Of a DNA stretch of 64,000 nucleotides, positions 1 to 64,000 are shown piece by piece (positions within the stretch are counted from its first letter, which is position 1; each line of letters starts with the position of its first letter). The position numbers and the translations under genes were made by a program. Source of the stretch: a virus (taxonomy: Duplodnaviria > Caudoviricetes); IMG/VR virus record IMGVR_UViG_2974623298_000001, positions 1-64,000 of that record. One strand, given 5' to 3'. Under the pieces are notes generated by a model. It did not search any database. It worked only from the letters and a program-made list of their open reading frames with translations, and was not told the origin of the DNA.

Positions 1-41
1 GTGCATCTTTATTCAGACGACGCCCGTGTTCAGTTGAGCAT

Positions 42-183
42 TGCAACGACTTTTAGTTGCGTGTTGCATCTGATAACGTTGAAGGTCGCAACTAATTTTC
101 GCCGACCAGAGCAAGGTAAGCCTAACCTAACTTTGCTAGCGTGGATTTGGGATGCAACTTTGGAAAGGGTGTGTGCTAGCGTG
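42..183. repeat. cluster of short GCAAC/GTTGC repeats in both orientations plus a TGCTAGCGTG direct repeat
   Basis: tagttgcg (~54-61) vs cgcaacta (87-94); gttgcatc (63-70) vs gatgcaac (151-158); tgctagcgtg twice (~134 and ~174). Confidence 0.55.
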
Positions 184-364
184 AAGCTCTCTGCTCCGTT
201 TTGCGTAGATAGCAAAAAGAAACTTTACTAGGTAGTACCACCGTCTCAGATTTAATTCCCAGGGAATGCACAAAGAACGTGTATGTTCCGGCCATTACAT
301 TGCCAACCAGGAAAACAATCAGTTGATAATAGAAAAGACGAACATATGTTCGATCAAGGAAGGT

Positions 365-651
365 TAGGAATGTATTAGGAATGTTTATATAGTGTTTGAC
401 CTGCGGTTTTACCAATACATTCATACTATCCAAACATTCCTACGTTATTTTTCCGCCATCTGTCTTACGTATAAGGCAGTTCACCCGTATCCTCGCTAGT
501 ACCACCGGGACACCCCCGCGTCTGATGGTTGTTCAGATATGTTCGGGCTGAAAACGCTAGGAATGTTTGGAAGGTTTTCAAAAACCGGTCCTGACCTGCG
601 GTTTAAACGTTCCGCAAACATTCCTAGCGGCCGGAATGTTTAGGAATGTTT
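365..651. repeat. iteron-like array of TAGGAATGTTT in both orientations; candidate replication origin
   Basis: copies at 365-375 (variant), 376-386, 432-442 (rc), 558-568, 616-626 (rc), 641-651, partial at 633-641; TGACCTGCGGTTT at 397-409 and 592-604; AT-rich, no credible ORF. Confidence 0.7.
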
Positions 652-780
652 CTCCCGTTTCCCCAGCACTTGCACTCGTTTGGCCCGATCCTGGGTGGCG
701 CTCCTGGTACCACCGGCGTCTGGTTCCGGCACCGAGCACAGAGCCCGAAATGTCCGTTTATGGTTTCTGACCGTGCACAA

Positions 781-820
781 AGAAAACCGCCCGCGTCGGT
801 GTAGTACCAACGCGGGCGGT
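781..820 (-). terminator. intrinsic terminator of the leftward replication block
   Basis: 11-bp stem accgcccgcgt (786-796)/acgcgggcggt (810-820) followed by TTTTCT on the minus strand, just after the stop at 834. Confidence 0.85.
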
Positions 821-833
821 CGTATTCAGTTGT

Positions 834-1277
834 TTAGTGCTTGGGTATGAACAGCTTGCTGCCGCCTCGCTTCAGTGCTGCGGGGTAGCTCAATCCCTCC
901 CCGGTGAAGATCTGCTCGATCGAGGCCGGCTTGCCTGCGTCGTCGCTCATCACATGCTCGACCACCCAGCTCAGCGCCTTGGCTGCACCGGCGGTCTCGC
1001 TGATCCCTACCGCGATCTGCGCCTGCTTTGTGGGGTCTGTCTCGAGCTGGAGCTTGATGGTGAGCTGCTGGTAGATGTCGTGGAAGTACTCGCTCCCGTT
1101 GACCAGCAGCTTGACCAGCTGCTGGATCGACTCGATCATCTCCTGCTGGGACTGGACACTGAGCGCGGCCTCGACGATCGTAGCCGCCTCGTCCACGATC
1201 GTCTGGTCGGAGTCGTTCGCGTAGGCGTGAGCGAGGACATACCCGAGTGCGTCGGCTGCAGTCTCGAATCGGCTCAT
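834..1277 (-). CDS. hypothetical helical protein
   Basis: 147-aa ORF, GC3-rich codons, 4-bp overlap with upstream gene. Confidence 0.75.
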   Translation of the reverse strand: MSRFETAADALGYVLAHAYANDSDQTIVDEAATIVEAALSVQSQQEMIESIQQLVKLLVNGSEYFHDIYQQLTIKLQLETDPTKQAQIAVGISETAGAAKALSWVVEHVMSDDAGKPASIEQIFTGEGLSYPAALKRGGSKLFIPKH

Positions 1278-1534
1278 TTGTTCAGACCCTTCGTGGAAGC
1301 GTCGAGGTCCTCGATCACTTGTCGGAGATTGTTCTCGATCACCTTGTAAGCCTCGATCGAGGTGTCGAGCATCTGCTTGCGAGCAGTGTCGATCGTGATG
1401 GGGTGGCGCTCTCGGATGGCCTCGAGTGCCTCGCGTCCGTGCGCGGCCTTGTTGTACTCGCCCCTGAGGGATTGCGAGACTAGGCGGAAACTCGCGAGCT
1501 GGTGGTACAGCTCCTCCTGCGTCATACTGCTCAT
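1274..1534 (-). CDS. hypothetical protein (start re-called at MSSMTQEE)
   Basis: ATG at 1534 overlaps the stop of 1531-1803. Confidence 0.7.
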   Translation of the reverse strand: MSSMTQEELYHQLASFRLVSQSLRGEYNKAAHGREALEAIRERHPITIDTARKQMLDTSIEAYKVIENNLRQVIEDLDASTKGLNK

Positions 1535-1803
1535 GCTACCTCTGTTCCCTTCTTGAGTGACTCTTGGTATTCTGCGAACCTCTGCTCGAGGTATGCGTCG
1601 CGGATCGGGTTCGAGGCCTTCATGTTCTTGTTCTGGCTTCGGATGCGGTCCCGATGCTGCTTGAGGCATAGCGGCCCCTTGCAACCGTCAGCATAGCCGA
1701 TGGGTCGACCGTGCTTGTGTGCAGCGATATTTGGGCTGGCGAGCTCGGCGTCCACCTGAGCCTTCAGCTTCTCGATGTACTCGTTGATGGTTTCGCCGCT
1801 CAT
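1531..1803 (-). CDS. small hypothetical protein with HG..GY..GCxxxxC motif
   Basis: 90-aa ORF coupled to neighbours by 4-bp overlaps. Confidence 0.7.
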   Translation of the reverse strand: MSGETINEYIEKLKAQVDAELASPNIAAHKHGRPIGYADGCKGPLCLKQHRDRIRSQNKNMKASNPIRDAYLEQRFAEYQESLKKGTEVA

Positions 1804-4067
1804 TTTGCCTGATCCTTCTTGTTCTTGGTGATACCTGTGACTGTTGCGACCCCTTGCTTGAGCTGCTTCATCGCAGCAACCTCAGGATCAAAGTACCGTG
1901 GCTTCTTGGGTCCTCTCGTGTTAGCCCCCATCGCCGACTGGACATCCCCTCTCTCGATCAGTGATTCGAGACGCCGACTGATCTCGACACTGTCCCAACC
2001 CCTGGTCTTGAGCTTGTCTTGGATTGTCCCGAAGGTGACATACCCCTTGCTCTCGGTGAAGGCTCTGATGACCTTCTTGAGCGCGTCGTCAATCTCATTG
2101 CCCAAGGTGAGTATCGTTTTCTCTCCGGTGACCGTGGTAGCACGATTGAGATACTCCATCACCCACATAGCAGACTTGATGTCCTCTGCCATGACCTTGT
2201 CCGCTCGACGGTTGACGGCGAAGAGGGTTGACAATTTGTAAAGTTTCAGGTCGAATCGTGACTTGAGATCATCGCCCTGCTTCCAGACCTCGACCACCTG
2301 ATAGCACTGTCGCATCAAGTCCCGGGCCGAGTAGTCCACATCAAGGTAAAACAACTTGCGAACGGACTTGCCCTGCGGGTCCACCTTGCCCATGTAGTAC
2401 GCGGCAACGTCAGTGTAGAGCTCCTGACAATGATCCGTGTTCTTCATCTTGTCATCAAAGGGATCGCCGACTGGAGGCTTATTGCCGGTTACCACTTCGA
2501 ATCGAGCAAGCAAGCCATTGCCGATATTGCCCCGACCAATCAGCTGCGGAAGCGCCTTAGGCTGCACGCCAGCACTGAAAACCAGGTTGGGGTTAATCGC
2601 GATCATAGTTCCGCTGGACTTTGAGCCGGCCCGGATAGCGCCATCGAGAGCAGCGTTGTTGTCCATCTCTTGAAAGATTCCAACCAGGGAGCTTCCTGTG
2701 ACTGCACCCTTGCCCATGAACCGAGACAGCTCATCAACTTCAAGGTCAGCCATAACGTCCATGACCTTGTACCTGACTCCGGCCTCGATCTCCTCACTGA
2801 GGCTCTCGAGCAGGAACTCGCCCGAACCAGGCTCGATCAGCCTCTTGACTCCAGTGTGAGTCCCGTGCGGCCGACCACTGGGCGGAACAGGCTTCCACTC
2901 GTACACAATGTGATCGAGTATCTCATCCATCGGCCTGCGGGATTGTGACTTGCCAGCGCCGGTTGCACCGACGAATAGCACTGATAGTGTGGTCTTGAAT
3001 GGGCGACCCACCCTTCCCCGGAGGTAGGGGCCTGCAGAGAGGGAAAGCAACTGTAGGCCCCTGAAGAGGCTATATTCTTTGGGCACGCTCATCTCTTCGA
3101 CAACCCGCATGTACTCGTACAGGGGCGTACCCGCGGGTATGTTGTCGAAGATGTTCTCGATCTCGGGTAGCTTGTCTCCGGTATCGACTGGGGTAGCAAT
3201 GGACGTGACGAGTGTCGACTCCTCCTCGACCTCTTCGCTGCTGGGCGGCGATGCCGCTAGACTGGCTGGAGGTGTCTCGACTGGTGCGGGTGGCTCATCT
3301 TTAACGGAGTCGGCTCCAAACTCCTTGCGGCTAAAAGATGTAGGCCCCATTTCCGGCAGGTCATCATCTAGGCCCGCAAGACTGAAGCCCAGTTTTTCGG
3401 CGACCTCCTGTGCGGAGACTGGCTTTGGTGTGACCTCTTCGACAGCCTTGGCTACCTGGCTTGCGTATGACTCGCCATGTTCCGCTGCCTCCCGCTGCTG
3501 GGTAGCTGGCGACTTGCCGACGTAGACCTTGCCTTCGCGGACGAACTCCCAGCCACACAACTCCTCGAGGGTGACCTGCTTGGCCTTGGCGAACTCCTTG
3601 CCCTTGCTGGTCTTGCCGTAGGGCAGGCCTCGTGCGGCTGCCACCATGTCCACCACTCCGCCGCCGTTGTCGCACTGGCCATAGCAGACCCATGTATCTT
3701 TGACGGTGTTGATGCAGGCGGCCTCGGTGTTCGAGTTGTCGTGATCGGCCGACGGGCAGAACACGAGGATCTCATTCTTGCCGCCCGATCGCTTGGGGTC
3801 GACCTTGCGGCCGGTCAGGCGTTCGTAGACATCTCGAATCTTGAGGGACTTGAGGGCGTCGTCCTCTTCGGCTTGGCGTTCAGCCTTCTGCTTACGCCAG
3901 TCGTTCTCGTCCTCCCAGATTTCAGGAGCGGCCTCCGCGAACTCGGATGGAACCTCCGCGTCAGACTCGACGGTCTCAAGCTGAGACTTGGCTGCCGCCT
4001 CGGCTTCTTCCCTCGCCACCTTCTCCTTGAGCATCTCAAGGATGGGGTTCGGCTTCTTGTCGGTCAT
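1800..4067 (-). CDS. replicative helicase-like protein: N-terminal primase-type Zn finger, acidic linker, P-loop ATPase, C-terminal winged-helix-like region
   Basis: CP...H...W.CYGQC Zn motif; Walker A GATGAGKS; Walker B-like VDE; GLLARF arginine-finger-like motif; start re-called at MTDKK. Confidence 0.7.
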   Translation of the reverse strand: MTDKKPNPILEMLKEKVAREEAEAAAKSQLETVESDAEVPSEFAEAAPEIWEDENDWRKQKAERQAEEDDALKSLKIRDVYERLTGRKVDPKRSGGKNEILVFCPSADHDNSNTEAACINTVKDTWVCYGQCDNGGGVVDMVAAARGLPYGKTSKGKEFAKAKQVTLEELCGWEFVREGKVYVGKSPATQQREAAEHGESYASQVAKAVEEVTPKPVSAQEVAEKLGFSLAGLDDDLPEMGPTSFSRKEFGADSVKDEPPAPVETPPASLAASPPSSEEVEEESTLVTSIATPVDTGDKLPEIENIFDNIPAGTPLYEYMRVVEEMSVPKEYSLFRGLQLLSLSAGPYLRGRVGRPFKTTLSVLFVGATGAGKSQSRRPMDEILDHIVYEWKPVPPSGRPHGTHTGVKRLIEPGSGEFLLESLSEEIEAGVRYKVMDVMADLEVDELSRFMGKGAVTGSSLVGIFQEMDNNAALDGAIRAGSKSSGTMIAINPNLVFSAGVQPKALPQLIGRGNIGNGLLARFEVVTGNKPPVGDPFDDKMKNTDHCQELYTDVAAYYMGKVDPQGKSVRKLFYLDVDYSARDLMRQCYQVVEVWKQGDDLKSRFDLKLYKLSTLFAVNRRADKVMAEDIKSAMWVMEYLNRATTVTGEKTILTLGNEIDDALKKVIRAFTESKGYVTFGTIQDKLKTRGWDSVEISRRLESLIERGDVQSAMGANTRGPKKPRYFDPEVAAMKQLKQGVATVTGITKNKKDQAK

Positions 4068-4291
4068 GCGTACTCCAGTCGGCTGATCTTGATGCGACCT
4101 TCTGGTACGTCGAGCGCCAACGAAGCGGCCCGCGTTGCGGTCATGGTGACGTTGCTCTTGTGGTAACACCCAGTCTTGGATAGCAGTCCACGGTTGTCAT
4201 AGCAGTGTATGACAAAGCCGCCGTTCTCGCGTCGGGCGCTGACCCGAATCTCGATACGGTTGCCCCGGTACTTATCCCGCCGATTCGGCAA
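4064..4291 (-). CDS. hypothetical protein
   Basis: TTG start 9 nt after AGGAGG; fills the gap to the helicase with a 4-bp overlap. Confidence 0.55.
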   Translation of the reverse strand: MPNRRDKYRGNRIEIRVSARRENGGFVIHCYDNRGLLSKTGCYHKSNVTMTATRAASLALDVPEGRIKISRLEYA

Positions 4292-4415
4292 TTGCCTCAG
4301 CCTCCTCGCGGGTGCGGACCACTCCCAGCTCTGCCTGATAGGCAAGGGCCTGCTCCCTGGTCGGCAGCACCTCGTCGGCCGGGGTCACGGTGACTTCTTC
4401 GTCAGGGTTCGACAT
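4272..4415 (-). CDS. small acidic hypothetical protein (47 aa, MSNPDEEV...), below ORF-track cutoff
   Basis: own translation; GC3-rich codons. Confidence 0.6.
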   Translation of the reverse strand: MSNPDEEVTVTPADEVLPTREQALAYQAELGVVRTREEAEAIAESAG

Positions 4416-4560
4416 GTCCACACTTTCTGCAGGGGATTGGGTTGTTGTCGGGGTACATCACGATTGCCGAGTATCCATCCAGTGATAGACTCTGTGCGAA
4501 TGCGTTGAGTCGGGCTGCGACTTCGGTGACCTTCTCGAGGTCGGGATTCGCGTACATCAT
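4402..4560 (-). CDS. small hypothetical protein (52 aa) with C-terminal CxxC
   Basis: MMYANPDLEK...PCRKCGH. Confidence 0.55.
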   Translation of the reverse strand: MMYANPDLEKVTEVAARLNAFAQSLSLDGYSAIVMYPDNNPIPCRKCGHVEP

Positions 4561-4582
4561 GATCACGGCTGGATCACGATCT

Positions 4583-5521
4583 TCATTCGATGCCAAGGTG
4601 ATCCTCGCTTGGGTCGACGAATGGATCGCCAGTCTCGAGCAGCACGACTGGCGAGGGGTGGGGGCTGAGCTCCTTGGTGGACAGTCGCTGGTCAATGAAG
4701 AACGTGGGGTCCTTCTCATGCTTGAGGTTGATGCCCAGGGGGAGGCGGCAGAGATTGCCGAGGTCCTTGTCCTTCATGGAAGCCTGCTTGGGGAATATCT
4801 CCACCGTCAGGTTCTGGTAGCTGTAGTACGGGTCGGTCTCGGCGTGCTTGAAGAAGTTATCGCCGTGCACGGCTTCGAAGCCCGCGCTCGGCGATATGAG
4901 CTTGCCTGCATACTCGAGCGTCATGAGCGCGGCGGCGCGCGCCACCTTGGCGTCGATGGGCTCGGGGAAGAAGGCGTAGACGTGGCAGCCCTTGTTGCCC
5001 GAGTAGGCCGCAGCCGATTCGAGCTGAAGATGATTCTGAATTGCTGACGTGAGGAAGTCGCACATGGAGCGCAACTGATACTTGAGCCAGGGACGCGCAG
5101 GATTGCGGCGGTCGTGCCAGGCCGCACGAGGGTGTAGCGAGTGTACGCGTTCGGCTACGACTTTGTCGAAGTCGGCATCAGTGGTCTGTGCGAGCACGTC
5201 GTCGGGAAGGTCCACCCATGTACCGTGACCTTGTTCGCAGCAGGCAGGAAGGGGCTGATCCTTCTTGCGCTTGTTGCAGTATCCGGTGTCGAGGTCGATG
5301 TCGAACACGATGAGCTTGGTGAGCCCGTCGGCGTCGCAGGTGTAGTGGCCGAAGGTCTGCTCCTTGGTCACATGGGAAATGAGGTCGCCCATCTTCCAGG
5401 GCTCCCTGACGGGACGGTATCCACCGTCGGCTACCTGTACGGCCTTGACGTCCTTGCGTTGGATGAATCGCTTTGCGATCAGTTTGGCGAGCGTGGCATC
5501 TCTTGCGTCTACCTCAGGCAA
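4583..5521 (-). CDS. archaeo-eukaryotic primase (AEP / primase-polymerase)
   Basis: motif I VFDID, motif II SGNKGCHVY, motif III FPKQ...LGNLCRLPLG; TTG start after AAAGGAG. Confidence 0.85.
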   Translation of the reverse strand: MPEVDARDATLAKLIAKRFIQRKDVKAVQVADGGYRPVREPWKMGDLISHVTKEQTFGHYTCDADGLTKLIVFDIDLDTGYCNKRKKDQPLPACCEQGHGTWVDLPDDVLAQTTDADFDKVVAERVHSLHPRAAWHDRRNPARPWLKYQLRSMCDFLTSAIQNHLQLESAAAYSGNKGCHVYAFFPEPIDAKVARAAALMTLEYAGKLISPSAGFEAVHGDNFFKHAETDPYYSYQNLTVEIFPKQASMKDKDLGNLCRLPLGINLKHEKDPTFFIDQRLSTKELSPHPSPVVLLETGDPFVDPSEDHLGIE

Positions 5522-5571
5522 GGTATCACTCCTTTCCACAGTCGTCCCGGTGTGTCCGGGGCGCGGTGTGT

Positions 5572-5601
5572 ACCGTACCACATCATGCTAACAATTGTCA
5601 A
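5572..5601 (-). promoter_or_regulatory. SigA-like promoter for the primase/helicase block
   Basis: TTGACA-N18-TACGGT with TGG extended -10. Confidence 0.75.
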
Positions 5602-5654
5602 ACACACGCCTGAGCTGCGGGTTTGCCCGATATGCGCGCGGGCGCAGGGGCAGA

Positions 5655-5663
5655 TGGTACTAT
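5655..5663 (+). promoter_or_regulatory. extended -10 promoter, likely leaderless transcript for the packaging operon
   Basis: TGG-TACTAT ending 6 nt before ATG at 5670; no Shine-Dalgarno sequence. Confidence 0.6.
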
Positions 5664-5669
5664 CGGTCC

Positions 5670-7076
5670 ATGCCCAAACTTCACCAGGGAAGACGCTACG
5701 ATCTGTGGTGGCAGAACCCCTTCAAGTATTACGAACACCTGAAGGACTCTGGCGAGACGCAAGTACTGTTCGATCACTCATTGCTGACGAAGTACAAAGT
5801 CAATCCCCGAGAGTTCATGCTGCAACACTTCCGAGGCATGTCGTGGAAGTGCTACGTAATGAACGAGGACTGTACGATCCTCATTGACCACACCTGCGGC
5901 CCCGAAGAAACAAAGGGCTCGTGGGCAGTGTGGGATTACCAGAAGCACGACCTCGAGGAACTGAAGGACCTTGTCGAGATGCCGTGGAAGGATCGGCCGA
6001 TCGACCCCCTCGCCGACTGGTACGAGGTGCCACACCCCGCACAGAAGCATCGAGTGTTCATCAAGAACATCGTCGCCGGGACTCGCGATGAGTTGTGGAA
6101 GAAGCGCCGACAGAGGCTGACCAAGATTCAGAGACTGTACCCCGAGTGCGAACTGTTCATCAAGCCCAAGCACTTCATCATGGGCCTCGCGTTCGGGGCA
6201 GGGTTCACTGCCTCGTCCCTCGACCCGTACGAGATGCGCTGGCTGGAGCGCGGCAAGATCGTGCTCCCCACCGGACGCAAGGTTCATCTCGAAGATGTAT
6301 ACTCTCACGCGGACGCCATCGAGCACTTTGGCTTCGACCCCGAAGAGGTTCGCTACGATCAGGACGTGGGATTGCTTTACTGCATCGCGTCGATCCGCTA
6401 CGCTGCCCATCATTGGGATGACCCGACTGGGCCTTTCTACAGCAAGAAGAGTCACCTACTAAGCTTGCCAGACTTCAACAACCCTGACATGTATGCGCAG
6501 ATGCCATCGTACGACAGGGTGGTACGACCGCTCGACAAGATCAAACCCACCGACCAGGTGCTTTGCGACTCGTGTTCGCTGTGGCGCTTGTGTCCGGCTT
6601 ATCGCACCGAGGAGGTGTGTGGATTGCCCAGCTCAGAGACACGACGACTCGCCGACATGGCTCTGTCTCGCAACGCCGACGACGTGGTTGAGATGCTCGC
6701 GTCCGTGGTCAGCAAGCAGGCCGAGCGCGTCGAGCGCAAGATCGACGACGAGAAGTTCCTCGAGAGTGGCTACGACAAGGACGTTGACAAGATGCTCAAC
6801 AACCTGTTCAAGAACGGCGCCACACTCGCCAAGCTCCGCAACCCCGCTCTCGGTCGACCGCTGGTGCAGATCAATGCGAACGTGGACCCCAAGACACAGG
6901 CGATCCAGCAGGCCGACCCACGTGCGCTAGCCATGGGTGTGATCCAGGAGCTCGAGGACAGCGGCGTTCCTCGTGAGGACATCACCGAAGAGATGATCGA
7001 GAAGCACATCCAAGACAACTACGCGCCCCGGCAGCTCGAGGGCGAAGTGGTAGACGCGGAGGTTACGGATGGCTAA
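5670..7076 (+). CDS. terminase-adjacent protein with Cys4 motif and helical C-terminus; possible terminase small subunit with degenerate TGT-like N-terminal barrel
   Basis: 468 aa; CDSC-x5-C-x8-C; 8-bp overlap with TerL; no other TerS candidate. Confidence 0.45.
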   Translation: MPKLHQGRRYDLWWQNPFKYYEHLKDSGETQVLFDHSLLTKYKVNPREFMLQHFRGMSWKCYVMNEDCTILIDHTCGPEETKGSWAVWDYQKHDLEELKDLVEMPWKDRPIDPLADWYEVPHPAQKHRVFIKNIVAGTRDELWKKRRQRLTKIQRLYPECELFIKPKHFIMGLAFGAGFTASSLDPYEMRWLERGKIVLPTGRKVHLEDVYSHADAIEHFGFDPEEVRYDQDVGLLYCIASIRYAAHHWDDPTGPFYSKKSHLLSLPDFNNPDMYAQMPSYDRVVRPLDKIKPTDQVLCDSCSLWRLCPAYRTEEVCGLPSSETRRLADMALSRNADDVVEMLASVVSKQAERVERKIDDEKFLESGYDKDVDKMLNNLFKNGATLAKLRNPALGRPLVQINANVDPKTQAIQQADPRALAMGVIQELEDSGVPREDITEEMIEKHIQDNYAPRQLEGEVVDAEVTDG

Positions 7077-9045
7077 CCCCGTCTTCGAAGAGGCAATGTG
7101 GCTGAAGGACAATCCAGAGTTCCGACTTCGGCCAGCGAATATCCGTGAGTTCTGTGGACCCGGATACCTCAAGGAGCGCAACGTGCGCCCCGGCATCATG
7201 GAAGCTCTGCTCGAGACGTTCGGGGAGGAGGTGAACTCTTATGCGATTAGCAATAAGCGCAGGGCTCTGCTTACTGGCGCTATTGGCATTGGTAAGTCTA
7301 CTTACGCTGCCATTGCCCTGAGCTACATGGTGCACTGGATCAAGTGCCTGAACAATCCCAAGGAGTTCTACAACCTCTCTGACGACTCGGTCATTGGCTT
7401 CATGATGATGAGCACCACCGAGAAGCTCGCACAGGAAGTCATCTTCCAGAAGGTCAAGAAGCGTATCCAGAACTCCGCATGGTTCGAGCAGTACGCACCG
7501 CTCGCCGAGGAGAACAAGCGGCTTCAGAAGCAGATGCGATTCGAGGGTGACATCTGGATCGTGCCCGGTTCGTCTCTCGAGACCGCATTCGAGGGCTACG
7601 ACATTCTCGGCGGGATCGTAGACGAGGGTGACTCGCACAACGTCACCGACCAGAAGGACTATGCCGAGGCTGGCTACAACACGATTGAGTCTCGTATCGA
7701 GTCGCGGTTCACCGACTTCCAGACTGGGCAGCATCGTGGCCTGATGATCTGTATCGGACAGGCCAAGCGCAAGGGCGGGTTCATGCTCCGCCACTACGAC
7801 GAGTTCTCCAAGGACCCTGACTCGGTCGCGGTTCGCATGACGATCTGGGAGTCCTTCGGCTGGCACAACTACACCAAGGACAAGAAGGACATCGAGCGCG
7901 GAAAGGAGACGGCCGAGCGGGACAGCTTCTATTACGACATTCAGAAGCGTGAGATGTATTCGAAGGAAGCTGCGCAGCTCATCATGAACAAGAACCTCAT
8001 CGAGGTTCCGGTCCAGTACAGAAAGAGCTTCGAACGTGATCCGGTTAAAGCGCTCCGAGACCTTGCGGGAATACCTCCAGAGGTCGACGACCCATTCATC
8101 TCCCGTCCCGACTTCATTCTCGAGAACCAGAATCTCTGGCACGAGCGCTACCCGGACTACACTACGCCTGTGGGTACCGAATCTCGACTCGATCGCATCG
8201 TCCTTCCTGATTGGTTTCTGCCTGGTAATCTGGGCGGGCCTTACCGTCGGGTCATTCATATTGACACGGCTTACTCTCCAGACGGTGATGCTCTGGGGCT
8301 TGCGATGGCTCACGTCCCGGAAAAGGTCGACCAGTACGGAGAGGAACGACCGGTCATAGTCTTTGATCTTCTGCTACGGATCAAGGCGACCCCGGCGGTG
8401 GAGATCAACTTCGGAGAGCTCCGCAAGTTCATCTACATGCTGCGAGATGACTATGGCTTCGACATCGACATGGTAACCATTGACGGGTTCAACTCGTTCG
8501 ACTTCATTCAGCAGCTGAGGAAGAACAAGATCAAGTCGGACTACCTGTCGGTAGATAAGACCAAGGCGCCGTATGAAGATGTCCGCGAGGTCATCAACGA
8601 CAAGCGCTGCGAGATGCCGATGTACATGGTGCACTACAAGCTCGGTGACACTGAGGTTGTGAACATCGCGTACAAGGAATTGTCCGAGGTGCAGGACACC
8701 GGCAAGAAGATCGACCACCCTAAGGATGGAAGTAAGGATGTCGCTGACTCCATTACCGGGTGCGTGCACAACCTCGTGTCCAATACCAAGTACATCCGCG
8801 AGGCGCGCACCGTCGAGCGCAAGGGCGCCTCGGCTGGAGCCAAGGCGCAGGTGGTAAGCAGTGGTGAGGACTTCTTTGGCACCTCGCCGGCCAACGACCC
8901 GATGAAGCGCTCGCTCGAGCAGAACTCGCCGATCTCATTCGAGGAGTTCACCCGCGCTCAGGACGGCCTGGTCGGAGGTGCGTTGAACCTCGACATTCTC
9001 CTGAATGGCAACGGTCCGCCTGGATTTGAAGATCGCATGTGGTGA
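7069..9045 (+). CDS. terL: terminase large subunit
   Basis: Walker A GAIGIGKS, Walker B IVDEG, RNase H-like nuclease acidic residues (HIDTA, IDGF, KDVADS); immediately upstream of portal. Confidence 0.92.
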   Translation: MANPVFEEAMWLKDNPEFRLRPANIREFCGPGYLKERNVRPGIMEALLETFGEEVNSYAISNKRRALLTGAIGIGKSTYAAIALSYMVHWIKCLNNPKEFYNLSDDSVIGFMMMSTTEKLAQEVIFQKVKKRIQNSAWFEQYAPLAEENKRLQKQMRFEGDIWIVPGSSLETAFEGYDILGGIVDEGDSHNVTDQKDYAEAGYNTIESRIESRFTDFQTGQHRGLMICIGQAKRKGGFMLRHYDEFSKDPDSVAVRMTIWESFGWHNYTKDKKDIERGKETAERDSFYYDIQKREMYSKEAAQLIMNKNLIEVPVQYRKSFERDPVKALRDLAGIPPEVDDPFISRPDFILENQNLWHERYPDYTTPVGTESRLDRIVLPDWFLPGNLGGPYRRVIHIDTAYSPDGDALGLAMAHVPEKVDQYGEERPVIVFDLLLRIKATPAVEINFGELRKFIYMLRDDYGFDIDMVTIDGFNSFDFIQQLRKNKIKSDYLSVDKTKAPYEDVREVINDKRCEMPMYMVHYKLGDTEVVNIAYKELSEVQDTGKKIDHPKDGSKDVADSITGCVHNLVSNTKYIREARTVERKGASAGAKAQVVSSGEDFFGTSPANDPMKRSLEQNSPISFEEFTRAQDGLVGGALNLDILLNGNGPPGFEDRMW

Positions 9046-9048
9046 CGA

Positions 9049-9101
9049 CAACCCCGTGGCTAGCGTAATGCTGGACACGGGGTTGCTTCGTACTGTAGTG
9101 T
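9049..9101 (+). promoter_or_regulatory. hairpin overlapping a candidate late promoter upstream of the portal
   Basis: stem caaccccgtg (9049-58)/cacggggttg (9076-85); TGGACA-N18-TAGTGT (9072-9101). Confidence 0.45.
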
Positions 9102-9162
9102 CCCCGGCTAACTTCAATGCAGCGCTTCGCACCAGTGCGATCCCCTGCCGACAGGAGACAAG

Positions 9163-10890
9163 ATGAGTTCAGGACTGCTTGGCCCCAATGGCCAGCCCAT
9201 CGACAAGTACGTAGAGTTTGCGGGGCGACCAAAGAATCCCAAGCCGGTCGTCGGCGACGCATACTCCGACTGGGGTGGGTTGAGCAAGGACTTTATGCAC
9301 CTTCCTGGCGGCGGTGTGATCGGCTTCGATACCTCCAAGCTCGGCATTCGAGACTTCCGACGTATGCGTGAGCATTACCAAATCGGATCGAGTCTCCATG
9401 TCCTGACGTTCATGCTCCACCAGCTCGACTGGCGTGTCGAGTGCGACGATCCCAAGGTGGCGGAATGGTGCACTGTCAATCTCGAGATGATCTGGACAAG
9501 GCTGATTCGAGCCATGTCTACTGCATTCGCCTTCGGATTCAGTGCGAACGCTGTGGAGTGGGAGAACGACGTCAACGAGGGCAAGCTCCGGCTCAACAAG
9601 ATCAAGGACCTGGTCCCGGAAGAGTGTGAGGTTTCCTGGAAGTATGTGGACTCTGCCCTCAAGCCTGAAGGCCATGTTGCGGCTCCGAAGGTTCCCATCT
9701 TCGACGGAATCTCCAAGCGAGGTACGTCGTACAAGATCGAGGTCACGAACAGTCTTTGGTACCCGCTTCTCATGGAGAACGGAAACTACAAGGGACGTCA
9801 GCTACTTCGGACTGCGTTTCAGCCGTGGTTCTTCAGCACTCTCATTCACCTGTACCAGAACAAGTACTTCGAACGGTTCGGCGAGCCGGTTCCCATTGGA
9901 CGCGCGCCTTACAATGACAAGGTCACCAAGGATGGAAAGACCATCTACGGGTACGACCTCATGGCGACGATCCTCGGGAACATCCGATCCCGAAGCGCGG
10001 TAGTTCTTCCCAACAGCCGCAGCAAAGAGGGAATGAACGACCAGCCCGAGTACGACTATCAGGTCGAGTATCTGGAGTCGCAGATGCGAGGCGCTGACTT
10101 CGAGCGGTACCTCACCCGCCTTGACGAGGAGATGTCCCTTGCACTCTTTACTCCCCTTCTGTTGCTGCGGACAGCAGATGCAGGTGGATTTAACCAGGGG
10201 ATTGCTCACACTCAAATGTACCTGTGGATGCTCAACGCTGTGGCGGGTGACATGGCAGAGTATATCGACAAGTACGTTCTGCGGTACATGGCAATCTACA
10301 ACTTCGGACCGAAGGCCAAGCTCCCACGAATCCGCTTTCGGAAGCTAGGCACTGCACAGCAGGAGACGATGCGAGCCATCGTTCAGGCTATGATCAGCAA
10401 GGGCACCATCAAGCCCGACGTTACCGAGCTGGGCCAGCACATCGGACTTTCCCTCGAGGAAGTCGAAGAGGTTACCGAGCCCGTCCGCGATCCTGAGGAT
10501 GATCTCGTCGACCCCGACGACGATGATGGCAACGGCAACAAGGATGGTCGAGTTGGACGACCCGAGCGGCTGAAGGACCAGGACGGGATCAAGCCGGGGT
10601 CCACCACCAAGCAGATCAGTTCTCGTATCGCGGAGCAGATCAGGCGTGCATACAAGAAAAACGATTTGCTCGATTGGCAACCGGCCCCTGGGTTCCGGCG
10701 CCAATTGACCGGGGAACTACAAGCAATGGGCCATATGGACGCCCGGCGCGCGGCGTCCGTGTTCAATGACGCGTTGATCGGTACGCTCACCGAAACAGCA
10801 AAGCTCGACTGGGATTCCGCTGATGATTTCATAGCTTACGCAGAAGGAATCATCAAGGCCGAAGGAGAGAAGCTCTATGCCTCTGCCTAG
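9163..10890 (+). CDS. portal protein (DUF935 / Mu gp29-like)
   Basis: LLRTAF.PWFF...ERFG.PVPIGR pattern; position after TerL. Confidence 0.88.
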   Translation: MSSGLLGPNGQPIDKYVEFAGRPKNPKPVVGDAYSDWGGLSKDFMHLPGGGVIGFDTSKLGIRDFRRMREHYQIGSSLHVLTFMLHQLDWRVECDDPKVAEWCTVNLEMIWTRLIRAMSTAFAFGFSANAVEWENDVNEGKLRLNKIKDLVPEECEVSWKYVDSALKPEGHVAAPKVPIFDGISKRGTSYKIEVTNSLWYPLLMENGNYKGRQLLRTAFQPWFFSTLIHLYQNKYFERFGEPVPIGRAPYNDKVTKDGKTIYGYDLMATILGNIRSRSAVVLPNSRSKEGMNDQPEYDYQVEYLESQMRGADFERYLTRLDEEMSLALFTPLLLLRTADAGGFNQGIAHTQMYLWMLNAVAGDMAEYIDKYVLRYMAIYNFGPKAKLPRIRFRKLGTAQQETMRAIVQAMISKGTIKPDVTELGQHIGLSLEEVEEVTEPVRDPEDDLVDPDDDDGNGNKDGRVGRPERLKDQDGIKPGSTTKQISSRIAEQIRRAYKKNDLLDWQPAPGFRRQLTGELQAMGHMDARRAASVFNDALIGTLTETAKLDWDSADDFIAYAEGIIKAEGEKLYASA

Positions 10891-12415
10891 CATATCCAAC
10901 AACCCGATCTCCTATGGCAAGGTTCTCTGGACCGGCATTGTCTCGGTGCTTGACTCGGTGGACCCGGATGACGTGCCCGACCTAGACGAGCTCGAGGGTA
11001 ATATCATCTTCAAGCCCAGTGCTCGCTACCTCAAGGTTCCGGGTTCGACGCCGCCGCTCACGGTTGCGCTGATGAACAGAAACGTCAGCATTGAGGACTC
11101 GCAGATTGACGAGCAGGGGCGCAAGTTCATCAAGCTCGAAGCCAGCTCGGCGGGCGTGGTGCCGGATGTCTTCACCTGGACGGCGACGTTCAACCTGTCC
11201 TACAAGGGCGTACTCATCTCTATTCCAGATGCAACATTCCAGCTACTGCCTGGAGTGGAGATTGATCTCACCGACTACATCGCGCCAGCGCCCACCGCCT
11301 CGCCTGTTTCGCCAGCGCTCAGTGACTTGCTGGCGGCTCGCAATGAGGCAATCGCAGCACGTGACGAAGTAGTAGAGATGCTCGCAAACATCGGACTTGG
11401 CAGTTCGGAGTTTGCGAGCATCACTCGTGACTTCGGCGCAGTCAGCGACGGAAGTGTCGAGGCAACTGGTGCATTCGCTGCAGCGTTGCAGGATCTCAGT
11501 TCCGGTGGCGGCGGTACCCTGATCGTTCCGCCTGGTCTGTACCTCGTGGACAGTATCGGACTCGCCGACGCTGTCGAGAACGTGGACATCATCTCGCCGT
11601 ATGGTTCAGCCGTCATTCGTTCAACCACTGGCGACGTTGCTCCGCTTATCGGTTCGTGGTATCGCAGTTCGATCAGTGGACTGATCTTCGATGCTGGCGG
11701 ACTCGGCGGCTACGGCGCGAATGTACATCTCGTCGAATCGAAGATCATGGACTGCACGTTCATGGGCTGGACCGGCAGGGGTATGTCACTCAACGATGGA
11801 ACTTACGGCGATCTTGGTCTGCTGAATTACATCTTGAGGAACCATATCGTTCAGAGCAACGGTACCGGAATCTTTCAGACGTATCGCTTTGTCGATTCGT
11901 GGATCGACTACAACAACGTCGGCTCTACTGATGCGAACATCTCGCTCGAGGGCGGGCCGCTTCGAGTGGGGTTCAACCACTTCAATGGAGACCCGATAAG
12001 GAACATCGACCTTCGCGGCAACAAGCGTGTCACCCTCATTGGCAACATTGGCGAGGGCGCTCGCCAAGAAGCAGTGCGTTACATCATGCCGCCGTGGTTG
12101 ACAGAGGACTCACCACAGATTCAATTGGTTGCCAACAGCTTCTCGAATGGAGGCAAGGCTGCGGCGGGAGTTCACCCAGCTATTCGACTTCAGGGTCGCG
12201 GCGACGGTATGCCAGCCAGCGGGTTCATCATTTCCGCGAACAACTTCGGGTGCGAGGACCCCGGCTCCGGCTGGAGTAATATTGTCCACGCAACTGACGT
12301 GACAGACCTCGGTATTGTGGGCAACCAGTGGGAAGGTGCGTTCACGGTATCCCCCCTGTCCGGAACGAGGGTTACGAACTTCGTATCAGCTGGAAACTCC
12401 AGCGGCAATACCTAA
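10877..12415 (+). CDS. virion beta-helix (pectate-lyase-3-like) protein, putative depolymerase or fibre
   Basis: RDFGAVSDG...AFAAAL...GGGTLIVPPGLYL N-cap followed by Asn/Gly-rich rungs; N-terminus resembles actinophage minor-tail anchor domains. Confidence 0.7.
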   Translation: MPLPSISNNPISYGKVLWTGIVSVLDSVDPDDVPDLDELEGNIIFKPSARYLKVPGSTPPLTVALMNRNVSIEDSQIDEQGRKFIKLEASSAGVVPDVFTWTATFNLSYKGVLISIPDATFQLLPGVEIDLTDYIAPAPTASPVSPALSDLLAARNEAIAARDEVVEMLANIGLGSSEFASITRDFGAVSDGSVEATGAFAAALQDLSSGGGGTLIVPPGLYLVDSIGLADAVENVDIISPYGSAVIRSTTGDVAPLIGSWYRSSISGLIFDAGGLGGYGANVHLVESKIMDCTFMGWTGRGMSLNDGTYGDLGLLNYILRNHIVQSNGTGIFQTYRFVDSWIDYNNVGSTDANISLEGGPLRVGFNHFNGDPIRNIDLRGNKRVTLIGNIGEGARQEAVRYIMPPWLTEDSPQIQLVANSFSNGGKAAAGVHPAIRLQGRGDGMPASGFIISANNFGCEDPGSGWSNIVHATDVTDLGIVGNQWEGAFTVSPLSGTRVTNFVSAGNSSGNT

Positions 12416-12431
12416 CACAGAAATTGGTGCC

Positions 12432-12737
12432 ATGAAACCAGAGTCGAGACACCCACTGAGGTGTACGTGCAGGACACAGCCGCTGTTGGCTTACTACGGC
12501 AGGAACAGTAGAGGTCGGGCGTTTGTTCATGTAGCTTCATTCAAGAACAAGCGTCCGATCTCGCAGGTATATACCACTGCACCCATATCAATTTGGTGTC
12601 CATCGTGCGGCAAGTGGTGGAACATCTTCGTGAAGAACGAGAAGCTCACCGCGGAAGAACGACAGAGTGCTCCCCCGGTCCCCGAGCAAAAATCCAAATC
12701 GCGGGTATTGCTGGACAACCCGCCGGACGACCAGTAA
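12432..12737 (+). CDS. small Zn-ribbon protein
   Basis: CxC near N-terminus and CPSC later; start re-called at MKPES. Confidence 0.6.
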   Translation: MKPESRHPLRCTCRTQPLLAYYGRNSRGRAFVHVASFKNKRPISQVYTTAPISIWCPSCGKWWNIFVKNEKLTAEERQSAPPVPEQKSKSRVLLDNPPDDQ

Positions 12738-12740
12738 GGT
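12712..12740 (+). promoter_or_regulatory. candidate late promoter for capsid genes
   Basis: TGGACA-N17-TAAGGT, 11 nt before ATG 12752; same GCTGGACA as at 9070. Confidence 0.5.
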
Positions 12741-12751
12741 TTGGTGACATT

Positions 12752-13981
12752 ATGACAACGGCCACACTATCGCCCGCACAGAGGCGGAATTGTGTCTTTG
12801 TTCGGAACCTCGGTGCGCCGACGAAGTCCTACACCAAACAGGTGGACGACAAGTCTGGCAGCGGCGGAACCGTCGAAGCGCTCATCGTTGAGGGCAAGCC
12901 GATCTTCCGAAGCGGCACGTTCTCCGACAGCATGGGCATCGAGCACACCTGGGAAACGCTGCACATGAACCAGATGGTGGATCATGCGGCGCTGCTTTCC
13001 AGTCGCGGCATCTTCGAAGACGTGCCGGTACGCAAGGGGCATCCCGATTGGGGCGGCCTGTTCAGCGATCCGGTTCGCAACGCGATGGACGAACTCATCG
13101 GGTACATGGGCAACTTCCGTACCGAAGAGCGGGTCAACCCGGCCGACGGGCAGACCTACACATACTTGCTCGCAGACCTCGAAATCCTCGAGGAGAACGC
13201 GATCAAGAACATCAAGTCCGGTCTCTGGCGGAACGTGTCCGCTGAGATCAGTACATACGTCACCAACGGTAATGCCGAGTACTGGCCTGTCATGTATGGG
13301 GTGGCCTACGTAGACATCCCAGCTGTCGAGGGTCTCAAGGCTCAGCACTCCAAGGCGGCGAATCAATTCAGCATCATTCTGGAGGAAGACATGGGACCGA
13401 CGCCCACCAACCCGAACCCCCCGGTTCCGAACGAACAGGGCAACAGCGGCGAGCAGAACAACCAGGGCAACAGCCAGCACAGCGCTCCGGCTCCGGCCGC
13501 CCCCGCCGCCCCCGCTTTCTCGTTCAGCATCGGCGGCAAGCAGACCACCGACTTCTCGGCAGTGCAGGCGCACATCAACGGTCTCGAGACCGAGAACGGT
13601 GTGCTCAAGCAGTTCAAGCAGGAGTCGGTCGAAGCCGGTCGCGCCGCCTTCGTGAAGTCGCTCGTCGAGACCAACCGAGTCCCCGCGTCCGAGGAGCAGA
13701 AGTTCCTCGACTATGCGAAGAAGCAGAGCGACGAAGACTTCGCAGAGTGGAAGGCCATGATGGAGATGATTCCAGTCATGGGCATCGCCACCCCGCAGGG
13801 CGCGGGCTTCTCGCAGAGCCACGACCAGACCCAGCAGACCGATGCCAAGGCCGAGCGCATCGACGTGCTCAAGTCCATCGTGTCCTCGCACAAGCTGGGC
13901 AACCGCATGACCACCGCTCAGATCATGGAGCAGCCCTCGTACAAGGAGCTCCTCCAGCTCGATCCGACCTTCACCCTCTAG
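12752..13981 (+). CDS. capsid maturation protease / scaffold
   Basis: KGH (His) and RNVSAE (Ser) motifs, low-complexity linker, helical scaffold-like tail; precedes decoration protein and MCP. Confidence 0.8.
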   Translation: MTTATLSPAQRRNCVFVRNLGAPTKSYTKQVDDKSGSGGTVEALIVEGKPIFRSGTFSDSMGIEHTWETLHMNQMVDHAALLSSRGIFEDVPVRKGHPDWGGLFSDPVRNAMDELIGYMGNFRTEERVNPADGQTYTYLLADLEILEENAIKNIKSGLWRNVSAEISTYVTNGNAEYWPVMYGVAYVDIPAVEGLKAQHSKAANQFSIILEEDMGPTPTNPNPPVPNEQGNSGEQNNQGNSQHSAPAPAAPAAPAFSFSIGGKQTTDFSAVQAHINGLETENGVLKQFKQESVEAGRAAFVKSLVETNRVPASEEQKFLDYAKKQSDEDFAEWKAMMEMIPVMGIATPQGAGFSQSHDQTQQTDAKAERIDVLKSIVSSHKLGNRMTTAQIMEQPSYKELLQLDPTFTL

Positions 13982-14017
13982 GTTCGCGGCCACCCTCAAG
14001 AAGAAGGAAGAAACACA

Positions 14018-14488
14018 ATGGCTGATTTCGTCAAGGGCCGCGAAGAGTACGCGGTCCACGGGAAGCGGAACATTCTCCGCCACGCCCACCCCGGCTCGTT
14101 CACGGTGGTCTCCAAGACCATCTCGCACGAAGCCTTCCCGGTGGCCGAGGATGCAGACGGCAACCCCGACTACGTGCTGCAGGAGGGCGAGGTCCTCGTC
14201 AACCTGACCTCCGGCCCGCACGCGGGCAAGTGCGTCCCCTTCCAGCTGGACCCGGCGTCGCCCTTCACAGACGGTCGCTCGACGGTCGCCAACCTGGTCG
14301 GCGTCTGCAAGGACTACTTCGGCTGGGAGCTCTCCGAGCGCGATGTCGAGGCAGGGGTTCTGGATCGTGGGCACCTGATCCAGAACTGGTGCACCATCCG
14401 AGACGCGGACGGCAACCGTGTCACCCTGACCAACACTGTTGCGGACGCTCTCCGTAGCAAGAAGAACCTCGACATCCTCTTCTCGTAA
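14018..14488 (+). CDS. head decoration protein
   Basis: 156 aa between protease and MCP; lambda gpD-like synteny. Confidence 0.65.
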   Translation: MADFVKGREEYAVHGKRNILRHAHPGSFTVVSKTISHEAFPVAEDADGNPDYVLQEGEVLVNLTSGPHAGKCVPFQLDPASPFTDGRSTVANLVGVCKDYFGWELSERDVEAGVLDRGHLIQNWCTIRDADGNRVTLTNTVADALRSKKNLDILFS

Positions 14489-14500
14489 GGAGACGAACAA

Positions 14501-15700
14501 GTGACCGCATCACTGGGCATGTTCAACAAGCCCCAGCCCACTGCCCATGGCGCGCAGCCACTGGACAAGCTCATCCGCAAGGAGGTGGCGCTCGGCGTCA
14601 TCAAGGAGATCGTCAAGCCGGAGGACCACCTCGGCCTGACCCTCTTCCCCTTCAAGGACGTGCCGACCGACGACTACATCTTCTCGTACGTCAAGGGTCT
14701 GACCACCGGCCTGGCACCCGCCATCGCCGAGTCGGCCGAGTCGGAACTGGCCCAGAAGGACAGCGGCCTGGCCAACCAGGGTCGTGCGTCGATCATCGAC
14801 TGGCGCCTCAAGGACCACTACGACGCCGCCGACGTGCAGCGTTTCCTGGACCTGCAGCTCCTGGCCGAGGCCAACCAGTTCGGCCCGTACGGCCTGCCGA
14901 ACACCCTGATGGGTGACATCAATCAGCTGCCGCAGCGGATGCAGCGCGACACCGAAGAGCGTCGTCGCCGCCTCGACAACCGAGCCGAATGGCTCATCAT
15001 GCAGTCGCTGTCCAACGGAGGCATCGCTTACAACGACGGCAACATCAAGTTCTCCGTCGACTGGAAGCGTCCTGTTGATCAGCAGGCTCAGACGCCGGCC
15101 TCGGGCACCTACGCCAGCACGACCCACGATCCCATCGGGGACATCAACAAGATCAAGCGACTGATCTACAACCGCTACGGCGTGCTGATCACTCGCGCGA
15201 TCTGCTCGAACAAGTTCCTGTTGAGCCTCATCAATTCGGACAAGTTCATCCTCCGTGCAGGACTGGGCACCGCAGCGAACTCGGGCATCGGTCAGTCGGA
15301 CATCCCCTACCTGATCAACGGCTGGGGTCCGCAGGTTGCCATCGACATCGTCGAGCAGCAGACCGGCATCAAGTTCATCGAGTACGATTCGGGCTACCGC
15401 AGCAAGCCCGACTTCGCTCAGGGGCCGGTCACCTTCAACCGGTACCTGCCCGAAAACCGGGTCATCTTCATGCCGGACGACAACGCGATGGCCGAGTACG
15501 ACTCCTCGGACATCGGTCTCGGCAAGATGCTGACCAGCCCGCACAGCATGGGCAACGGGTCCGCAGGGTTCTACATGTGGGAGCAGGACACCACGGACCC
15601 CTGGGGCAAGAACGTGGGAACCGGGATCAAGATGTTCCCGCTCTTCCCGCACATGGAGCTCACGTACACAATGGACGTGACCCTCCCCGCCGATCTCTGA
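14501..15700 (+). CDS. major capsid protein (lambda gpE-like)
   Basis: 399 aa, extreme GC3 bias, C-terminal DP...P.FP pattern, synteny. Confidence 0.9.
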   Translation: MTASLGMFNKPQPTAHGAQPLDKLIRKEVALGVIKEIVKPEDHLGLTLFPFKDVPTDDYIFSYVKGLTTGLAPAIAESAESELAQKDSGLANQGRASIIDWRLKDHYDAADVQRFLDLQLLAEANQFGPYGLPNTLMGDINQLPQRMQRDTEERRRRLDNRAEWLIMQSLSNGGIAYNDGNIKFSVDWKRPVDQQAQTPASGTYASTTHDPIGDINKIKRLIYNRYGVLITRAICSNKFLLSLINSDKFILRAGLGTAANSGIGQSDIPYLINGWGPQVAIDIVEQQTGIKFIEYDSGYRSKPDFAQGPVTFNRYLPENRVIFMPDDNAMAEYDSSDIGLGKMLTSPHSMGNGSAGFYMWEQDTTDPWGKNVGTGIKMFPLFPHMELTYTMDVTLPADL

Positions 15701-15719
15701 TCGAAAGGAAGTAAGCGAC

Positions 15720-15914
15720 ATGGCCTCGAAGAGCACAGTCGTCGTCAAGAAGAAGGGCGCCCGAGGTGGCGTCAACCCCGGCACTGCGGGCACCGGGGCA
15801 GGCCTCCTGCCCTACGGCGCGCAGACCGGTGGACAGTCCAGCGCCGATCCGGTCAAGTCGGTGAAGGCGACGCAGGACAAGAACCGCCGCGCCATCGGCT
15901 ACGGCCAGCGCTGA
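15720..15914 (+). CDS. small basic Gly-rich protein
   Basis: 64 aa with strong RBS (GAAAGGAAG). Confidence 0.65.
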   Translation: MASKSTVVVKKKGARGGVNPGTAGTGAGLLPYGAQTGGQSSADPVKSVKATQDKNRRAIGYGQR

Positions 15915-15920
15915 CAGACT

Positions 15921-15963
15921 CTACGCCGACCGAGTGGCCTTCCCCAGCACTCGGTCGGCGTAG
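15921..15963. terminator. 16-bp hairpin after capsid genes
   Basis: ctacgccgaccgagtg / cactcggtcggcgtag. Confidence 0.8.
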
Positions 15964-15986
15964 TCTCGCATCCGCAAAGGAGAATC

Positions 15987-16304
15987 ATGCCAGAGAACAC
16001 CGAGGCTTCGGTCAAGGCCGAAGCCGAAGACGACAAGCCGATCGGTCGTCCCGACTCGCCGAACGCAGACGAGCCCGCCAACAAGGCAGACGCGATCATC
16101 TACTCGGACGAGGAGCGCGAGGACTACGAGCGCTTCGGGGCAACCCCGCCGCCCGAGCATCCGAACTTCGGTGCCACGTACTTCGACAACAAGTCGGAGG
16201 ACAAGGACTCGGACAAGGAGTCCGAAGAGGAAGTCAAGGTCGAGCCCAAGCAGAGTGCTCCGACCCCTCCGCCCGCACCGCCCGCACCCAACGCAAAGGG
16301 ATAG
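15987..16304 (+). CDS. acidic/Pro-rich hypothetical protein
   Basis: 105 aa with RBS AAAGGAG. Confidence 0.7.
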   Translation: MPENTEASVKAEAEDDKPIGRPDSPNADEPANKADAIIYSDEEREDYERFGATPPPEHPNFGATYFDNKSEDKDSDKESEEEVKVEPKQSAPTPPPAPPAPNAKG

Positions 16305-16311
16305 CTGACAG

Positions 16312-16827
16312 ATGCCGAACCGCCCCGTGTACTGCACAACGGCTGCAATCCAGACGCATGTGCAGAACATCAAGCTCCCGCAGAATGCAACCTGGGAGAG
16401 CTTGGCCGAGACTGCCTCGAATGAGATAGACTCGCGTCTCGGTGTGCGGTACGTCACTCCGTTCCAGGTATCCCCCAGCGATCCAGCTCAGCGCGCCGCC
16501 GCCTTCTGGCTGCAGAACGTCACCAGCATGGTGGCGGCGGCGCGTCTGATGCTGTCGATCGCAGCGCCGGGATCGCAAGACAGTGCCAACAGCTATGGCC
16601 AGTACCTGTTGCGTAACGTCAATGAACTGGTCAACGATGTCATTTCCGGCAAGGTAGACCTAGCCGGATGTGAGGAAGTCGGTGCGAATGACTCGGTCAT
16701 TCAAGGCCCGACGATTCTCAACGAAGATGCTTTTTCCCAGGTCGATGTGTTCTACGACAACTTCGCACCTGAAGGAATCATGCCTGGCCTCAAGCCTCGA
16801 CCGAGGGGCAATCCGTGGCCGACATAG
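16312..16827 (+). CDS. head-to-tail adaptor (Mu gp36-like)
   Basis: A..EIDSRLG.RY.TP motif; synteny. Confidence 0.7.
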   Translation: MPNRPVYCTTAAIQTHVQNIKLPQNATWESLAETASNEIDSRLGVRYVTPFQVSPSDPAQRAAAFWLQNVTSMVAAARLMLSIAAPGSQDSANSYGQYLLRNVNELVNDVISGKVDLAGCEEVGANDSVIQGPTILNEDAFSQVDVFYDNFAPEGIMPGLKPRPRGNPWPT

Positions 16828-17309
16828 TTCTCGAGACGATTGTTGACATCAGTCGTCCGACACTCAGAATCAAGGCGTACCAGGATAAGGTAGAGGGCGC
16901 ATCCCTTGCTGCATTCATGCAGGGATTCGCTGCCCCTCTTCTCCAGGAACGAGCAAGTGATCGCTTCGACAACGAAGGCGATTCGGCGTCGGGCAAGTGG
17001 AGATCACTCCAGCCCTCGACCATCGCCCGCCGCGAGAAGGCCGGTCACGTACCAATCAAGATCAACGACAGGACCGGCGCCATGCGGGCCTGGGTGGAGA
17101 GTGCGCAGGGCAGGATCACAGCTGTCAAGTACGCAGCGGTACTCGAGTGGCCTGGCACTCCGGCCAACCGTACGATCGGACGCAAGCTCAAGGTTGCTCA
17201 GATGGGCTTGCCCACGCCGTACACACCTCCGCGTCCTGTCGTGGCAATCGAGGGTGAAGACTTGCTGACGATTCTCGTTGCAATGGAGAACTGGATTGGA
17301 GCACCATGA
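16815..17309 (+). CDS. virion morphogenesis / neck protein (Mu gpG-like)
   Basis: RF..EG...GKW..L..STI..R...G..PI..NDRTG.M pattern. Confidence 0.65.
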   Translation: MADIVLETIVDISRPTLRIKAYQDKVEGASLAAFMQGFAAPLLQERASDRFDNEGDSASGKWRSLQPSTIARREKAGHVPIKINDRTGAMRAWVESAQGRITAVKYAAVLEWPGTPANRTIGRKLKVAQMGLPTPYTPPRPVVAIEGEDLLTILVAMENWIGAP

Positions 17310-17791
17310 TTGAGAGTCCTGGTGACACCTTCTTTCCATACAACGTAATTGAGAAGCTCGAGAACGCCGTGCGTGCGTATATCGACTCGTCGCTGAACTT
17401 CGAGCGACGCAGACTTCTGGTGACGGACCCCAACGACACTGTGGGAATCATACCCATCAGCTGGAATCCGTCAGCAGGGGAGATCGGCAGAGTTGAGTCT
17501 TCGATTCAGCTCTACACGATTTACATTCAGACGTTGATCGTTGATCCCGACGAGGCGCGAGGACTGCAAACGCACTCCTACTTCGCTAAGCGCATGAGGG
17601 AAATGCTTGTGCGCAACCCGGTCCTTCGTGTAGCGTTAGGGAAACTCGAGACGGTTGACCCGGCGGGCGTGAAAGAAAAGACTCTGAACGTCACTGTTGG
17701 CGAGCAAGTCTTCCACAACCAGGAGACCGACGGTAACTGGCGGTACCTGAGTACGCTTGAGCTTCGGCTCGAAACCCAGATCAGTAACTAG
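17306..17791 (+). CDS. tail terminator / completion protein
   Basis: 161 aa, synteny before major tail protein. Confidence 0.55.
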   Translation: MIESPGDTFFPYNVIEKLENAVRAYIDSSLNFERRRLLVTDPNDTVGIIPISWNPSAGEIGRVESSIQLYTIYIQTLIVDPDEARGLQTHSYFAKRMREMLVRNPVLRVALGKLETVDPAGVKEKTLNVTVGEQVFHNQETDGNWRYLSTLELRLETQISN

Positions 17792-17804
17792 TAAGGGAGT
17801 TGTA

Positions 17805-18173
17805 ATGGCTGAAGCGCCAACCCCCGATGAGCTCGCAGCCAAGCGCCGCGAGCTCAAGGAGCTGCGTCAGCAGAACGCTGACACGCAGGTCAATCGGGAT
17901 CAGAAGGCCGCCGAGGAGCGTCGCGTTCGCGAGATGGAGGCGATCCAGGCGGAGATCAACTACGAACTCCAGGCGCAGGCGATCCTCGAAGGCAAGCCGC
18001 TGCCGGACTTCAACGAGCCGCCGACCAACGAGCCGCCGGACAACTCCAGCGTTCCGGCCTCCACCGACCAGTCCAACACCGACGACAAGACCGACGAGCA
18101 GGCGGCATCACAGACGCCACAGGCTCCGCAGGTCAACCTCGGCGGGGACGACGACAACCAGGAAGGGGCGTAA
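17805..18173 (+). CDS. hypothetical coiled-coil/acidic protein
   Basis: start re-called at MAEAP with RBS AAGGGAG. Confidence 0.65.
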   Translation: MAEAPTPDELAAKRRELKELRQQNADTQVNRDQKAAEERRVREMEAIQAEINYELQAQAILEGKPLPDFNEPPTNEPPDNSSVPASTDQSNTDDKTDEQAASQTPQAPQVNLGGDDDNQEGA

Positions 18174-18176
18174 GTC

Positions 18177-19196
18177 ATGGGCGTCAGTTCACAGCAGGGC
18201 GTCTTCGGACTCAAGACCCAGTCCGCCCGAGGTGTCGCTGCCACCAACATCGGTACCACTGGCCTTGCCATGTACCGCACCGGCGGCTCGATGACTCCGA
18301 ACCGGGAACTCATGATCCCGGACGCGGAGATCGGCGGCGGTCGAGACGTCCCCGACGCACTCCTCGGACCCATCTCGTTCGGTGGCGACATCGAGTACTA
18401 CACTCGATTCAACTCCATCGGCATCCTGTTGAAGGCTGCACTCGGAGCCCCCGTCAGCGCGGCTGGCACGGCAACCGGCACCAACGTTCACACCTTCACC
18501 CCGACGGACGCCACCACGCTTCCGTTCCTGACGGTGTACGAGCGCATCGGTGCAGACCTCGAGCGCATCCTCTACACCGACGTCGTGGTGAACACGCTGC
18601 ATCTCGAGTCGGACGCCGACGGGTACCTCACCGGCACCGCAGGTCTCATCGCCTGCCGTGGCCTGTTCGGAACCCCGGACGTGGACGTTTCGCAGGTGCT
18701 CGACGAGACCACCATCACGGTCGGCACGAACATCCAGGTGCTCTACGACGGCGCGAACATCAAGCCGAAGTCGTTCAGCATCGACATCAACAACAACTTC
18801 GAGGACGACGACTTCCGTCTCGGCTCCTTCTACCTGGAGGACCTCACCCCGAAGCGTCGAGAGGTCAACGGGTCGCTCACCCTGCGGCACGAGACCAAGG
18901 ACCTCATGCGGCAGGCCCTGCTCGGCTCGTCCTCGTCCACCCTGGCCGGCGGTCTCACCACCAAGAAGCCGATCGAAATCCAGATCGACACCTACGGCGA
19001 GATCGAGGGTTCGGCTCCGGCCACTCCGTACTCGCTGAATCTGGAGTTCGGCAAGACGGTGTTCGAGCCGTTCGGCTTCGAGCCCTCGGGCGATGACATC
19101 CTCGAGTCGGATGTCACCTTCCAGGCGCTTCGCCCGGTCGCCGAGGACCCGGTCATGACCGCGATCCTGACCAACGGCCTCGCCGCCATCCCGTAA
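18177..19196 (+). CDS. major tail (tube) protein
   Basis: 339 aa, high GC3, Thr/Gly-rich, upstream of chaperone and tape measure. Confidence 0.88.
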   Translation: MGVSSQQGVFGLKTQSARGVAATNIGTTGLAMYRTGGSMTPNRELMIPDAEIGGGRDVPDALLGPISFGGDIEYYTRFNSIGILLKAALGAPVSAAGTATGTNVHTFTPTDATTLPFLTVYERIGADLERILYTDVVVNTLHLESDADGYLTGTAGLIACRGLFGTPDVDVSQVLDETTITVGTNIQVLYDGANIKPKSFSIDINNNFEDDDFRLGSFYLEDLTPKRREVNGSLTLRHETKDLMRQALLGSSSSTLAGGLTTKKPIEIQIDTYGEIEGSAPATPYSLNLEFGKTVFEPFGFEPSGDDILESDVTFQALRPVAEDPVMTAILTNGLAAIP

Positions 19197-19221
19197 GCCC
19201 CCCGGTTACCTCCTGGGGAAC

Positions 19222-19267
19222 CAGACTCCCGCATCGAGACCGGCGAACCTCTCGGTGCGGGAGTCTG
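19222..19267 (+). terminator. 17-18-bp hairpin between the major tail gene and the tRNA
   Basis: cagactcccgcatcgag / ctcggtgcgggagtctg (one G-U pair). Confidence 0.75.
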
Positions 19268-19272
19268 TCCAT

Positions 19273-19346
19273 TCAACCATAGCTCAATTCGGCAGAGCGC
19301 CCGACTGTTAATCGGGTGGTTGTAGGTTCGAGTCCTACTGGTTGAG
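19273..19346 (+). tRNA. tRNA-Asn (GTT), CCA not encoded
   Basis: acceptor TCAACCA/TGGTTGA, D arm GCTC/GAGC, anticodon arm CCCGA-CTGTTAA-TCGGG, T arm GTAGG-TTCGAGT-CCTAC. Confidence 0.95.
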
Positions 19347-19386
19347 CGCAGTACAGATGTCAACTAAGACCAGTGAAAGGGTCACC

Positions 19387-19980
19387 ATGACACACGCAGG
19401 AATCCCGACCGCCACCCAGGACACGAGCGACTTCGACGGTCGTCCCGAGGTGGAACGTGCCAACCAGGCAGCGGTTGCCGCTGGCGAGAAGATCGAAGAG
19501 AAACAATTCGTCGATTACTTCGCCGCGCCCCTCCCGAAGCGTTGGTACCTGCCCGACGGCGTTCAGTACTTCGAGTACCAGGAACTCCGCGAGGGCGGCA
19601 AGTCGGCTTACGAGAAGCTGACGAACAAGGACATCCGCGTTCAGCGGTCCACCGGCGACGCACGCCTGTCGGTCGATCCGGCGATCCAGCGCCAGTCGCT
19701 GATCCGCTTGTCGGTCACCGATGTCTACCTCCTGCAGAAGGATTCGGGCGGCAATCCGCAGCCCATGCCCTTCAACAAGGAGCGTCCCGGCAAGTTCTGG
19801 GAGAACCTGTTCACGTTCTTCCCGGCCGCACTCATCGACAAGCTCCACCAGGAGATCGTCGACGTCAACGCCTGGCTCGCCGCCGACGACGACGTCGAGG
19901 CCCTCAAGGAGGAGCGCGAGCGTCTCGACGAGCGCATCCAGAAGGCCGAAGAGGAGCAGGCAAAAAAGCTCTCCTTGTAG
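19387..19980 (+). CDS. tail assembly chaperone (short, G form)
   Basis: between major tail and tape measure genes; RBS GAAAGG; ends ...AKKLSL. Confidence 0.85.
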   Translation: MTHAGIPTATQDTSDFDGRPEVERANQAAVAAGEKIEEKQFVDYFAAPLPKRWYLPDGVQYFEYQELREGGKSAYEKLTNKDIRVQRSTGDARLSVDPAIQRQSLIRLSVTDVYLLQKDSGGNPQPMPFNKERPGKFWENLFTFFPAALIDKLHQEIVDVNAWLAADDDVEALKEERERLDERIQKAEEEQAKKLSL

Positions 19981-20255
19981 AACAGGCCGCCGACTTCGTC
20001 AAGGGAAATCGGATAGCCAACCCTCATCCCGCCCTGCTCATCTACGGCAGACTCGAGGCGATGAAGTGGTCGATACCCTACACGCCAGGTGGGCTTGAGG
20101 ATCAGAGCGTGATGCTGCTGAGATGCTTCGATGTGATCAATCGGGTCAAGGCAGAACACGAACGACAAGAACAGAAGAAGCGCGAACAAGAGTCCAAGTC
20201 GAAACGTCCCAATCCAAGGGGCGGTTCTCGACCAACGGGCAAGCGCAGAAGGTAA
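19387..20255 (+). CDS. tail assembly chaperone, -1 frameshifted GT form
   Basis: slippery heptamer A_AAA_AAG at 19962-19968; -1 frame open to 20255 (…EAMKWSIPYTPGGLEDQS…). Confidence 0.85.
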
Positions 20256-20299
20256 CAACGAGGGCGGTGCTTGCGGGCACCGCCCTCGTTGTGTATCAT
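20255..20299 (+). terminator. 16-bp hairpin overlapping a SigA-like promoter for the tape measure gene
   Basis: acaacgagggcggtgc/gcaccgccctcgttgt; loop TTGCGG (20271-76), N17, TATCAT (20294-99). Confidence 0.7.
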
Positions 20300-20360
20300 G
20301 GACAGCACTCAACGGGCACACGAGGCCCATTCCAATGGACCTCGAAGTCTGGAGTAAGCG

Positions 20361-23300
20361 TTGAACACGACTGCGGCGAATATCCTCGTCACCGCACAGG
20401 CCCGCCAGGCTCAAGCAGTTCTGGCCCGCGCACAGGCTGCGCTGCGTGGTCTTCAGTCGACGGCACAAGGTGCCAACGCTGCCCAGGCTACCGCTGCGAA
20501 TGCTGCTGCAAAGCAGATCGAAGCGGCTGAGGCCCGCAAGGCTTCGGCGGCTGCCAAGGCATCTCTGGCAATTGAACAGGCGAATCTTCGCCAGATCAAA
20601 TCTGAACAAGCGGCGTCTGTGGCCGCGGCCAGATCGGCAGCCGCCATATCTCTCTCTCAAACAAAGGCGGCTGGTGCCGCCGAAGCGTCCGCCGCCAAGC
20701 AGGCGGCAGCGGCAGCGAAGATGTCGGCGGCAATGGAGCTCTCCGCCATGAAGCAGCAGGCTGCTATGGCGCAGCTCACGCTGGTTCAAATGCGTCAGCT
20801 CGCGCAGATGGAAGCGGCCTCGGCTCGTCAGATCGCCGCTGACAATCGCGCCGCGATGTCCGCAGCCAAGTCCGCTGCGCAGCAGGCTGCCGCACGCGAG
20901 TCGCTCACGATCGCTACACTTCGGGCGGTCGCCCGCGAAGAGGCTGCATCGGCACGCAAGATCGCTGCCGATGCACGGGCTGCACTGCAGGCACAGGTGC
21001 TGGCGAATGCCGAGACCGGCAATCAGAATCGCGTAGTCACCGCACGCCTTCGCGCCGCAGCGCAGACCGCGTCTGCCAATGCAGCGAAGATCAACTCGGA
21101 CAACGGCGCTGCCATCGCTGCCGAGGTTGCCGCCAACCGCGAGATGAGGGCAGCTCGCGAGGCTTCGCTCGCCGACATGGATCGCGCCATGAAGGCGCAG
21201 GCTGCGAACGCACGCAAGGCAGCATCGGACGCGCAGGCTGCAGTTAACGCGCAGGCAAACGCGATCAAGGAAGCTGCGGCAATGTCTGTCGCCGACACCG
21301 CACGCATCAAGAGTGCCGCAGTCGCCGCAGCCGAGAACGCACGCAAGATTGCATCAGACGCCGCCGTGGCAAACACGGCGGCTATGACTGCTGGTCGCGA
21401 GTCGGTTGCAAACGCACAGGCCGCTGCATCTGCCCGCATCGGCGCGCAGCAGAAGGTTGTCGCTGACGCACAGGCCAACGCCTCGCGAATGAATGCAGCA
21501 GCCGTTGCCGCAGCAGAGGCGTCGAAGATCGCTGCCGCCGAGGCGCGCGCCGCTGCAGCGGCCGAGAAGGCTGCCATTCAGATCACCGCCGCGAAGCAGC
21601 GCGAGATCGCAGCGAACGCGGCAGCCACCGGATCGAACCGCACCTGGTCGGCCAGCATGACTGCAGCCGGTTCGCGTATGCAGTGGATCGGTCGCCAGCT
21701 GTCACAGAACTTCACCGCACCCATGCTGCTGGCTACAGGCATTGGCGTCAAGTTCGGGTTGGACATGGAGAAGTCCATGACCCGACTCGAGAAGGTGTAC
21801 GCCGACCAGGGCCTGATCCGCGAGGCGGAAGCCAAGGGTATCAACCTTGTTCGCAACGAGGTTGATGCTCTCGAGCGCTCGTTCATTGCGCTGTCGAACA
21901 AGTATGGCGTGCAGGCTGACGAGGTTGCCAATGTCGCAGCCGAGTGGGCAGCTGCTGGTGCGTCCGGTCAGGCGCTTGCGCACCAGACTGACCTGACAAT
22001 GAAGACCATGGTCCTCGGCGAGATGGATGCCGAGGAAGCAACGAAGTCCCTCATTGCCATTCAGTCCCAGTGGGGTGCGGTTACCGAGACCAACGCAGAC
22101 CGCATGGGCAAGCTCTCCCTGGGCACCTCGGGACTCGCTAGCGATCAGCTCAGCCTTACCACGATTCTCCGTCAGCTGAACGCAGTGGAGAATGAGACCG
22201 GCACCACGATGAACGACCTCGTTGTTGCGTTCTCGCGCGCATCGGGTGTCGCCCGCACTGCCGGCCTCGATACTGCACACCTTGCTGCAGCCACTGCAGC
22301 CCTCGTTCCCGCAGCCGGTAGTGCGGCTGAAGCGGGCAACGCGCTCAAGACGATCATCAGCCGTACCCTCACGCCCACTCGTGAATCTGCCCAGATCATG
22401 AACCTGATGGGCATTAACACCAGCAAGGCTGCATGGCAGAGCCTCAACGCAGGGCAGCGTCTCGAGGAGCTGTCCCGTCGGTTCGGCACCCTGACCGGCG
22501 CACAGAAGGCGCAGGTCTCGGCATCGCTTGGTTCCCGCTACCAGGTTAACAAGCTCGAGGTTCTGTTCTCCTCGATGGCGAACACAACCGGCTACTATCA
22601 CAAGGCTCTCGCCAAGTTGGCGAACGAAGCTGACGTGGTGAAGATCGCCGAGGACGAGCTCAATACAGTCCTCGAGTCGCAGCCGCAGATGCTCAAGCAG
22701 GCTGGCGTCATCATTCAGAATAGTCTCATGAAGACTATGGTTCCGCTGATCCCGGTTGTCATTCAGTTGACTCAGTGGATCGGCAAGGCGTTCGACGCGT
22801 TCTCGAACCTTCCCACTGGCGTACGTACCACACTCATTGGTCTCGGCCTGTTCCTCGCAACAGTCGGCCCAATCATCATCTTCCTGGGAATCTTCAAGCT
22901 GGCCCTCGGTCAGCTGACCCCATTCTTCCTGGCACTCGGTCGAGCGATACTGTTCCCGGTTACGGGACTCCTGAAGTTCGCTGGACTTCTACTCAAGCCG
23001 ATCGCGGGTCTCGCGAAGCTGCGCGGAGCGCTGGCACTCACCGCACGAGCTTTCATGCTGATCCCGGCCACCGCAGCCCTGATGCTGCGGGTCATCTCGT
23101 TCGCAATGGCGGGTACGCAGGCCGCAGTCGTCGTCGGTATGGCAGGCGTCAGGGCCGCATGGGCCACCGCCTGGGCGGCGATGATAACCTTCCAGACAGT
23201 CATGGGTATCGCCATGACTACTCGGCAGCGCATCATCTTCACGATCATGCTTGCAGCTCAGAACATCTGGGCAGCCGCATCGCTTGCCATCCAGCGCGGA

Positions 23301-26300
23301 TGGGCTGCAGCCAGCGTCGTTGTCATGGCGGCATGGGGTGCAGCGTCTGCGCTTGCGCAGGGCGTGTACCACGCGATCATGCTTGCACGTCAGCGTGCGT
23401 GGCACGCGGCAGCACTGGCCCTGTCTGTCGGCTGGGCAACGGCTAGTATTCTGATTCAGAAGGCTTGGGCAGCGGCCTCGATCATCCTCACTGCAGCTTT
23501 CTGGAAGCGCATGTGGGTCGTCTTCGCGGCGGGCAACAAGGGTCTTCTGTCTATTCTTCTAGCAGGCGGCAAGGCGATTGTCGCACTGTTTGCTTCGCCT
23601 TGGGCAATTGCCATTGGCATTGTCATCGCACTGATCGTTCTGTTCCGCGATCAGATTGCACAGGCCTGGAACAACATCGTCAACTACTTCAAGAACCTTC
23701 CCAAGGAAACAGCATCCGCGCTGTCGCCCCTTGCTAACATCTTCATACGAGCACGCAACGCTGTCGTGGGAGCATTCAACTCGCTGCCCGAGGGCGTGAA
23801 GGGTGCGCTCCTCAAGGTCGTTGCGATTGTTCGCGCAGCCGCCATGAAGGTGTACGAACTCTTCAGCTACCTCAACCCGTTCGCCCACCACTCGCCTTCG
23901 CTGGTCGAGAACGTGACGAACGGCATGGCTGTCGTTAACGCCCAGTTCGCCAACGCCTCGCGCAATGCGCAGTCGCATATCGGAAAGCTGCACAAGTCCA
24001 TCAAGCAGTTGCAGGACTTGAGTTCGCCGATGCAGGCGCAGAACGACAAGGCGAAGGACGACGAGTTCCGCGCAACGGCCACCAAGGCTGGCGCGGCCGG
24101 ATCGCTGCCTGCATACGACGCGCTCAACGCTGACGTAAAGGCAGCGAAGAGCTACATGGATCAGCTCAACAAGTCCATGGAGGCTCAGGAGCAGCGGCTC
24201 AAGGACATCAAGGCTGGTGTCGAGGCGTACGACGCAGCCATCGAGCAGATGAACTCTGCACTCGAGGTTACCAAGGCTATCCAGGCCGACGTCAACACCG
24301 CCCTGGATGGAGCCAAGGCGCGTTACGACCGCTATGCCAACGCTCAAATCAAGGGCACGCGCGCCGCAGAGGACGCGCTGTTCGATAACGAGATGGCACA
24401 GAAGCGACTGCAGCTTCAGATCGCCAAGATGCAGGAAGAGTCCGGCACCGTAGATGACGTGACAGACTCTTACTCGAAGCTCCAGGGCGAGATCGAAACA
24501 CTGACCGCGAAGCAGACCGAGCTTCGTAAGGCTGGCGCTGGTTCGGATGTGCTGGGCACATACGACAAGATGATCGCCGACCTGAAGAGCCAGCAGTCCG
24601 GGCTCATGACTGGTGGTGCCGACAGTCCTGCTGGCAAAATCGCTGCACTCAACACTTCTCTTCAGGCGCTGCAGCGGCAGGCCGAGATCATGGACCTCGA
24701 GAAGTCCCTGAAGTTCGATTCGCTGAACCGCAAGATCGAGCAGTTCACCAACAATGTTGAAGAGCTGCCATACGGTCAGATCATGTCGGGGCTCGACGCT
24801 TCGCGCACCTCGATCAATGCACTGCAGTACTCCTATGATCAGCTCGACATGGTCATGGCGGGGCAGCAGGCTCGCATAGACGCCACCCAGGCGCAGCGCG
24901 ATGCACTCCAGCAGACCTACGACTCTGAGAGTAAGCGCCTTGAGACCGTCCGCGAGAAGTACGAGGCGGTTGAAGAGGCCGTTCGTAGCGGCGAGGAAGC
25001 ACTCGAGTCGTTCTCGTCTGCGTCCGAGGAAGTCGTTCGTCGCCAGGAAGAGGCGGCGCGCGCAGCAGAAGAGGCCAGCAAGAAGCTCAAGAAGAAGAAG
25101 GGCGGCGCTGGCGGCGACAGTGGCGATGAGCTGACCCCTGGTGCACAGAACTTCCTTGAGGGTGCGGCTGGTGACTTCGAGACCTTCGGCGGAATGTCCA
25201 CCGTTGGTCGTGAGGGCGCAGGTCTTGATCAGTCTGCACAGATCGACGAGTTCACCAACAGCCTTACCGCCGATCTTGAGAAGCAGCTCGGTGGCCTCAA
25301 TCCGTTCTCGGGATTGAAGAACGCTTGGAACAAGACGGTCGGCTGGTTCAAGGGCATGATGCCCGGCTTCGGCGACATCTTCAAGAACGTCGGCAGTGGG
25401 ATCGGCAGTGCGTTCTCGTCTGACAAGAATGAGAACGTCAAGCGGTTCGGTGACGCACTCTCTAACTCCGTTGAGGCTTTGAAGAATGTTTGGGAGTGGA
25501 TCAAGAAGGGCGGGTCCATAATTGGAAAGCTCTTCGGTCCAGACTTGCAGGCAACCCTTCAGGGGCTCGGTGACGGGTTCAAGACCGTCATGGATAAGAT
25601 TGGCCCACCGCTGTCGGAGCTCGGTAAGGTTGCGATCCCGTTCCTGACCACCGCATTCCAGCACCTGTCGCCAGTCATTGGCGTATTTGTTGCGGCCCTT
25701 GAGGTTGTCTGGGAAGTTATCAATGGCGCCATCGGCCCAGTGTTCAGCTGGCTTGGCGACCTGATCAGTTCGATCATCCGCATCATCACTGGTATTGTGA
25801 AGATCCTCATGGGTGCCATGAAGGTGATTCAGGGTGTCATCATGGTGGTCGTCGGCATCATCAAGGGTGTCATCGGACTGTTCATGGGCGAGGGCCTGTC
25901 GGGCTTCAGTATGTTCGGCGACGGACTGAAGAAGATCTTCGGCGGGTTCGGTGACATGTTCGGCGGTATCGTCGACATCGTCAAGGGCATCTTCACGGCA
26001 ATCTGGAGCACGATCAAGAATGCCGTTAAGCTGATCTGGAACGTTGTCTGGGGTCTCGTCAAGGGCATCATCGACTTCTTCAAGACGATGTGGGACGTTC
26101 TCGTCGGACACTCGATTGTGCCTGATACGATCAATGCGATCATCGACTGGTTCAAGGAGCTGCCCAGCAAGCTGCCTGGTATGGTGTGGGGACTCATCAC
26201 CAAGGTGATTGGCTTCTTCCTAAAGCTGCCGATCATGATTGGCCAGGCTCTAATAAAGCTTGGCGGGTTCCTGTTCGGAGCGTTCACGTCTGCAATGGCG

Positions 26301-29300
26301 TGGCTCCTGCCGAAGCTGCCGGGGTTCATCTGGAATATCGTCAAGTTCTTTGCGGCACTGCCGTTCAAGATCATCGGCGCACTCGTCGGGTTCGGGGCCA
26401 AGCTCCTCGGCTGGCTCGGACAGGCCATCGCCTGGCTGGTGCCCCAGCTCCCAGGCATTGTGTGGAATATCATCACCTTCTTCGCAACGCTCCCATTCAA
26501 GATCATTGGAGCACTGCTCGGGTTCGGCGCCAAGCTGTTCGAGTGGGCGAAGAACGCATTCATCTGGCTAGCCCAGAATCTGCCAGGAGTGATCGGCAAC
26601 GTCATCAGCTTCTTCGCTGGCCTGCCAGGGAAGCTGATCGGAGCGCTGCTCGGCTTGGGCGCGAAGCTGTTTGAGTGGGCGAAGAACGCATTCATCTGGC
26701 TAGCGCAGCGTATGCCTGGAATCGTCCAGGGGATTGTCGATTACTTTAAGGAGTTGCCTGGTAACTTTGTTCGAGGCCTTGGGGTCATCGGCAAGTTCCT
26801 GTGGGAGTGGATGAAGAGGGGCTGGGACTTCCTGGTCAACGAGCTCCCCGGCATTGTCGCTGGGTTCCTGAAGTGGATCGGCGGCATTCCTGGAATGTTG
26901 CTGGGCAAGCTCGGCGACGGCGCCAAGGTGCTGTACAACTACGGCAAGGACATGATCCAGGGCCTGATGAATGGCACCGCGGGTCTGCTCAAGAAGCTCG
27001 GCGACTGGTTCCTCGACAAGATTCCCGGCTGGATCAAGACGCCGTTCAAGAAGGCGCTCGGCATTGCATCGCCATCAAAGGTGTTCGCTGGCTACGGCGT
27101 GAACATCGGCGAAGGTCTTGTCAAGGGTATTGGCAGTATGCAGGGGCAGGTTGAATCTGCCTCGGTCGCAATGGCTGCCGCTGCCGACAAGGGCGAGGTC
27201 GGAGGCATGGCGATCTCGGCCGTTGCTGACACTTCATCGGTGGGTGGCTCCGTGTCCGCGCTAGGGGATGCCGTTGCAGCATCCGGCCCGGTGGGGGTCG
27301 ATACGGCGGCGGAGCCGACCGCCGACATCGCGCCGATGCTCGCCGCAGCCGAAGCAGCGTTCGATGCCTTTGACGCATCCATGAAGACGAAGATGGCAGC
27401 CTTCACTGCCGCAGTGACAGTCATGTTTGCTGCGATGGTGACAGGGGTCTTGTCGTCCCTTGATCAGGTGAGCATCGGTGGAACTGCATCGTTCACCTCG
27501 ATGCAGGCATCGGTTGTTGCCATCGTGACCGCGATGGTCTCGACAGTGCAGGCGCAGCTCGCGCTACTGATCAGCCACGTAACTCAGTTTGGACTGGCAT
27601 TCACGGCAGCCTGGGCTGGCGCATGGAATGCCTGGAAGGACAGCACCACAACCGGCGTCGATCACACTCTGTCTGAGTGGGAACGCATGGCGACGGGTAT
27701 GCGAGACATCACAGACAACAGCATCAAGCCTGTGTTTGACTCGCTTGCACTGATGCTGACGAACGCGGAGACAGGCTTCGGCCAGGCTGTAACAAACATC
27801 GGAGAAAGCTGGAAGGGCCTCCGCTTCGGCACCGGCGAGCCGGTCAACTTCACCATCACAGACGTGTACGGCAAGGGCCTCCTGCCAGTCTGGAACGCGG
27901 TTGCTGACCTCATCGGCGGCAACAAGATGAGCCCGATGAATCCGATCGCCCTGGCAACAGGTGGTTTTGTTCGCGGACCAGGCACGGAAACCAGCGACTC
28001 GATCCCGGCAATGCTGTCGCGCGGCGAGTTTGTTCTGAACGCTCGGGCAACCGAGGCGGCTGGCGTCAACAACCTGATGACCTTCAACAACTTGAACGGT
28101 CGCGGCGGACCTGGCGCATTGCAGGGCATGTTCGGTATCGGTGGGGACATGCGGGTGCATCTCGCAACCGGTGGTCCCGCAGACCCCGGCTCGCCTGCAT
28201 GGAAGGCGCTTGCACGAGGCCACGAGTTTGCACGACGCATCTCGCCCGGACCCTACAGCCTTGGCGGTAGTTCGGGCGGCACTAACGCAGGCTACACCGA
28301 CTGCTCTGGCTTCCAGTCGGAAGTTGCAGACGTCATCATGGGCGGGCCTGGCGGTTCGCGCAAGTGGGCAACCGGCAGCTTCCCCGGAGGCGGCGGTGCT
28401 CAGGGCGGCGTCGTCAACATCGGCAATCAGATGTGGGTCAAGGGCCTTGGTGCCGGGCACTCCATCGGTATCAGCGTTCCGCACGCGGCGGGCACCCTGG
28501 GCGGCGTACCCGGCCTGCCTACAGTTAACATCGAGTCCGGTGGTGGAACCGGAGGCGGTGCGACTTATGGTGGCCGAGCGACCGGAGCAAACGATCCTCA
28601 GTTCCCGACACAGTACCACCTGAACGTCATTGACGGTATGTTCGTTCCGGCGACTGGTGGAGCTGGTGCCAGCATGGTCGACATACTCAAGGGTATGAGC
28701 GACGGTGGGCTCAAGCACATGGTGCAGCTTGCCCGCGATTACCAGGGCAAGGGCAACGCTGGAAAGGTTCCGCTACTTACTGCACAGTACTGGGACAAGG
28801 GCACTCGAGCCAAGATCGAGACCGAGGGTAAGCGGATGGATGCCGCTGGCCCTGCCGTCGCAGGCGACATCGCAGGTGTCGAACGCTGGCGTCCGATGGT
28901 CATTGCAGCCCTCAAGCGCAACGGATTCGCTGGTACCAAGCGTGAGCAAGACCTCATGCTTGCGCAGATTCAGTCGGAATCTTCGGGCAACCCCGGTGCC
29001 ATCCAGCAGGTCCAGGATGTGAACTCGGGCGGCAACGAGGCGGCAGGTCTTCTACAGATCGCCAAGGGCACATGGCCTGGCGTGCGCGACCCGTCGCTGC
29101 CTGACGACAGGCTTAACCCCTGGGCCAACATGAACGGTGCTCTGCGCTACTACAGGCAGACCTATGGTGACGACCTCGGCACACACTGGGGCAAGGGCAC
29201 GGGCTACGACTCGGGCGGCGTTCTGCCTCCGGGCTTCACGCTGGCCAACAACCAGACCGGTGGACCTGAGGCTATCCTCACGGCAGCTCAGTGGAGCGCG

Positions 29301-30410
29301 ATGTTCGCTATCGCAGCGAAGCCGCCTCTGGATGAGGATACGATCCAGGGCGCAATGGAAGCTGCGAACATCGCAACGGGCAACACTGACGACGCGACCA
29401 CGGCAGCTATCATCAAGGGCATGGATGTCTGGTCCTCGGCCTGGACTCCGGAGATGGTTGACTCCACCAAGGCTGCTACCGATGCCTCGGAGAAGGTGGC
29501 CGACGCTGCGGACAAGCAGAGCTCCAGCACGGTACTGTTGAGCAAGAGCCTCGGCAAGTACGACGCGCAGATTGCATCGCTGTCCAAGGTTCTCACTGCG
29601 TTCTCGAACAGCGCGCAGCAGTCCGTGAAGGTTACGGTCAACGTCACCAACGGTACAGCCACCACTGGCAATACCTCGACGGTGGGCACGAACTCGAAGG
29701 GCGAGCAGACCATTACGGTCGAGCAGCCAACCTTTGAGCAGTGGGCACCGACCCTGAACGCGCTGGCAGACTTCTTCGATACTCTGCCGTACGCGGAGCG
29801 GGACTGGCAGGCCGACAACCCGGTCGCAGGCGAGACCGAGCAGCAGCGCAAGGCTCGTATTGCGCAGAATAACCTGACCAACTTCGCAAAGGGTGGATAC
29901 AATATCCTGCGAGATGTTGGCCCTGTCATGCTGCGTCACACGGCGATCATCGGTACTGCGATCGAGCGGTTGGCAAAGGAAGATGGACCCGCATGGAGTG
30001 CAGCACTTGCGGCCATCGCGGCCAACAACCCCGCTGGTTACGCTGTGGCTGCACTGCTAGCGTTCAAGACGATCGCAACGATGTTGCCTTTGATCCTCGC
30101 CGCGATCATGGACATTGTGCCCGCGTTGATCCGTGCTATCGTTAGGTTCCTCACCCAGTTCATGCCGGATTCAGTGTTCGCTTACGCGGACATGGCAGCA
30201 GCCGAGGCGGCTGTCACTGAACAGCAGGCGGGCGGCGAGGTCGCTATGGGCCAGGGCCAGCGGTACCCAACAGATGCAATGTCAACTGCGAGTGGCAACG
30301 AAAGTATCACACTGAACATGTACGGAGACTTGGTCATGCCGAATGTCAGCGACGGTAGCGATGCAAACGACTTCGTCGAGCAGCTCAAGCTGTTGGCGGC
30401 GGGCTCATGA
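20361..30410 (+). CDS. tape measure protein (3349 aa) with NlpC/P60-like and lytic transglycosylase domains
   Basis: Ala-rich N-terminus, minor-tail core, 44-aa Trp/Phe repeats, YTDCSG motif, QIQSESSGNP...GLLQI motif; follows frameshifted chaperone. Confidence 0.95.
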   Translation: MNTTAANILVTAQARQAQAVLARAQAALRGLQSTAQGANAAQATAANAAAKQIEAAEARKASAAAKASLAIEQANLRQIKSEQAASVAAARSAAAISLSQTKAAGAAEASAAKQAAAAAKMSAAMELSAMKQQAAMAQLTLVQMRQLAQMEAASARQIAADNRAAMSAAKSAAQQAAARESLTIATLRAVAREEAASARKIAADARAALQAQVLANAETGNQNRVVTARLRAAAQTASANAAKINSDNGAAIAAEVAANREMRAAREASLADMDRAMKAQAANARKAASDAQAAVNAQANAIKEAAAMSVADTARIKSAAVAAAENARKIASDAAVANTAAMTAGRESVANAQAAASARIGAQQKVVADAQANASRMNAAAVAAAEASKIAAAEARAAAAAEKAAIQITAAKQREIAANAAATGSNRTWSASMTAAGSRMQWIGRQLSQNFTAPMLLATGIGVKFGLDMEKSMTRLEKVYADQGLIREAEAKGINLVRNEVDALERSFIALSNKYGVQADEVANVAAEWAAAGASGQALAHQTDLTMKTMVLGEMDAEEATKSLIAIQSQWGAVTETNADRMGKLSLGTSGLASDQLSLTTILRQLNAVENETGTTMNDLVVAFSRASGVARTAGLDTAHLAAATAALVPAAGSAAEAGNALKTIISRTLTPTRESAQIMNLMGINTSKAAWQSLNAGQRLEELSRRFGTLTGAQKAQVSASLGSRYQVNKLEVLFSSMANTTGYYHKALAKLANEADVVKIAEDELNTVLESQPQMLKQAGVIIQNSLMKTMVPLIPVVIQLTQWIGKAFDAFSNLPTGVRTTLIGLGLFLATVGPIIIFLGIFKLALGQLTPFFLALGRAILFPVTGLLKFAGLLLKPIAGLAKLRGALALTARAFMLIPATAALMLRVISFAMAGTQAAVVVGMAGVRAAWATAWAAMITFQTVMGIAMTTRQRIIFTIMLAAQNIWAAASLAIQRGWAAASVVVMAAWGAASALAQGVYHAIMLARQRAWHAAALALSVGWATASILIQKAWAAASIILTAAFWKRMWVVFAAGNKGLLSILLAGGKAIVALFASPWAIAIGIVIALIVLFRDQIAQAWNNIVNYFKNLPKETASALSPLANIFIRARNAVVGAFNSLPEGVKGALLKVVAIVRAAAMKVYELFSYLNPFAHHSPSLVENVTNGMAVVNAQFANASRNAQSHIGKLHKSIKQLQDLSSPMQAQNDKAKDDEFRATATKAGAAGSLPAYDALNADVKAAKSYMDQLNKSMEAQEQRLKDIKAGVEAYDAAIEQMNSALEVTKAIQADVNTALDGAKARYDRYANAQIKGTRAAEDALFDNEMAQKRLQLQIAKMQEESGTVDDVTDSYSKLQGEIETLTAKQTELRKAGAGSDVLGTYDKMIADLKSQQSGLMTGGADSPAGKIAALNTSLQALQRQAEIMDLEKSLKFDSLNRKIEQFTNNVEELPYGQIMSGLDASRTSINALQYSYDQLDMVMAGQQARIDATQAQRDALQQTYDSESKRLETVREKYEAVEEAVRSGEEALESFSSASEEVVRRQEEAARAAEEASKKLKKKKGGAGGDSGDELTPGAQNFLEGAAGDFETFGGMSTVGREGAGLDQSAQIDEFTNSLTADLEKQLGGLNPFSGLKNAWNKTVGWFKGMMPGFGDIFKNVGSGIGSAFSSDKNENVKRFGDALSNSVEALKNVWEWIKKGGSIIGKLFGPDLQATLQGLGDGFKTVMDKIGPPLSELGKVAIPFLTTAFQHLSPVIGVFVAALEVVWEVINGAIGPVFSWLGDLISSIIRIITGIVKILMGAMKVIQGVIMVVVGIIKGVIGLFMGEGLSGFSMFGDGLKKIFGGFGDMFGGIVDIVKGIFTAIWSTIKNAVKLIWNVVWGLVKGIIDFFKTMWDVLVGHSIVPDTINAIIDWFKELPSKLPGMVWGLITKVIGFFLKLPIMIGQALIKLGGFLFGAFTSAMAWLLPKLPGFIWNIVKFFAALPFKIIGALVGFGAKLLGWLGQAIAWLVPQLPGIVWNIITFFATLPFKIIGALLGFGAKLFEWAKNAFIWLAQNLPGVIGNVISFFAGLPGKLIGALLGLGAKLFEWAKNAFIWLAQRMPGIVQGIVDYFKELPGNFVRGLGVIGKFLWEWMKRGWDFLVNELPGIVAGFLKWIGGIPGMLLGKLGDGAKVLYNYGKDMIQGLMNGTAGLLKKLGDWFLDKIPGWIKTPFKKALGIASPSKVFAGYGVNIGEGLVKGIGSMQGQVESASVAMAAAADKGEVGGMAISAVADTSSVGGSVSALGDAVAASGPVGVDTAAEPTADIAPMLAAAEAAFDAFDASMKTKMAAFTAAVTVMFAAMVTGVLSSLDQVSIGGTASFTSMQASVVAIVTAMVSTVQAQLALLISHVTQFGLAFTAAWAGAWNAWKDSTTTGVDHTLSEWERMATGMRDITDNSIKPVFDSLALMLTNAETGFGQAVTNIGESWKGLRFGTGEPVNFTITDVYGKGLLPVWNAVADLIGGNKMSPMNPIALATGGFVRGPGTETSDSIPAMLSRGEFVLNARATEAAGVNNLMTFNNLNGRGGPGALQGMFGIGGDMRVHLATGGPADPGSPAWKALARGHEFARRISPGPYSLGGSSGGTNAGYTDCSGFQSEVADVIMGGPGGSRKWATGSFPGGGGAQGGVVNIGNQMWVKGLGAGHSIGISVPHAAGTLGGVPGLPTVNIESGGGTGGGATYGGRATGANDPQFPTQYHLNVIDGMFVPATGGAGASMVDILKGMSDGGLKHMVQLARDYQGKGNAGKVPLLTAQYWDKGTRAKIETEGKRMDAAGPAVAGDIAGVERWRPMVIAALKRNGFAGTKREQDLMLAQIQSESSGNPGAIQQVQDVNSGGNEAAGLLQIAKGTWPGVRDPSLPDDRLNPWANMNGALRYYRQTYGDDLGTHWGKGTGYDSGGVLPPGFTLANNQTGGPEAILTAAQWSAMFAIAAKPPLDEDTIQGAMEAANIATGNTDDATTAAIIKGMDVWSSAWTPEMVDSTKAATDASEKVADAADKQSSSTVLLSKSLGKYDAQIASLSKVLTAFSNSAQQSVKVTVNVTNGTATTGNTSTVGTNSKGEQTITVEQPTFEQWAPTLNALADFFDTLPYAERDWQADNPVAGETEQQRKARIAQNNLTNFAKGGYNILRDVGPVMLRHTAIIGTAIERLAKEDGPAWSAALAAIAANNPAGYAVAALLAFKTIATMLPLILAAIMDIVPALIRAIVRFLTQFMPDSVFAYADMAAAEAAVTEQQAGGEVAMGQGQRYPTDAMSTASGNESITLNMYGDLVMPNVSDGSDANDFVEQLKLLAAGS

Positions 30411-32938
30411 GTCGCATACTGCACAGGCCGAACCAGGCTGTAGACTACGGAACAGTTGAGACCAACGGCGCTGGAAACGTACTCGGCGACAACAACAACG
30501 ACACTCGGAAGCAGTACTACGAGGACTCGGGCAGTATCCTGCTGTACCCGACCTTCGATCCGACCGTCATCCCGCCGGGGCGCGAGATCATTGCCGTGCG
30601 CGCAGGCCATCGCCATGAACAGGGTGGATCGCTGATTGCCCTGCACAACGGTTGGGTCATGGGCTTCCTGCGTGTGTCCAACCAGCGGCTGGCCAACTCG
30701 CGTGCCTATAAGCAGGACGGGTACAGTACGACTGCGCGGGCGGTCGAGGGTCCGGCGATCTACAACTCGGCGTTCAAGCCCTGGCTGGCGTCCGACATCA
30801 ACAAGATGACCACCGATGTCGGCGCAGCCACCGGCGAGTTCGGGCCGAACAAGAAGAAGCTGTGGTGTATTGCTACAGAGGCGTACATCGTTCTGGTTCT
30901 CAACGATGATGTCGCTGTGCCTACGATCAACTACCCAGCGAACAATGCAGTCATTGCGACTAGCTCGGTTGATTTCAAGGGCAACGTCACGGTTACTCAG
31001 GAGGAGCAGCCGGTTGCCTGTGTGTTCCAGGTCAGTCGATCATCCAGCTTCAATGACGACACAGTCGACACTTTCGTTGGTGGACTGGTGCAGACTGCTG
31101 GGCAGACGAGTAACTACGACTCGATTGTGGGCAAGGACTCCTACTCGAACCTGGGTCCAGGCCAGTGGTATGTCCGAGTCAAGGGCAAGGACTACCGTGG
31201 CGTAGAGTCTGCATGGGGTGCGACGACTTCGTTCACCATCACGCACGCAGCACTTCCTGCGCCGCAGATGACCAACCCCGCCGACGATGCAGTGCGCAAC
31301 ACTCCGTACGGATACCGCGAAGCGAACATTCCCAGCACCCCTCCCGGCGAGCGATACGTCGGCATCGAGTGGCAGTTCTGCCAGGCCTCTAACTTCACTG
31401 GCACAATCGTGTCGTGGAAGAACAACAAGGTTGGACGCTACAACGCAGGTGTCATTGGATACTTCTCTGACCCCAACCCCGAGGTGGAGCCGGAGCAATA
31501 CGGAGACAAAGTCTCGACCGACGACCCCGATCAGTACTTGAAGCAGGGCGTATGGTACGCTCGTGCTAGGTGTGTCGACGTATGGAATCAGGCCGGACCT
31601 TGGTCTACGGTTGTCGACTTCACTGTCACTCACCCGCCCGTCGTGAATCAGCCTTGGCCCAGTGGCGGCGCAGGGTTCGACGATGACGCTTTCCCTGTGC
31701 GCTGGCAGTTCGGTGACGCATGGACTGGTGACGCTCAGAGCGCTTACCGCGTGATTGTTCGTGATCCCTCGAACACTACAGTCATCCACGACACCGGCAA
31801 GATTGCGAGTCCCTTCAACAATGTGAAGGTGATCATCCCTGATAACTGGAAAGAGCAGACGCTCAACCTGTCTATCCAGTTGTGGGATCGAGATGATGTA
31901 GCCAGCCCTATATGGACCGGCACCTTCCGGCACTCGACCGCACCAGTCATCACCCTGCCGTACCCAGCGGCCGACGAGGTCGTGATCACCGGCCAGCCGA
32001 ACCTGACCTGGACGGCGGTCTACGCTCCTGGGCAGTCACAGAAGGCTTACCACATCGCGTTCATTCGGCGCGATACAGGTGTGGTTGAGTGGAAGACAAC
32101 CACCACGCAGCTGTCTACCAATAACTTCTGGAACGCACCCTCGGTCATTCTGAAGAACGTCTCGGCATACCAGCTGGCGCTGACAATCACAGACACGCAG
32201 GATTTGTACACCACCCTGCTTCGGAACTTCAGCACAGACTACGTCCGACCTCCGATGATCTACTGCTCCGCGTACGTGAACAACTACGAGGAAGCTGGGT
32301 ACGTACAGATACTGTGGCCAGCTACTGAGGTGGCTCCGCAGTTCGTGGAGTTCCGTTTGTACAGGCGCAACGTTGACATTCCCGGTTCGGACTGGGAACA
32401 TATCGGTACGGTCGCCGATCCAGAGGTCTGGGAGTTTCACGACTGGAGTAGCTCGGGCCACTACCACTACCAGTATGCGATCACGCAGGTCGTCATGCTT
32501 TATGGTGCGCTTGTCGAATCGCTGCCGGACGAGTACGGCGAGTCGCTGCTGATTCAGTCGAGCCACTACTGGCTTATCTCTCCGAATGATGAATCGCTCA
32601 ACACTAAGCTGTACCACATCACCGATGACAAGTACGTTCGTAAGATCGAGAAGTCTCGACACACGATCATTGGTGGCGGAGAGCGATTCAACTTCGGCAA
32701 GCCCATCGGCATCGAGGGTACGCTGTCCGGACAGATCAAGGGTGGCTCGCCGGTGACTGTGCGGCAGGCTCGCGAGCGGATTGAAAGGATGCAGCTGGAG
32801 ATGGCGTACTGCTACCTGCGCGATCCTTTCGGCAACTACACCAAGATCGTGATTGACGACATCTCGATCGGACGTATTGCAGGTGTGGGCACCTCTGAGT
32901 TCGTTGACATCGAGATTCCATACATCGAGGTGAAGTGA
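30407..32938 (+). CDS. minor tail protein (Dit-like with Ig/FN3-like domains)
   Basis: directly after TMP; repeated W.VRV...W beta-sandwich patterns; C-terminal YLRDPFG. Confidence 0.7.
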   Translation: MSRILHRPNQAVDYGTVETNGAGNVLGDNNNDTRKQYYEDSGSILLYPTFDPTVIPPGREIIAVRAGHRHEQGGSLIALHNGWVMGFLRVSNQRLANSRAYKQDGYSTTARAVEGPAIYNSAFKPWLASDINKMTTDVGAATGEFGPNKKKLWCIATEAYIVLVLNDDVAVPTINYPANNAVIATSSVDFKGNVTVTQEEQPVACVFQVSRSSSFNDDTVDTFVGGLVQTAGQTSNYDSIVGKDSYSNLGPGQWYVRVKGKDYRGVESAWGATTSFTITHAALPAPQMTNPADDAVRNTPYGYREANIPSTPPGERYVGIEWQFCQASNFTGTIVSWKNNKVGRYNAGVIGYFSDPNPEVEPEQYGDKVSTDDPDQYLKQGVWYARARCVDVWNQAGPWSTVVDFTVTHPPVVNQPWPSGGAGFDDDAFPVRWQFGDAWTGDAQSAYRVIVRDPSNTTVIHDTGKIASPFNNVKVIIPDNWKEQTLNLSIQLWDRDDVASPIWTGTFRHSTAPVITLPYPAADEVVITGQPNLTWTAVYAPGQSQKAYHIAFIRRDTGVVEWKTTTTQLSTNNFWNAPSVILKNVSAYQLALTITDTQDLYTTLLRNFSTDYVRPPMIYCSAYVNNYEEAGYVQILWPATEVAPQFVEFRLYRRNVDIPGSDWEHIGTVADPEVWEFHDWSSSGHYHYQYAITQVVMLYGALVESLPDEYGESLLIQSSHYWLISPNDESLNTKLYHITDDKYVRKIEKSRHTIIGGGERFNFGKPIGIEGTLSGQIKGGSPVTVRQARERIERMQLEMAYCYLRDPFGNYTKIVIDDISIGRIAGVGTSEFVDIEIPYIEVK

Positions 32939-35172
32939 TGCCTCAGCCACCTCGGGAAGATATTCAGCTCGCGTTCGTTGCGCCTACCGTCCAGGTCATT
33001 CGGCGTATCGAGATCTACGAGCAGGATGGCACTACCCCATGGATGCAAGAGGCGTGGGACGAGCTCCTCATCAATGGCACGGTGAGTCTCGACTACAACC
33101 GCGATGAGCGTCGTGCGCTGGAATGCGAGCTCGACAACTCGTACGGAGACCTCAATCCTGAGAACGGTGGACTCTGGTACGACAAGCGATTCAAGCTGTT
33201 CTACGGGATCGAGCTAGATCAGGATGATCGTGGAGTGCGCGCGGCGATTGTCGAGGAGTACCTCGCCCCAGGACAGGCGGCTGCCATCAAGCAGCACCTG
33301 TCCGCGAATGGCATCAGTCAGGTTCACTTCCTTCCGTCGGCCACCGAGTACGACCACATCAAGGACTACGACGTACTCGTTGCCATCTCGTCGACCAGTC
33401 TGCAGAAGCTGGCATTCTTGACTCAGTGCTACAACAAGGGCAAAGGAATCATTACCTTTGCTAATGACCAGACATCCGCGTCGATGCCGTCTATGATAGG
33501 TAGTGCGGGTGCAGCGACGGTGATCGCTGGCCAGCAGCTTGCCTATGCTCCGGTCGCCGGGGCGTCCGACCTATCCGTGGGGTGGGACGATTGGAGTGCA
33601 GAAGTTGTATCAGACAACATCGTTACCTGGGGAAACCAGGGAACCTTCGAAGGCTTGGCAGAAGGTTCGTGGCCAGGTGGTCACGCTGGGCACACGGTAG
33701 TCACAGTCCAGAATGGCCCCAGGGGCATCCCGACTAAGGTGCTTAATGCTCCGAGTACCGGAAACTATGTCTCGACTCCAGCACTGTTTACCATAACAGC
33801 GCAGCCTGGAGATGAGTACTATTTCGAGGTGTGGGTTCGTAAGCTGACCACAGGCGTAACTGGAGCGCTAGCCTTTGTTCGCCGCACCACTGAGCCGGGA
33901 GGCGCCAACCCGAACTACTCGGGTATCAACCTGAACATGAGTGCCATGGTTCAGAATCAGTGGTACAAAATGTCCGGCACTCTGGTTATCTCGCCCACTC
34001 GCACCATCCTCAATCCGTATCTTCAGGTCGCCAACAACGTTCCAGCGGGAGACGTTATTCAGTGGGATGACATTGTGGTAAGGAAAGTTAATCCCGAGGA
34101 TACATACCGTAAGATACTTGCGCCTGCGGCGGGTGCCACGTCTGTAGCTACACTGAGCGACAGTAACAATGGGGACTCGATTGCCGCCGTCAGCAAGGTA
34201 GGCTCGGCGGGGCAGCGGTGGGTACACACTGTCGCGTCGGATTTCAAGGCCGACAACCTGGGCGGCGAGTACGAGAGTTTCGGCCGCTATGTTTCACGCA
34301 TTGTATCTTGGGCTTCTTCGTACCAGGCCCTCGACTACTGGGAGATTCAGCTCGGCGAATTCATGGCCGACTCGATCTCACTCGGAGGTTCCTATGCAAC
34401 GGTCGCCATATCGGGACGCGATCTCACTAAGCTGTGTCAGCAGTCGAAATTTGTAGCATCGACTACGTTTACAAAGAACACGCCTATTGAGAGTGTCGTC
34501 AAGACCGTCGCAACGAACGCAGGGATTTCCAAGTTCAAACTGCCGATCACCGGCAAAGTCTTAGACAAGGACATGACTTGGGAGCGAGACACTGCTCGCT
34601 GGGATGTGATTCGTGATGTATCAAACTCAAACAGCTACGAGGTATTCTTCGATAACGAAGGGTATCTTGTCATGCGTGAGTTCCGCGATCCGCTCACCAC
34701 TCCGGCCACTCTTGAGCTTAGCGTTGGTGTGGGAGGTAATCTCATATCTCGTGGAGGGAAGACTTCCGACGCAAATCTTTTCAATCACGTTGTTGTTGTT
34801 GGCGAATCTTCTGATTCATCGACTCCACCTGTCTACGCAGAGGCAATTAATTCTGCAGCGACTTCGCCAACCAGCGTGCAGGAGATTGGCGACCGGGTCT
34901 CGATAATCACATCGAGTCTGGTTACCAGTGTCGCACAAGCACAAGAGTACGCCAATGCACTCCTAGCCGTATCGGCACTGGAGGAGTTCGAGCTCTCCTT
35001 TGAGTCGACACTTCTTCCGTGGATCGAGGTCGGCGACATAGTGGAGATGAAGAACTCTGACGATCGTTACTGGGGACCAGACCGTTACTTGATGACGAGC
35101 CTGACGTTCCCGCTCGACCTGAGTCCCATGTCAGGTGCGGGTAAGAGAACGGAAAAGGTGGAGGGTAAGTGA
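32935..35172 (+). CDS. minor tail / hub protein with inserted carbohydrate-binding-like domain
   Basis: W.RD..RW...FFDNEG.LV.R hub motif; internal galactose-binding-like segment ending QWDDIVVRKV. Confidence 0.7.
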   Translation: MMPQPPREDIQLAFVAPTVQVIRRIEIYEQDGTTPWMQEAWDELLINGTVSLDYNRDERRALECELDNSYGDLNPENGGLWYDKRFKLFYGIELDQDDRGVRAAIVEEYLAPGQAAAIKQHLSANGISQVHFLPSATEYDHIKDYDVLVAISSTSLQKLAFLTQCYNKGKGIITFANDQTSASMPSMIGSAGAATVIAGQQLAYAPVAGASDLSVGWDDWSAEVVSDNIVTWGNQGTFEGLAEGSWPGGHAGHTVVTVQNGPRGIPTKVLNAPSTGNYVSTPALFTITAQPGDEYYFEVWVRKLTTGVTGALAFVRRTTEPGGANPNYSGINLNMSAMVQNQWYKMSGTLVISPTRTILNPYLQVANNVPAGDVIQWDDIVVRKVNPEDTYRKILAPAAGATSVATLSDSNNGDSIAAVSKVGSAGQRWVHTVASDFKADNLGGEYESFGRYVSRIVSWASSYQALDYWEIQLGEFMADSISLGGSYATVAISGRDLTKLCQQSKFVASTTFTKNTPIESVVKTVATNAGISKFKLPITGKVLDKDMTWERDTARWDVIRDVSNSNSYEVFFDNEGYLVMREFRDPLTTPATLELSVGVGGNLISRGGKTSDANLFNHVVVVGESSDSSTPPVYAEAINSAATSPTSVQEIGDRVSIITSSLVTSVAQAQEYANALLAVSALEEFELSFESTLLPWIEVGDIVEMKNSDDRYWGPDRYLMTSLTFPLDLSPMSGAGKRTEKVEGK

Positions 35173-37184
35173 ATACAGGGTTCGGCAACTGGGGCAATAG
35201 CGTCAAGGCGCATAGTGTCCTGCGTGAGATTGCCAGGAAAGAAATCGAGCGCCTGCGTCCACCGTCTCGCCTTGCCGAGGTAACCTCTATCGTCCCTGCC
35301 GAGAAGAAGGTGCTGGTCCGGTTCGTCGGCGAGACGAACGTGGTCCCAGTACCGTACACCTCGACAGCTCCTGCGAACGTGGGTCAGTGGGTTCGCATTG
35401 GCGGCACGACTCACGATCGCTACGTCGAAGATGTCATTGGCACAACACTCACTGAGGCGCGACTGGAAACAGCCGAGAGTCGAATCGGCTCACTCATGGA
35501 GAGTGTTGTCGGCGAGGGCTGGGAAGATGAGGACGATGGGGAGCCGGGAACCTTCACCGGCATCATTAGTCAGTACTTCGGCGACATCGAGGGCAACGCT
35601 ACCGAGGCCCTCGGCCTGGCCGGACAGGCGGATACGAAAGCTGATCAGGCTCAGACGACTGCCGACCAGGCGAACACCGTTGCGGGCCAGGCTCAGACAA
35701 CCGCTGGTCAGGCACAGACGACTGCAGATCAGGCGAACACTACTGCTGGACAGGCGCAGACGATTGCTGATCAGGCGAATGCTGCCGTCGGTGGGGCTGT
35801 AACTGCGGCTGAGGAAGCTGACGAGAAGGCGACACTCGCACAGGAGATCGCCGGTCACATCACTGACAATATCAATGCCCTGGGTCAGGGTGTTGCAGCT
35901 GGTGTAGATGAGGTTGCGCAGGTCTTCAACACCATCGCTGGCATCTTCACGACAGCAAACACTGCTGAGCAAAAGGCTGTGGATGCGCAGACAGCTTTGC
36001 AGAACCTGATCAACCAGAACGAAGGCGCCGCAGCTGGTGGTCGATCTGGGCAGGATAACTTTGATCGACCGAACTCAGCAACACTTGGAAGCGGCTGGGT
36101 CTCTACTGGGTATGGAAATATCCGGGCAAACATTGACGCCAGTGGTCGAGTTAACTTCCCTTATAACACCAGTCCCAGTGGTGATGAGGGTGGTCTTATG
36201 TACCACCAGTGGAACGGCGAAGTATCGGTTGGTGACTACTTCCAGAGCACGATCGTATTCGGTACCGCGTTCAGTGGCAATGGCAACCCTGTGGCGTACC
36301 TGTTCAACCGCTGGGATGGACTGTTCGGAACCGCCAATGGGATCAACACTACACCACTGAACTGCTGGGCAGTTCGCATCACTCGAGCGGGCGGTCTGAC
36401 TCTATACCGAGTTGTCAATGGTGTGATGACTTCTGTGGGTACGGGTGATGTAGCCAACATCACCTCTGGTGACGCTATCTCACTGCGGTGTGGTTCACTT
36501 GCTGGTCCAGGTAACATTTCTGTTGTGGTCAATGGCAATGTCGAGATAGCACACCCCGATCCGGGCGTAGGCATGATTGGCGCTGCTTATCGTAAGCACG
36601 GATTCTCTGGCTATGCAGAGAATCAGGGCTTCCTGGGATGGCAGCAGCCTGCGAGTATTGCTTCGTACAACTGGTCTGACATTCCCGGTGGCGGCATTCT
36701 GCTCGGCAAGGGATTCAGGTTCGCACGAACTTCAACCACTCAGTTCAACATGGTGCAGAGCGCCCAAGTGCCGGCCAGCACTTTCCAGACTGCTGTATAC
36801 AGTGAGTCGTGCAAGCCTCTGGCGGGTTCAACACTCAATGCTACCAGGGGCGAGTTCGCTATTCCTTTCGAGGGTTGGTGGAACTTTACGTTCGGATTCT
36901 ATGGACAGACTCCTACTATCACTGCCAACACCAATCGTCGAGTTGATGTTGTAATGTACAATGGCCAGGGAGCCTTGTCTACAGCTATACCCATAGGATC
37001 GAGTCGTCATCAGCAGGGCTCCACCGCCGCTCGAGCGACGGTGCACGAGGCACACACGTTCCGAAAGTACTGCCTAGTAGGCGAGCGTGTGGCTCCAGGC
37101 TTTGGGGCCGAGCGACTCGATTACATGAATGCCGACGCTGGCGGACATACCTGTTATTTCAGTGGAGTACTAGAGACCCCTTAG
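35169..37184 (+). CDS. tail fibre / receptor-binding protein
   Basis: heptad repeat stalk, DNFDR-type ConA-like domain, beta-rich C-terminus. Confidence 0.7.
   Translation: MNTGFGNWGNSVKAHSVLREIARKEIERLRPPSRLAEVTSIVPAEKKVLVRFVGETNVVPVPYTSTAPANVGQWVRIGGTTHDRYVEDVIGTTLTEARLETAESRIGSLMESVVGEGWEDEDDGEPGTFTGIISQYFGDIEGNATEALGLAGQADTKADQAQTTADQANTVAGQAQTTAGQAQTTADQANTTAGQAQTIADQANAAVGGAVTAAEEADEKATLAQEIAGHITDNINALGQGVAAGVDEVAQVFNTIAGIFTTANTAEQKAVDAQTALQNLINQNEGAAAGGRSGQDNFDRPNSATLGSGWVSTGYGNIRANIDASGRVNFPYNTSPSGDEGGLMYHQWNGEVSVGDYFQSTIVFGTAFSGNGNPVAYLFNRWDGLFGTANGINTTPLNCWAVRITRAGGLTLYRVVNGVMTSVGTGDVANITSGDAISLRCGSLAGPGNISVVVNGNVEIAHPDPGVGMIGAAYRKHGFSGYAENQGFLGWQQPASIASYNWSDIPGGGILLGKGFRFARTSTTQFNMVQSAQVPASTFQTAVYSESCKPLAGSTLNATRGEFAIPFEGWWNFTFGFYGQTPTITANTNRRVDVVMYNGQGALSTAIPIGSSRHQQGSTAARATVHEAHTFRKYCLVGERVAPGFGAERLDYMNADAGGHTCYFSGVLETP
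35619..35786 (+). repeat. eight degenerate 21-bp tandem repeats (A[G/D]QA[Q/N]TT heptads)
   Basis: e.g. gctgatcaggctcagacgact, gccgaccaggcgaacaccgtt, gctggtcaggcacagacgact. Confidence 0.85.
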
Positions 37185-37193
37185 GAGGGTACA

Positions 37194-37460
37194 ATGATTG
37201 AGCAGCAAACAGTAACGTTCGACACTCTGCCCGGAGTGACGATACGCCTGACTCGTGGACACGAGGAGTACGGCGACGACTTCATCACAGCAGAGGCGTT
37301 CGACCAGAACATGAACATCATTCCCGGCGGTGGAGGTGGGTTCAGAGGTCCATCACCTCAGGCCCCGGTGATTGTGGAGCCGGACCCCGAACCAGAGTCC
37401 GAGGCCCCCGATGTGCCACCCGAGGAGGTGTTGTACGCCAGCGAAGAGGGTAATGCTTGA
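37194..37460 (+). CDS. small tail-associated hypothetical protein
   Basis: 88 aa, RBS AGGAGG. Confidence 0.7.
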   Translation: MIEQQTVTFDTLPGVTIRLTRGHEEYGDDFITAEAFDQNMNIIPGGGGGFRGPSPQAPVIVEPDPEPESEAPDVPPEEVLYASEEGNA

Positions 37461-37486
37461 CCTGTAGTACCAACGCCTGCTATCAT
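37457..37486 (+). promoter_or_regulatory. SigA-like promoter for the lysis cassette
   Basis: TTGACC-N18-TATCAT; spacer contains TAGTACCAACG. Confidence 0.7.
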
Positions 37487-37510
37487 GGGCACATCTTACC
37501 AGGAGGTAGT

Positions 37511-37978
37511 ATGACCAACAACTTGCCACAGGCTCCCGGCTCGGTGCCGGTTGTCGGGCCGAACATCTTCAACATCCGCTCGAAGAACGATTTCATCGGG
37601 CTGCTGTATTACTTCATCCCGCTCACGATGGGATTGCTCGTTCTCTACGGAGCGCTCGACAACAACACGGCACTCTTCTGGGGTGGCGCAGCCACCTCGC
37701 TGATCCAGCTGGTGTTCCAGTACACGCGGACCCAGGAGTTCGCACGGCGAGCGATCTATCTCGTGCTGAACCTGATCAACGCCGGACTGCTGGTCTACGT
37801 CGCGGGCTGGACCCCGCAGCACCTCGAGAACCTGATGCCCCTGCTGTCCCTCCTCCTGGGCGGAAGCGCCGCAGGTATCGCCAGCCAGAACGTGAACACC
37901 TCCGGTGACGGGACTGTGGTCCGGGTGGTCGAGGGTTCTGTCGTGGACGAGCCCCCGAACGCCCCCGGCTCTTACTGA
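37511..37978 (+). CDS. holin (about 4 TM helices)
   Basis: hydrophobic segments, GIASQNV tail, RBS AGGAGG, upstream of lysins. Confidence 0.75.
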   Translation: MTNNLPQAPGSVPVVGPNIFNIRSKNDFIGLLYYFIPLTMGLLVLYGALDNNTALFWGGAATSLIQLVFQYTRTQEFARRAIYLVLNLINAGLLVYVAGWTPQHLENLMPLLSLLLGGSAAGIASQNVNTSGDGTVVRVVEGSVVDEPPNAPGSY

Positions 37979-37992
37979 GCGAGGGCGAAACT

Positions 37993-38034
37993 CCAAACGC
38001 GGATCAGGGTCCCCCCGCCCTGGTCCGCGTTTGG
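37993..38034. terminator. 17-bp hairpin after the holin
   Basis: ccaaacgcggatcaggg / ccctggtccgcgtttgg. Confidence 0.75.
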
Positions 38035-38058
38035 TCTATCAGACGCTAGGACAAAGAC

Positions 38059-38382
38059 ATGATTGTCTACCACAGAAACAATTACAAGCCGGAGTCTTAT
38101 CCCGAGACCGAGCACCACGTGCGGCAGCACATCTCTGCTATTGCCAGCCCCTCGGATGATCCGACAGAGTTCTACGACGCCGTCGAGATCGAGACGAGCG
38201 AGATTGATGGCGGTGGCATCCGCGTGTACGGACAGCTCGATCGCGACCCAGCCTGTGACTACACAGTGCCCGATGACTTCGAGATGCCCGACGAGTCCGA
38301 GTACCAGCAGGGCTTCGGTGTCCGCGATATGACGCCCGAAGAGCTGGAACAACACCTGATCGAGAAGGAGAATCGCAAGTGA
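38059..38382 (+). CDS. acidic hypothetical protein in the lysis cassette
   Basis: 107 aa, coupled to the amidase. Confidence 0.7.
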   Translation: MIVYHRNNYKPESYPETEHHVRQHISAIASPSDDPTEFYDAVEIETSEIDGGGIRVYGQLDRDPACDYTVPDDFEMPDESEYQQGFGVRDMTPEELEQHLIEKENRK

Positions 38383-39011
38383 ACGGTGTCGAAGTCGTCG
38401 GCGCCATCGCGCGCAGGTTCGTTCAGCTCGGAGGTAAGTCCGTCTACACGCGCGGCTGGGAGCGCAGAGGTAACGGCCAAGCCCCTGCCTACGAGGGCCT
38501 CGTCATTCACCACACTGCCGGAGGTCGCAATGTCAACATCGACCAGATCCTCATTGACGGACGCTGGGACCTCCCCGGTCCGCTCTGCAACTTCTGCATC
38601 ATGTATGACGGCGACCTTGGTATCATCTCTGCGAACCCTGCGAACCACGCTGGCGCAAGCGGCGGTTGGGATACTGCGCCGCTTCCGCGAACAGGTCTCT
38701 TCAACAGCAAGGTCCTGGGTTGCGAGGTCCAGTACCCCGGTGTCGAGCCCATGGCCCAGGTTCAGTACGAGTCCTGCAAGCGCCTTTCGGTTGCCACGAT
38801 GGAGGTTCTCGGTCGCCCCGGCCAGTTCGACCGGGTGAAGTTTCACCAGGGAACATCCATCGAGGGCAAGTGGGACCCCGGCTACGCGAACGGTAAGACC
38901 TACGGCATCTCCCAGTTCCGCAATGACGTTCGAGGTATGCGCCAGGGCGAGGACGAGAACAGTGCTGACTGGCTCGACAATCAGCGCCAGCTGTTTGGAT
39001 ACCCACAATGA
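38379..39011 (+). CDS. lysin A part 1, N-acetylmuramoyl-L-alanine amidase
   Basis: VIHHTAG, ANHAG, LGCEVQ, FHQ...KWDPG Zn-amidase motifs. Confidence 0.88.
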   Translation: MNGVEVVGAIARRFVQLGGKSVYTRGWERRGNGQAPAYEGLVIHHTAGGRNVNIDQILIDGRWDLPGPLCNFCIMYDGDLGIISANPANHAGASGGWDTAPLPRTGLFNSKVLGCEVQYPGVEPMAQVQYESCKRLSVATMEVLGRPGQFDRVKFHQGTSIEGKWDPGYANGKTYGISQFRNDVRGMRQGEDENSADWLDNQRQLFGYPQ

Positions 39012-39844
39012 CAACGCGCTACCACCCCCTGAAGAAAGGGTATGTGGTTACCAGCCCGTTCGGTTGGCGCACGTGGGACAATGCAGTGCACTACGGCATT
39101 GACTTCGGAGCCTCTAACGGTACCGCCGCCGGATGGGACGTGTACGCCATACAGGCTGGCACGGTATTGCATTCCGGCGCAGCGATCGGCTACGGTGGGC
39201 CGGACCCTGCGGGCTGGATCGTGATTGATTCGGACGACTCGCAGGGCAGTGGTGTGTTCGAGTACGGCCACATCGTCCGCGAAAGCTGGGTCAAGCCGGG
39301 TGCACGCGTCGCTGCCGGTCAGAAGATCGGTCGGGTCAACGGCTCGAAGCTGACCAACGGCAACGTGGACCCACACCTGCATGTCTCGTACATGCCTTAC
39401 GAGTACAACCCGAGCAAGAAGATGGACTTCGCGCCACGCCTCAGGGGTGCTCTCTACGCGGGCGAAAAGCCTGCACCCGCACCGGCACCCAAGCCTGTGC
39501 CAAACGAAGGAGGAACTATGAGTCACGCATCGGATGTGCGCGTCCAGCTCAGAGGACCAGGCGACAACGGGTGGGTAGCACTCGCCCCACAGCCCGATGA
39601 AAAGGGCAATCGCTTCAGCATCTTCAAGGGCAAGAACGTCACCGCCCAGACGGTGGTCGAGGGTCTCGCGACGGTGATCTTCGAACTCACCTATCGCCTG
39701 CCGAACACGGGTCGAGGCTTCGAGAACTACCGGGGCCGCAAGGGCGACACCGTCCTCGGCCTGGCCGGAAACGCAGCTGCGATCGCCGCAGAGAACCAGG
39801 AGATTCTGCGGGACATCCAGCGCAAGCTCGACGCGCAGGCATAG
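39008..39844 (+). CDS. lysin A part 2, M23 peptidase with C-terminal cell-wall-binding region
   Basis: HYGIDF, YGH, PHLH motifs. Confidence 0.9.
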   Translation: MTTRYHPLKKGYVVTSPFGWRTWDNAVHYGIDFGASNGTAAGWDVYAIQAGTVLHSGAAIGYGGPDPAGWIVIDSDDSQGSGVFEYGHIVRESWVKPGARVAAGQKIGRVNGSKLTNGNVDPHLHVSYMPYEYNPSKKMDFAPRLRGALYAGEKPAPAPAPKPVPNEGGTMSHASDVRVQLRGPGDNGWVALAPQPDEKGNRFSIFKGKNVTAQTVVEGLATVIFELTYRLPNTGRGFENYRGRKGDTVLGLAGNAAAIAAENQEILRDIQRKLDAQA

Positions 39845-39847
39845 GGA

Positions 39848-40294
39848 ATGGCCAGGGGGATGGGGCCATTCAAGAAAGTCCCGGAAGCGCGTGACAAGGT
39901 GGAAGCCTTGCGCGTTTTTCTTGCGATCGAGGCTTACGCACTGAGCCTGTTCGCTATCTATTACGGCACACTGACGTTCAGGTTTAGCGATAGCCTGTGG
40001 CCTCCGAACCGGAGTGCCTCGTCCGTGCCGTATGCCCCAGAGTCCTGGGGTACTGTAATAATCATTATCGCTGTGCTTACCATCATCGTCTCCTCGCGGA
40101 GGCTGAAGTGGTCTAAGTACGTGTCATGGACAATGAGAACGATGTGTCTGGTATGGGGAGTCTTCTCCATCACGTTCTTCGTTGACATCATGAATGGAGC
40201 GCCACCAACAGCTTACCCGCCAATGGGATCGTACCTCCTCCTGGCAGTGGTGTGCGCTAACAGAGCTAGCCTGGAGGATCAATGGAGAGAATGA
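39848..40294 (+). CDS. membrane protein (about 4 TM)
   Basis: hydrophobic helices; lysis-cassette position. Confidence 0.7.
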   Translation: MARGMGPFKKVPEARDKVEALRVFLAIEAYALSLFAIYYGTLTFRFSDSLWPPNRSASSVPYAPESWGTVIIIIAVLTIIVSSRRLKWSKYVSWTMRTMCLVWGVFSITFFVDIMNGAPPTAYPPMGSYLLLAVVCANRASLEDQWRE

Positions 40295-40833
40295 AGCGCG
40301 CCGTCCGTGTTGGCGCAGGTACATTTCGCAAGACAATACGAGCTGTATTTGGTCACACGAGGATCGTTGCTTCAGGCTCATACCCCCTATACAGGTTGAT
40401 CTGTATAGGGGGCGTTATATCAGCAGTACTCACACTGTCATACAGGTCTTGGCCAGCATCTTTTGCCGAGACAACCGACGACAGTACTGTTGCAGGTGTA
40501 ATCTTCAGTGCAATGCAATTGGCAGGGTGCGTTTCAGTTCTCGCTGGAATGTACTTCCATGCGGACGCCGATCCGCTGCCATCGAAGGTTCAGAAGTCGC
40601 TGGCAATCGAGCGGTTCGGAACCGTTCTACTGATTCCAGTAATCGCCGCCTACACCTACGGCGTCATCAAGTCCAACGGTGGGCCACCCACCACTTGGGC
40701 CACGCTGTGTCTAGCGGCCTTTGGTATTTATCTTGTGCTCAGGTTCCTAGAAATAGGGAGAGCACTCGAGGAGGTGCAGCGTCCAATTGAGCAATGTGAC
40801 GGACACGACTGCAAGGAGCTGAGGAGTGAATGA
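40282..40833 (+). CDS. membrane protein (about 4 TM)
   Basis: hydrophobic helices. Confidence 0.7.
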   Translation: MERMKRAVRVGAGTFRKTIRAVFGHTRIVASGSYPLYRLICIGGVISAVLTLSYRSWPASFAETTDDSTVAGVIFSAMQLAGCVSVLAGMYFHADADPLPSKVQKSLAIERFGTVLLIPVIAAYTYGVIKSNGGPPTTWATLCLAAFGIYLVLRFLEIGRALEEVQRPIEQCDGHDCKELRSE

Positions 40834-41158
40834 CATCATCACTCTGCTGCTTGGTGGGGGGCTCGCCGCGAGTGTCATCGAAGCAATCAAGTTCGTTACA
40901 ACACGCAGACAGGTAAAGCGTAAGGACGAGGCTGCATCTCAGAACGAAGAGGCCTCAGCCCAGGCCACAATCGGCGGGGCATGGAAAGATCTCTGGCAGA
41001 CTAACGATCAGTGGAACCAGCAGCTGAACGGTCTACTACAGAGGGAAAGGGAGAAGGGCGAACTGTACGTGGATATTATCCAGGCTGCAGCCGACCTTCT
41101 CCCTCCCGACAAAGCTGATCCGATACTCGATCGGATGTACAAGGTGCGTCGGACCTAG
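40826..41158 (+). CDS. N-terminal TM plus coiled-coil protein
   Basis: IITLLLGGGLAASVIEAI followed by helical tail. Confidence 0.7.
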   Translation: MNDIITLLLGGGLAASVIEAIKFVTTRRQVKRKDEAASQNEEASAQATIGGAWKDLWQTNDQWNQQLNGLLQREREKGELYVDIIQAAADLLPPDKADPILDRMYKVRRT

Positions 41159-41394
41159 TATTCAGAGTCCATACGGTGTCGAGGCTGGGGGGTCTCGTCC
41201 CGAACGAGCGGGCCACGGCGGCTGAAGTCGTGGCCCGCTTCTTCTGTGCAATTCTTGTCGGTGCCCTCTAGGTGCCCGCAGTGGCTGCAATACTTCTTCA
41301 TTACTGTCACCCCCAATACTCGGTTGAGAAACAGACCCAGTGTGACCATGCCGCCGATGATGCAGCAATAGAGCACTAAGGCATACCAGTTCAT
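41155..41394 (-). CDS. small membrane protein with CxxC
   Basis: N-terminal TM, YCSHCGH. Confidence 0.6.
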   Translation of the reverse strand: MNWYALVLYCCIIGGMVTLGLFLNRVLGVTVMKKYCSHCGHLEGTDKNCTEEAGHDFSRRGPLVRDETPQPRHRMDSEY

Positions 41395-41396
41395 TA

Positions 41397-42602
41397 CTAC
41401 TCCTTGATGAGCCGCTGCACTACCTTGGGCTTGGGCTCGCCGATGCTCTCCTGGACGGAAGAACGAAGCCTCGATTTCTGAGCCGCGTTCAGTGCGTTGC
41501 CATTCAGGAGCTTGTCAATTTCACTGTTGTTGATTCTGCCAAGTGCTGCGAAGAGGTTATCTCCGATGATCTCGCGTACGGTAGCAGGATCGTAGGACTT
41601 CCGACGCGACGACTTGAACACAACATGGAAGTCATCCGTGTCATACTCGGTCTCGTCGGAGTCCATTGCATCTTCGATCAGCTTCTCCATCACTTCTTCG
41701 ATGGCGTACTTGATCGCCTTCTGTGCACCCTCGAGTTCGAGGTACCGCTTCGCCATCTCGTTGCGGTCGCCAGCCAGGGCCATTATCCCGCCTGCCTGAA
41801 CGTTCTTCGTCAGGACGGGGCACGTAGCTTTCACTACGCAGAACTGGCATTCCGCATTGAGCGTACGCTTGCCGGGCTCGGGCTCTGCGATGATACGCTC
41901 GGCCACCCGACGCACGTACTTCCAAGTAGCCACGTTGTCGTCGCGGGTGAACTTCACTTCGACCGGGTCATACCGGAGCTGATCGAAGCAAACCCAAATC
42001 TCGTCGGGCTCCAGCTCGAACCCGAGCTCCTTGGCGATCTCGTTCTTGGCCAGCATGATAGCCAGTCCATACAGGCGACCCTGCGCCTTCTGTCGCAGAC
42101 CCTGCGGCGTGAGGTGCTGACGCCAGGTCTTGTAGTCGACGACCCGAACAATCTTCTTGCCGTTCTCCTCGAACATGTCGAGGCGGTCGAAGATGAAAGT
42201 GTAGGGCACCTCACCGATCGAGGTCTTAATGGTGACCCTGATCTTGCGCTCGACCATGAGCACCTGCACCTTTTCAAGATCGGTGCGGGAGAACCAGCGT
42301 TCGAGCATGTCGATGCCGTCGTTGTACATGTCGTCTTTGGAATCTGGAATGCGCATGAATTGCTTCATGAACTCCTGCTTGAAGTAAGCAACGAGTACGT
42401 TCCAGTCTAGCTCGTCGCGGGTCTTGCTGATGAACACTTCATCAATGATCCGCTCGAGAACGTCGTGCACGGCGGACCCCAGCTTAGCTGGGTCCGAGCT
42501 ACCCCCTGGACTCGGCGTGCGCTTAACCATCTCAGCGTGGTATCGGAAGGTACAACCCTCGAACACCTGGATGGAGGATGCCGAGATGGTTTTGAGTTCC
42601 AC
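41397..42602 (-). CDS. RecB/Cas4-like PD-(D/E)XK exonuclease
   Basis: ISASS...C, GS.VH, DRLD...VVDYKT, Q.RLY, CQFC.VKATC; GTG start overlaps WhiB stop (TAGTG). Confidence 0.85.
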   Translation of the reverse strand: MELKTISASSIQVFEGCTFRYHAEMVKRTPSPGGSSDPAKLGSAVHDVLERIIDEVFISKTRDELDWNVLVAYFKQEFMKQFMRIPDSKDDMYNDGIDMLERWFSRTDLEKVQVLMVERKIRVTIKTSIGEVPYTFIFDRLDMFEENGKKIVRVVDYKTWRQHLTPQGLRQKAQGRLYGLAIMLAKNEIAKELGFELEPDEIWVCFDQLRYDPVEVKFTRDDNVATWKYVRRVAERIIAEPEPGKRTLNAECQFCVVKATCPVLTKNVQAGGIMALAGDRNEMAKRYLELEGAQKAIKYAIEEVMEKLIEDAMDSDETEYDTDDFHVVFKSSRRKSYDPATVREIIGDNLFAALGRINNSEIDKLLNGNALNAAQKSRLRSSVQESIGEPKPKVVQRLIKE

Positions 42603-42814
42603 TACTTGTTTCCCCTCTTCGTAGTTATGCCGCCCCAGATACCGTCGGTCGAACCAGTGCGTTCTCGATAGTCGAGGCACTCGAGTTTCACTGGGCAGCT
42701 CATGCAAATCTTCTTCGCGCGGTTAGCGCGGGCCGCTTGTCCCCGGCCAGGGAAGAAGGCGTCCGGGTCGTGATACCCTACACAGAGGGCGCGGCGGGTC
42801 CACTCTTCGGGGGC
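42602..42814 (-). CDS. whiB: WhiB-family Fe-S transcription factor, absent from ORF track, no in-frame start codon
   Basis: own translation: EEWTRRALCVGYHDPDAFFPGRGQAARANRAKKICMSCPVKLECLDYRERTGSTDGIWGGITTKRGNK*; C-x25-CxxC-x5-C plus GIWGG. Confidence 0.9.
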   Translation of the reverse strand, partial: APEEWTRRALCVGYHDPDAFFPGRGQAARANRAKKICMSCPVKLECLDYRERTGSTDGIWGGITTKRGNK

Positions 42815-43200
42815 GAGACTGAAGGCGGCTTCGGGGGCGTCGGCTCCGGGCTCTCCGAACTCTTCTCCTTCTCCACAGTCGCAGGACTCTCCTGTTCGAT
42901 CGGGTCGAAGAGCGAGGGCTGCGCAGATTCCGTTGCACCTAAAGGGCGGCGGCCCCCGGACATCTCGAGCTCGAACGCTGTCGTCGGTTCGCCATCACCG
43001 AGAAGCTCGTCAGCGTCAGCTTCGGCATCGGCCTTGGCCTTCTCTTCCGACTGAAATGCCGTCTGTTGCAGGTGCTGCTCGAAGGCGGTTTGTGTGGGAG
43101 CCTTGGCTCGGAAGTCCTGATACCCGTCCTGATCCATCCCTCCGCGTACGGGATGCAACTCGTTGGGTCCAGCGGGCATCTTGAACTGCTGTTCAGTCAC
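42778..43200 (-). CDS. acidic/Pro-rich protein; candidate zero-frame partner of WhiB
   Basis: 140 aa, RBS AAGGAG, contains C_CCT_TTA at 42946-42940. Confidence 0.75.
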   Translation of the reverse strand: MTEQQFKMPAGPNELHPVRGGMDQDGYQDFRAKAPTQTAFEQHLQQTAFQSEEKAKADAEADADELLGDGEPTTAFELEMSGGRRPLGATESAQPSLFDPIEQESPATVEKEKSSESPEPTPPKPPSVSPPKSGPAAPSV

Positions 43201-43260
43201 TGCGTCTCCTTGTAGGTGGTGCTAGGGGGTGTCCGGTTACGTTAGCATACCGGCGCGGGG

Positions 43261-43392
43261 TTAACCCACAAATGCCGCGCGGCGCTCCACGATGTCCCAG
43301 AAATACTCTTGCATGAATGCACCCAGCATCACTCGTGCCCGCCTCTCGGGAGAGGTCCACCAGTGCTTGCGGTGCTTACTTCGTTTGAACAT
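43261..43392 (-). CDS. small hypothetical protein (43 aa)
   Basis: own translation MFKRSKHRKHWW...; TAATG coupling. Confidence 0.5.
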   Translation of the reverse strand: MFKRSKHRKHWWTSPERRARVMLGAFMQEYFWDIVERRAAFVG

Positions 43393-43769
43393 TACTTCCT
43401 CCTCGATACCCCGGACGGACCCTTTGGCGGGATACGGCTCGGAGGCTTAGGTGGGTTGTGTGTGGGGAACTTGAACAGGGTCCATCTGCCGTTGAAGTTT
43501 ATATTCCTACTGTTCATGTACTTGCGGCGCAGTTTCTTGGCCTTGCGTCGATCCCGCCAGGTCATTTCGGATTCGTGCCACCACTCCCCCTTAGCAATGA
43601 ACACCGCGCCACATTCGGGACACAGCCAGAACGAGTCGCGTGGAGCTTTAGGTTCGAAGAACGGATGCCAAAATCCATTCTCGTCAACGTCTTCGCCCCA
43701 CTTCGGAGGTGTGCAGTCCTCGCCGGGGTACCGCTCTACTTTCTTCTTGGGTGACCATACGATAGGCAT
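43392..43769 (-). CDS. Zn-ribbon hypothetical protein
   Basis: WLCPECG; start re-called at MPIVW. Confidence 0.6.
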   Translation of the reverse strand: MPIVWSPKKKVERYPGEDCTPPKWGEDVDENGFWHPFFEPKAPRDSFWLCPECGAVFIAKGEWWHESEMTWRDRRKAKKLRRKYMNSRNINFNGRWTLFKFPTHNPPKPPSRIPPKGPSGVSRRK

Positions 43770-43771
43770 GG

Positions 43772-43867
43772 TCACCCCAATGCTGACAAGCCGATGCCGA
43801 TGCTGACACCAGCGACGATCATGAGTATGGCCAGCTTGAGTACCAGACTCCAGGTCAACCAGTCCAT
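43772..43867 (-). CDS. 31-aa single-TM peptide
   Basis: MDWLTWSLVLKLAILMIVAGVSIGIGLSALG. Confidence 0.5.
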   Translation of the reverse strand: MDWLTWSLVLKLAILMIVAGVSIGIGLSALG

Positions 43868-44001
43868 TACAGTCTTCCCATCTTCCGTAGCCGTTCGATC
43901 TCGAACACGCCGAGCTGCTTCCAGCCCGCCATACGCTTCCAGTGAGACCCACAGACGGGGCACTGAACCACGGTGCCCTCGTCCTCGGTCTCGCGTGCCA
44001 T
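43867..44001 (-). CDS. 44-aa CxxC protein
   Basis: own translation MARETEDEGTVVQCPVCGSHW...; TAATG coupling. Confidence 0.55.
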   Translation of the reverse strand: MARETEDEGTVVQCPVCGSHWKRMAGWKQLGVFEIERLRKMGRL

Positions 44002-44020
44002 GACTACCTTGTCACAGCAC

Positions 44021-44743
44021 TCACGCAAAGTCGGCGAACATGTCATCGCCTTCTTCCTCCAGCTTCTTAGCGGACTCGAGGAAGTTGCGCTCGTCTAGCT
44101 CGATCGCAACGGCATTGCGACCACAGTTGCGAGCGGCCCGCACGAGGCTTCCCGACCCACCGAAGGGGTCCACGAGGAACGCACCCTCCTGGGTGGAGTG
44201 CTTGATAAGAGTCTCCAGCAAAGCCGGTGGCTTCTCGTGCGGATGAATGAGCTCATTCGGCCGGAGCTGCGAGAAATGCAGTACACCGTTGCGCCGCTTG
44301 GCGTAGCGAGGCGCACGACCCTTCTTGAAGAAGATGATGAACTCATGACCCTGTCCCCATGATTCAAGATCGCCCATTCCAGGGCCATCCTTCTCCCATA
44401 CCAGGACAGCCTTGCGAACAAAGCCGAACTGCGCGCAGAACTCGTCGAGCATGACCAGCCAGTCCGAGAGAACCTGGTACGCGGTGAAGACGTAGAGGTC
44501 GCAGTCGGGCTTGGTCTTGGTGAGCAGGACCGACATGACCTCCTTGAACACCTTGATTGCGATCTCGGGGGACTCATCATTGGCGATCTTGCGCGCATAC
44601 TTCTTGCCGCCCTCCGTGACGGCCATGTTGGAGAGGTTGTCGACTCCGAAAGGAGGGTCGGTGATGATGCAATCCACCGAGTTCTCATTAAAGACTTTAC
44701 AGAGTTCTGCGGAGTCGCCCTGCCAGATCTGATGAATCTTCAC
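44021..44743 (-). CDS. N6-adenine/N4-cytosine DNA methyltransferase (beta class)
   Basis: IITDPPFG, HPHEKP, VDPFGGSGS. Confidence 0.9.
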   Translation of the reverse strand: MKIHQIWQGDSAELCKVFNENSVDCIITDPPFGVDNLSNMAVTEGGKKYARKIANDESPEIAIKVFKEVMSVLLTKTKPDCDLYVFTAYQVLSDWLVMLDEFCAQFGFVRKAVLVWEKDGPGMGDLESWGQGHEFIIFFKKGRAPRYAKRRNGVLHFSQLRPNELIHPHEKPPALLETLIKHSTQEGAFLVDPFGGSGSLVRAARNCGRNAVAIELDERNFLESAKKLEEEGDDMFADFA

Positions 44744-44744
44744 G

Positions 44745-45140
44745 CTACCTCGTGTTCCCTGTCTTGTGGAAGAAGTCGTAGTCGTCGAGCGCAGCCATGC
44801 GGTGCGTGACCTTCTCGGTCAGGCGCATCATGTTCTCTGCCCCAACTTCGAGCTTCGCCATCCGACCCTTGTTGGTGTCAGTCACGAGAACCGTTACCTT
44901 GAAGGGTGGGTCGTTCGTATCATTACTCATGTCAACCTCTTCTAGTGTTGCTCTTGCTAGCTTGCCGCTCGAATCCACGTAGCTGGGGAATATACAGCAC
45001 ACGAAGTTATGTTCGTGAATCCACTTATTCCGTATGTGGGGTGGAGCTTTCTTGATTGGATAGCCGCATATTGCGCAGCAAGGGGAAGCCGGCCTTGCCC
45101 CTACCGGCTCGTGTGTACCCTCAACTTCCACTTTACACAC
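44745..45140 (-). CDS. hypothetical protein (start uncertain)
   Basis: 131-aa ORF with CAICG. Confidence 0.5.
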   Translation of the reverse strand: MCKVEVEGTHEPVGARPASPCCAICGYPIKKAPPHIRNKWIHEHNFVCCIFPSYVDSSGKLARATLEEVDMSNDTNDPPFKVTVLVTDTNKGRMAKLEVGAENMMRLTEKVTHRMAALDDYDFFHKTGNTR

Positions 45141-45152
45141 CGCCCAGCGCGA

Positions 45153-45431
45153 TCAGTCGTCGATCTCGATCTCTTCGTCCTCTTCGATCTCGAGTTCCTC
45201 GAGCTTGATCTCGGTGACCCGCCCGCCGAGGTAGTCGGTGAGAGCCTCGGTCAGCTCCGCGCCCTCGTTGTCGATGAAGTCCTCGAGCGTGGAGGTGGCG
45301 ACCTCCACCTTCTGGTCGGTGGTCAGCTCCTCGGTGTCCTCGATGTCGTTGTCGGACATGAGGTCTTCGAGCAGGTCGTCATCGAGGGTGATGGCGCCTT
45401 CTTCGACCTTGATCTTCAGGGTCACGATCAT
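45153..45431 (-). CDS. very acidic small protein
   Basis: D/E-rich; RBS AGGAGG. Confidence 0.7.
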   Translation of the reverse strand: MIVTLKIKVEEGAITLDDDLLEDLMSDNDIEDTEELTTDQKVEVATSTLEDFIDNEGAELTEALTDYLGGRVTEIKLEELEIEEDEEIEIDD

Positions 45432-45432
45432 T

Positions 45433-45660
45433 TCAGTTACCTCCTGTGTTGGTTGCGATCTCGTCAATGGACAAGACCTTTACGGTGACATCGCCACCGA
45501 AGTTGTAGATGACATCTTCGAGCGCGACCTCGCCGGACTCGAACATGTCAAGGTCGTACTTGACAGCTTCCTCGGGAGTGCGGACCGGAGTCTCGGCGCA
45601 CTTGTAGTTGTCGAGGTCGATCTTCGGGTCTTCGATCTCGACGATCAGGTTGATCTTCAC
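45433..45660 (-). CDS. hypothetical protein
   Basis: 75 aa, coupled. Confidence 0.65.
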   Translation of the reverse strand: MKINLIVEIEDPKIDLDNYKCAETPVRTPEEAVKYDLDMFESGEVALEDVIYNFGGDVTVKVLSIDEIATNTGGN

Positions 45661-46517
45661 TTGGACTCCTTGGGTTCCATCTCCATGAGCTTATGTGCGA
45701 TGTCGGCGGCGATCCACTCGGGGACAGTCTTGCCGTCCACTATGTACCTGCCATACGACGTGTGCACATTGCTCGTGATGTACTTGATCCCCCGATCAAT
45801 GGTGCGCCTGAGCTTCGACCTGAAGCGCAGGTACCCCGTCACCCCGTTGTATCCGTACTCGTCGCGAATCTTCTTCTGGAAGCTCGCACTGTTGAGAACG
45901 GACAGCGAATACCCGATCCAGCCGAGCACGTCACCAACCCAGAACTTGTTGGTGAACACGCTGATCTCCTGGAACAGGTCCAGGCCTGGGTCCGAGCTGG
46001 CAATGATGTCGCCCGGTGCGCAGAACTGGAACACCCGACCGCGTGCCCAGCGCCAGTCTCCACGAGGTCCGGTGATGCCCTGCCCGCCAGGGTCCGGGCC
46101 GATGACCTTGTCGTTGTGGTTGCGGCGCGGGTCCGAGATGCCATAGTAGGCGATGAGGTTGTTGTCGAGCTCGGGGTCCGGGTGGCTGTCCAGAACCCAC
46201 TCCATGAACACGTCGCCGCCGATGGTGGCACCTTGCGAGTATCCCACGATGAAGACTGGGATGTTCGGCGGGATGGCCCTGAGCATCTTGCGCAGGTTGG
46301 TCACACCCTTGTGAACCGAGCTCTCGTAGCTCGCCTTGTCGCCGTATCCCGAGGTGTACGGCACAGACCAGTGCGTGATGGCCCAGTCTCGATTGTTCTC
46401 CATGAGTCGACCGAGTGCGGAGCTGATCAGCTTGGTCATCCCAGTGGGCGGCAGCGGATTCGGAGCGTCGTGCGTCTCCGAAGTGCCGGGCACCAGGATT
46501 AGATATGCCTCTCTCAT
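45657..46517 (-). CDS. LysB-like cutinase-family serine esterase
   Basis: VPGTSE oxyanion region, GYSQGA nucleophile elbow, SDPRR, C..GD.I. Confidence 0.8.
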   Translation of the reverse strand: MREAYLILVPGTSETHDAPNPLPPTGMTKLISSALGRLMENNRDWAITHWSVPYTSGYGDKASYESSVHKGVTNLRKMLRAIPPNIPVFIVGYSQGATIGGDVFMEWVLDSHPDPELDNNLIAYYGISDPRRNHNDKVIGPDPGGQGITGPRGDWRWARGRVFQFCAPGDIIASSDPGLDLFQEISVFTNKFWVGDVLGWIGYSLSVLNSASFQKKIRDEYGYNGVTGYLRFRSKLRRTIDRGIKYITSNVHTSYGRYIVDGKTVPEWIAADIAHKLMEMEPKESK

Positions 46518-47023
46518 GCGATCTTGCCGTGCTTGTAGGGCCTGGTGTGGTTGTAGCGGAGCTTGTAGATCACCGCTTCGGCCAGGGATGCGTTGGCTCC
46601 GTCACGCTGGAGTTCCTCGGCCGCGTCTCCGAGTCGAATGATCTCGTCGGCGAACTCGGCGAAGATTCCCTCGGCCTTTCGGATTGAACCGTCAGGATTG
46701 TAGGGGTCCGGGTGGCGATTCTCTCCGACCCGCTTGTCGTTGAACCACAGCGGCGGCTCATTGTTGCGCCAGGACTCGAATGCCTCGCTGATCTCCGAGT
46801 GCAGGAGTGCGGTGACCTGGCCGAAGTTGCGGGGTTCGCCGCCCTCTTCGTGGAAGCCGTGCGCGTCGGTGGTCGTCCAGCAGCAGGCCTGCAGTAGGTC
46901 CAGTGCTGTGGCGATGAGGGACTCGCCCTCGGTGGTCAGCTGCCCCGTCTGTGGGTTGTACAGGTGATCGACGGGTCGACCGGCCAAGAACGCTTCGGCC
47001 TGGTCGTGGGAGGGGTATGTCAC
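46514..47023 (-). CDS. MazG-like nucleotide pyrophosphohydrolase
   Basis: LLHSEISEAFE...EFAD.IIR...KL.YN.TRPYKHGK. Confidence 0.85.
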   Translation of the reverse strand: MTYPSHDQAEAFLAGRPVDHLYNPQTGQLTTEGESLIATALDLLQACCWTTTDAHGFHEEGGEPRNFGQVTALLHSEISEAFESWRNNEPPLWFNDKRVGENRHPDPYNPDGSIRKAEGIFAEFADEIIRLGDAAEELQRDGANASLAEAVIYKLRYNHTRPYKHGKIA

Positions 47024-47035
47024 TTGGGTCTCCTT

Positions 47036-47599
47036 CTAGGGGGTCCACTCGTTGTCGGCGATTTCTCCACCACCGAGTTCATTCTTCAGCATGGCTTCCC
47101 ATGCTTCTTGTCCCTCCGGCGAGAACAGTTCTTCGATCGGGCAGATCGCTGTCTCCTTCGGACGGAAGCCTTGGATGCTGTGGCGTATCTCGATCACCAC
47201 ATAGGGCCAAGTCGTGATCTCTTGCGACGACACCAGGCGCGACATGTTTTGGATGACCGCGCGGTCGTTGGGCAGGAACACCCCCTGCAGGGCGTCCTCC
47301 GTTCCCTTTTGCATGTTGGTCACATCGGCCCAATTGCGGGTTACAGTTTTTGCCCGCGTCTCGTATTGAGTACGCTGTCGGCTAAACGAGTACCGAATTG
47401 AGTAGTACGGACCCGGCAAACTCTCGGCACCACCCTCGAGAAGCTCCGCAACCAGTGCGTCCTGGTAGGACTTGAGGGTCTTGTTCGGCGTTACCTTGGG
47501 CCATGGCTTGCGACCCTTGGTGATGACCTGAACATCTCCCATTGCCCACGGCTCAGGGTTGAGATTCAGTGCCGCTGCCACGATGTTCGGGTAGCTCAC
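47036..47599 (-). CDS. RusA-like Holliday junction resolvase
   Basis: ADVTNMQKGTEDALQG....NDR pattern. Confidence 0.75.
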   Translation of the reverse strand: MSYPNIVAAALNLNPEPWAMGDVQVITKGRKPWPKVTPNKTLKSYQDALVAELLEGGAESLPGPYYSIRYSFSRQRTQYETRAKTVTRNWADVTNMQKGTEDALQGVFLPNDRAVIQNMSRLVSSQEITTWPYVVIEIRHSIQGFRPKETAICPIEELFSPEGQEAWEAMLKNELGGGEIADNEWTP

Positions 47600-47708
47600 C
47601 GTTAGCCTCCTTCTCTGCAAGGAATCTTGCATACCCATACGGGTACTCGTCGGGCATCTTCAGGGCGAAGTCTCGAACGCGTTGCTCGAACTCATCTTTA
47701 TCAGACAC
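47553..47708 (-). CDS. small hypothetical protein (51 aa)
   Basis: own translation; fills gap, GC3-rich. Confidence 0.4.
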   Translation of the reverse strand: MSDKDEFEQRVRDFALKMPDEYPYGYARFLAEKEANGELPEHRGSGTESQP

Positions 47709-48063
47709 GAGTATCTCCGTACTGTGTGCGCATGAGCTTGAATGTTTCGTTGATCTTCCACACGCGCATGTTCAGGAAGATGGCAATATCAAGCTCCATC
47801 TGAGCGCCACGCGATCCGCCCCAGCCAGGCATGAGGACGAGGTCCGTGCAGTCGAGCATCTCCTTGAGGTCCGCGCGGACGTAGTCCTGATAGGGCAGGT
47901 CGCCCGGATTACCGGGAAGAGTGCGGGCAATCTCGGCAGGGCTGACCACATCGTAGCCCTGGTTGCGCAGCTCCTTGGTGAACAGGTCGAACCGCGCGAA
48001 GTTGTGACCTTCGATGCCGGTCATCGGACCTGCGATGTAGAACTTCCGGGAAAGCTGCACCAT
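47701..48063 (-). CDS. nucleoside 2-deoxyribosyltransferase-like (DUF4406) protein
   Basis: YIAGPMTG...NF..F...NPA-like, D...L..C...L.PGW..SRGA..E. Confidence 0.8.
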   Translation of the reverse strand: MVQLSRKFYIAGPMTGIEGHNFARFDLFTKELRNQGYDVVSPAEIARTLPGNPGDLPYQDYVRADLKEMLDCTDLVLMPGWGGSRGAQMELDIAIFLNMRVWKINETFKLMRTQYGDTRV

Positions 48064-49196
48064 TACTTGTCGCCCCTGTCTTTTGGAATGTCCACGCGCG
48101 GCATGACGCACGCTTCGAACCCCTCGTCTGCCGTGAACTTGACCATCGCGGTAGTCTTGGAGGGGTTGTAGTGCATCGTGAGTGTCTTGCCTGGCGCCTT
48201 GGAGACGACATCAGTGAAGGTCTCGAGCGAGAACAGATACTTCACTGGATCATGAGTTGACTCAACCTCAAGCATCAAGGACTCTTCGATCTCTTCAGAG
48301 GAGTCGCGGTCCTTGATTGCGAGTGTCAACATGTCTCCGGCGATCCACACATCTAGGGCGATCTGCCGGTCAGACGAGCCGATCTTCGACACCCTAGATA
48401 GTACACCGACGATAGTTTCTTTGTCAAACGAACACGAGTCCTCGTGCGGTTTGTCCATCATTCGACTCACCGGGTCGAACTTCTCCTCGAACAACGAGCA
48501 CTTGATGTAGATGTCCTCGGTCGGCGAGACGACGAGGTTCGACCCGAGAACTCCGACCTCGCACTCCTCGATGGTACGCAGCACCGGGCCGATGAGGTGG
48601 TAAGGGATCACCACATTGCTGCGTCCGTCGGCGAACTTGTAATCGTTCGGCACGCGCATGGCGACCTTGCCATTGGATGAGCACAGGTATTCCTCGTCCA
48701 TGTACAGGCCTGCCCTGGGCGGAAGGCCGTCAGTGTTCACGCCCCACCCGATCAGCTCCATGCGAGCACCGAGTCCCTTTGTCGGGTACATTCCGTCAGG
48801 GTCAAACATGAACTGCTCGGGAGTTGGGTAGTCACCGCCTCGAAGGAACGGAGTGCTGGCCCTCATGCGACCGCTGGTGATGCGGAGCTTTCCACCTTCG
48901 TCCTTGAACTTGGACTGTCCGTTCACCGGGAGGTTGGTGACAATGCCATGAGTCGAGAACGAGGACACCCGCCAGGTGGCCGGGGCATCGCACTCGATGT
49001 CAATGGGGTAGAGGAACTCGGTGTAGTACAGCGAGCCATTGGTGGTACGCAGGGTGACGTACTCATCAGTCGGATTGATGTCGAAGACGAACCCCTTGAA
49101 CATATCGAAGTCACGACCACGAGTCGGGGCTACGATGTTCGCACGCTTGATGGCATCCGCAAGCGTTGCGTTGTTGAACTGCACAGAGGTTGTCAC
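48063..49196 (-). CDS. dnaN: DNA polymerase III beta-like sliding clamp
   Basis: 377 aa, three repeated alpha/beta units, G.DYP, SNG...MR, C-terminal VMPR. Confidence 0.75.
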   Translation of the reverse strand: MTTSVQFNNATLADAIKRANIVAPTRGRDFDMFKGFVFDINPTDEYVTLRTTNGSLYYTEFLYPIDIECDAPATWRVSSFSTHGIVTNLPVNGQSKFKDEGGKLRITSGRMRASTPFLRGGDYPTPEQFMFDPDGMYPTKGLGARMELIGWGVNTDGLPPRAGLYMDEEYLCSSNGKVAMRVPNDYKFADGRSNVVIPYHLIGPVLRTIEECEVGVLGSNLVVSPTEDIYIKCSLFEEKFDPVSRMMDKPHEDSCSFDKETIVGVLSRVSKIGSSDRQIALDVWIAGDMLTLAIKDRDSSEEIEESLMLEVESTHDPVKYLFSLETFTDVVSKAPGKTLTMHYNPSKTTAMVKFTADEGFEACVMPRVDIPKDRGDK

Positions 49197-49197
49197 A

Positions 49198-49404
49198 TCA
49201 CGTCCTTACTGACAGTGTCACTGTCACCTGATCCGAGCCGCCCCGGTCTGCCTTGACGATACTCACGTCTACCTTGACGTCGTGCTCGTCATCGAGTCCC
49301 TGAATGAAGCCGTCGAGATCACCGATTGTCAGGCCACCATACTGCGGGTGGTTGCTGCTGAACTTGAGCTGACGATAGCTCTCTGACTGTGCCATGTCAG
49401 GCAC
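49198..49404 (-). CDS. hypothetical protein
   Basis: 68 aa, coupled. Confidence 0.6.
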   Translation of the reverse strand: MPDMAQSESYRQLKFSSNHPQYGGLTIGDLDGFIQGLDDEHDVKVDVSIVKADRGGSDQVTVTLSVRT

Positions 49405-50023
49405 CCTGCAGGTCGGCGCACGCGGCAGCCGGTCCGGTGACCCACTTCTGAAGTCGTCGCTCCAGGTCGATCGAGTGCATCAGGTCCTCGAGCGCACGGT
49501 GATTCGGCTTGTCAGCCGGGCTGACGTACTTCGTGGGGTCTTTGTCGATCTTCTTCCACAGCTCGGGCTGGGTTGCCTTGAGACGCTCCATGTCCGAGCT
49601 CGAGTCGACGACCCGGTAGTGGAAGTAGTCGTTGAGGGTGGGCATCTTCTGCTCGAGAAACTTGCGGTCGAAGTGAACCGAGCTACCCCACACCGGCAGG
49701 CCCTTGACCTGGAACCCGCTGATGGAATCGAGGATGCGCTTCTCGATGTCCTCGTACTCGCGAGGTGGTGTGTTGTTCTCCATGTACCCGCGCAGCCGGG
49801 GGAACAGTCCGTTCTTGTTGTGCATCTCGCGAACCGGCTTGACGAACGAATCGTCGTGCAGGCGCAGCACGATCTGCGGGGTGAAGAGAATGCCCGTCAG
49901 CTCCTTGCCCGGAACCGGCGTCCAGGTCTGGGTATCCACCACCACGATGGCGAACTCGATGATCTCCTCGGTGACCGGGTTCAGTCCCGTGGTCTCGAGG
50001 TCGATGAATACTGCGTTGCTCAT
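49397..50023 (-). CDS. orn: oligoribonuclease-like DEDDh exonuclease
   Basis: IDLETTGL, SSVHFDRKFL...MP.L..YFHYR.VD.SS, HRALEDL..SI. Confidence 0.8.
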   Translation of the reverse strand: MSNAVFIDLETTGLNPVTEEIIEFAIVVVDTQTWTPVPGKELTGILFTPQIVLRLHDDSFVKPVREMHNKNGLFPRLRGYMENNTPPREYEDIEKRILDSISGFQVKGLPVWGSSVHFDRKFLEQKMPTLNDYFHYRVVDSSSDMERLKATQPELWKKIDKDPTKYVSPADKPNHRALEDLMHSIDLERRLQKWVTGPAAACADLQGA

Positions 50024-50220
50024 TGGTTCTCCTTCTCCCTGCTGATGATGTAGTCGTGCACGTCCTGACGTGGGATCAGGTAACCCCTGCCCGGACGATG
50101 AGCGTTCGGGAACTTGCCGGCCTTGATCAGCTCCCTCACGTGCCCCGGAGTCACCATGAGTATCTCCGCCACCTGGTCGGTGCGCAGTAGATCTTCTTGC
50201 GGCACGGTCCTCACGGTCAC
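50020..50220 (-). CDS. excisionase/MerR-like HTH DNA-binding protein
   Basis: LLRTDQVAEILMVTPGHVRELIKAG...GRGYLIP; RBS AAAGGAG. Confidence 0.8.
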   Translation of the reverse strand: MTVRTVPQEDLLRTDQVAEILMVTPGHVRELIKAGKFPNAHRPGRGYLIPRQDVHDYIISREKENQ

Positions 50221-50482
50221 TCCTTTCGTAATAACTGTCTATCAAGGCAGATTCCTTGATGTCGGCCTCAGCAAGGACTTCTACTTGATTGGTACAGTCC
50301 TCGCATATGTATCGTTTTCTTTTTTGAGATGGCGCGTTCCGATAGTGTCGATCGTATTCGATCCAGTATGTCATCTCGAACTTACCGCTGACATACTCCA
50401 CCAGAACCGGGGTTATCTCTGCGTACCGATCACGCGGAAACTTGCAACCCCTGCGTCTCCACGCGCAGCCTGTAGCCTTCAT
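50221..50482 (-). CDS. Cys-containing protein whose frame has no stop and runs into orn
   Basis: ATG at 50482 overlaps upstream TGA; C-x6-C...CEDC; the only open frame here. Confidence 0.55.
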
Positions 50483-50763
50483 CCCCCCAGATGCACACGC
50501 TGCATGATGGCGTTGAGGTCGCCCATCAGTCCGTCGACCACCTTGATAGTAGCCTTGCGAATCTCGTATTCCTCCATGGCCTTCTCGATCTTGACCTTCG
50601 ACCCGCTGTTCCTGGAAGCGTCGCGCATGTCGGCCTCGGCGAGGGACAGCTGCGCCCGGCTGTCCACTGCCAGGTCGATGAGTCGCTGCTCGAAGAGATC
50701 GAGCACCCGCTTGTTGCGGTCCTCGAACAACTTACCTACGTTCATCAGTGCGGTTCGGATCAT
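50479..50763 (-). CDS. hypothetical coiled-coil protein
   Basis: start re-called at MIRTA; 4-bp overlaps. Confidence 0.65.
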   Translation of the reverse strand: MIRTALMNVGKLFEDRNKRVLDLFEQRLIDLAVDSRAQLSLAEADMRDASRNSGSKVKIEKAMEEYEIRKATIKVVDGLMGDLNAIMQRVHLGG

Positions 50764-52328
50764 AGCGTGCCCTCCAGTGCGTCGTTGAGCTTCTCCATGA
50801 AGCTCGAGTCCACGGAACCCTTGGCCCCGTTGCGGATGATGGTGTCGAACGAGAACTCTTTGTCTTTGATGATCTGTTCGACACGATACTCCGCCGAGTT
50901 GCGGACCATGTAGTCGAACACCTGGATCGAAGAGTGGTGCTCCGATCCGACGCGGCGCATACGTCCCACACACTGGTCATTCAAGCCGGGGCTGAACTCC
51001 TTGCCGATAAACTGCCCGTGATTTGCGGCAGTCATATTGAGTCCCACACCCATAGCCTTGATGATCCCGATGATGACGCCTGGCTCTTTGTCTGCCGTCC
51101 AGTCCTTCACCACCTGCTGGCGCTTGTCCTTGTTGATCTTCCCATGAATCTGGTAGACCGGAGTGCCAGGGCGAGCCTCCTCGAGGCGACGCATGTATGC
51201 CTTGATTATCGGCATGAACTGGGTGAACACAATGAGCTTGTGCCCATTGTCCAGTATCTCGCACGCGTCCTCGATGGCGAGGTCTAGCTTCGGTGACTCG
51301 TCCCAGTCAGGCAGCAGCGTGCATGTTGAGGCACAGATCTGCCGCAGCCGTAGCTGCCTCACCATCGGCCACTCCAGCGCCTCGTCCTGTTCGTCAGTGA
51401 ACGAGGGCACGTACTTCTGTAGCTTGTGTTCGGTCGCCAGGTAGTTGTACATCTCACGAGGCTTGTCCACCAGGGACACCATGCGCTTGATGACCTGGAC
51501 CTCAGGCAGGTCGATGACGTTGTCGATCTCACGACGCAGCATAACCTGCGACAGGCGAGCGGTGAGCTGTCGCTCGTTCTTGACCGCAGTCACCTGCTTG
51601 CCGTTGAATCCACCGAGCACACAGTACTTCGCCTTGAAGCCTGCGAACGTGCCCCATTGTCCCGGCGTCACCCAGTCGAGCAGGGTCCACAGGTCGTCGA
51701 CCTGGTTGGTCATCGGCGTCCCGCTCATGGCGAGGCGACGACCGGCAGCCAACTGACTGATGTCCTTATATGCGTTGGTCTCACGGTTCTTGATGATGTG
51801 CGCTTCGTCGGCCACGAGGTAGTCGATGCCCATCGAGTTGAGCTGCTGAATGTGGTACGACAGCGCCTCGTAGTTGATGACCAGAATCTTGTGGTTGTCG
51901 ATGCGCTTGAACTCTTCAATCTGCTTGAAGCGATCAACCAGGTCACCAGTCACCACGCAGTACTCTAGCTTGGTGAACTTGGTGATCTCGTCTGCCCAGT
52001 TCATGCGCAAGGAGGCGGGCACCACAGCCACCATGAGGCACCGCTTCTGTGGGTCCTTCTTGACCGACGACCAGATGTGCATACCAAAGGTGAACAGCGC
52101 CTGGATAGTCTTGCCGAGACCCATCTCGTCGCCGAGGATGGCACCCTTCTTGTTCTTCAGCCAGCGCACGCCCTCGTCCTGGTAGGGCTTCAGCTCAACC
52201 TCAGGACGAATCCAGTAGTCGAGTGAACCCCTACTGCGAGGGCCCTGCGTACCCGAGAGCGTGTTCAGTTTTTTCGCTGAACCGGCGCTCAAGGGTGCTG
52301 ACGAAGGGCGTTCGTTCACCGTTGTCAC
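50760..52328 (-). CDS. SNF2-family helicase
   Basis: LKPYQ, GDEMGLGKT, ADEAH, SGTP, G.GLN, QC.GR.RR; GTG start after GGGAG. Confidence 0.9.
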   Translation of the reverse strand: MTTVNERPSSAPLSAGSAKKLNTLSGTQGPRSRGSLDYWIRPEVELKPYQDEGVRWLKNKKGAILGDEMGLGKTIQALFTFGMHIWSSVKKDPQKRCLMVAVVPASLRMNWADEITKFTKLEYCVVTGDLVDRFKQIEEFKRIDNHKILVINYEALSYHIQQLNSMGIDYLVADEAHIIKNRETNAYKDISQLAAGRRLAMSGTPMTNQVDDLWTLLDWVTPGQWGTFAGFKAKYCVLGGFNGKQVTAVKNERQLTARLSQVMLRREIDNVIDLPEVQVIKRMVSLVDKPREMYNYLATEHKLQKYVPSFTDEQDEALEWPMVRQLRLRQICASTCTLLPDWDESPKLDLAIEDACEILDNGHKLIVFTQFMPIIKAYMRRLEEARPGTPVYQIHGKINKDKRQQVVKDWTADKEPGVIIGIIKAMGVGLNMTAANHGQFIGKEFSPGLNDQCVGRMRRVGSEHHSSIQVFDYMVRNSAEYRVEQIIKDKEFSFDTIIRNGAKGSVDSSFMEKLNDALEGTL

Positions 52329-52554
52329 TGAGGATCTCCCACTTGATTGGTACTGTTTCACCGAGATCGTTGGTGCCTTCGATGAACTCAATTCGACAGT
52401 CAGGGAAGTGGCGCTCGACCCAAGCGATGTAATCGAGTGCGTCACTGACTGTTCGGGGGACTGAAGTGTTCCAGACTTCGGACAGACCTGCCTCACGGTA
52501 GCGGTAGGCCTTGTAGGTACGGTGTACGTCCTCTTCTTTCGGAACAAACTTCAC
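52231..52554 (-). CDS. hypothetical protein
   Basis: GC3-rich frame; GTGA overlap with upstream gene. Confidence 0.65.
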   Translation of the reverse strand: MKFVPKEEDVHRTYKAYRYREAGLSEVWNTSVPRTVSDALDYIAWVERHFPDCRIEFIEGTNDLGETVPIKWEILSDNGERTPFVSTLERRFSEKTEHALGYAGPSQ

Positions 52555-53219
52555 CCCCACTTCATCTTGTTCTGGCATCCCTTGCACCCCCCGTCGCGGT
52601 CAATGTGCTCCCGCATGTCTGCGACAGAGGCGTAAGGCTTGCCGCATTTGCTGCACATCAACGGTTGCTTGCCGATCTTTATTCCGACCACGCCGTGATT
52701 GAAGTTGTAGGTCTCGGTCTCCTGCGTAGGCGGGACCGACTTCAGCTTCGGCTGCGGTTCGGGAAGGTCGGCGATGTCGCTCTCGAAGAACTCTCCCTCG
52801 AGAGGACCAGCATACTTGATGTCCTCGACCTCCACCTCCGGTTCATCTTCGGGCAGCTCGTCGATCGCCTTGCTGATCTTCTCGAAGACGTGATCGCCGG
52901 GCTTCTCATCGTCGCCGCCCAGGCCGAGGGCCGCTTCGTAGGTCTGCCCGTCCACCATGCGGCCGCGCCGGTAGACTCGCGCGCCGACGATGATGCCCTG
53001 GAGTTTGAAGGCGTATGCGGTCTGTCCAAGCTCGCCGATCAGGTCGTGCAGGAAATCCATCTGGTCGTTGGTGAGCTCGTCGATGAAGGAGCTGAACGCG
53101 GCGAGGTCAGCGTTGTGGCTCTCTTCCTTCTGACGAGATGCCTCTTCGTACTGCTTCTGCTGGAAGCGCTGGAACTCCACAGCCTGGCGGAACTCTTCGG
53201 GAATGTCATTGTCGGACAT
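52551..53219 (-). CDS. acidic protein with C-terminal Zn ribbon
   Basis: CSKC...CKGC. Confidence 0.7.
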   Translation of the reverse strand: MSDNDIPEEFRQAVEFQRFQQKQYEEASRQKEESHNADLAAFSSFIDELTNDQMDFLHDLIGELGQTAYAFKLQGIIVGARVYRRGRMVDGQTYEAALGLGGDDEKPGDHVFEKISKAIDELPEDEPEVEVEDIKYAGPLEGEFFESDIADLPEPQPKLKSVPPTQETETYNFNHGVVGIKIGKQPLMCSKCGKPYASVADMREHIDRDGGCKGCQNKMKWG

Positions 53220-53243
53220 GCGTTTATCCTTCCTGTAGGCACT

Positions 53244-53283
53244 ATAGTAAGGGGACCGCACCACAGCGCGGTCCCCTTACTAT
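53244..53283. terminator. perfect 16-bp hairpin
   Basis: atagtaaggggaccgc-N8-gcggtccccttactat. Confidence 0.75.
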
Positions 53284-53333
53284 CCTTACCCTAGTGATCA
53301 GCGGGTGATTGGCACCCTAGCGGGGAAGCCTGA

Positions 53334-54452
53334 TCAGAAGGGAGGTTCTTCGTCCTCGTCGATCTGCACCGTGCCTGCGGCGGGTGCCGTGTTCGAGAGG
53401 GGCTTGACTTTGCCCTTGGTCGAGATGACCTGCTCCTCGGCGGGGGCGGGCGGCGGTGTCGGCGGAGTCGGCTCGGGCGTCGGCTCCGGCTGCACCCGCG
53501 TCTGCGCCTGTGGCGGTGCAGGTTGTGCGGGCTGCGGAGTTGGAGTCGGTTCCGGCTTGGGCTCGTCCGGCACCACGTCAGCGTCGATGACGTTGCCCTC
53601 GATGTCGCCGTCGGGCACGGTTGCCGCAGCCTTGGCGGCTGCTGCCTCCTTGTCGTCGTCATCCCTCGGCATCGGGTACTGCAGCAGGAATCCCTGCGCC
53701 GACTTGAAGGAATCGAAGTAGTCCTGGTAGGACTCGGGATTGGTCTTGGCAACCTTGGTGAAGATCGGCGTGCAGAACTTCACCATGCCACGCTTGTTCA
53801 CGTCGAGCGTGAGCTTGGTTGCGACCGTGAAGATCGGGGTCTTCTTGGAGGCGAACGGCGTGACGTACTGGCGAGCCGGCTTGATGCCCGACCGCCGGAT
53901 GGTGAACAGTGCGGGCACCCAGACCTCGGGGTCCTCCGGGTCCTGGTACAGAAGGGGGAAGGTCCACTCCTCGGAGCACCACGGCTTCTTGCCCGACGGG
54001 TCGGTGTTCCACTCCTTGAAGTGGCAGTCCTTGCATCCGATGCTGGGCATCGTGAGCAGATTCTGTTCCGGTCCGACGAACAGCGGTGATGCATCCGCCG
54101 GTGAGTACACGTCCTGCGCTTCCCATGGGAACTGCTTGCTCGTGGGGAGCTCGGTGTCCATGTTCGGGAAGCCGTTGCGCATGTCCGGCGACTTGCAGAG
54201 CGGCGGGTCCTGATCGTCGCCGTCGCTCATCTCGCCCCACATGATGCGGGACTTGTGCAGACCGAGGAGGATCACGGTGAGCTCGTTGAACAGCTCGTCG
54301 GTCTGACTGTTCTTGAATGCCGCCTCGGGATGGTCGATCGAGAGGCGGGGCATCGTCAGGTCATTGGTATCGAAGTCCTCGAGACCGGTCTCCAGACCGT
54401 CCCAAGCGACGACATCGGTACCCGTCGTCTGACTGGGCTGCAAAGAAGTCAT
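53334..54452 (-). CDS. putative ssDNA-binding / annealing protein
   Basis: strong GC3, Pro-rich linker, acidic tail ending DEDEEPPF; own promoter. Confidence 0.55.
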   Translation of the reverse strand: MTSLQPSQTTGTDVVAWDGLETGLEDFDTNDLTMPRLSIDHPEAAFKNSQTDELFNELTVILLGLHKSRIMWGEMSDGDDQDPPLCKSPDMRNGFPNMDTELPTSKQFPWEAQDVYSPADASPLFVGPEQNLLTMPSIGCKDCHFKEWNTDPSGKKPWCSEEWTFPLLYQDPEDPEVWVPALFTIRRSGIKPARQYVTPFASKKTPIFTVATKLTLDVNKRGMVKFCTPIFTKVAKTNPESYQDYFDSFKSAQGFLLQYPMPRDDDDKEAAAAKAAATVPDGDIEGNVIDADVVPDEPKPEPTPTPQPAQPAPPQAQTRVQPEPTPEPTPPTPPPAPAEEQVISTKGKVKPLSNTAPAAGTVQIDEDEEPPF

Positions 54453-54530
54453 GTAGGTAGACTCGTTTCTTGTTGTCTTGCAGTTTCATCGGTTCGCTGT
54501 TTTGTTACCGGTATTCCTACCGATCTCTAT

Positions 54531-54559
54531 ACATTACTACATATCGGGATCGTTGTCAA
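54531..54559 (-). promoter_or_regulatory. SigA-like promoter
   Basis: TTGACA-N17-TAATGT. Confidence 0.7.
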
Positions 54560-54855
54560 CCGAAACTTTGCGGACGTTTACTCGCCATCAATCGCGCGTT
54601 GCGCTGCTCGGTATACCTTATCCCCTTCCCCTTCAACCAGATCTTGAAGTCCGTTTCTGCTACACGCCAGATGGGCTTCTCTTCCGGTGCGGATATGTTG
54701 ACGACCCTGAGCCTGTGCTTCAGTGACCCAGTGGATCGGCCGGCAAAGTACAGGACACGTTCCTCGAGGTACGACCGAGAACAGTCCAGCATCAGGGCCA
54801 CCTGCTGAACCGTGTAGAAGAACTCCCGCGCAGGGAAGTGCACCTCGGAGGTCAT
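54556..54855 (-). CDS. HTH DNA-binding protein
   Basis: FYTVQQVALMLDCSRSYL...W..AE..F..WL. Confidence 0.7.
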   Translation of the reverse strand: MTSEVHFPAREFFYTVQQVALMLDCSRSYLEERVLYFAGRSTGSLKHRLRVVNISAPEEKPIWRVAETDFKIWLKGKGIRYTEQRNARLMASKRPQSFG

Positions 54856-54875
54856 GATGTCCTCTTGGAACGAGT

Positions 54876-55229
54876 TCATCGGGTGATCGCGGACTGGTCG
54901 GCGGTACGGATCGGAGTCCAATTGCGACTGCGCACCTCATCCATGATGCCACCGCTGCGCGTGACACCGAACATGAGTGCATTGCAGTACGCCTTGATCT
55001 GCTCGGCCACCCAGGGGTTGACCATCAGTGCGTATGCACCATGCCCGGTCTCGCGGAGGCCCTTGTTGTGGATGTGATGAAGCTCGGTCATCATGTCGAT
55101 GATCTCGACGGGCGCACCGTGCGCAACAGAGTGACTCTCGAAGCGGACGTACACGTACTTGCAGTCACCGAAGGTTTCGGTACCGCTCCAGACCACATTG
55201 TCGGGCGGCTGGGGAATGGTGAGACTCAT
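54876..55229 (-). CDS. hypothetical protein
   Basis: 117 aa, RBS AGGAGG. Confidence 0.65.
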   Translation of the reverse strand: MSLTIPQPPDNVVWSGTETFGDCKYVYVRFESHSVAHGAPVEIIDMMTELHHIHNKGLRETGHGAYALMVNPWVAEQIKAYCNALMFGVTRSGGIMDEVRSRNWTPIRTADQSAITR

Positions 55230-55239
55230 TGGTTACCTC

Positions 55240-55503
55240 CTATGAAATGTGCTTGACGGCGTTCGAGGGTGTGGATGTGAAGGCGATGGACTTGTCGCGC
55301 GGGGTTGCACCAATCAGCCACTGGAAAGATTCGTTGGTGCCGGGGAACAACGTGTTGATAGACTCGACAGCTTGTACTGCGCTGTCAAACGAGCCCATCG
55401 ACTCGGCCTGGCCGTTGCCCATCTTGTCGGTGATTCGCCAGTACCAGCGGTGAGCTGTCGGTCGGTTGTATGTACCGCCTCGCTCAATCCGTATCCGTCT
55501 CAT
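55240..55503 (-). CDS. hypothetical protein, weakly YegP/DUF1508-like
   Basis: RWYWRI....NGQ.ES.G.F......VESI. Confidence 0.45.
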   Translation of the reverse strand: MRRIRIERGGTYNRPTAHRWYWRITDKMGNGQAESMGSFDSAVQAVESINTLFPGTNESFQWLIGATPRDKSIAFTSTPSNAVKHIS

Positions 55504-55634
55504 CTGCCAGTTCTCTTCCTCTTGGCCCGCGCCTTGCGCTTCTTCTTGTAGAAACGCTCGGCACGCTTCTCGGTCTTGCGGTCCTCCTTCTCGATCTTCT
55601 TGATGTACTCGTCGTAGTCACCTTCGAAGGTCAT
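55500..55634 (-). CDS. 44-aa highly basic protein
   Basis: MTFEGDYDEYIKKIEK...KKKRKARAKRKRTGR. Confidence 0.55.
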   Translation of the reverse strand: MTFEGDYDEYIKKIEKEDRKTEKRAERFYKKKRKARAKRKRTGR

Positions 55635-55635
55635 G

Positions 55636-56262
55636 TCATCCTCTCTTTGCGCGCCTACGCAAGGCCTCGAGCCCGTCGCGCATACCCTCGACCGTGAGGT
55701 GCTGAAAGTACAAGGGCTTGCGGTGAATCTTGGCGTACCCGATCCGCTCCCAGCGATTGAACACTGCACCGATAGCTCCGGTACTCGGCGGGTTCTCGTG
55801 GTCGATGAGCTCGGCGATGACTTGCGGTGTCATGAGCTCATCGAACTCGCCCATCATGGCACGGTGACAGACCTGCTGGACCTCGGCTTCGAGCTGCCCG
55901 CGCTGCCGTTGGCCGGTCGGCGTGCCGGTGTAGACGGGTGCCAATTCCAGTAGGCCAGGAGCCGATTCGCTCGGACGTTCGCGGGGCACGCGGGCATCGA
56001 CACCCACCGACAATGAAGCGCCCTCGAGTTCGACTGTGGGAGTCAGGTATTCCGACAGGTCGGGGTACTGATACGGCACGTAGTTGGGGTTCTGATGAAC
56101 CCTTCGCTCCGTGTTCGCCATCTTGTACATGCGATCGAACTTGGTGTGGCAGCTGCACTCACATATCTCATGCATGGTGCACACCTTCATCGGCTTGCCC
56201 GAAGGGCTGACCGGAGCGGTTCCCTCGCAGCTTCCGATGTCACAGAAACCTGTCTTATACAT
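55636..56262 (-). CDS. Cys/His-rich N-terminus plus C-terminal winged-helix-like protein
   Basis: C-x4-C...C-x5-CxCxCH; PSTGAIGAVFNRWERIG. Confidence 0.65.
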   Translation of the reverse strand: MYKTGFCDIGSCEGTAPVSPSGKPMKVCTMHEICECSCHTKFDRMYKMANTERRVHQNPNYVPYQYPDLSEYLTPTVELEGASLSVGVDARVPRERPSESAPGLLELAPVYTGTPTGQRQRGQLEAEVQQVCHRAMMGEFDELMTPQVIAELIDHENPPSTGAIGAVFNRWERIGYAKIHRKPLYFQHLTVEGMRDGLEALRRRAKRG

Positions 56263-56273
56263 GATGCCTCCTC

Positions 56274-56825
56274 TCATTCGTCCTCGGGGGAGTCCGCGAA
56301 GCTCGTGTCCTCGTCGAGGTCTTGTGCAATGGTTGTTGGTGGGACAAAGGGTACATGCACCTTCGTTACCACGCTTGCGTGTGGCCCCTCCCACGTGTCC
56401 CTGAGTACCGGGTTGGTTACCCAGCGCTCACCCTCTCGCTTCCACAGGACGGCGGGGTCTCGGAAGGATCGTGAGTAGTCAGCCTCCCCCGACTCCATAG
56501 CCTGTGCCGCGTGTGCATCACGCAGTGCGCAGGTATGATATGCCTCGGCAAAGGCGATGTCGAACGCACCCTTCAGTGCGGTGAGCTCGTCCACCCTCAG
56601 ATTGGTCAGCTCGAGGGTGGTGCGCCCGAACTGATTGACGAGATCGAGGTTCACGTCACCACCAGGCTCAACCCCCTTGGGCTCGGGGAGCAATCGAACG
56701 ATCACCTGGGTGGTGAATACCTTTACCCAGGCACGCCGACCCTCGCCGAACACGCCAGGTGCAACGCCCTTCTTCTTAAGCGTCTCGGCTTTCTTTTTCC
56801 CTGGCCCTCGCTGCGGCAGCGGCAT
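56274..56825 (-). CDS. hypothetical protein
   Basis: start re-called at MPLPQ. Confidence 0.65.
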   Translation of the reverse strand: MPLPQRGPGKKKAETLKKKGVAPGVFGEGRRAWVKVFTTQVIVRLLPEPKGVEPGGDVNLDLVNQFGRTTLELTNLRVDELTALKGAFDIAFAEAYHTCALRDAHAAQAMESGEADYSRSFRDPAVLWKREGERWVTNPVLRDTWEGPHASVVTKVHVPFVPPTTIAQDLDEDTSFADSPEDE

Positions 56826-57033
56826 TACGCATCCTCTCTGTCCTCGAGATGTCTTTCGGGTAGTTGTAGTCAGGGTCCTGACCGAGGCAGGACTCGCACA
56901 ACCAGTCGACCACCCTCGACCTGAACACGGTGGTTGCGTTGCCGATGCCCGCAAACAGAACCTTCTTGCTCGAGAGCTGATCCCTCGGTAGGTCCTTGCC
57001 GCAACGGGTGCAGGCATACATTGGCTCTGGCAT
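56776..57033 (-). CDS. Zn-finger protein
   Basis: CTRC...CESC. Confidence 0.65.
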   Translation of the reverse strand: MPEPMYACTRCGKDLPRDQLSSKKVLFAGIGNATTVFRSRVVDWLCESCLGQDPDYNYPKDISRTERMRNAAAAARAREKESRDA

Positions 57034-57045
57034 TGTCTCTCTTTC

Positions 57046-57921
57046 TTAGAAGGGCGCTGGAACTGAATCAGGGAAGTTCGGAGCTTTTGATTCGATACAG
57101 GTTCGGCATTTGCCTAGAGTCGCTAACAGTGCGCGGTCACTACTGCCCGGATCGAGTGCGGAGTAGCTGACATTGCATTGATCGCAGTCATAGTCGAAAC
57201 CTATGCCCAGGTCTACCACTCCATCCAGGGCGGCCATGTACCCCTCAATGAGGACTCCAAGAGTAGGGATGTAGTCGAGTGGGAACTCGCCGATGTTAAG
57301 CGTGATCGTATCGACCACCCTGATTGGAGCCGAGGGTGGGGTGGGGTCGAGGAAGTATGGTCGACACAGGGCTACCAGCTTGACCATGTTAGTCTCGCTA
57401 TCTTCCAGCGCACGGAATCGTGCATACCCAGTGATAAGGCTGTGGTTAGGGTCAAAGACCTGGGCGATCGGCATGTCAAAGAAGCACTGGCTTCGCAGCA
57501 TACCGTAGATTGCAACTTCGGTCACAGCCTCGAAGTGACTACCCGCGTCGGTGATGCTACAGAAAAACACCGGCACCCTGGCCGCAGCTCCGTACGCTCT
57601 GGGGTACATGTCGGTGATGAACTCTTTATTAACAGCAGTCGACATCACCCGCTCCATTGCCATGCGAGTCACTGGAGCTCCGGATTTTGACTCTAGTATC
57701 AGAGCTGCGTCCGAGACTCCAGCGGGCTGGCGGTTGCGAATAATCGGCGAGCCTCCATGCGAAGGCTTTGCTACAACGAGGTCTCGAGTATAGTACTTGG
57801 ACCAGGCCAGCATGATTGCTCGCAGATCACCAACGTTAGGTGCATAAGCGTTGTGCTCAGACACATCGTAGAGGGGTTCCTCAAGTCTGGCTAGCGCCTT
57901 CCTCAGGCCATTGATTGACAT
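57046..57921 (-). CDS. hypothetical protein with C-terminal CxxC...CxxC
   Basis: start re-called at MSING after AAGGAG; CDQC and CRTC. Confidence 0.65.
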   Translation of the reverse strand: MSINGLRKALARLEEPLYDVSEHNAYAPNVGDLRAIMLAWSKYYTRDLVVAKPSHGGSPIIRNRQPAGVSDAALILESKSGAPVTRMAMERVMSTAVNKEFITDMYPRAYGAAARVPVFFCSITDAGSHFEAVTEVAIYGMLRSQCFFDMPIAQVFDPNHSLITGYARFRALEDSETNMVKLVALCRPYFLDPTPPSAPIRVVDTITLNIGEFPLDYIPTLGVLIEGYMAALDGVVDLGIGFDYDCDQCNVSYSALDPGSSDRALLATLGKCRTCIESKAPNFPDSVPAPF

Positions 57922-58369
57922 GATCGTCTCCTCCTTCAATGTGTCTGCTTGCGAGGGCTCCGGACAGGGGAGGATCAAGGACATCTGCGTATAGCTTCCG
58001 TTGGGACTCGTCCAGTAACCCTGCCATATCGAACGACTGTATTGCTCGATGCTCTTCAATGGGTCGAGTCCCCAGGCGACGCTTCCGTCGCTTAGCTTTA
58101 GCTCCGCTACCGTTCCCGGAAGAGCTCCAGAGGGAGGACCCATCACTTGCGGCGCTCGCTCCCACGTCTCCCGGTTGAACCACCCCGACTTGCGGTTCTT
58201 GCGGGGCTTCTTTGTTTGCTTCCGCCCCTCTATCAGCCGCTGTCTTTCCTGCCGTCTTTGCTGTTCGCTTTCGCGGAGCTGCTTTCCGCTGCCGAATTGC
58301 CACAGCCCCTTCGCACTCACAGGGTGCCGCCTCGCAAAACATGCACAGCTCTGGTCCCTTCTTCCCCAT
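57881..58369 (-). CDS. hypothetical protein with N-terminal CxxC-CxC and basic low-complexity region
   Basis: 162 aa. Confidence 0.65.
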   Translation of the reverse strand: MGKKGPELCMFCEAAPCECEGAVAIRQRKAAPRKRTAKTAGKTAADRGAEANKEAPQEPQVGVVQPGDVGASAASDGSSLWSSSGNGSGAKAKRRKRRLGTRPIEEHRAIQSFDMAGLLDESQRKLYADVLDPPLSGALASRHIEGGDDHVNQWPEEGASQT

Positions 58370-58539
58370 TACTCCACCGGCTTGATGAGTGCTACGTTCT
58401 TCCCGTCCATGCGCTTGATGTCGCCGGTTGGTTCGTACAGCTTCCCCTCCTGTGGGTGGAACAGGTACACCGACTCGGTACCCGAACGATGCTTGCAGGC
58501 GAGCTTGACCAGCCCTTCCTTGAAGTCGAACAGTCTCAT
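58369..58539 (-). CDS. 56-aa hypothetical protein
   Basis: own translation MRLFDFKEGLVKLAC...; TAATG coupling. Confidence 0.6.
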   Translation of the reverse strand: MRLFDFKEGLVKLACKHRSGTESVYLFHPQEGKLYEPTGDIKRMDGKNVALIKPVE

Positions 58540-58781
58540 ACCGGACCTCCCATCTGCATGGTGTGGTACCCCGCAGCGTAGCCGGCCAGTCCTACGGCCT
58601 CGGCGTGGGTGCCGCCGATCAGCGTTGATCGGTATTGCTCTTTCGTATCGAACGGCGACGACAGACGCAACGAGATCACCATGCTGGCAATCACATGGGA
58701 ATCATCGGCAGCGTCCGCTGCCACGAGGTAAGCGTGCACAGCCTCTTGCACCCTGCGTTCGTGCTCTTCCAGGTTACTCAA
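58536..58781 (-). CDS. hypothetical protein
   Basis: TTG start after AAGGAGG. Confidence 0.65.
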   Translation of the reverse strand: MSNLEEHERRVQEAVHAYLVAADAADDSHVIASMVISLRLSSPFDTKEQYRSTLIGGTHAEAVGLAGYAAGYHTMQMGGPV

Positions 58782-58810
58782 TGGTATGGCCTCCTTCAGT
58801 TGATAAGTGA

Positions 58811-58839
58811 ATGGTACCATACGCGGTACTAGTTGTCAA
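58811..58839 (-). promoter_or_regulatory. SigA-like promoter
   Basis: TTGACA-N17-TACCAT with TGG extension. Confidence 0.8.
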
Positions 58840-58842
58840 ATC

Positions 58843-59571
58843 CTAGAGCTTGCTGATCTCGTGGTCGTACTGTTCCTGCGAGATCTTCAGCATTCCCATG
58901 ATAGGACCAGCCGGAATCCCCTTGCCATGCATGTTAATCAGGTGCTGGCGCTCGTCATCGTTGAGCGCCTTGAACTTGCCGGTCTTGGGATCGGACGCAG
59001 GCGAGGACGCCTTGGGCTGAGGTCGTGCCGACTTGATCTCCCTGGACGGAGGAGGCATCGGGTTGTACCCCTGACACCCTGGTGTGTCCATGAAGTCGAT
59101 CTGTCCGGTGTTCATGTGGTACCGCTTGAGTGCCCACTTGCTCACGGCTGCAACGTCCGCGAAGTGGGGAACACTCATCAACTGAATACAGGTTGCAAGG
59201 CCGATTGCCTGACCCTGCAGCTTGAAGTAACCCTCGAGTTCGTCGGGAGTCATCTCGTCATTCTTGAACCGGGGTCGCTGTTCCAGGATTCCCTTGGTCA
59301 CACGGTCCAGCTCATCCCACATCTTCTCCAAGATGCTTGGTCCCTTTGGCACTAGCCTTCCCTCCTCGCCGAACCCGTACGCTATTCCAAGGTACGGGCA
59401 CTGATCTGTGTCGTGGTGATGACGCTTCTCTGTGCGAGCGCCTTCCTTGCTGCGGTGGTAGGTCATCCACCGACAACCAGGCGCACCACACTCGAACGTC
59501 CAGTCGAGGTGGTGCTCATGGTCTGGCTGGTTCAGTGTCGGATATATCTCCGGCCAGGTGGGGTATGTCAC
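58843..59571 (-). CDS. hypothetical protein with N-terminal Cys/His motif and C-terminal HTH-like region
   Basis: 242 aa; CGAPGC...HH..C. Confidence 0.7.
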   Translation of the reverse strand: MTYPTWPEIYPTLNQPDHEHHLDWTFECGAPGCRWMTYHRSKEGARTEKRHHHDTDQCPYLGIAYGFGEEGRLVPKGPSILEKMWDELDRVTKGILEQRPRFKNDEMTPDELEGYFKLQGQAIGLATCIQLMSVPHFADVAAVSKWALKRYHMNTGQIDFMDTPGCQGYNPMPPPSREIKSARPQPKASSPASDPKTGKFKALNDDERQHLINMHGKGIPAGPIMGMLKISQEQYDHEISKL

Positions 59572-59578
59572 TGTCCTC

Positions 59579-59722
59579 CTAGAGCATCGCGTCGATGATT
59601 TCTTCCTCTTCCGGCGTGACGGGGACGCTCAGGTCACCCCAGTATTCGGAGTGACTGAGCATCGCCACGTCTAGCTCGAACTCTGGATCATACGGCCCGT
59701 AGTAATAGTCAGGGCCGAACAT
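59579..59722 (-). CDS. 47-aa acidic Tyr-rich protein
   Basis: MFGPDYYYGPYDPEF...; TGATG coupling. Confidence 0.55.
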   Translation of the reverse strand: MFGPDYYYGPYDPEFELDVAMLSHSEYWGDLSVPVTPEEEEIIDAML

Positions 59723-60144
59723 CAGATGCAGTAGGTGAAGGCACCACTCGAGCCGCCGATGTCGGACGACTCGCTGACCATCTGCCCGTTGCGGTAGATC
59801 GCGCAGTAGATCTTGCCCGGCTTGAAGGACTCGATACTCGCCGACAGTCCGGCGATGCCGTACTCGGGGTACACGGTGTAGTCCCAGGTAGCACACTTCC
59901 AGCCGGGGATCGAGGTGTTGCCGATGATGTCCACGTGATCGGTCTCGTCGTTGCCGTACTGGTTCGTGCGCTCGAGGACGACCGGGTTGGTGCGCGCCTC
60001 GGTACAGGTGACGAGTCGGATGCTGTCCCACTCGTCGGCGATGACGGCACCTGCGGGTGCCGGGACCAGCGATGCACCGGCGATGACGCCGACGACTGCA
60101 GCTCCGGCGATCAGGTGGGACTTCATGTTCTTCAGGACGCTCAT
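59722..60144 (-). CDS. secreted MmpS-like beta-sandwich protein
   Basis: signal peptide ending APAGA; C-terminal IYCAIYRNGQMVSESS...TYC. Confidence 0.6.
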   Translation of the reverse strand: MSVLKNMKSHLIAGAAVVGVIAGASLVPAPAGAVIADEWDSIRLVTCTEARTNPVVLERTNQYGNDETDHVDIIGNTSIPGWKCATWDYTVYPEYGIAGLSASIESFKPGKIYCAIYRNGQMVSESSDIGGSSGAFTYCI

Positions 60145-60152
60145 ATTGATTC

Positions 60153-60308
60153 TCACTTTCGTTTGTTGTTGACGAACCTCTGCAACAAGTTGATCATCTC
60201 GCGCGCCTTCCGAGCATCGGTGATCTCCTCGGCGCAGTCGTTGCCCGCTAACCATAGCGTCAGCGAACCGTTTGACTCCTCGCCGAGTGTCAATTGGTGA
60301 TCGCTCAT
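60153..60308 (-). CDS. 51-aa ORF starting in a hairpin loop (not in ORF track)
   Basis: MSDHQLTLGEESNGSLTLWLAGNDCAEEITDARKAREMINLLQRFVNNKRK; GC3-rich 3' half. Confidence 0.6.
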   Translation of the reverse strand: MSDHQLTLGEESNGSLTLWLAGNDCAEEITDARKAREMINLLQRFVNNKRK

Positions 60309-60330
60309 GGCGTCACCAATTGACACTCGG
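60283..60330. repeat. perfect 18-bp inverted repeat with 12-nt loop
   Basis: ccgagtgtcaattggtga / tcaccaattgacactcgg. Confidence 0.95.
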
Positions 60331-60349
60331 CCAACTAGGCGTCCGATGA

Positions 60350-60667
60350 TCAGTCCTCGGCCGGAACTTCAGGCTCGGTCGGCTCGGCCGGCTTGTCGAA
60401 GTAGTCCGGGCGCTCGTAGCTGTAGTCCGGGCCGGTGCGGGGCAGGTCGCCCATGCTGATCGGGTCGGTGTTCGCACCTCCGCCGATCTGATCGCCGTTG
60501 GTCGAGACGATCGGCGGCGGGCAGGGTGCCGGGCCGGTCGGCGTCGAGATCGTGCAGGCGAGGGTGACGTTCGCGGGGGCGGGCGTCGGGCTGGCGATTG
60601 CGGCTGCCGGTGCTCCGAGTGCGAGTGCGAATGCCGAGGTGATTGCGATCTTGCGGAAGATGTTCAT
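60350..60667 (-). CDS. secreted Pro-rich protein
   Basis: signal peptide MNIFRKIAITSAFALALGAPAAAIA; two Cys. Confidence 0.7.
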   Translation of the reverse strand: MNIFRKIAITSAFALALGAPAAAIASPTPAPANVTLACTISTPTGPAPCPPPIVSTNGDQIGGGANTDPISMGDLPRTGPDYSYERPDYFDKPAEPTEPEVPAED

Positions 60668-60728
60668 GTGTGTTGCTCCTTTGTTCTGTGTTGTGAGGTC
60701 GAACTAGTACTACTAGAGGTTCGGAATA

Positions 60729-60759
60729 AGCCCGAGCCGTGATCCATACGGCTCGGGCT
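60729..60759 (-). terminator. 12-bp hairpin
   Basis: agcccgagccgt-N7-acggctcgggct. Confidence 0.65.
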
Positions 60760-60883
60760 ATCCGACAGCCTTTCAGCTGACCGACCAACCCCTCATTGAC
60801 AGGGTGCGTTACTTCCCAAGGCTGGTTACGCCTGACCACTGTCCCCCGAGTTTACCAATTGGGAGTGACTCGCGGGCTCGGGG

Positions 60884-61312
60884 TCAGTCTTGGGCCGGCT
60901 CTTCCTTGCCCTTGTCCTCGCCCTTGTTGGCGGGCGGGTCGGCGTGGAAGTGCGACAGCGGGGTGTGGTCGATCCCGTCGTGGAAGCTGAGCGCCTGCTC
61001 CGGGGACATCGCATTGATGTCTGCGAGAGCGTAGCCATGGCGGTCCACGAGGTGACGCTTCACCGAGTCGAGGTTGACGATGTTGAGGCGGCGAGCCTTC
61101 ATGTCGGCCTCGGACTCCGGCGCGATGCGAATGTCCTTGATCTGATCGGCGGGCACCAGTGTCAGGGACGAGCGTCCCTTCTCCTTGAAGGCGATGGCCT
61201 GCGGCGAGGCAGAGGCGACGGTGCCGGTGACGTAGTCCTCGGCTTCGGTGGTGAGAAGTTCGACACGCTTGTCCGCGTAATCGGTGAGCGCGAGCTCGGT
61301 TGCTGCGGTCAT
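60884..61312 (-). CDS. possible Sm/SH3-like fold protein
   Basis: KRVELL...VTGTV......IAF.......LVPADQIKDI; own promoter and RBS. Confidence 0.55.
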   Translation of the reverse strand: MTAATELALTDYADKRVELLTTEAEDYVTGTVASASPQAIAFKEKGRSSLTLVPADQIKDIRIAPESEADMKARRLNIVNLDSVKRHLVDRHGYALADINAMSPEQALSFHDGIDHTPLSHFHADPPANKGEDKGKEEPAQD

Positions 61313-61369
61313 GATGTCCTCCTATGTAGCGTTTCCGGTGGTCAGGGCGGGTGTCCGCCGTACCCGTTA

Positions 61370-61399
61370 ATAGTACCACGGGCACGGCGGAATCCGCAA
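61370..61399 (-). promoter_or_regulatory. SigA-like promoter
   Basis: TTGCGG-N18-TACTAT with TGG extension. Confidence 0.7.
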
Positions 61400-61434
61400 C
61401 CCCGAAAACCCCGCAACTTTCGGGGGACGGAACT

Positions 61435-62004
61435 CTACCCGGCGCGCAGGACCTCGAGAGTCTTGAGGCCTTCGAGCCCCATGAACTTCACGAGCTCGGA
61501 CCAGGGCATCGGGGCGATCGCCCTCTTGCCGACAGTGACGTACCACATCAGGCGCACGCCGAGGATGTCGCAGTCCGGGTGCTCGGTACTGCGCCTCACG
61601 TACTCCTCGGGAATGCCGATGGAAACGTACTCGTACGACTTCGCGCTCGCGTCCCTGGTGTAGCGCTTCTTGAAGGCGACGACCGGACTCGCGCCCTCGG
61701 CGGTGGGCTTCGGCTCCCGGTGCAGCATCTCCCGAGTCAGCGCCTCCTGTGCCAGCTCGGCGGCGCGCTGATGCTCCTCGACCCGAGCCTCGGCATAGCG
61801 GAGGGACTCGAGCGACGACGCCAGCAGGTTGGCGAGCTGTCCGACACTCATGCCGTCGCCGGTGGTGTTCATGCCCAACTCGGGAACCGAGGTCTCGACA
61901 CGCTCGCCCTGGCTGGAGTGCTTCGCCCGACACTTCGCTCGCTCGTGCGAGGTTGCGGGATGCGCGCAGTACTTGTGACTCATGCGCTTCTTCTTGTTCG
62001 CCAT
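61435..62004 (-). CDS. hypothetical protein
   Basis: H..C.HP.T...RA.C N-terminus, coiled coil; RBS AGGAGG. Confidence 0.7.
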   Translation of the reverse strand: MANKKKRMSHKYCAHPATSHERAKCRAKHSSQGERVETSVPELGMNTTGDGMSVGQLANLLASSLESLRYAEARVEEHQRAAELAQEALTREMLHREPKPTAEGASPVVAFKKRYTRDASAKSYEYVSIGIPEEYVRRSTEHPDCDILGVRLMWYVTVGKRAIAPMPWSELVKFMGLEGLKTLEVLRAG

Positions 62005-62007
62005 TCG

Positions 62008-62229
62008 TTACCTCCTCGTTCGTTCGGCCTGGAGTCTGATCTTCAGTCCCAGGTACTGCTCGGCAGGTACTTCCTCATACTTGCCGGTGTCCTCGTTCTT
62101 CTTCTCGATGGTCGTGAAGATGTACCGATTATCTATCTCGATCATCGCTCGCACAGCGTCCTCAAGCTCCGGCCAGGTCTGGGGTGTGACCAGCTTGTAG
62201 GGCGTGTGGAGTATGGCGCAGCGGTACAT
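62008..62229 (-). CDS. hypothetical protein
   Basis: start re-called at MYRCA (TGATG coupling). Confidence 0.6.
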   Translation of the reverse strand: MYRCAILHTPYKLVTPQTWPELEDAVRAMIEIDNRYIFTTIEKKNEDTGKYEEVPAEQYLGLKIRLQAERTRR

Positions 62230-62528
62230 CAGAGGTCCCGATCCAACGAGTCGATGTAGTCGGCGGCGATGAAGCACTGGGGTGTGATTCTTCGCATGGC
62301 TGCGGTCAGCACCGCCACGACATCGCGCGCCTTCATGTTCACGCGCACATCAGACCCGTCGATCATGCGAATGAGGGCGCTCGATCCATCACCAGCCGAC
62401 TGAACCATCACAGTCTTGTCGAGGGATACGAACACGTAGTCGCTGGACTCGCGTTCCTTTGTGCCCAAGCTGGGCTGACCCAACCTGGTCGACTGCCACA
62501 GCTCGAACTGCACGAAGTGATTATGCAT
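62229..62528 (-). CDS. hypothetical protein
   Basis: 99 aa, RBS. Confidence 0.65.
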   Translation of the reverse strand: MHNHFVQFELWQSTRLGQPSLGTKERESSDYVFVSLDKTVMVQSAGDGSSALIRMIDGSDVRVNMKARDVVAVLTAAMRRITPQCFIAADYIDSLDRDL

Positions 62529-62541
62529 TACTTACCTCCCT

Positions 62542-62838
62542 TCATACTTCATACGGCGGGATGGGCGGGTGATCCGGCGGGTCAGTGTGTGGACCCTCGC
62601 CTGGCGGATCAGGCACGATGGTCACCCCACCTCGGTTGCCGACCTCTGCGGTCATGGCGTCCATGATCTCGCGAGTACGCTTGAGGCGCTCCTCGTTGTC
62701 CTCGAGCTTGGCGATGCTGTTGAGCGCACTGGCACCCAGTGAGATGAACTCATCCTGTCGGATGGTCCGCTTGCTGGTGAAGAACTCAACCCGGAACTCT
62801 TCTTCGTCGTCATCTTCCAGCTCGAAATTGATACGCAT
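62542..62838 (-). CDS. hypothetical protein
   Basis: 98 aa. Confidence 0.65.
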   Translation of the reverse strand: MRINFELEDDDEEEFRVEFFTSKRTIRQDEFISLGASALNSIAKLEDNEERLKRTREIMDAMTAEVGNRGGVTIVPDPPGEGPHTDPPDHPPIPPYEV

Positions 62839-63347
62839 TAGGTGTCCTCGATTCGTCTTGTCTGGTTGCGGTACTCGGGTGGCGGTAGCAGGCGCTCGTC
62901 GGTAGGATCGAAGTTCCGTGGACGCCAGGGCTTTATGCCTGGCCCAGTGATCGGCCCGTTGATCGGGTAGCTCCCGACCACTGCTGCTTTCTTTCTCTGC
63001 TTGGCCAGTATCCTTCGGCCTCGCTTGTTCCTACCTTGCTCGGTGTTCGTGCGGCGAAGCCACTGTTCCTCGGTCTCGTCATACCAGCGCCCTATTTCCT
63101 TTGGCCCCACCCAGATGGTGCGCTCGGGGAGTCGGTGGCCCCGCCTCCTGTTGCACAGCATGTGCGTTGGCCTCAAGTTTGACTTGCTGTCCGTGCCGCC
63201 GAGAAACTTTGGTATATAGTGATCCGCGTTGAAGTACCAGTATCCGGTAGTAAGAGTGTAGTCGATCTCCTCTCCACATATCCAGCACGGCGGCTGGAGC
63301 AAGCGACACTCGCGCTTGAAGCTCATGATGGGTCGGAGTTCGGTCAT
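62838..63347 (-). CDS. HNH endonuclease
   Basis: CWICG...ADHYIPKFLGG.D...NL...H..CN..RG. Confidence 0.88.
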   Translation of the reverse strand: MTELRPIMSFKRECRLLQPPCWICGEEIDYTLTTGYWYFNADHYIPKFLGGTDSKSNLRPTHMLCNRRRGHRLPERTIWVGPKEIGRWYDETEEQWLRRTNTEQGRNKRGRRILAKQRKKAAVVGSYPINGPITGPGIKPWRPRNFDPTDERLLPPPEYRNQTRRIEDT

Positions 63348-63631
63348 CCGAAACCGCCGGACTCCATCACCTTCAACCGCACCTTGCCACGCTGCGCACG
63401 GTCGAGCCCACCCTTGACGTGGTAACCCTTGGGGTAGGTGTATGTGCGTCTCGTGATGAAGCCCGTCCGACGCTCGACCAGCGCACGTCGGCGAAGCCCA
63501 CACCGCAGGCACCCGAGTGTTTCCCAGTACCCTTCGGCACTGAAGATGATGTCACCCACTGCATCCCAAGCGTGGCCGTAGGTGCGGCAGCGTGCGTGAT
63601 CATCGTCGAGTGTGACCTTACCTATCTTCAT
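63344..63631 (-). CDS. Zn-binding hypothetical protein
   Basis: C...GH.W...CLRCG..R. Confidence 0.7.
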   Translation of the reverse strand: MKIGKVTLDDDHARCRTYGHAWDAVGDIIFSAEGYWETLGCLRCGLRRRALVERRTGFITRRTYTYPKGYHVKGGLDRAQRGKVRLKVMESGGFG

Positions 63632-63634
63632 GCA

Positions 63635-63979
63635 TCACCTCCATTGCTTTGAGGGCTCATCCCACACCTTGACGCCCGACTCTGGATACTCCAGGTACGT
63701 GTCGAGCCTTTCGTGGTAGTCGTACTCGGCGGTTACCACTTGCCCCTGGTTGAGTACCACCAAGCCAGCGTTGCCGTGAGGGGTGGGCGGGAACAGGTGG
63801 GCGATGCGCAGCTCTCCGATCTCGCAGCTGTCTACATCGGCTCCGTCGAGAACGATCTCGTAATCGTCGGGCACGTCGGCAAGCGCGGCCTTCATCTCGC
63901 CAACCGAGGCGGACCACTTGTTGGACCACTTCATGTTCTCGGGATCATCGCCCACAGGTTCGGGCATGAACATTCCCAT
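63635..63979 (-). CDS. hypothetical protein
   Basis: 114 aa, RBS AAGGAGG. Confidence 0.65.
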   Translation of the reverse strand: MGMFMPEPVGDDPENMKWSNKWSASVGEMKAALADVPDDYEIVLDGADVDSCEIGELRIAHLFPPTPHGNAGLVVLNQGQVVTAEYDYHERLDTYLEYPESGVKVWDEPSKQWR

Positions 63980-64000
63980 CTCAGTCCTCCTTGTACTTGA

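Follow-up and report, generated by a model that had tools for sequence, protein, structure and literature searches.

A candidate conserved -1 ribosomal frameshift that would join an upstream reading frame to a startless WhiB domain in Gordonia phages and their relatives

The genome of this Gordonia phage features a complete WhiB (Wbl) domain directly ahead of a Cas4-family exonuclease gene, and the frame that encodes it has no translation start of its own, which raises the question of how the domain is made. At this locus GenBank entries show either a 33-aa stub or a gene with an internal start, and some show no gene at all. The 33-aa stub comprises only the C-terminal third of the WhiB domain with two of its four Cys, and PHROG 11832 is a 33-position family that matches exactly this stub. 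The reading favored here, with a probability of roughly 0.86, is that a conserved programmed -1 ribosomal frameshift at the heptamer C_CCT_TTA would join the upstream ORF to a Cys-rich linker and the WhiB domain.

The startless WhiB frame and the ORF upstream of it

The sequence and the ORFs of the 64-kb window (the whole stretch of DNA analyzed, 64,000 nucleotides) were re-read, and every element that an earlier note had described was found in its place (Table 1). The WhiB frame is the -1 frame of a 140-aa upstream ORF and is open from the TGA at 42997-42995 to the TAG at 42604-42602. The earlier description of an intact WhiB domain that overlaps the downstream nuclease was borne out: the match to the Pfam Whib profile (PF02467) scores 60.6 bits, where the cut-off is 23.6, and takes in positions 1-60 of the 65 in the profile, and the WhiB TAG overlaps the nuclease GTG (42602-42600) as TAGTG. 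The nuclease gene is labelled as a Cas4 exonuclease in relatives. The claim that the WhiB frame lacks a start before its first Cys holds as well, with ATG, GTG and TTG absent from the 70 codons that precede the first WhiB Cys in the -1 frame of this phage. The same is found in 17 of 20 related loci, and Camerico features a -1 ORF of 183 codons without any ATG, GTG or TTG.

Table 1. Positions of the features of the locus in the 64-kb window
Feature	Position	Strand	Remark
Shine-Dalgarno (SD) sequence AAGGAG	43206..43211	-	5 nt 5' of the upstream-ORF GTG; read from the sequence
Frame-0 upstream ORF, 140 aa	42778..43200	-	GTG 43200 to TAG 42780-42778
TGA closing the -1 (WhiB) frame 5' of the heptamer	42995..42997	-	sequence and translation
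SD-like GGGGG, candidate upstream stimulator or pause site	42953..42957	-	6 nt 5' of the heptamer
Slippery heptamer C_CCT_TTA, proposed -1 shift site	42940..42946	-	P-site CCT, A-site TTA
-1-frame segment read after the proposed shift, Cys-rich linker and WhiB	42602..42946	-	114 codons and TAG
First extra Cys pair CNGIC (family Cx-G-[IVA]-C)	42923..42937	-	starts two codons past the heptamer
Second extra Cys pair CDCGEG (family CxCGEG)	42866..42883	-	invariant C22, C24, G25, E26, G27
WhiB (Wbl) domain, C-x25-C-x2-C-x5-C and GIWGG	42617..42802	-	PF02467 profile match
33-aa ORF, GenBank 'WhiB family transcription factor'	42602..42703	-	stub of the WhiB domain
Cas4-family PD-(D/E)XK exonuclease gene	41397..42602	-	PF12705, 70.9 bits

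The -1 part aligns with solved WhiB, WhiB1, WhiB3, WhiB4, and WhiB7 chains from the W-x3-ALC motif on, and the domain is predicted to be of the [4Fe-4S] type. The invariant residues of the -1 part in alignment A2 are P1, F2, R3, C4, G6, C8, C22, C24, G25, E26, and G27 as well as WhiB residues that include C55, C81, C84, C90, and G102-G106. The linker varies in length between lineages, always by whole codons (the indels are multiples of three). The domain ends with 8 residues after GIWGG (ITTKRGNK), which form a short and weakly basic tail. In many Wbl proteins the basic C-terminal tail that follows GIWGG contacts DNA. The AF2 model of the -1 part is poor, with a pLDDT of 43.

The 140-aa ORF is preceded by a good SD sequence, and SD-like sequences precede the same start in relatives too. 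It consists of a conserved N-part (codons 1-87) and a tail rich in P, S, E, and T (codons 88-140). Its homologues form 15 clusters of 116-174 aa, none of which (0/15) is fused to a Whib domain, and a profile search with the ORF and the 15 homologue clusters identified no Pfam domain. The AF2 model features three helices (39-47, 50-67, and 75-80) and no globular fold, with the tail as coil and a pTM of 0.20. This model gives no support to the 'endonuclease' label that the upstream ORF carries in PHROG 6890 and RefSeq. A search of the ESM Atlas with the 140-aa ORF returned no usable match.

Conservation of the heptamer and change of coding frame

The heptamer C_CCT_TTA lies in phase in the 140-aa ORF, which reads CGC CCT TTA at this point, as the earlier note had it. 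It is the sole CCCTTTA in the 64-kb window on both strands and the only such site within the open stretch of the -1 frame. In-phase XXXYYYZ heptamers are scarce in the window (10 per 13,967 codons). A lone in-phase heptamer in one genome would be unremarkable; what matters is the conservation of its position and phase in every related lineage examined. Base-by-base reading of 28 related loci, from Gordonia, Tsukamurella-like, and Rhodococcus phages and from metagenomes, identified an in-phase heptamer at the homologous place in 28/28; the lineages compared are kin, so that these counts are not fully independent. Both the heptamer and the frame offset, for which the earlier note had proposed a comparison of orthologous loci, are thus conserved, the heptamer as CCCTTTA, CCCTTTC or CCCAAAA. 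The form C_CCT_TTA is found in phase in the Montyvirus, Woesvirus, Getseptimavirus, Tsukamurella-phage-like, and Demosthenesvirus loci and in six metagenomic lineages, and it is replaced by C_CCT_TTC in the related loci L021/L022. The form C_CCA_AAA is found in GordDuk1, RobinSparkles/Orchid, GMA3, Jumbo, and Camerico and also in the Rhodococcus phages Mbo2, Perlina, and ReqiDocB7. The CxCGEG motif is kept in the CCCAAAA lineages as well.

The stop that closes the -1 frame on the 5' side varies in position among relatives, from 0 to 64 codons 5' of the heptamer. The distance is 0 codons in GordDuk1 and RobinSparkles, 1 in GMA3 and Jumbo, 2 in L033, and 6 in L021 and L027-L029. The first conserved Cys of the -1 frame is located 3-5 codons 3' of the heptamer. 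The stretch in which a shift could take place is therefore narrow in these lineages, because a stop lies close on the 5' side of the heptamer and the first conserved Cys close on its 3' side.

The coding signature moves from frame 0 to the -1 frame at the heptamer. On the 5' side frame 0 has a pN/pS of 0.18, whereas both other frames exceed 2. In the overlap it is 0.48 in the -1 frame vs 1.05 in frame 0, the latter value showing no purifying selection on tail codons 88-140, and in the WhiB part it is 0.07 (-1 frame). In the six codons on each side of the site the variable positions are frame-0 third positions 5' and -1-frame third positions 3'. At the first Cys pair, differences between lineages change the frame-0 residues but are silent or conservative when read in the -1 frame. 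The entropy of each codon phase across the 14 codons past the site is not decisive alone, with both frames constraining each other, whereas reading the first six codons one at a time was informative. Additionally, the codons used at the site point to selection on the nucleotides themselves, because C_CCT_TTA always reads CCC-TTT-AGR in the -1 frame and both TTT and AGA rank among the eight rarest codons of the window.

The earlier note had also offered an assembly error or a 1-bp deletion as the cause of the split frame, and a related explanation is that WhiB is a dead pseudogene, broken by a frameshift mutation. There are several C5/G5 runs in the region, and one genome alone could not exclude an error. 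However, the identical frame offset is found in 28/28 loci, a set drawn from numerous phages and metagenomes sequenced independently of each other, and no in-frame 'unbroken' version is found among the relatives. An error of assembly is rejected because about 100 independently sequenced phage records share the frame offset. The pseudogene explanation is opposed by the strong purifying selection on the WhiB part, in which the four Cys and GIWGG are all intact. Error or decay as the origin of the split is thus exceedingly improbable.

The intact -1 ORF was identified by tblastn at a coverage of at least 80% in 95 phage records, and a query of the CCCAAAA type found 110 records, among which 48 reach a coverage of at least 80%. 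No single-frame fusion of both parts was found among the relatives examined. A search of 1.8 billion representatives revealed no called protein that spans the whole -1 part and no match below 1e-30, and a metagenome scan with alignment A2 matched only one locus, an unrelated WhiB.

Proposed slippage, its signals, and other routes to the WhiB domain

In the proposed mechanism, ribosomes would initiate at GTG 43200 behind the good SD sequence and read the upstream ORF until CCU occupies the P site and UUA the A site of C_CCU_UUA, where a fraction would slip back by one base. The slipped ribosomes would read the -1 frame through to the TAG at 42604-42602 and yield a product of 199 aa (87 codons through TTA and 112 codons in the -1 frame), which would feature the 87-aa N-part, the four-Cys linker (CNGIC...CDCGEG), and the complete WhiB domain. 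Ribosomes that do not slip would stop at the TAG at 42780-42778 and yield the 140-aa protein, whose last 53 residues would be an unselected and probably disordered tail. The fusion of about 199 aa by a programmed -1 shift, which the earlier note had put forward, is strongly supported by the conserved heptamer and phase, the exchange of the heptamer for CCCAAAA or CCCTTTC in other lineages, the -1 stops shortly upstream of it, the onset of -1-frame protein conservation at the site, and the switch of selection between frames. Its junction peptide, GRRPFRCNGIC, stands if slippage takes place in the P site alone, with Phe read in the -1 frame, but tandem slippage gives GRRPLRCNGIC, with Leu read in frame 0. 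The predicted junction sequence is accordingly written ...SGGRRP[L/F]RCNGICAALALR..., in which L corresponds to tandem slippage and F to P-site slippage. As judged from the sequence, slippage would occur at the heptamer with some efficiency, and the shift would be the only route to the WhiB domain in this phage because the domain is without its own translation start.

The heptamers C_CC.U_UU.A, C_CC.A_AA.A, and C_CC.U_UU.C are among 21 that Sharma et al. 2014 selected as shift-prone in E. coli; the reported shift-proneness and efficiencies are E. coli measurements, and the host here is actinobacterial (PMC4066793). The earlier note had further suggested that a hungry TTA codon sets the shift. 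TTA is indeed the rarest sense codon, with 7 of the 13,967 codons in the high-GC3 ORFs of the window, and it may add to the pause in this lineage. However, one lineage has TTC in the A site and many others have AAA, and the rare codon is not a universal part of the signal because the A site varies (TTA, TTC or AAA). The suggestion is thus supported only in part.

Within the 150 nt upstream of the heptamer, anti-SD pairing is strongest 3-12 nt before it in 15/15 lineages, and L021 retains an AAGGAG SD-like motif despite different encoded residues. The G-rich SD-like motif located 6 nt before the heptamer in this phage may pause the ribosome there or place it under tension. The distance from the SD-like motif to the heptamer is 5-6 nt in most lineages, and the optimum for dnaX is reportedly 10-14 nt; the effect of the motif is uncertain because its spacing is shorter than that optimum. 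A conserved 3' stem-loop or pseudoknot was not found by RNAalifold across 13 lineages (-1.9 kcal/mol, no compensatory pairs). The 90 nt 3' of the site in this phage fold no better than shuffles (z = +0.39), and single-sequence folds 3' of the site differ between lineages.

A different route to the domain would be translation of WhiB alone from a non-canonical start in the -1 frame, for example the ATC in CNGIC or the TTC that follows AAGGAG. The -1 frame does contain a few near-cognate codons (ATC and ATT), and there is an internal ATG or GTG shortly 5' of the WhiB core in Katyusha, GordDuk1, GMA3, Jumbo, and Rhodococcus phages (Perlina and ReqiDocB7), in which a stand-alone WhiB could also be made. 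However, the ATC is not conserved and is GTC in GMA7, L021, and L025, and in GordDuk1 and RobinSparkles the stretch from the -1 stop to the conserved Cys reads CCC AAA AGA CTC GTC/GTT, which contains no known start. Protein-level conservation in the -1 frame (alignment A2) begins at the heptamer itself, 5' of every candidate non-canonical start. The TTC start offered as an alternative in the earlier note is rejected, since initiation at TTC is not known and a protein begun at this point would be without the conserved CxGxC and CxCGEG motifs; the AAGGAG ahead of it is simply how the GEGE residues of CxCGEG, a conserved motif, are encoded. A leaderless WhiB mRNA would need AUG or GUG in any case, and no internal promoter-like site or terminator was found between the upstream ORF and the WhiB part. 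Independent initiation in the -1 frame is therefore very unlikely as the source of the domain.

The frame could also be changed at the RNA level, by slippage of RNA polymerase such that the mRNA gains or loses a base. Transcriptional slippage is known to give two-frame products in bacteria, for example from Thermus dnaX, but the known slippage sites are homopolymers of about 9 A or T (PMC5009743), and the longest runs at the conserved site are C3-4 and T3 or A4. The conserved element is a phased X_XXY_YYZ heptamer, which is relevant only to tRNA re-pairing and not to polymerase slippage. A change of frame in the transcript is thus highly improbable, and ribosomal slippage at the heptamer is the preferred reading.

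Comparison with known systems and significance

A close parallel is in the same type of phage, which features a classical -1 shift at A_AAA_AAG for the tail assembly chaperone (+ strand, 19962-19968), annotated as a joined CDS in BenoitCattle. In both the chaperone G/GT shift and the WhiB locus a short upstream ORF carries a phased X_XXY_YYZ heptamer close to its end, the -1 ORF is startless, and conservation is by position rather than by sequence; the short and long products, predicted ones at the WhiB locus, have a common N-terminus. However, G/GT is a virion assembly factor, whereas the WhiB gene is a predicted regulator of the early region. The WhiB locus has C_CCT_TTA or C_CCA_AAA as its heptamer and a predicted folded metal-cluster domain as the extension, an unselected frame-0 tail follows the site, and the proposed shift has gone unrecognized by annotators and pipelines.

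The E. coli dnaX shift, which yields tau and gamma, is reportedly helped by an internal SD-like sequence upstream of the heptamer, and the WhiB site shares an upstream SD-like motif in 15/15 lineages. The two differ in that the shifted product is shorter in dnaX and would be longer at the WhiB locus. The dnaX site also features a 3' hairpin and its SD lies about 10 nt away, whereas no hairpin was found at the WhiB site and its spacing is mostly 5-6 nt. In the OrfA/OrfAB transposase system of IS3-family elements (IS911, IS3, and IS150) a -1 shift fuses an N-terminal module to a startless domain, as proposed for the WhiB locus, with the ratio of short to fused product set by shift efficiency, and C_CC.A_AA.G-type heptamers are used or efficient there (PMC4066793). 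The WhiB locus has no sequence relationship to these elements, and the strong 3' stem-loops or pseudoknots that they feature (PMC5009743) were not found at the WhiB site.

WhiB genes are widespread in actinophages, and frameshifting is not mentioned in the survey of them (PMC8612146). The stand-alone phage WhiB proteins, such as that of mycobacteriophage TM4, share the Wbl domain (PF02467), and each is encoded by one ORF of about 70-130 aa that has a canonical start. In contrast, the WhiB frame described here is startless, a CxGxC...CxCGEG module precedes the domain, and a separate N-part would be attached by recoding.

Early in infection, the fusion would serve as a transcription regulator of the WhiB-like, sigma-factor-binding kind. 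It is also conceivable, though rather doubtful, that the frameshift is a regulated switch whose yield is tied to the charging of host tRNA-Leu(UAA) or to translational state and which tunes an Fe-S/redox-sensing regulator. The basis for this suggestion is the presence of the rarest codon, TTA, at the A site in the CCCTTTA lineages together with the SD-like pairing. In such a switch the non-shifted N-part protein might serve as a competitor or partner of the fusion, and CxGxC...CxCGEG could provide the regulator with a second, four-Cys metal site.

Programmed frameshifting in tailed phages is routinely annotated only for the tail assembly chaperones, and no report of a WhiB frameshift was found in the literature searched. 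The finding affects the annotation of about 100 or more deposited records of Gordonia, Tsukamurella, and Rhodococcus phages. The locus could serve as a small natural system for the study of -1 frameshifting in high-GC Actinobacteria, seemingly one that needs no 3' RNA structure. If the proposed shift is true, these genomes would have a second conserved case of recoding, within an early regulatory gene, and it would be, as far as was found, the first for the WhiB-like family. The predicted product would have a new architecture, in which an N-terminal peptide module, a four-Cys module, and a WhiB domain are combined in one protein.

A WhiB frame lacking a start codon

The WhiB domain in the window lies one base behind the frame of a 140-aa ORF (Table). 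The earlier note had described a start-less WhiB in the -1 frame, a TAG overlapping the GTG of the downstream nuclease gene and a phased C_CCT_TTA heptamer, and it was right in every detail. The -1 frame translates as ...PPPFRCNGICAALALRPDRTGESCDCGEGEEF...EEWTRRALCVGYHDPDAFFPG...KKICMSCPVKLECLDY...GIWGGITTKRGNK and scores 60.6 bits against Pfam Whib (cut-off 23.6) over profile positions 1-60 of 65; solved WhiB-family chains align with its product, starting at the W-x3-ALC motif. Across the 70 codons ahead of the first WhiB Cys, this frame has no ATG, GTG or TTG. CCCTTTA has no second copy on either strand of the whole window. Comparison of related sequences indicates, with a probability of about 0.86, that a programmed -1 frameshift at the conserved heptamer yields a WhiB fusion.

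Features of the WhiB locus in the window
Feature	Coordinates	Strand	Basis or remark
Shine-Dalgarno AAGGAG of the 140-aa ORF	43211-43206	minus	sequence
140-aa ORF	GTG 43200 to TAG 42780-42778	minus	ORF reading
Open -1 (WhiB) frame	TGA 42997-42995 to TAG 42604-42602	minus	one base behind the 140-aa ORF
CCCTTTA	42946-42940	minus	phased CGC CCT TTA within the 140-aa ORF
401-aa PD-(D/E)XK/Cas4-family nuclease gene	down to 41397; start GTG overlaps the WhiB TAG as TAGTG	minus	PF12705

Gordonia phages BenoitCattle and BigShaq match the region at 99% identity, Linetti at 97% and some 40 Montyvirus-type phages at about 88%. BenoitCattle and Breezic carry a 33-aa "WhiB family transcription factor" called from the ATG at 42703, which includes only two of the four Cys; the same stub is labelled hypothetical in Guillaume, and the WhiB region of Linetti, GMA7 and Camerico has no annotated gene. 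In the more distant Katyusha, GordDuk1, GMA3, Jumbo, Mbo2, Perlina and ReqiDocB7, a 64-72-aa WhiB is annotated from an internal ATG or GTG, and lineages with such a codon may make a stand-alone WhiB in addition to the fusion. No record among the annotated relatives joins the two frames. PHROG 11832 (33 positions, unknown function) exactly matches the 33-aa stub (42602-42703, minus strand) and seems to have been assembled from truncated gene calls. Unrelated WhiB proteins of about 170-180 aa on five IMG/VR contigs (L016-L020) have a C-terminal CxxC...CxxC zinc-ribbon-like extension, so that in other phages Wbl domains are joined to extra Cys modules in a single frame.

The heptamer and its surroundings

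Base-by-base comparison covered 28 related loci, drawn from phages in GenBank, contigs in IMG/VR and assembled metagenomes. In all of them the upstream ORF is present, WhiB lies in the frame at offset -1, and the homologous position carries an in-phase X_XXY_YYZ heptamer. The heptamer is C_CCT_TTA in Montyvirus, Woesvirus, Getseptimavirus (GMA7/GTE7-like), Demosthenesvirus, the metagenomic loci L024-L029 and L033, and contigs L012 and L013, which probably belong to a Tsukamurella-phage group. It is C_CCT_TTC in loci L021 and L022, and C_CCA_AAA in GordDuk1, RobinSparkles/Orchid, GMA3, Jumbo, Camerico and the Rhodococcus phages Mbo2, Perlina and ReqiDocB7. All three sequences are among the 21 heptamers selected as shift-prone in E. 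coli by Sharma et al. 2014, and C_CC.U_UU.A and C_CC.A_AA.A are under-represented in E. coli genes (PMC4066793). A -1-frame stop lies directly ahead of the heptamer in GordDuk1 and RobinSparkles, one codon ahead in GMA3 and Jumbo, two in L033 and six in L021 and L027-L029, and 3-5 codons separate the heptamer start from the first invariant Cys of the -1 frame. On these sequences, the point of frame change is tightly bracketed by the stop and the Cys.

A conserved downstream RNA structure was not found; the consensus fold reaches -1.9 kcal/mol, compensatory pairs are absent, and the 90 nt past the heptamer fold no better than shuffles (z = +0.39). Upstream, every lineage features a purine-rich Shine-Dalgarno-like motif (GGGGG, GGAGG, AAGGAG, GAGGTGG or GGTGGAGGAGG). 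With an anti-Shine-Dalgarno sequence taken from general knowledge, the part of the upstream 150 nt that pairs best with the 16S 3' end is located 3-12 nt ahead of the heptamer in all 15 lineages tested; no more than 2% of the other 10-window blocks pair equally well. L021 keeps AAGGAG at the same 6-nt distance though it encodes Arg-Ser instead of Gly-Gly, which hints at selection on the RNA. Since the optimum spacing in dnaX is 10-14 nt, a role for the motif at 5-6 nt is an inference.

A hungry codon had also been proposed. No sense codon in the ORFs of the window is rarer than TTA (7 of 13,967), and the only tRNA gene is for tRNA-Asn, so a pause at the A site is plausible in the CCCTTTA lineage of the window; elsewhere the A-site codon is TTC or AAA, and hence a rare TTA is no general requirement. 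In-phase XXXYYYZ heptamers are strongly depleted in the high-GC3 ORFs of the window: at 1 in 256, about 55 would be expected in 13,967 codons and 10 are present, a deficit that fits selection against accidental slippery sites. The window also features a classical tail assembly chaperone -1 frameshift at A_AAA_AAG (19962-19968, plus strand; ORFs about 19390-20260), where frame 0 stops 5 codons past the site and the -1 frame continues for 97; in BenoitCattle it is annotated as a joined CDS.

Selection on the two frames and other explanations

Nei-Gojobori counts on five Monty/Woes-type sequences gave a pN/pS of 0.18 in frame 0 and 2.20 in frame -1 for the 240 nt upstream of the heptamer, 1.05 and 0.48 in the overlap, and 5.63 and 0.07 in the WhiB part. 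Among 14 lineages, the four codons that precede the heptamer vary mostly at frame-0 third positions. Over the six codons that follow, variation falls at -1-frame third positions or is conservative (AGG/AGA/CGT, TGC/TGT, GGA/GGC, ATC/GTC), and these changes are nonsynonymous in frame 0; the selected reading frame thus changes at the heptamer. The aligned -1 products share invariant P1, F2, R3, C4, G6, C8, C22, C24, G25, E26 and G27, then the WhiB residues, with a linker that varies by whole codons only, and the corresponding residues in CCCAAAA lineages read KRL[IV]C[TS]G[IVA]C ... CxCGEG. Frame-0 tails past the heptamer are P/S/E/T-rich, 47 to 85 residues long, and agree only at positions constrained by the -1 frame.

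An independent start of WhiB at a non-canonical codon, one of the alternatives in the earlier note, is rejected: the candidate codons are not conserved, in two lineages the stretch from the -1 stop to the conserved Cys holds no possible start, and -1-frame conservation begins upstream of all candidates. Transcriptional slippage could also change the frame. Slippage is known at runs of about 9 A or T (PMC5009743), and this explanation is unlikely, since what is conserved here is a phased heptamer whose runs are just 3-4 bases long.

A 1-bp deletion, an assembly error or a pseudogene was also considered, and no unbroken relative was found. The Whib domain is absent from all 15 clusters of 140-aa ORF homologues (116-174 aa), in a search whose length range would include a 199-aa fusion. 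A profile of the -1 part (Cys-rich linker plus WhiB domain) matched 19,323 WhiB-like proteins among 1.8 billion representative proteins, none below 1e-30 and none spanning the whole query. The best matches are internally started calls of 65-66 aa; a 94-aa match starting MGGRCKCGEG is RobinSparkles, where the same frame extends upstream to the C_CCA_AAA site. By tblastn, the intact -1 ORF is found at a coverage of at least 80% in 95 phage records, and a CCCAAAA-type query matched 110 records, 48 at this coverage. So many intact copies leave sequencing error or recent pseudogene formation as no explanation, and with offset and heptamer shared by every locus and the -1 frame under selection, both are excluded. 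The programmed shift is supported by the conserved phased heptamer, the frame-switched selection and the lack of an unbroken relative.

Predicted products and significance

Tandem slippage would give ...GGRRP-L-RCNGIC..., and a P-site slip with UUU decoded in the -1 frame would give ...GGRRP-F-RCNGIC...; the predicted fusion is 199 aa by either route. The junction peptide GRRPFRCNGIC suggested earlier would hold for the P-site slip, whereas tandem slippage would place L at the uncertain residue. The N-part (residues 1-87 of the 140-aa ORF) matches no Pfam family. All lineages share P-[IV]-x-G ... D-F-R-[AP]-K near the N-terminus, and the short N-parts of GordDuk1, RobinSparkles and L033 (32-35 aa) retain this motif only. 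TAF[EQ] occurs three times in the N-part, and the last repeat is encoded by a palindrome, TTCGAGCTCGAG, about 25 nt ahead of the heptamer. The short motifs of the N-part may serve as a docking peptide. For the 140-aa ORF, AF2 predicts three helices with moderate confidence and a coil over the frame-0 tail, without a globular fold; with this model and no Pfam match, the "endonuclease" label of the family (PHROG 6890, RefSeq) looks unfounded. The CxGxC...CxCGEG motifs add four Cys that may bind Zn or a second Fe-S cluster; AF2 modelled the -1 part too poorly for use.

No report of a frameshift-made WhiB was found in the PMC and bioRxiv literature searched. Frameshifting is unmentioned in a survey of actinophage WhiB genes (PMC8612146), and the PRFect paper mentions neither WhiB nor Gordonia. 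The -1 frameshift mechanism itself is already known; the WhiB case would add a widespread, unannotated instance of it.
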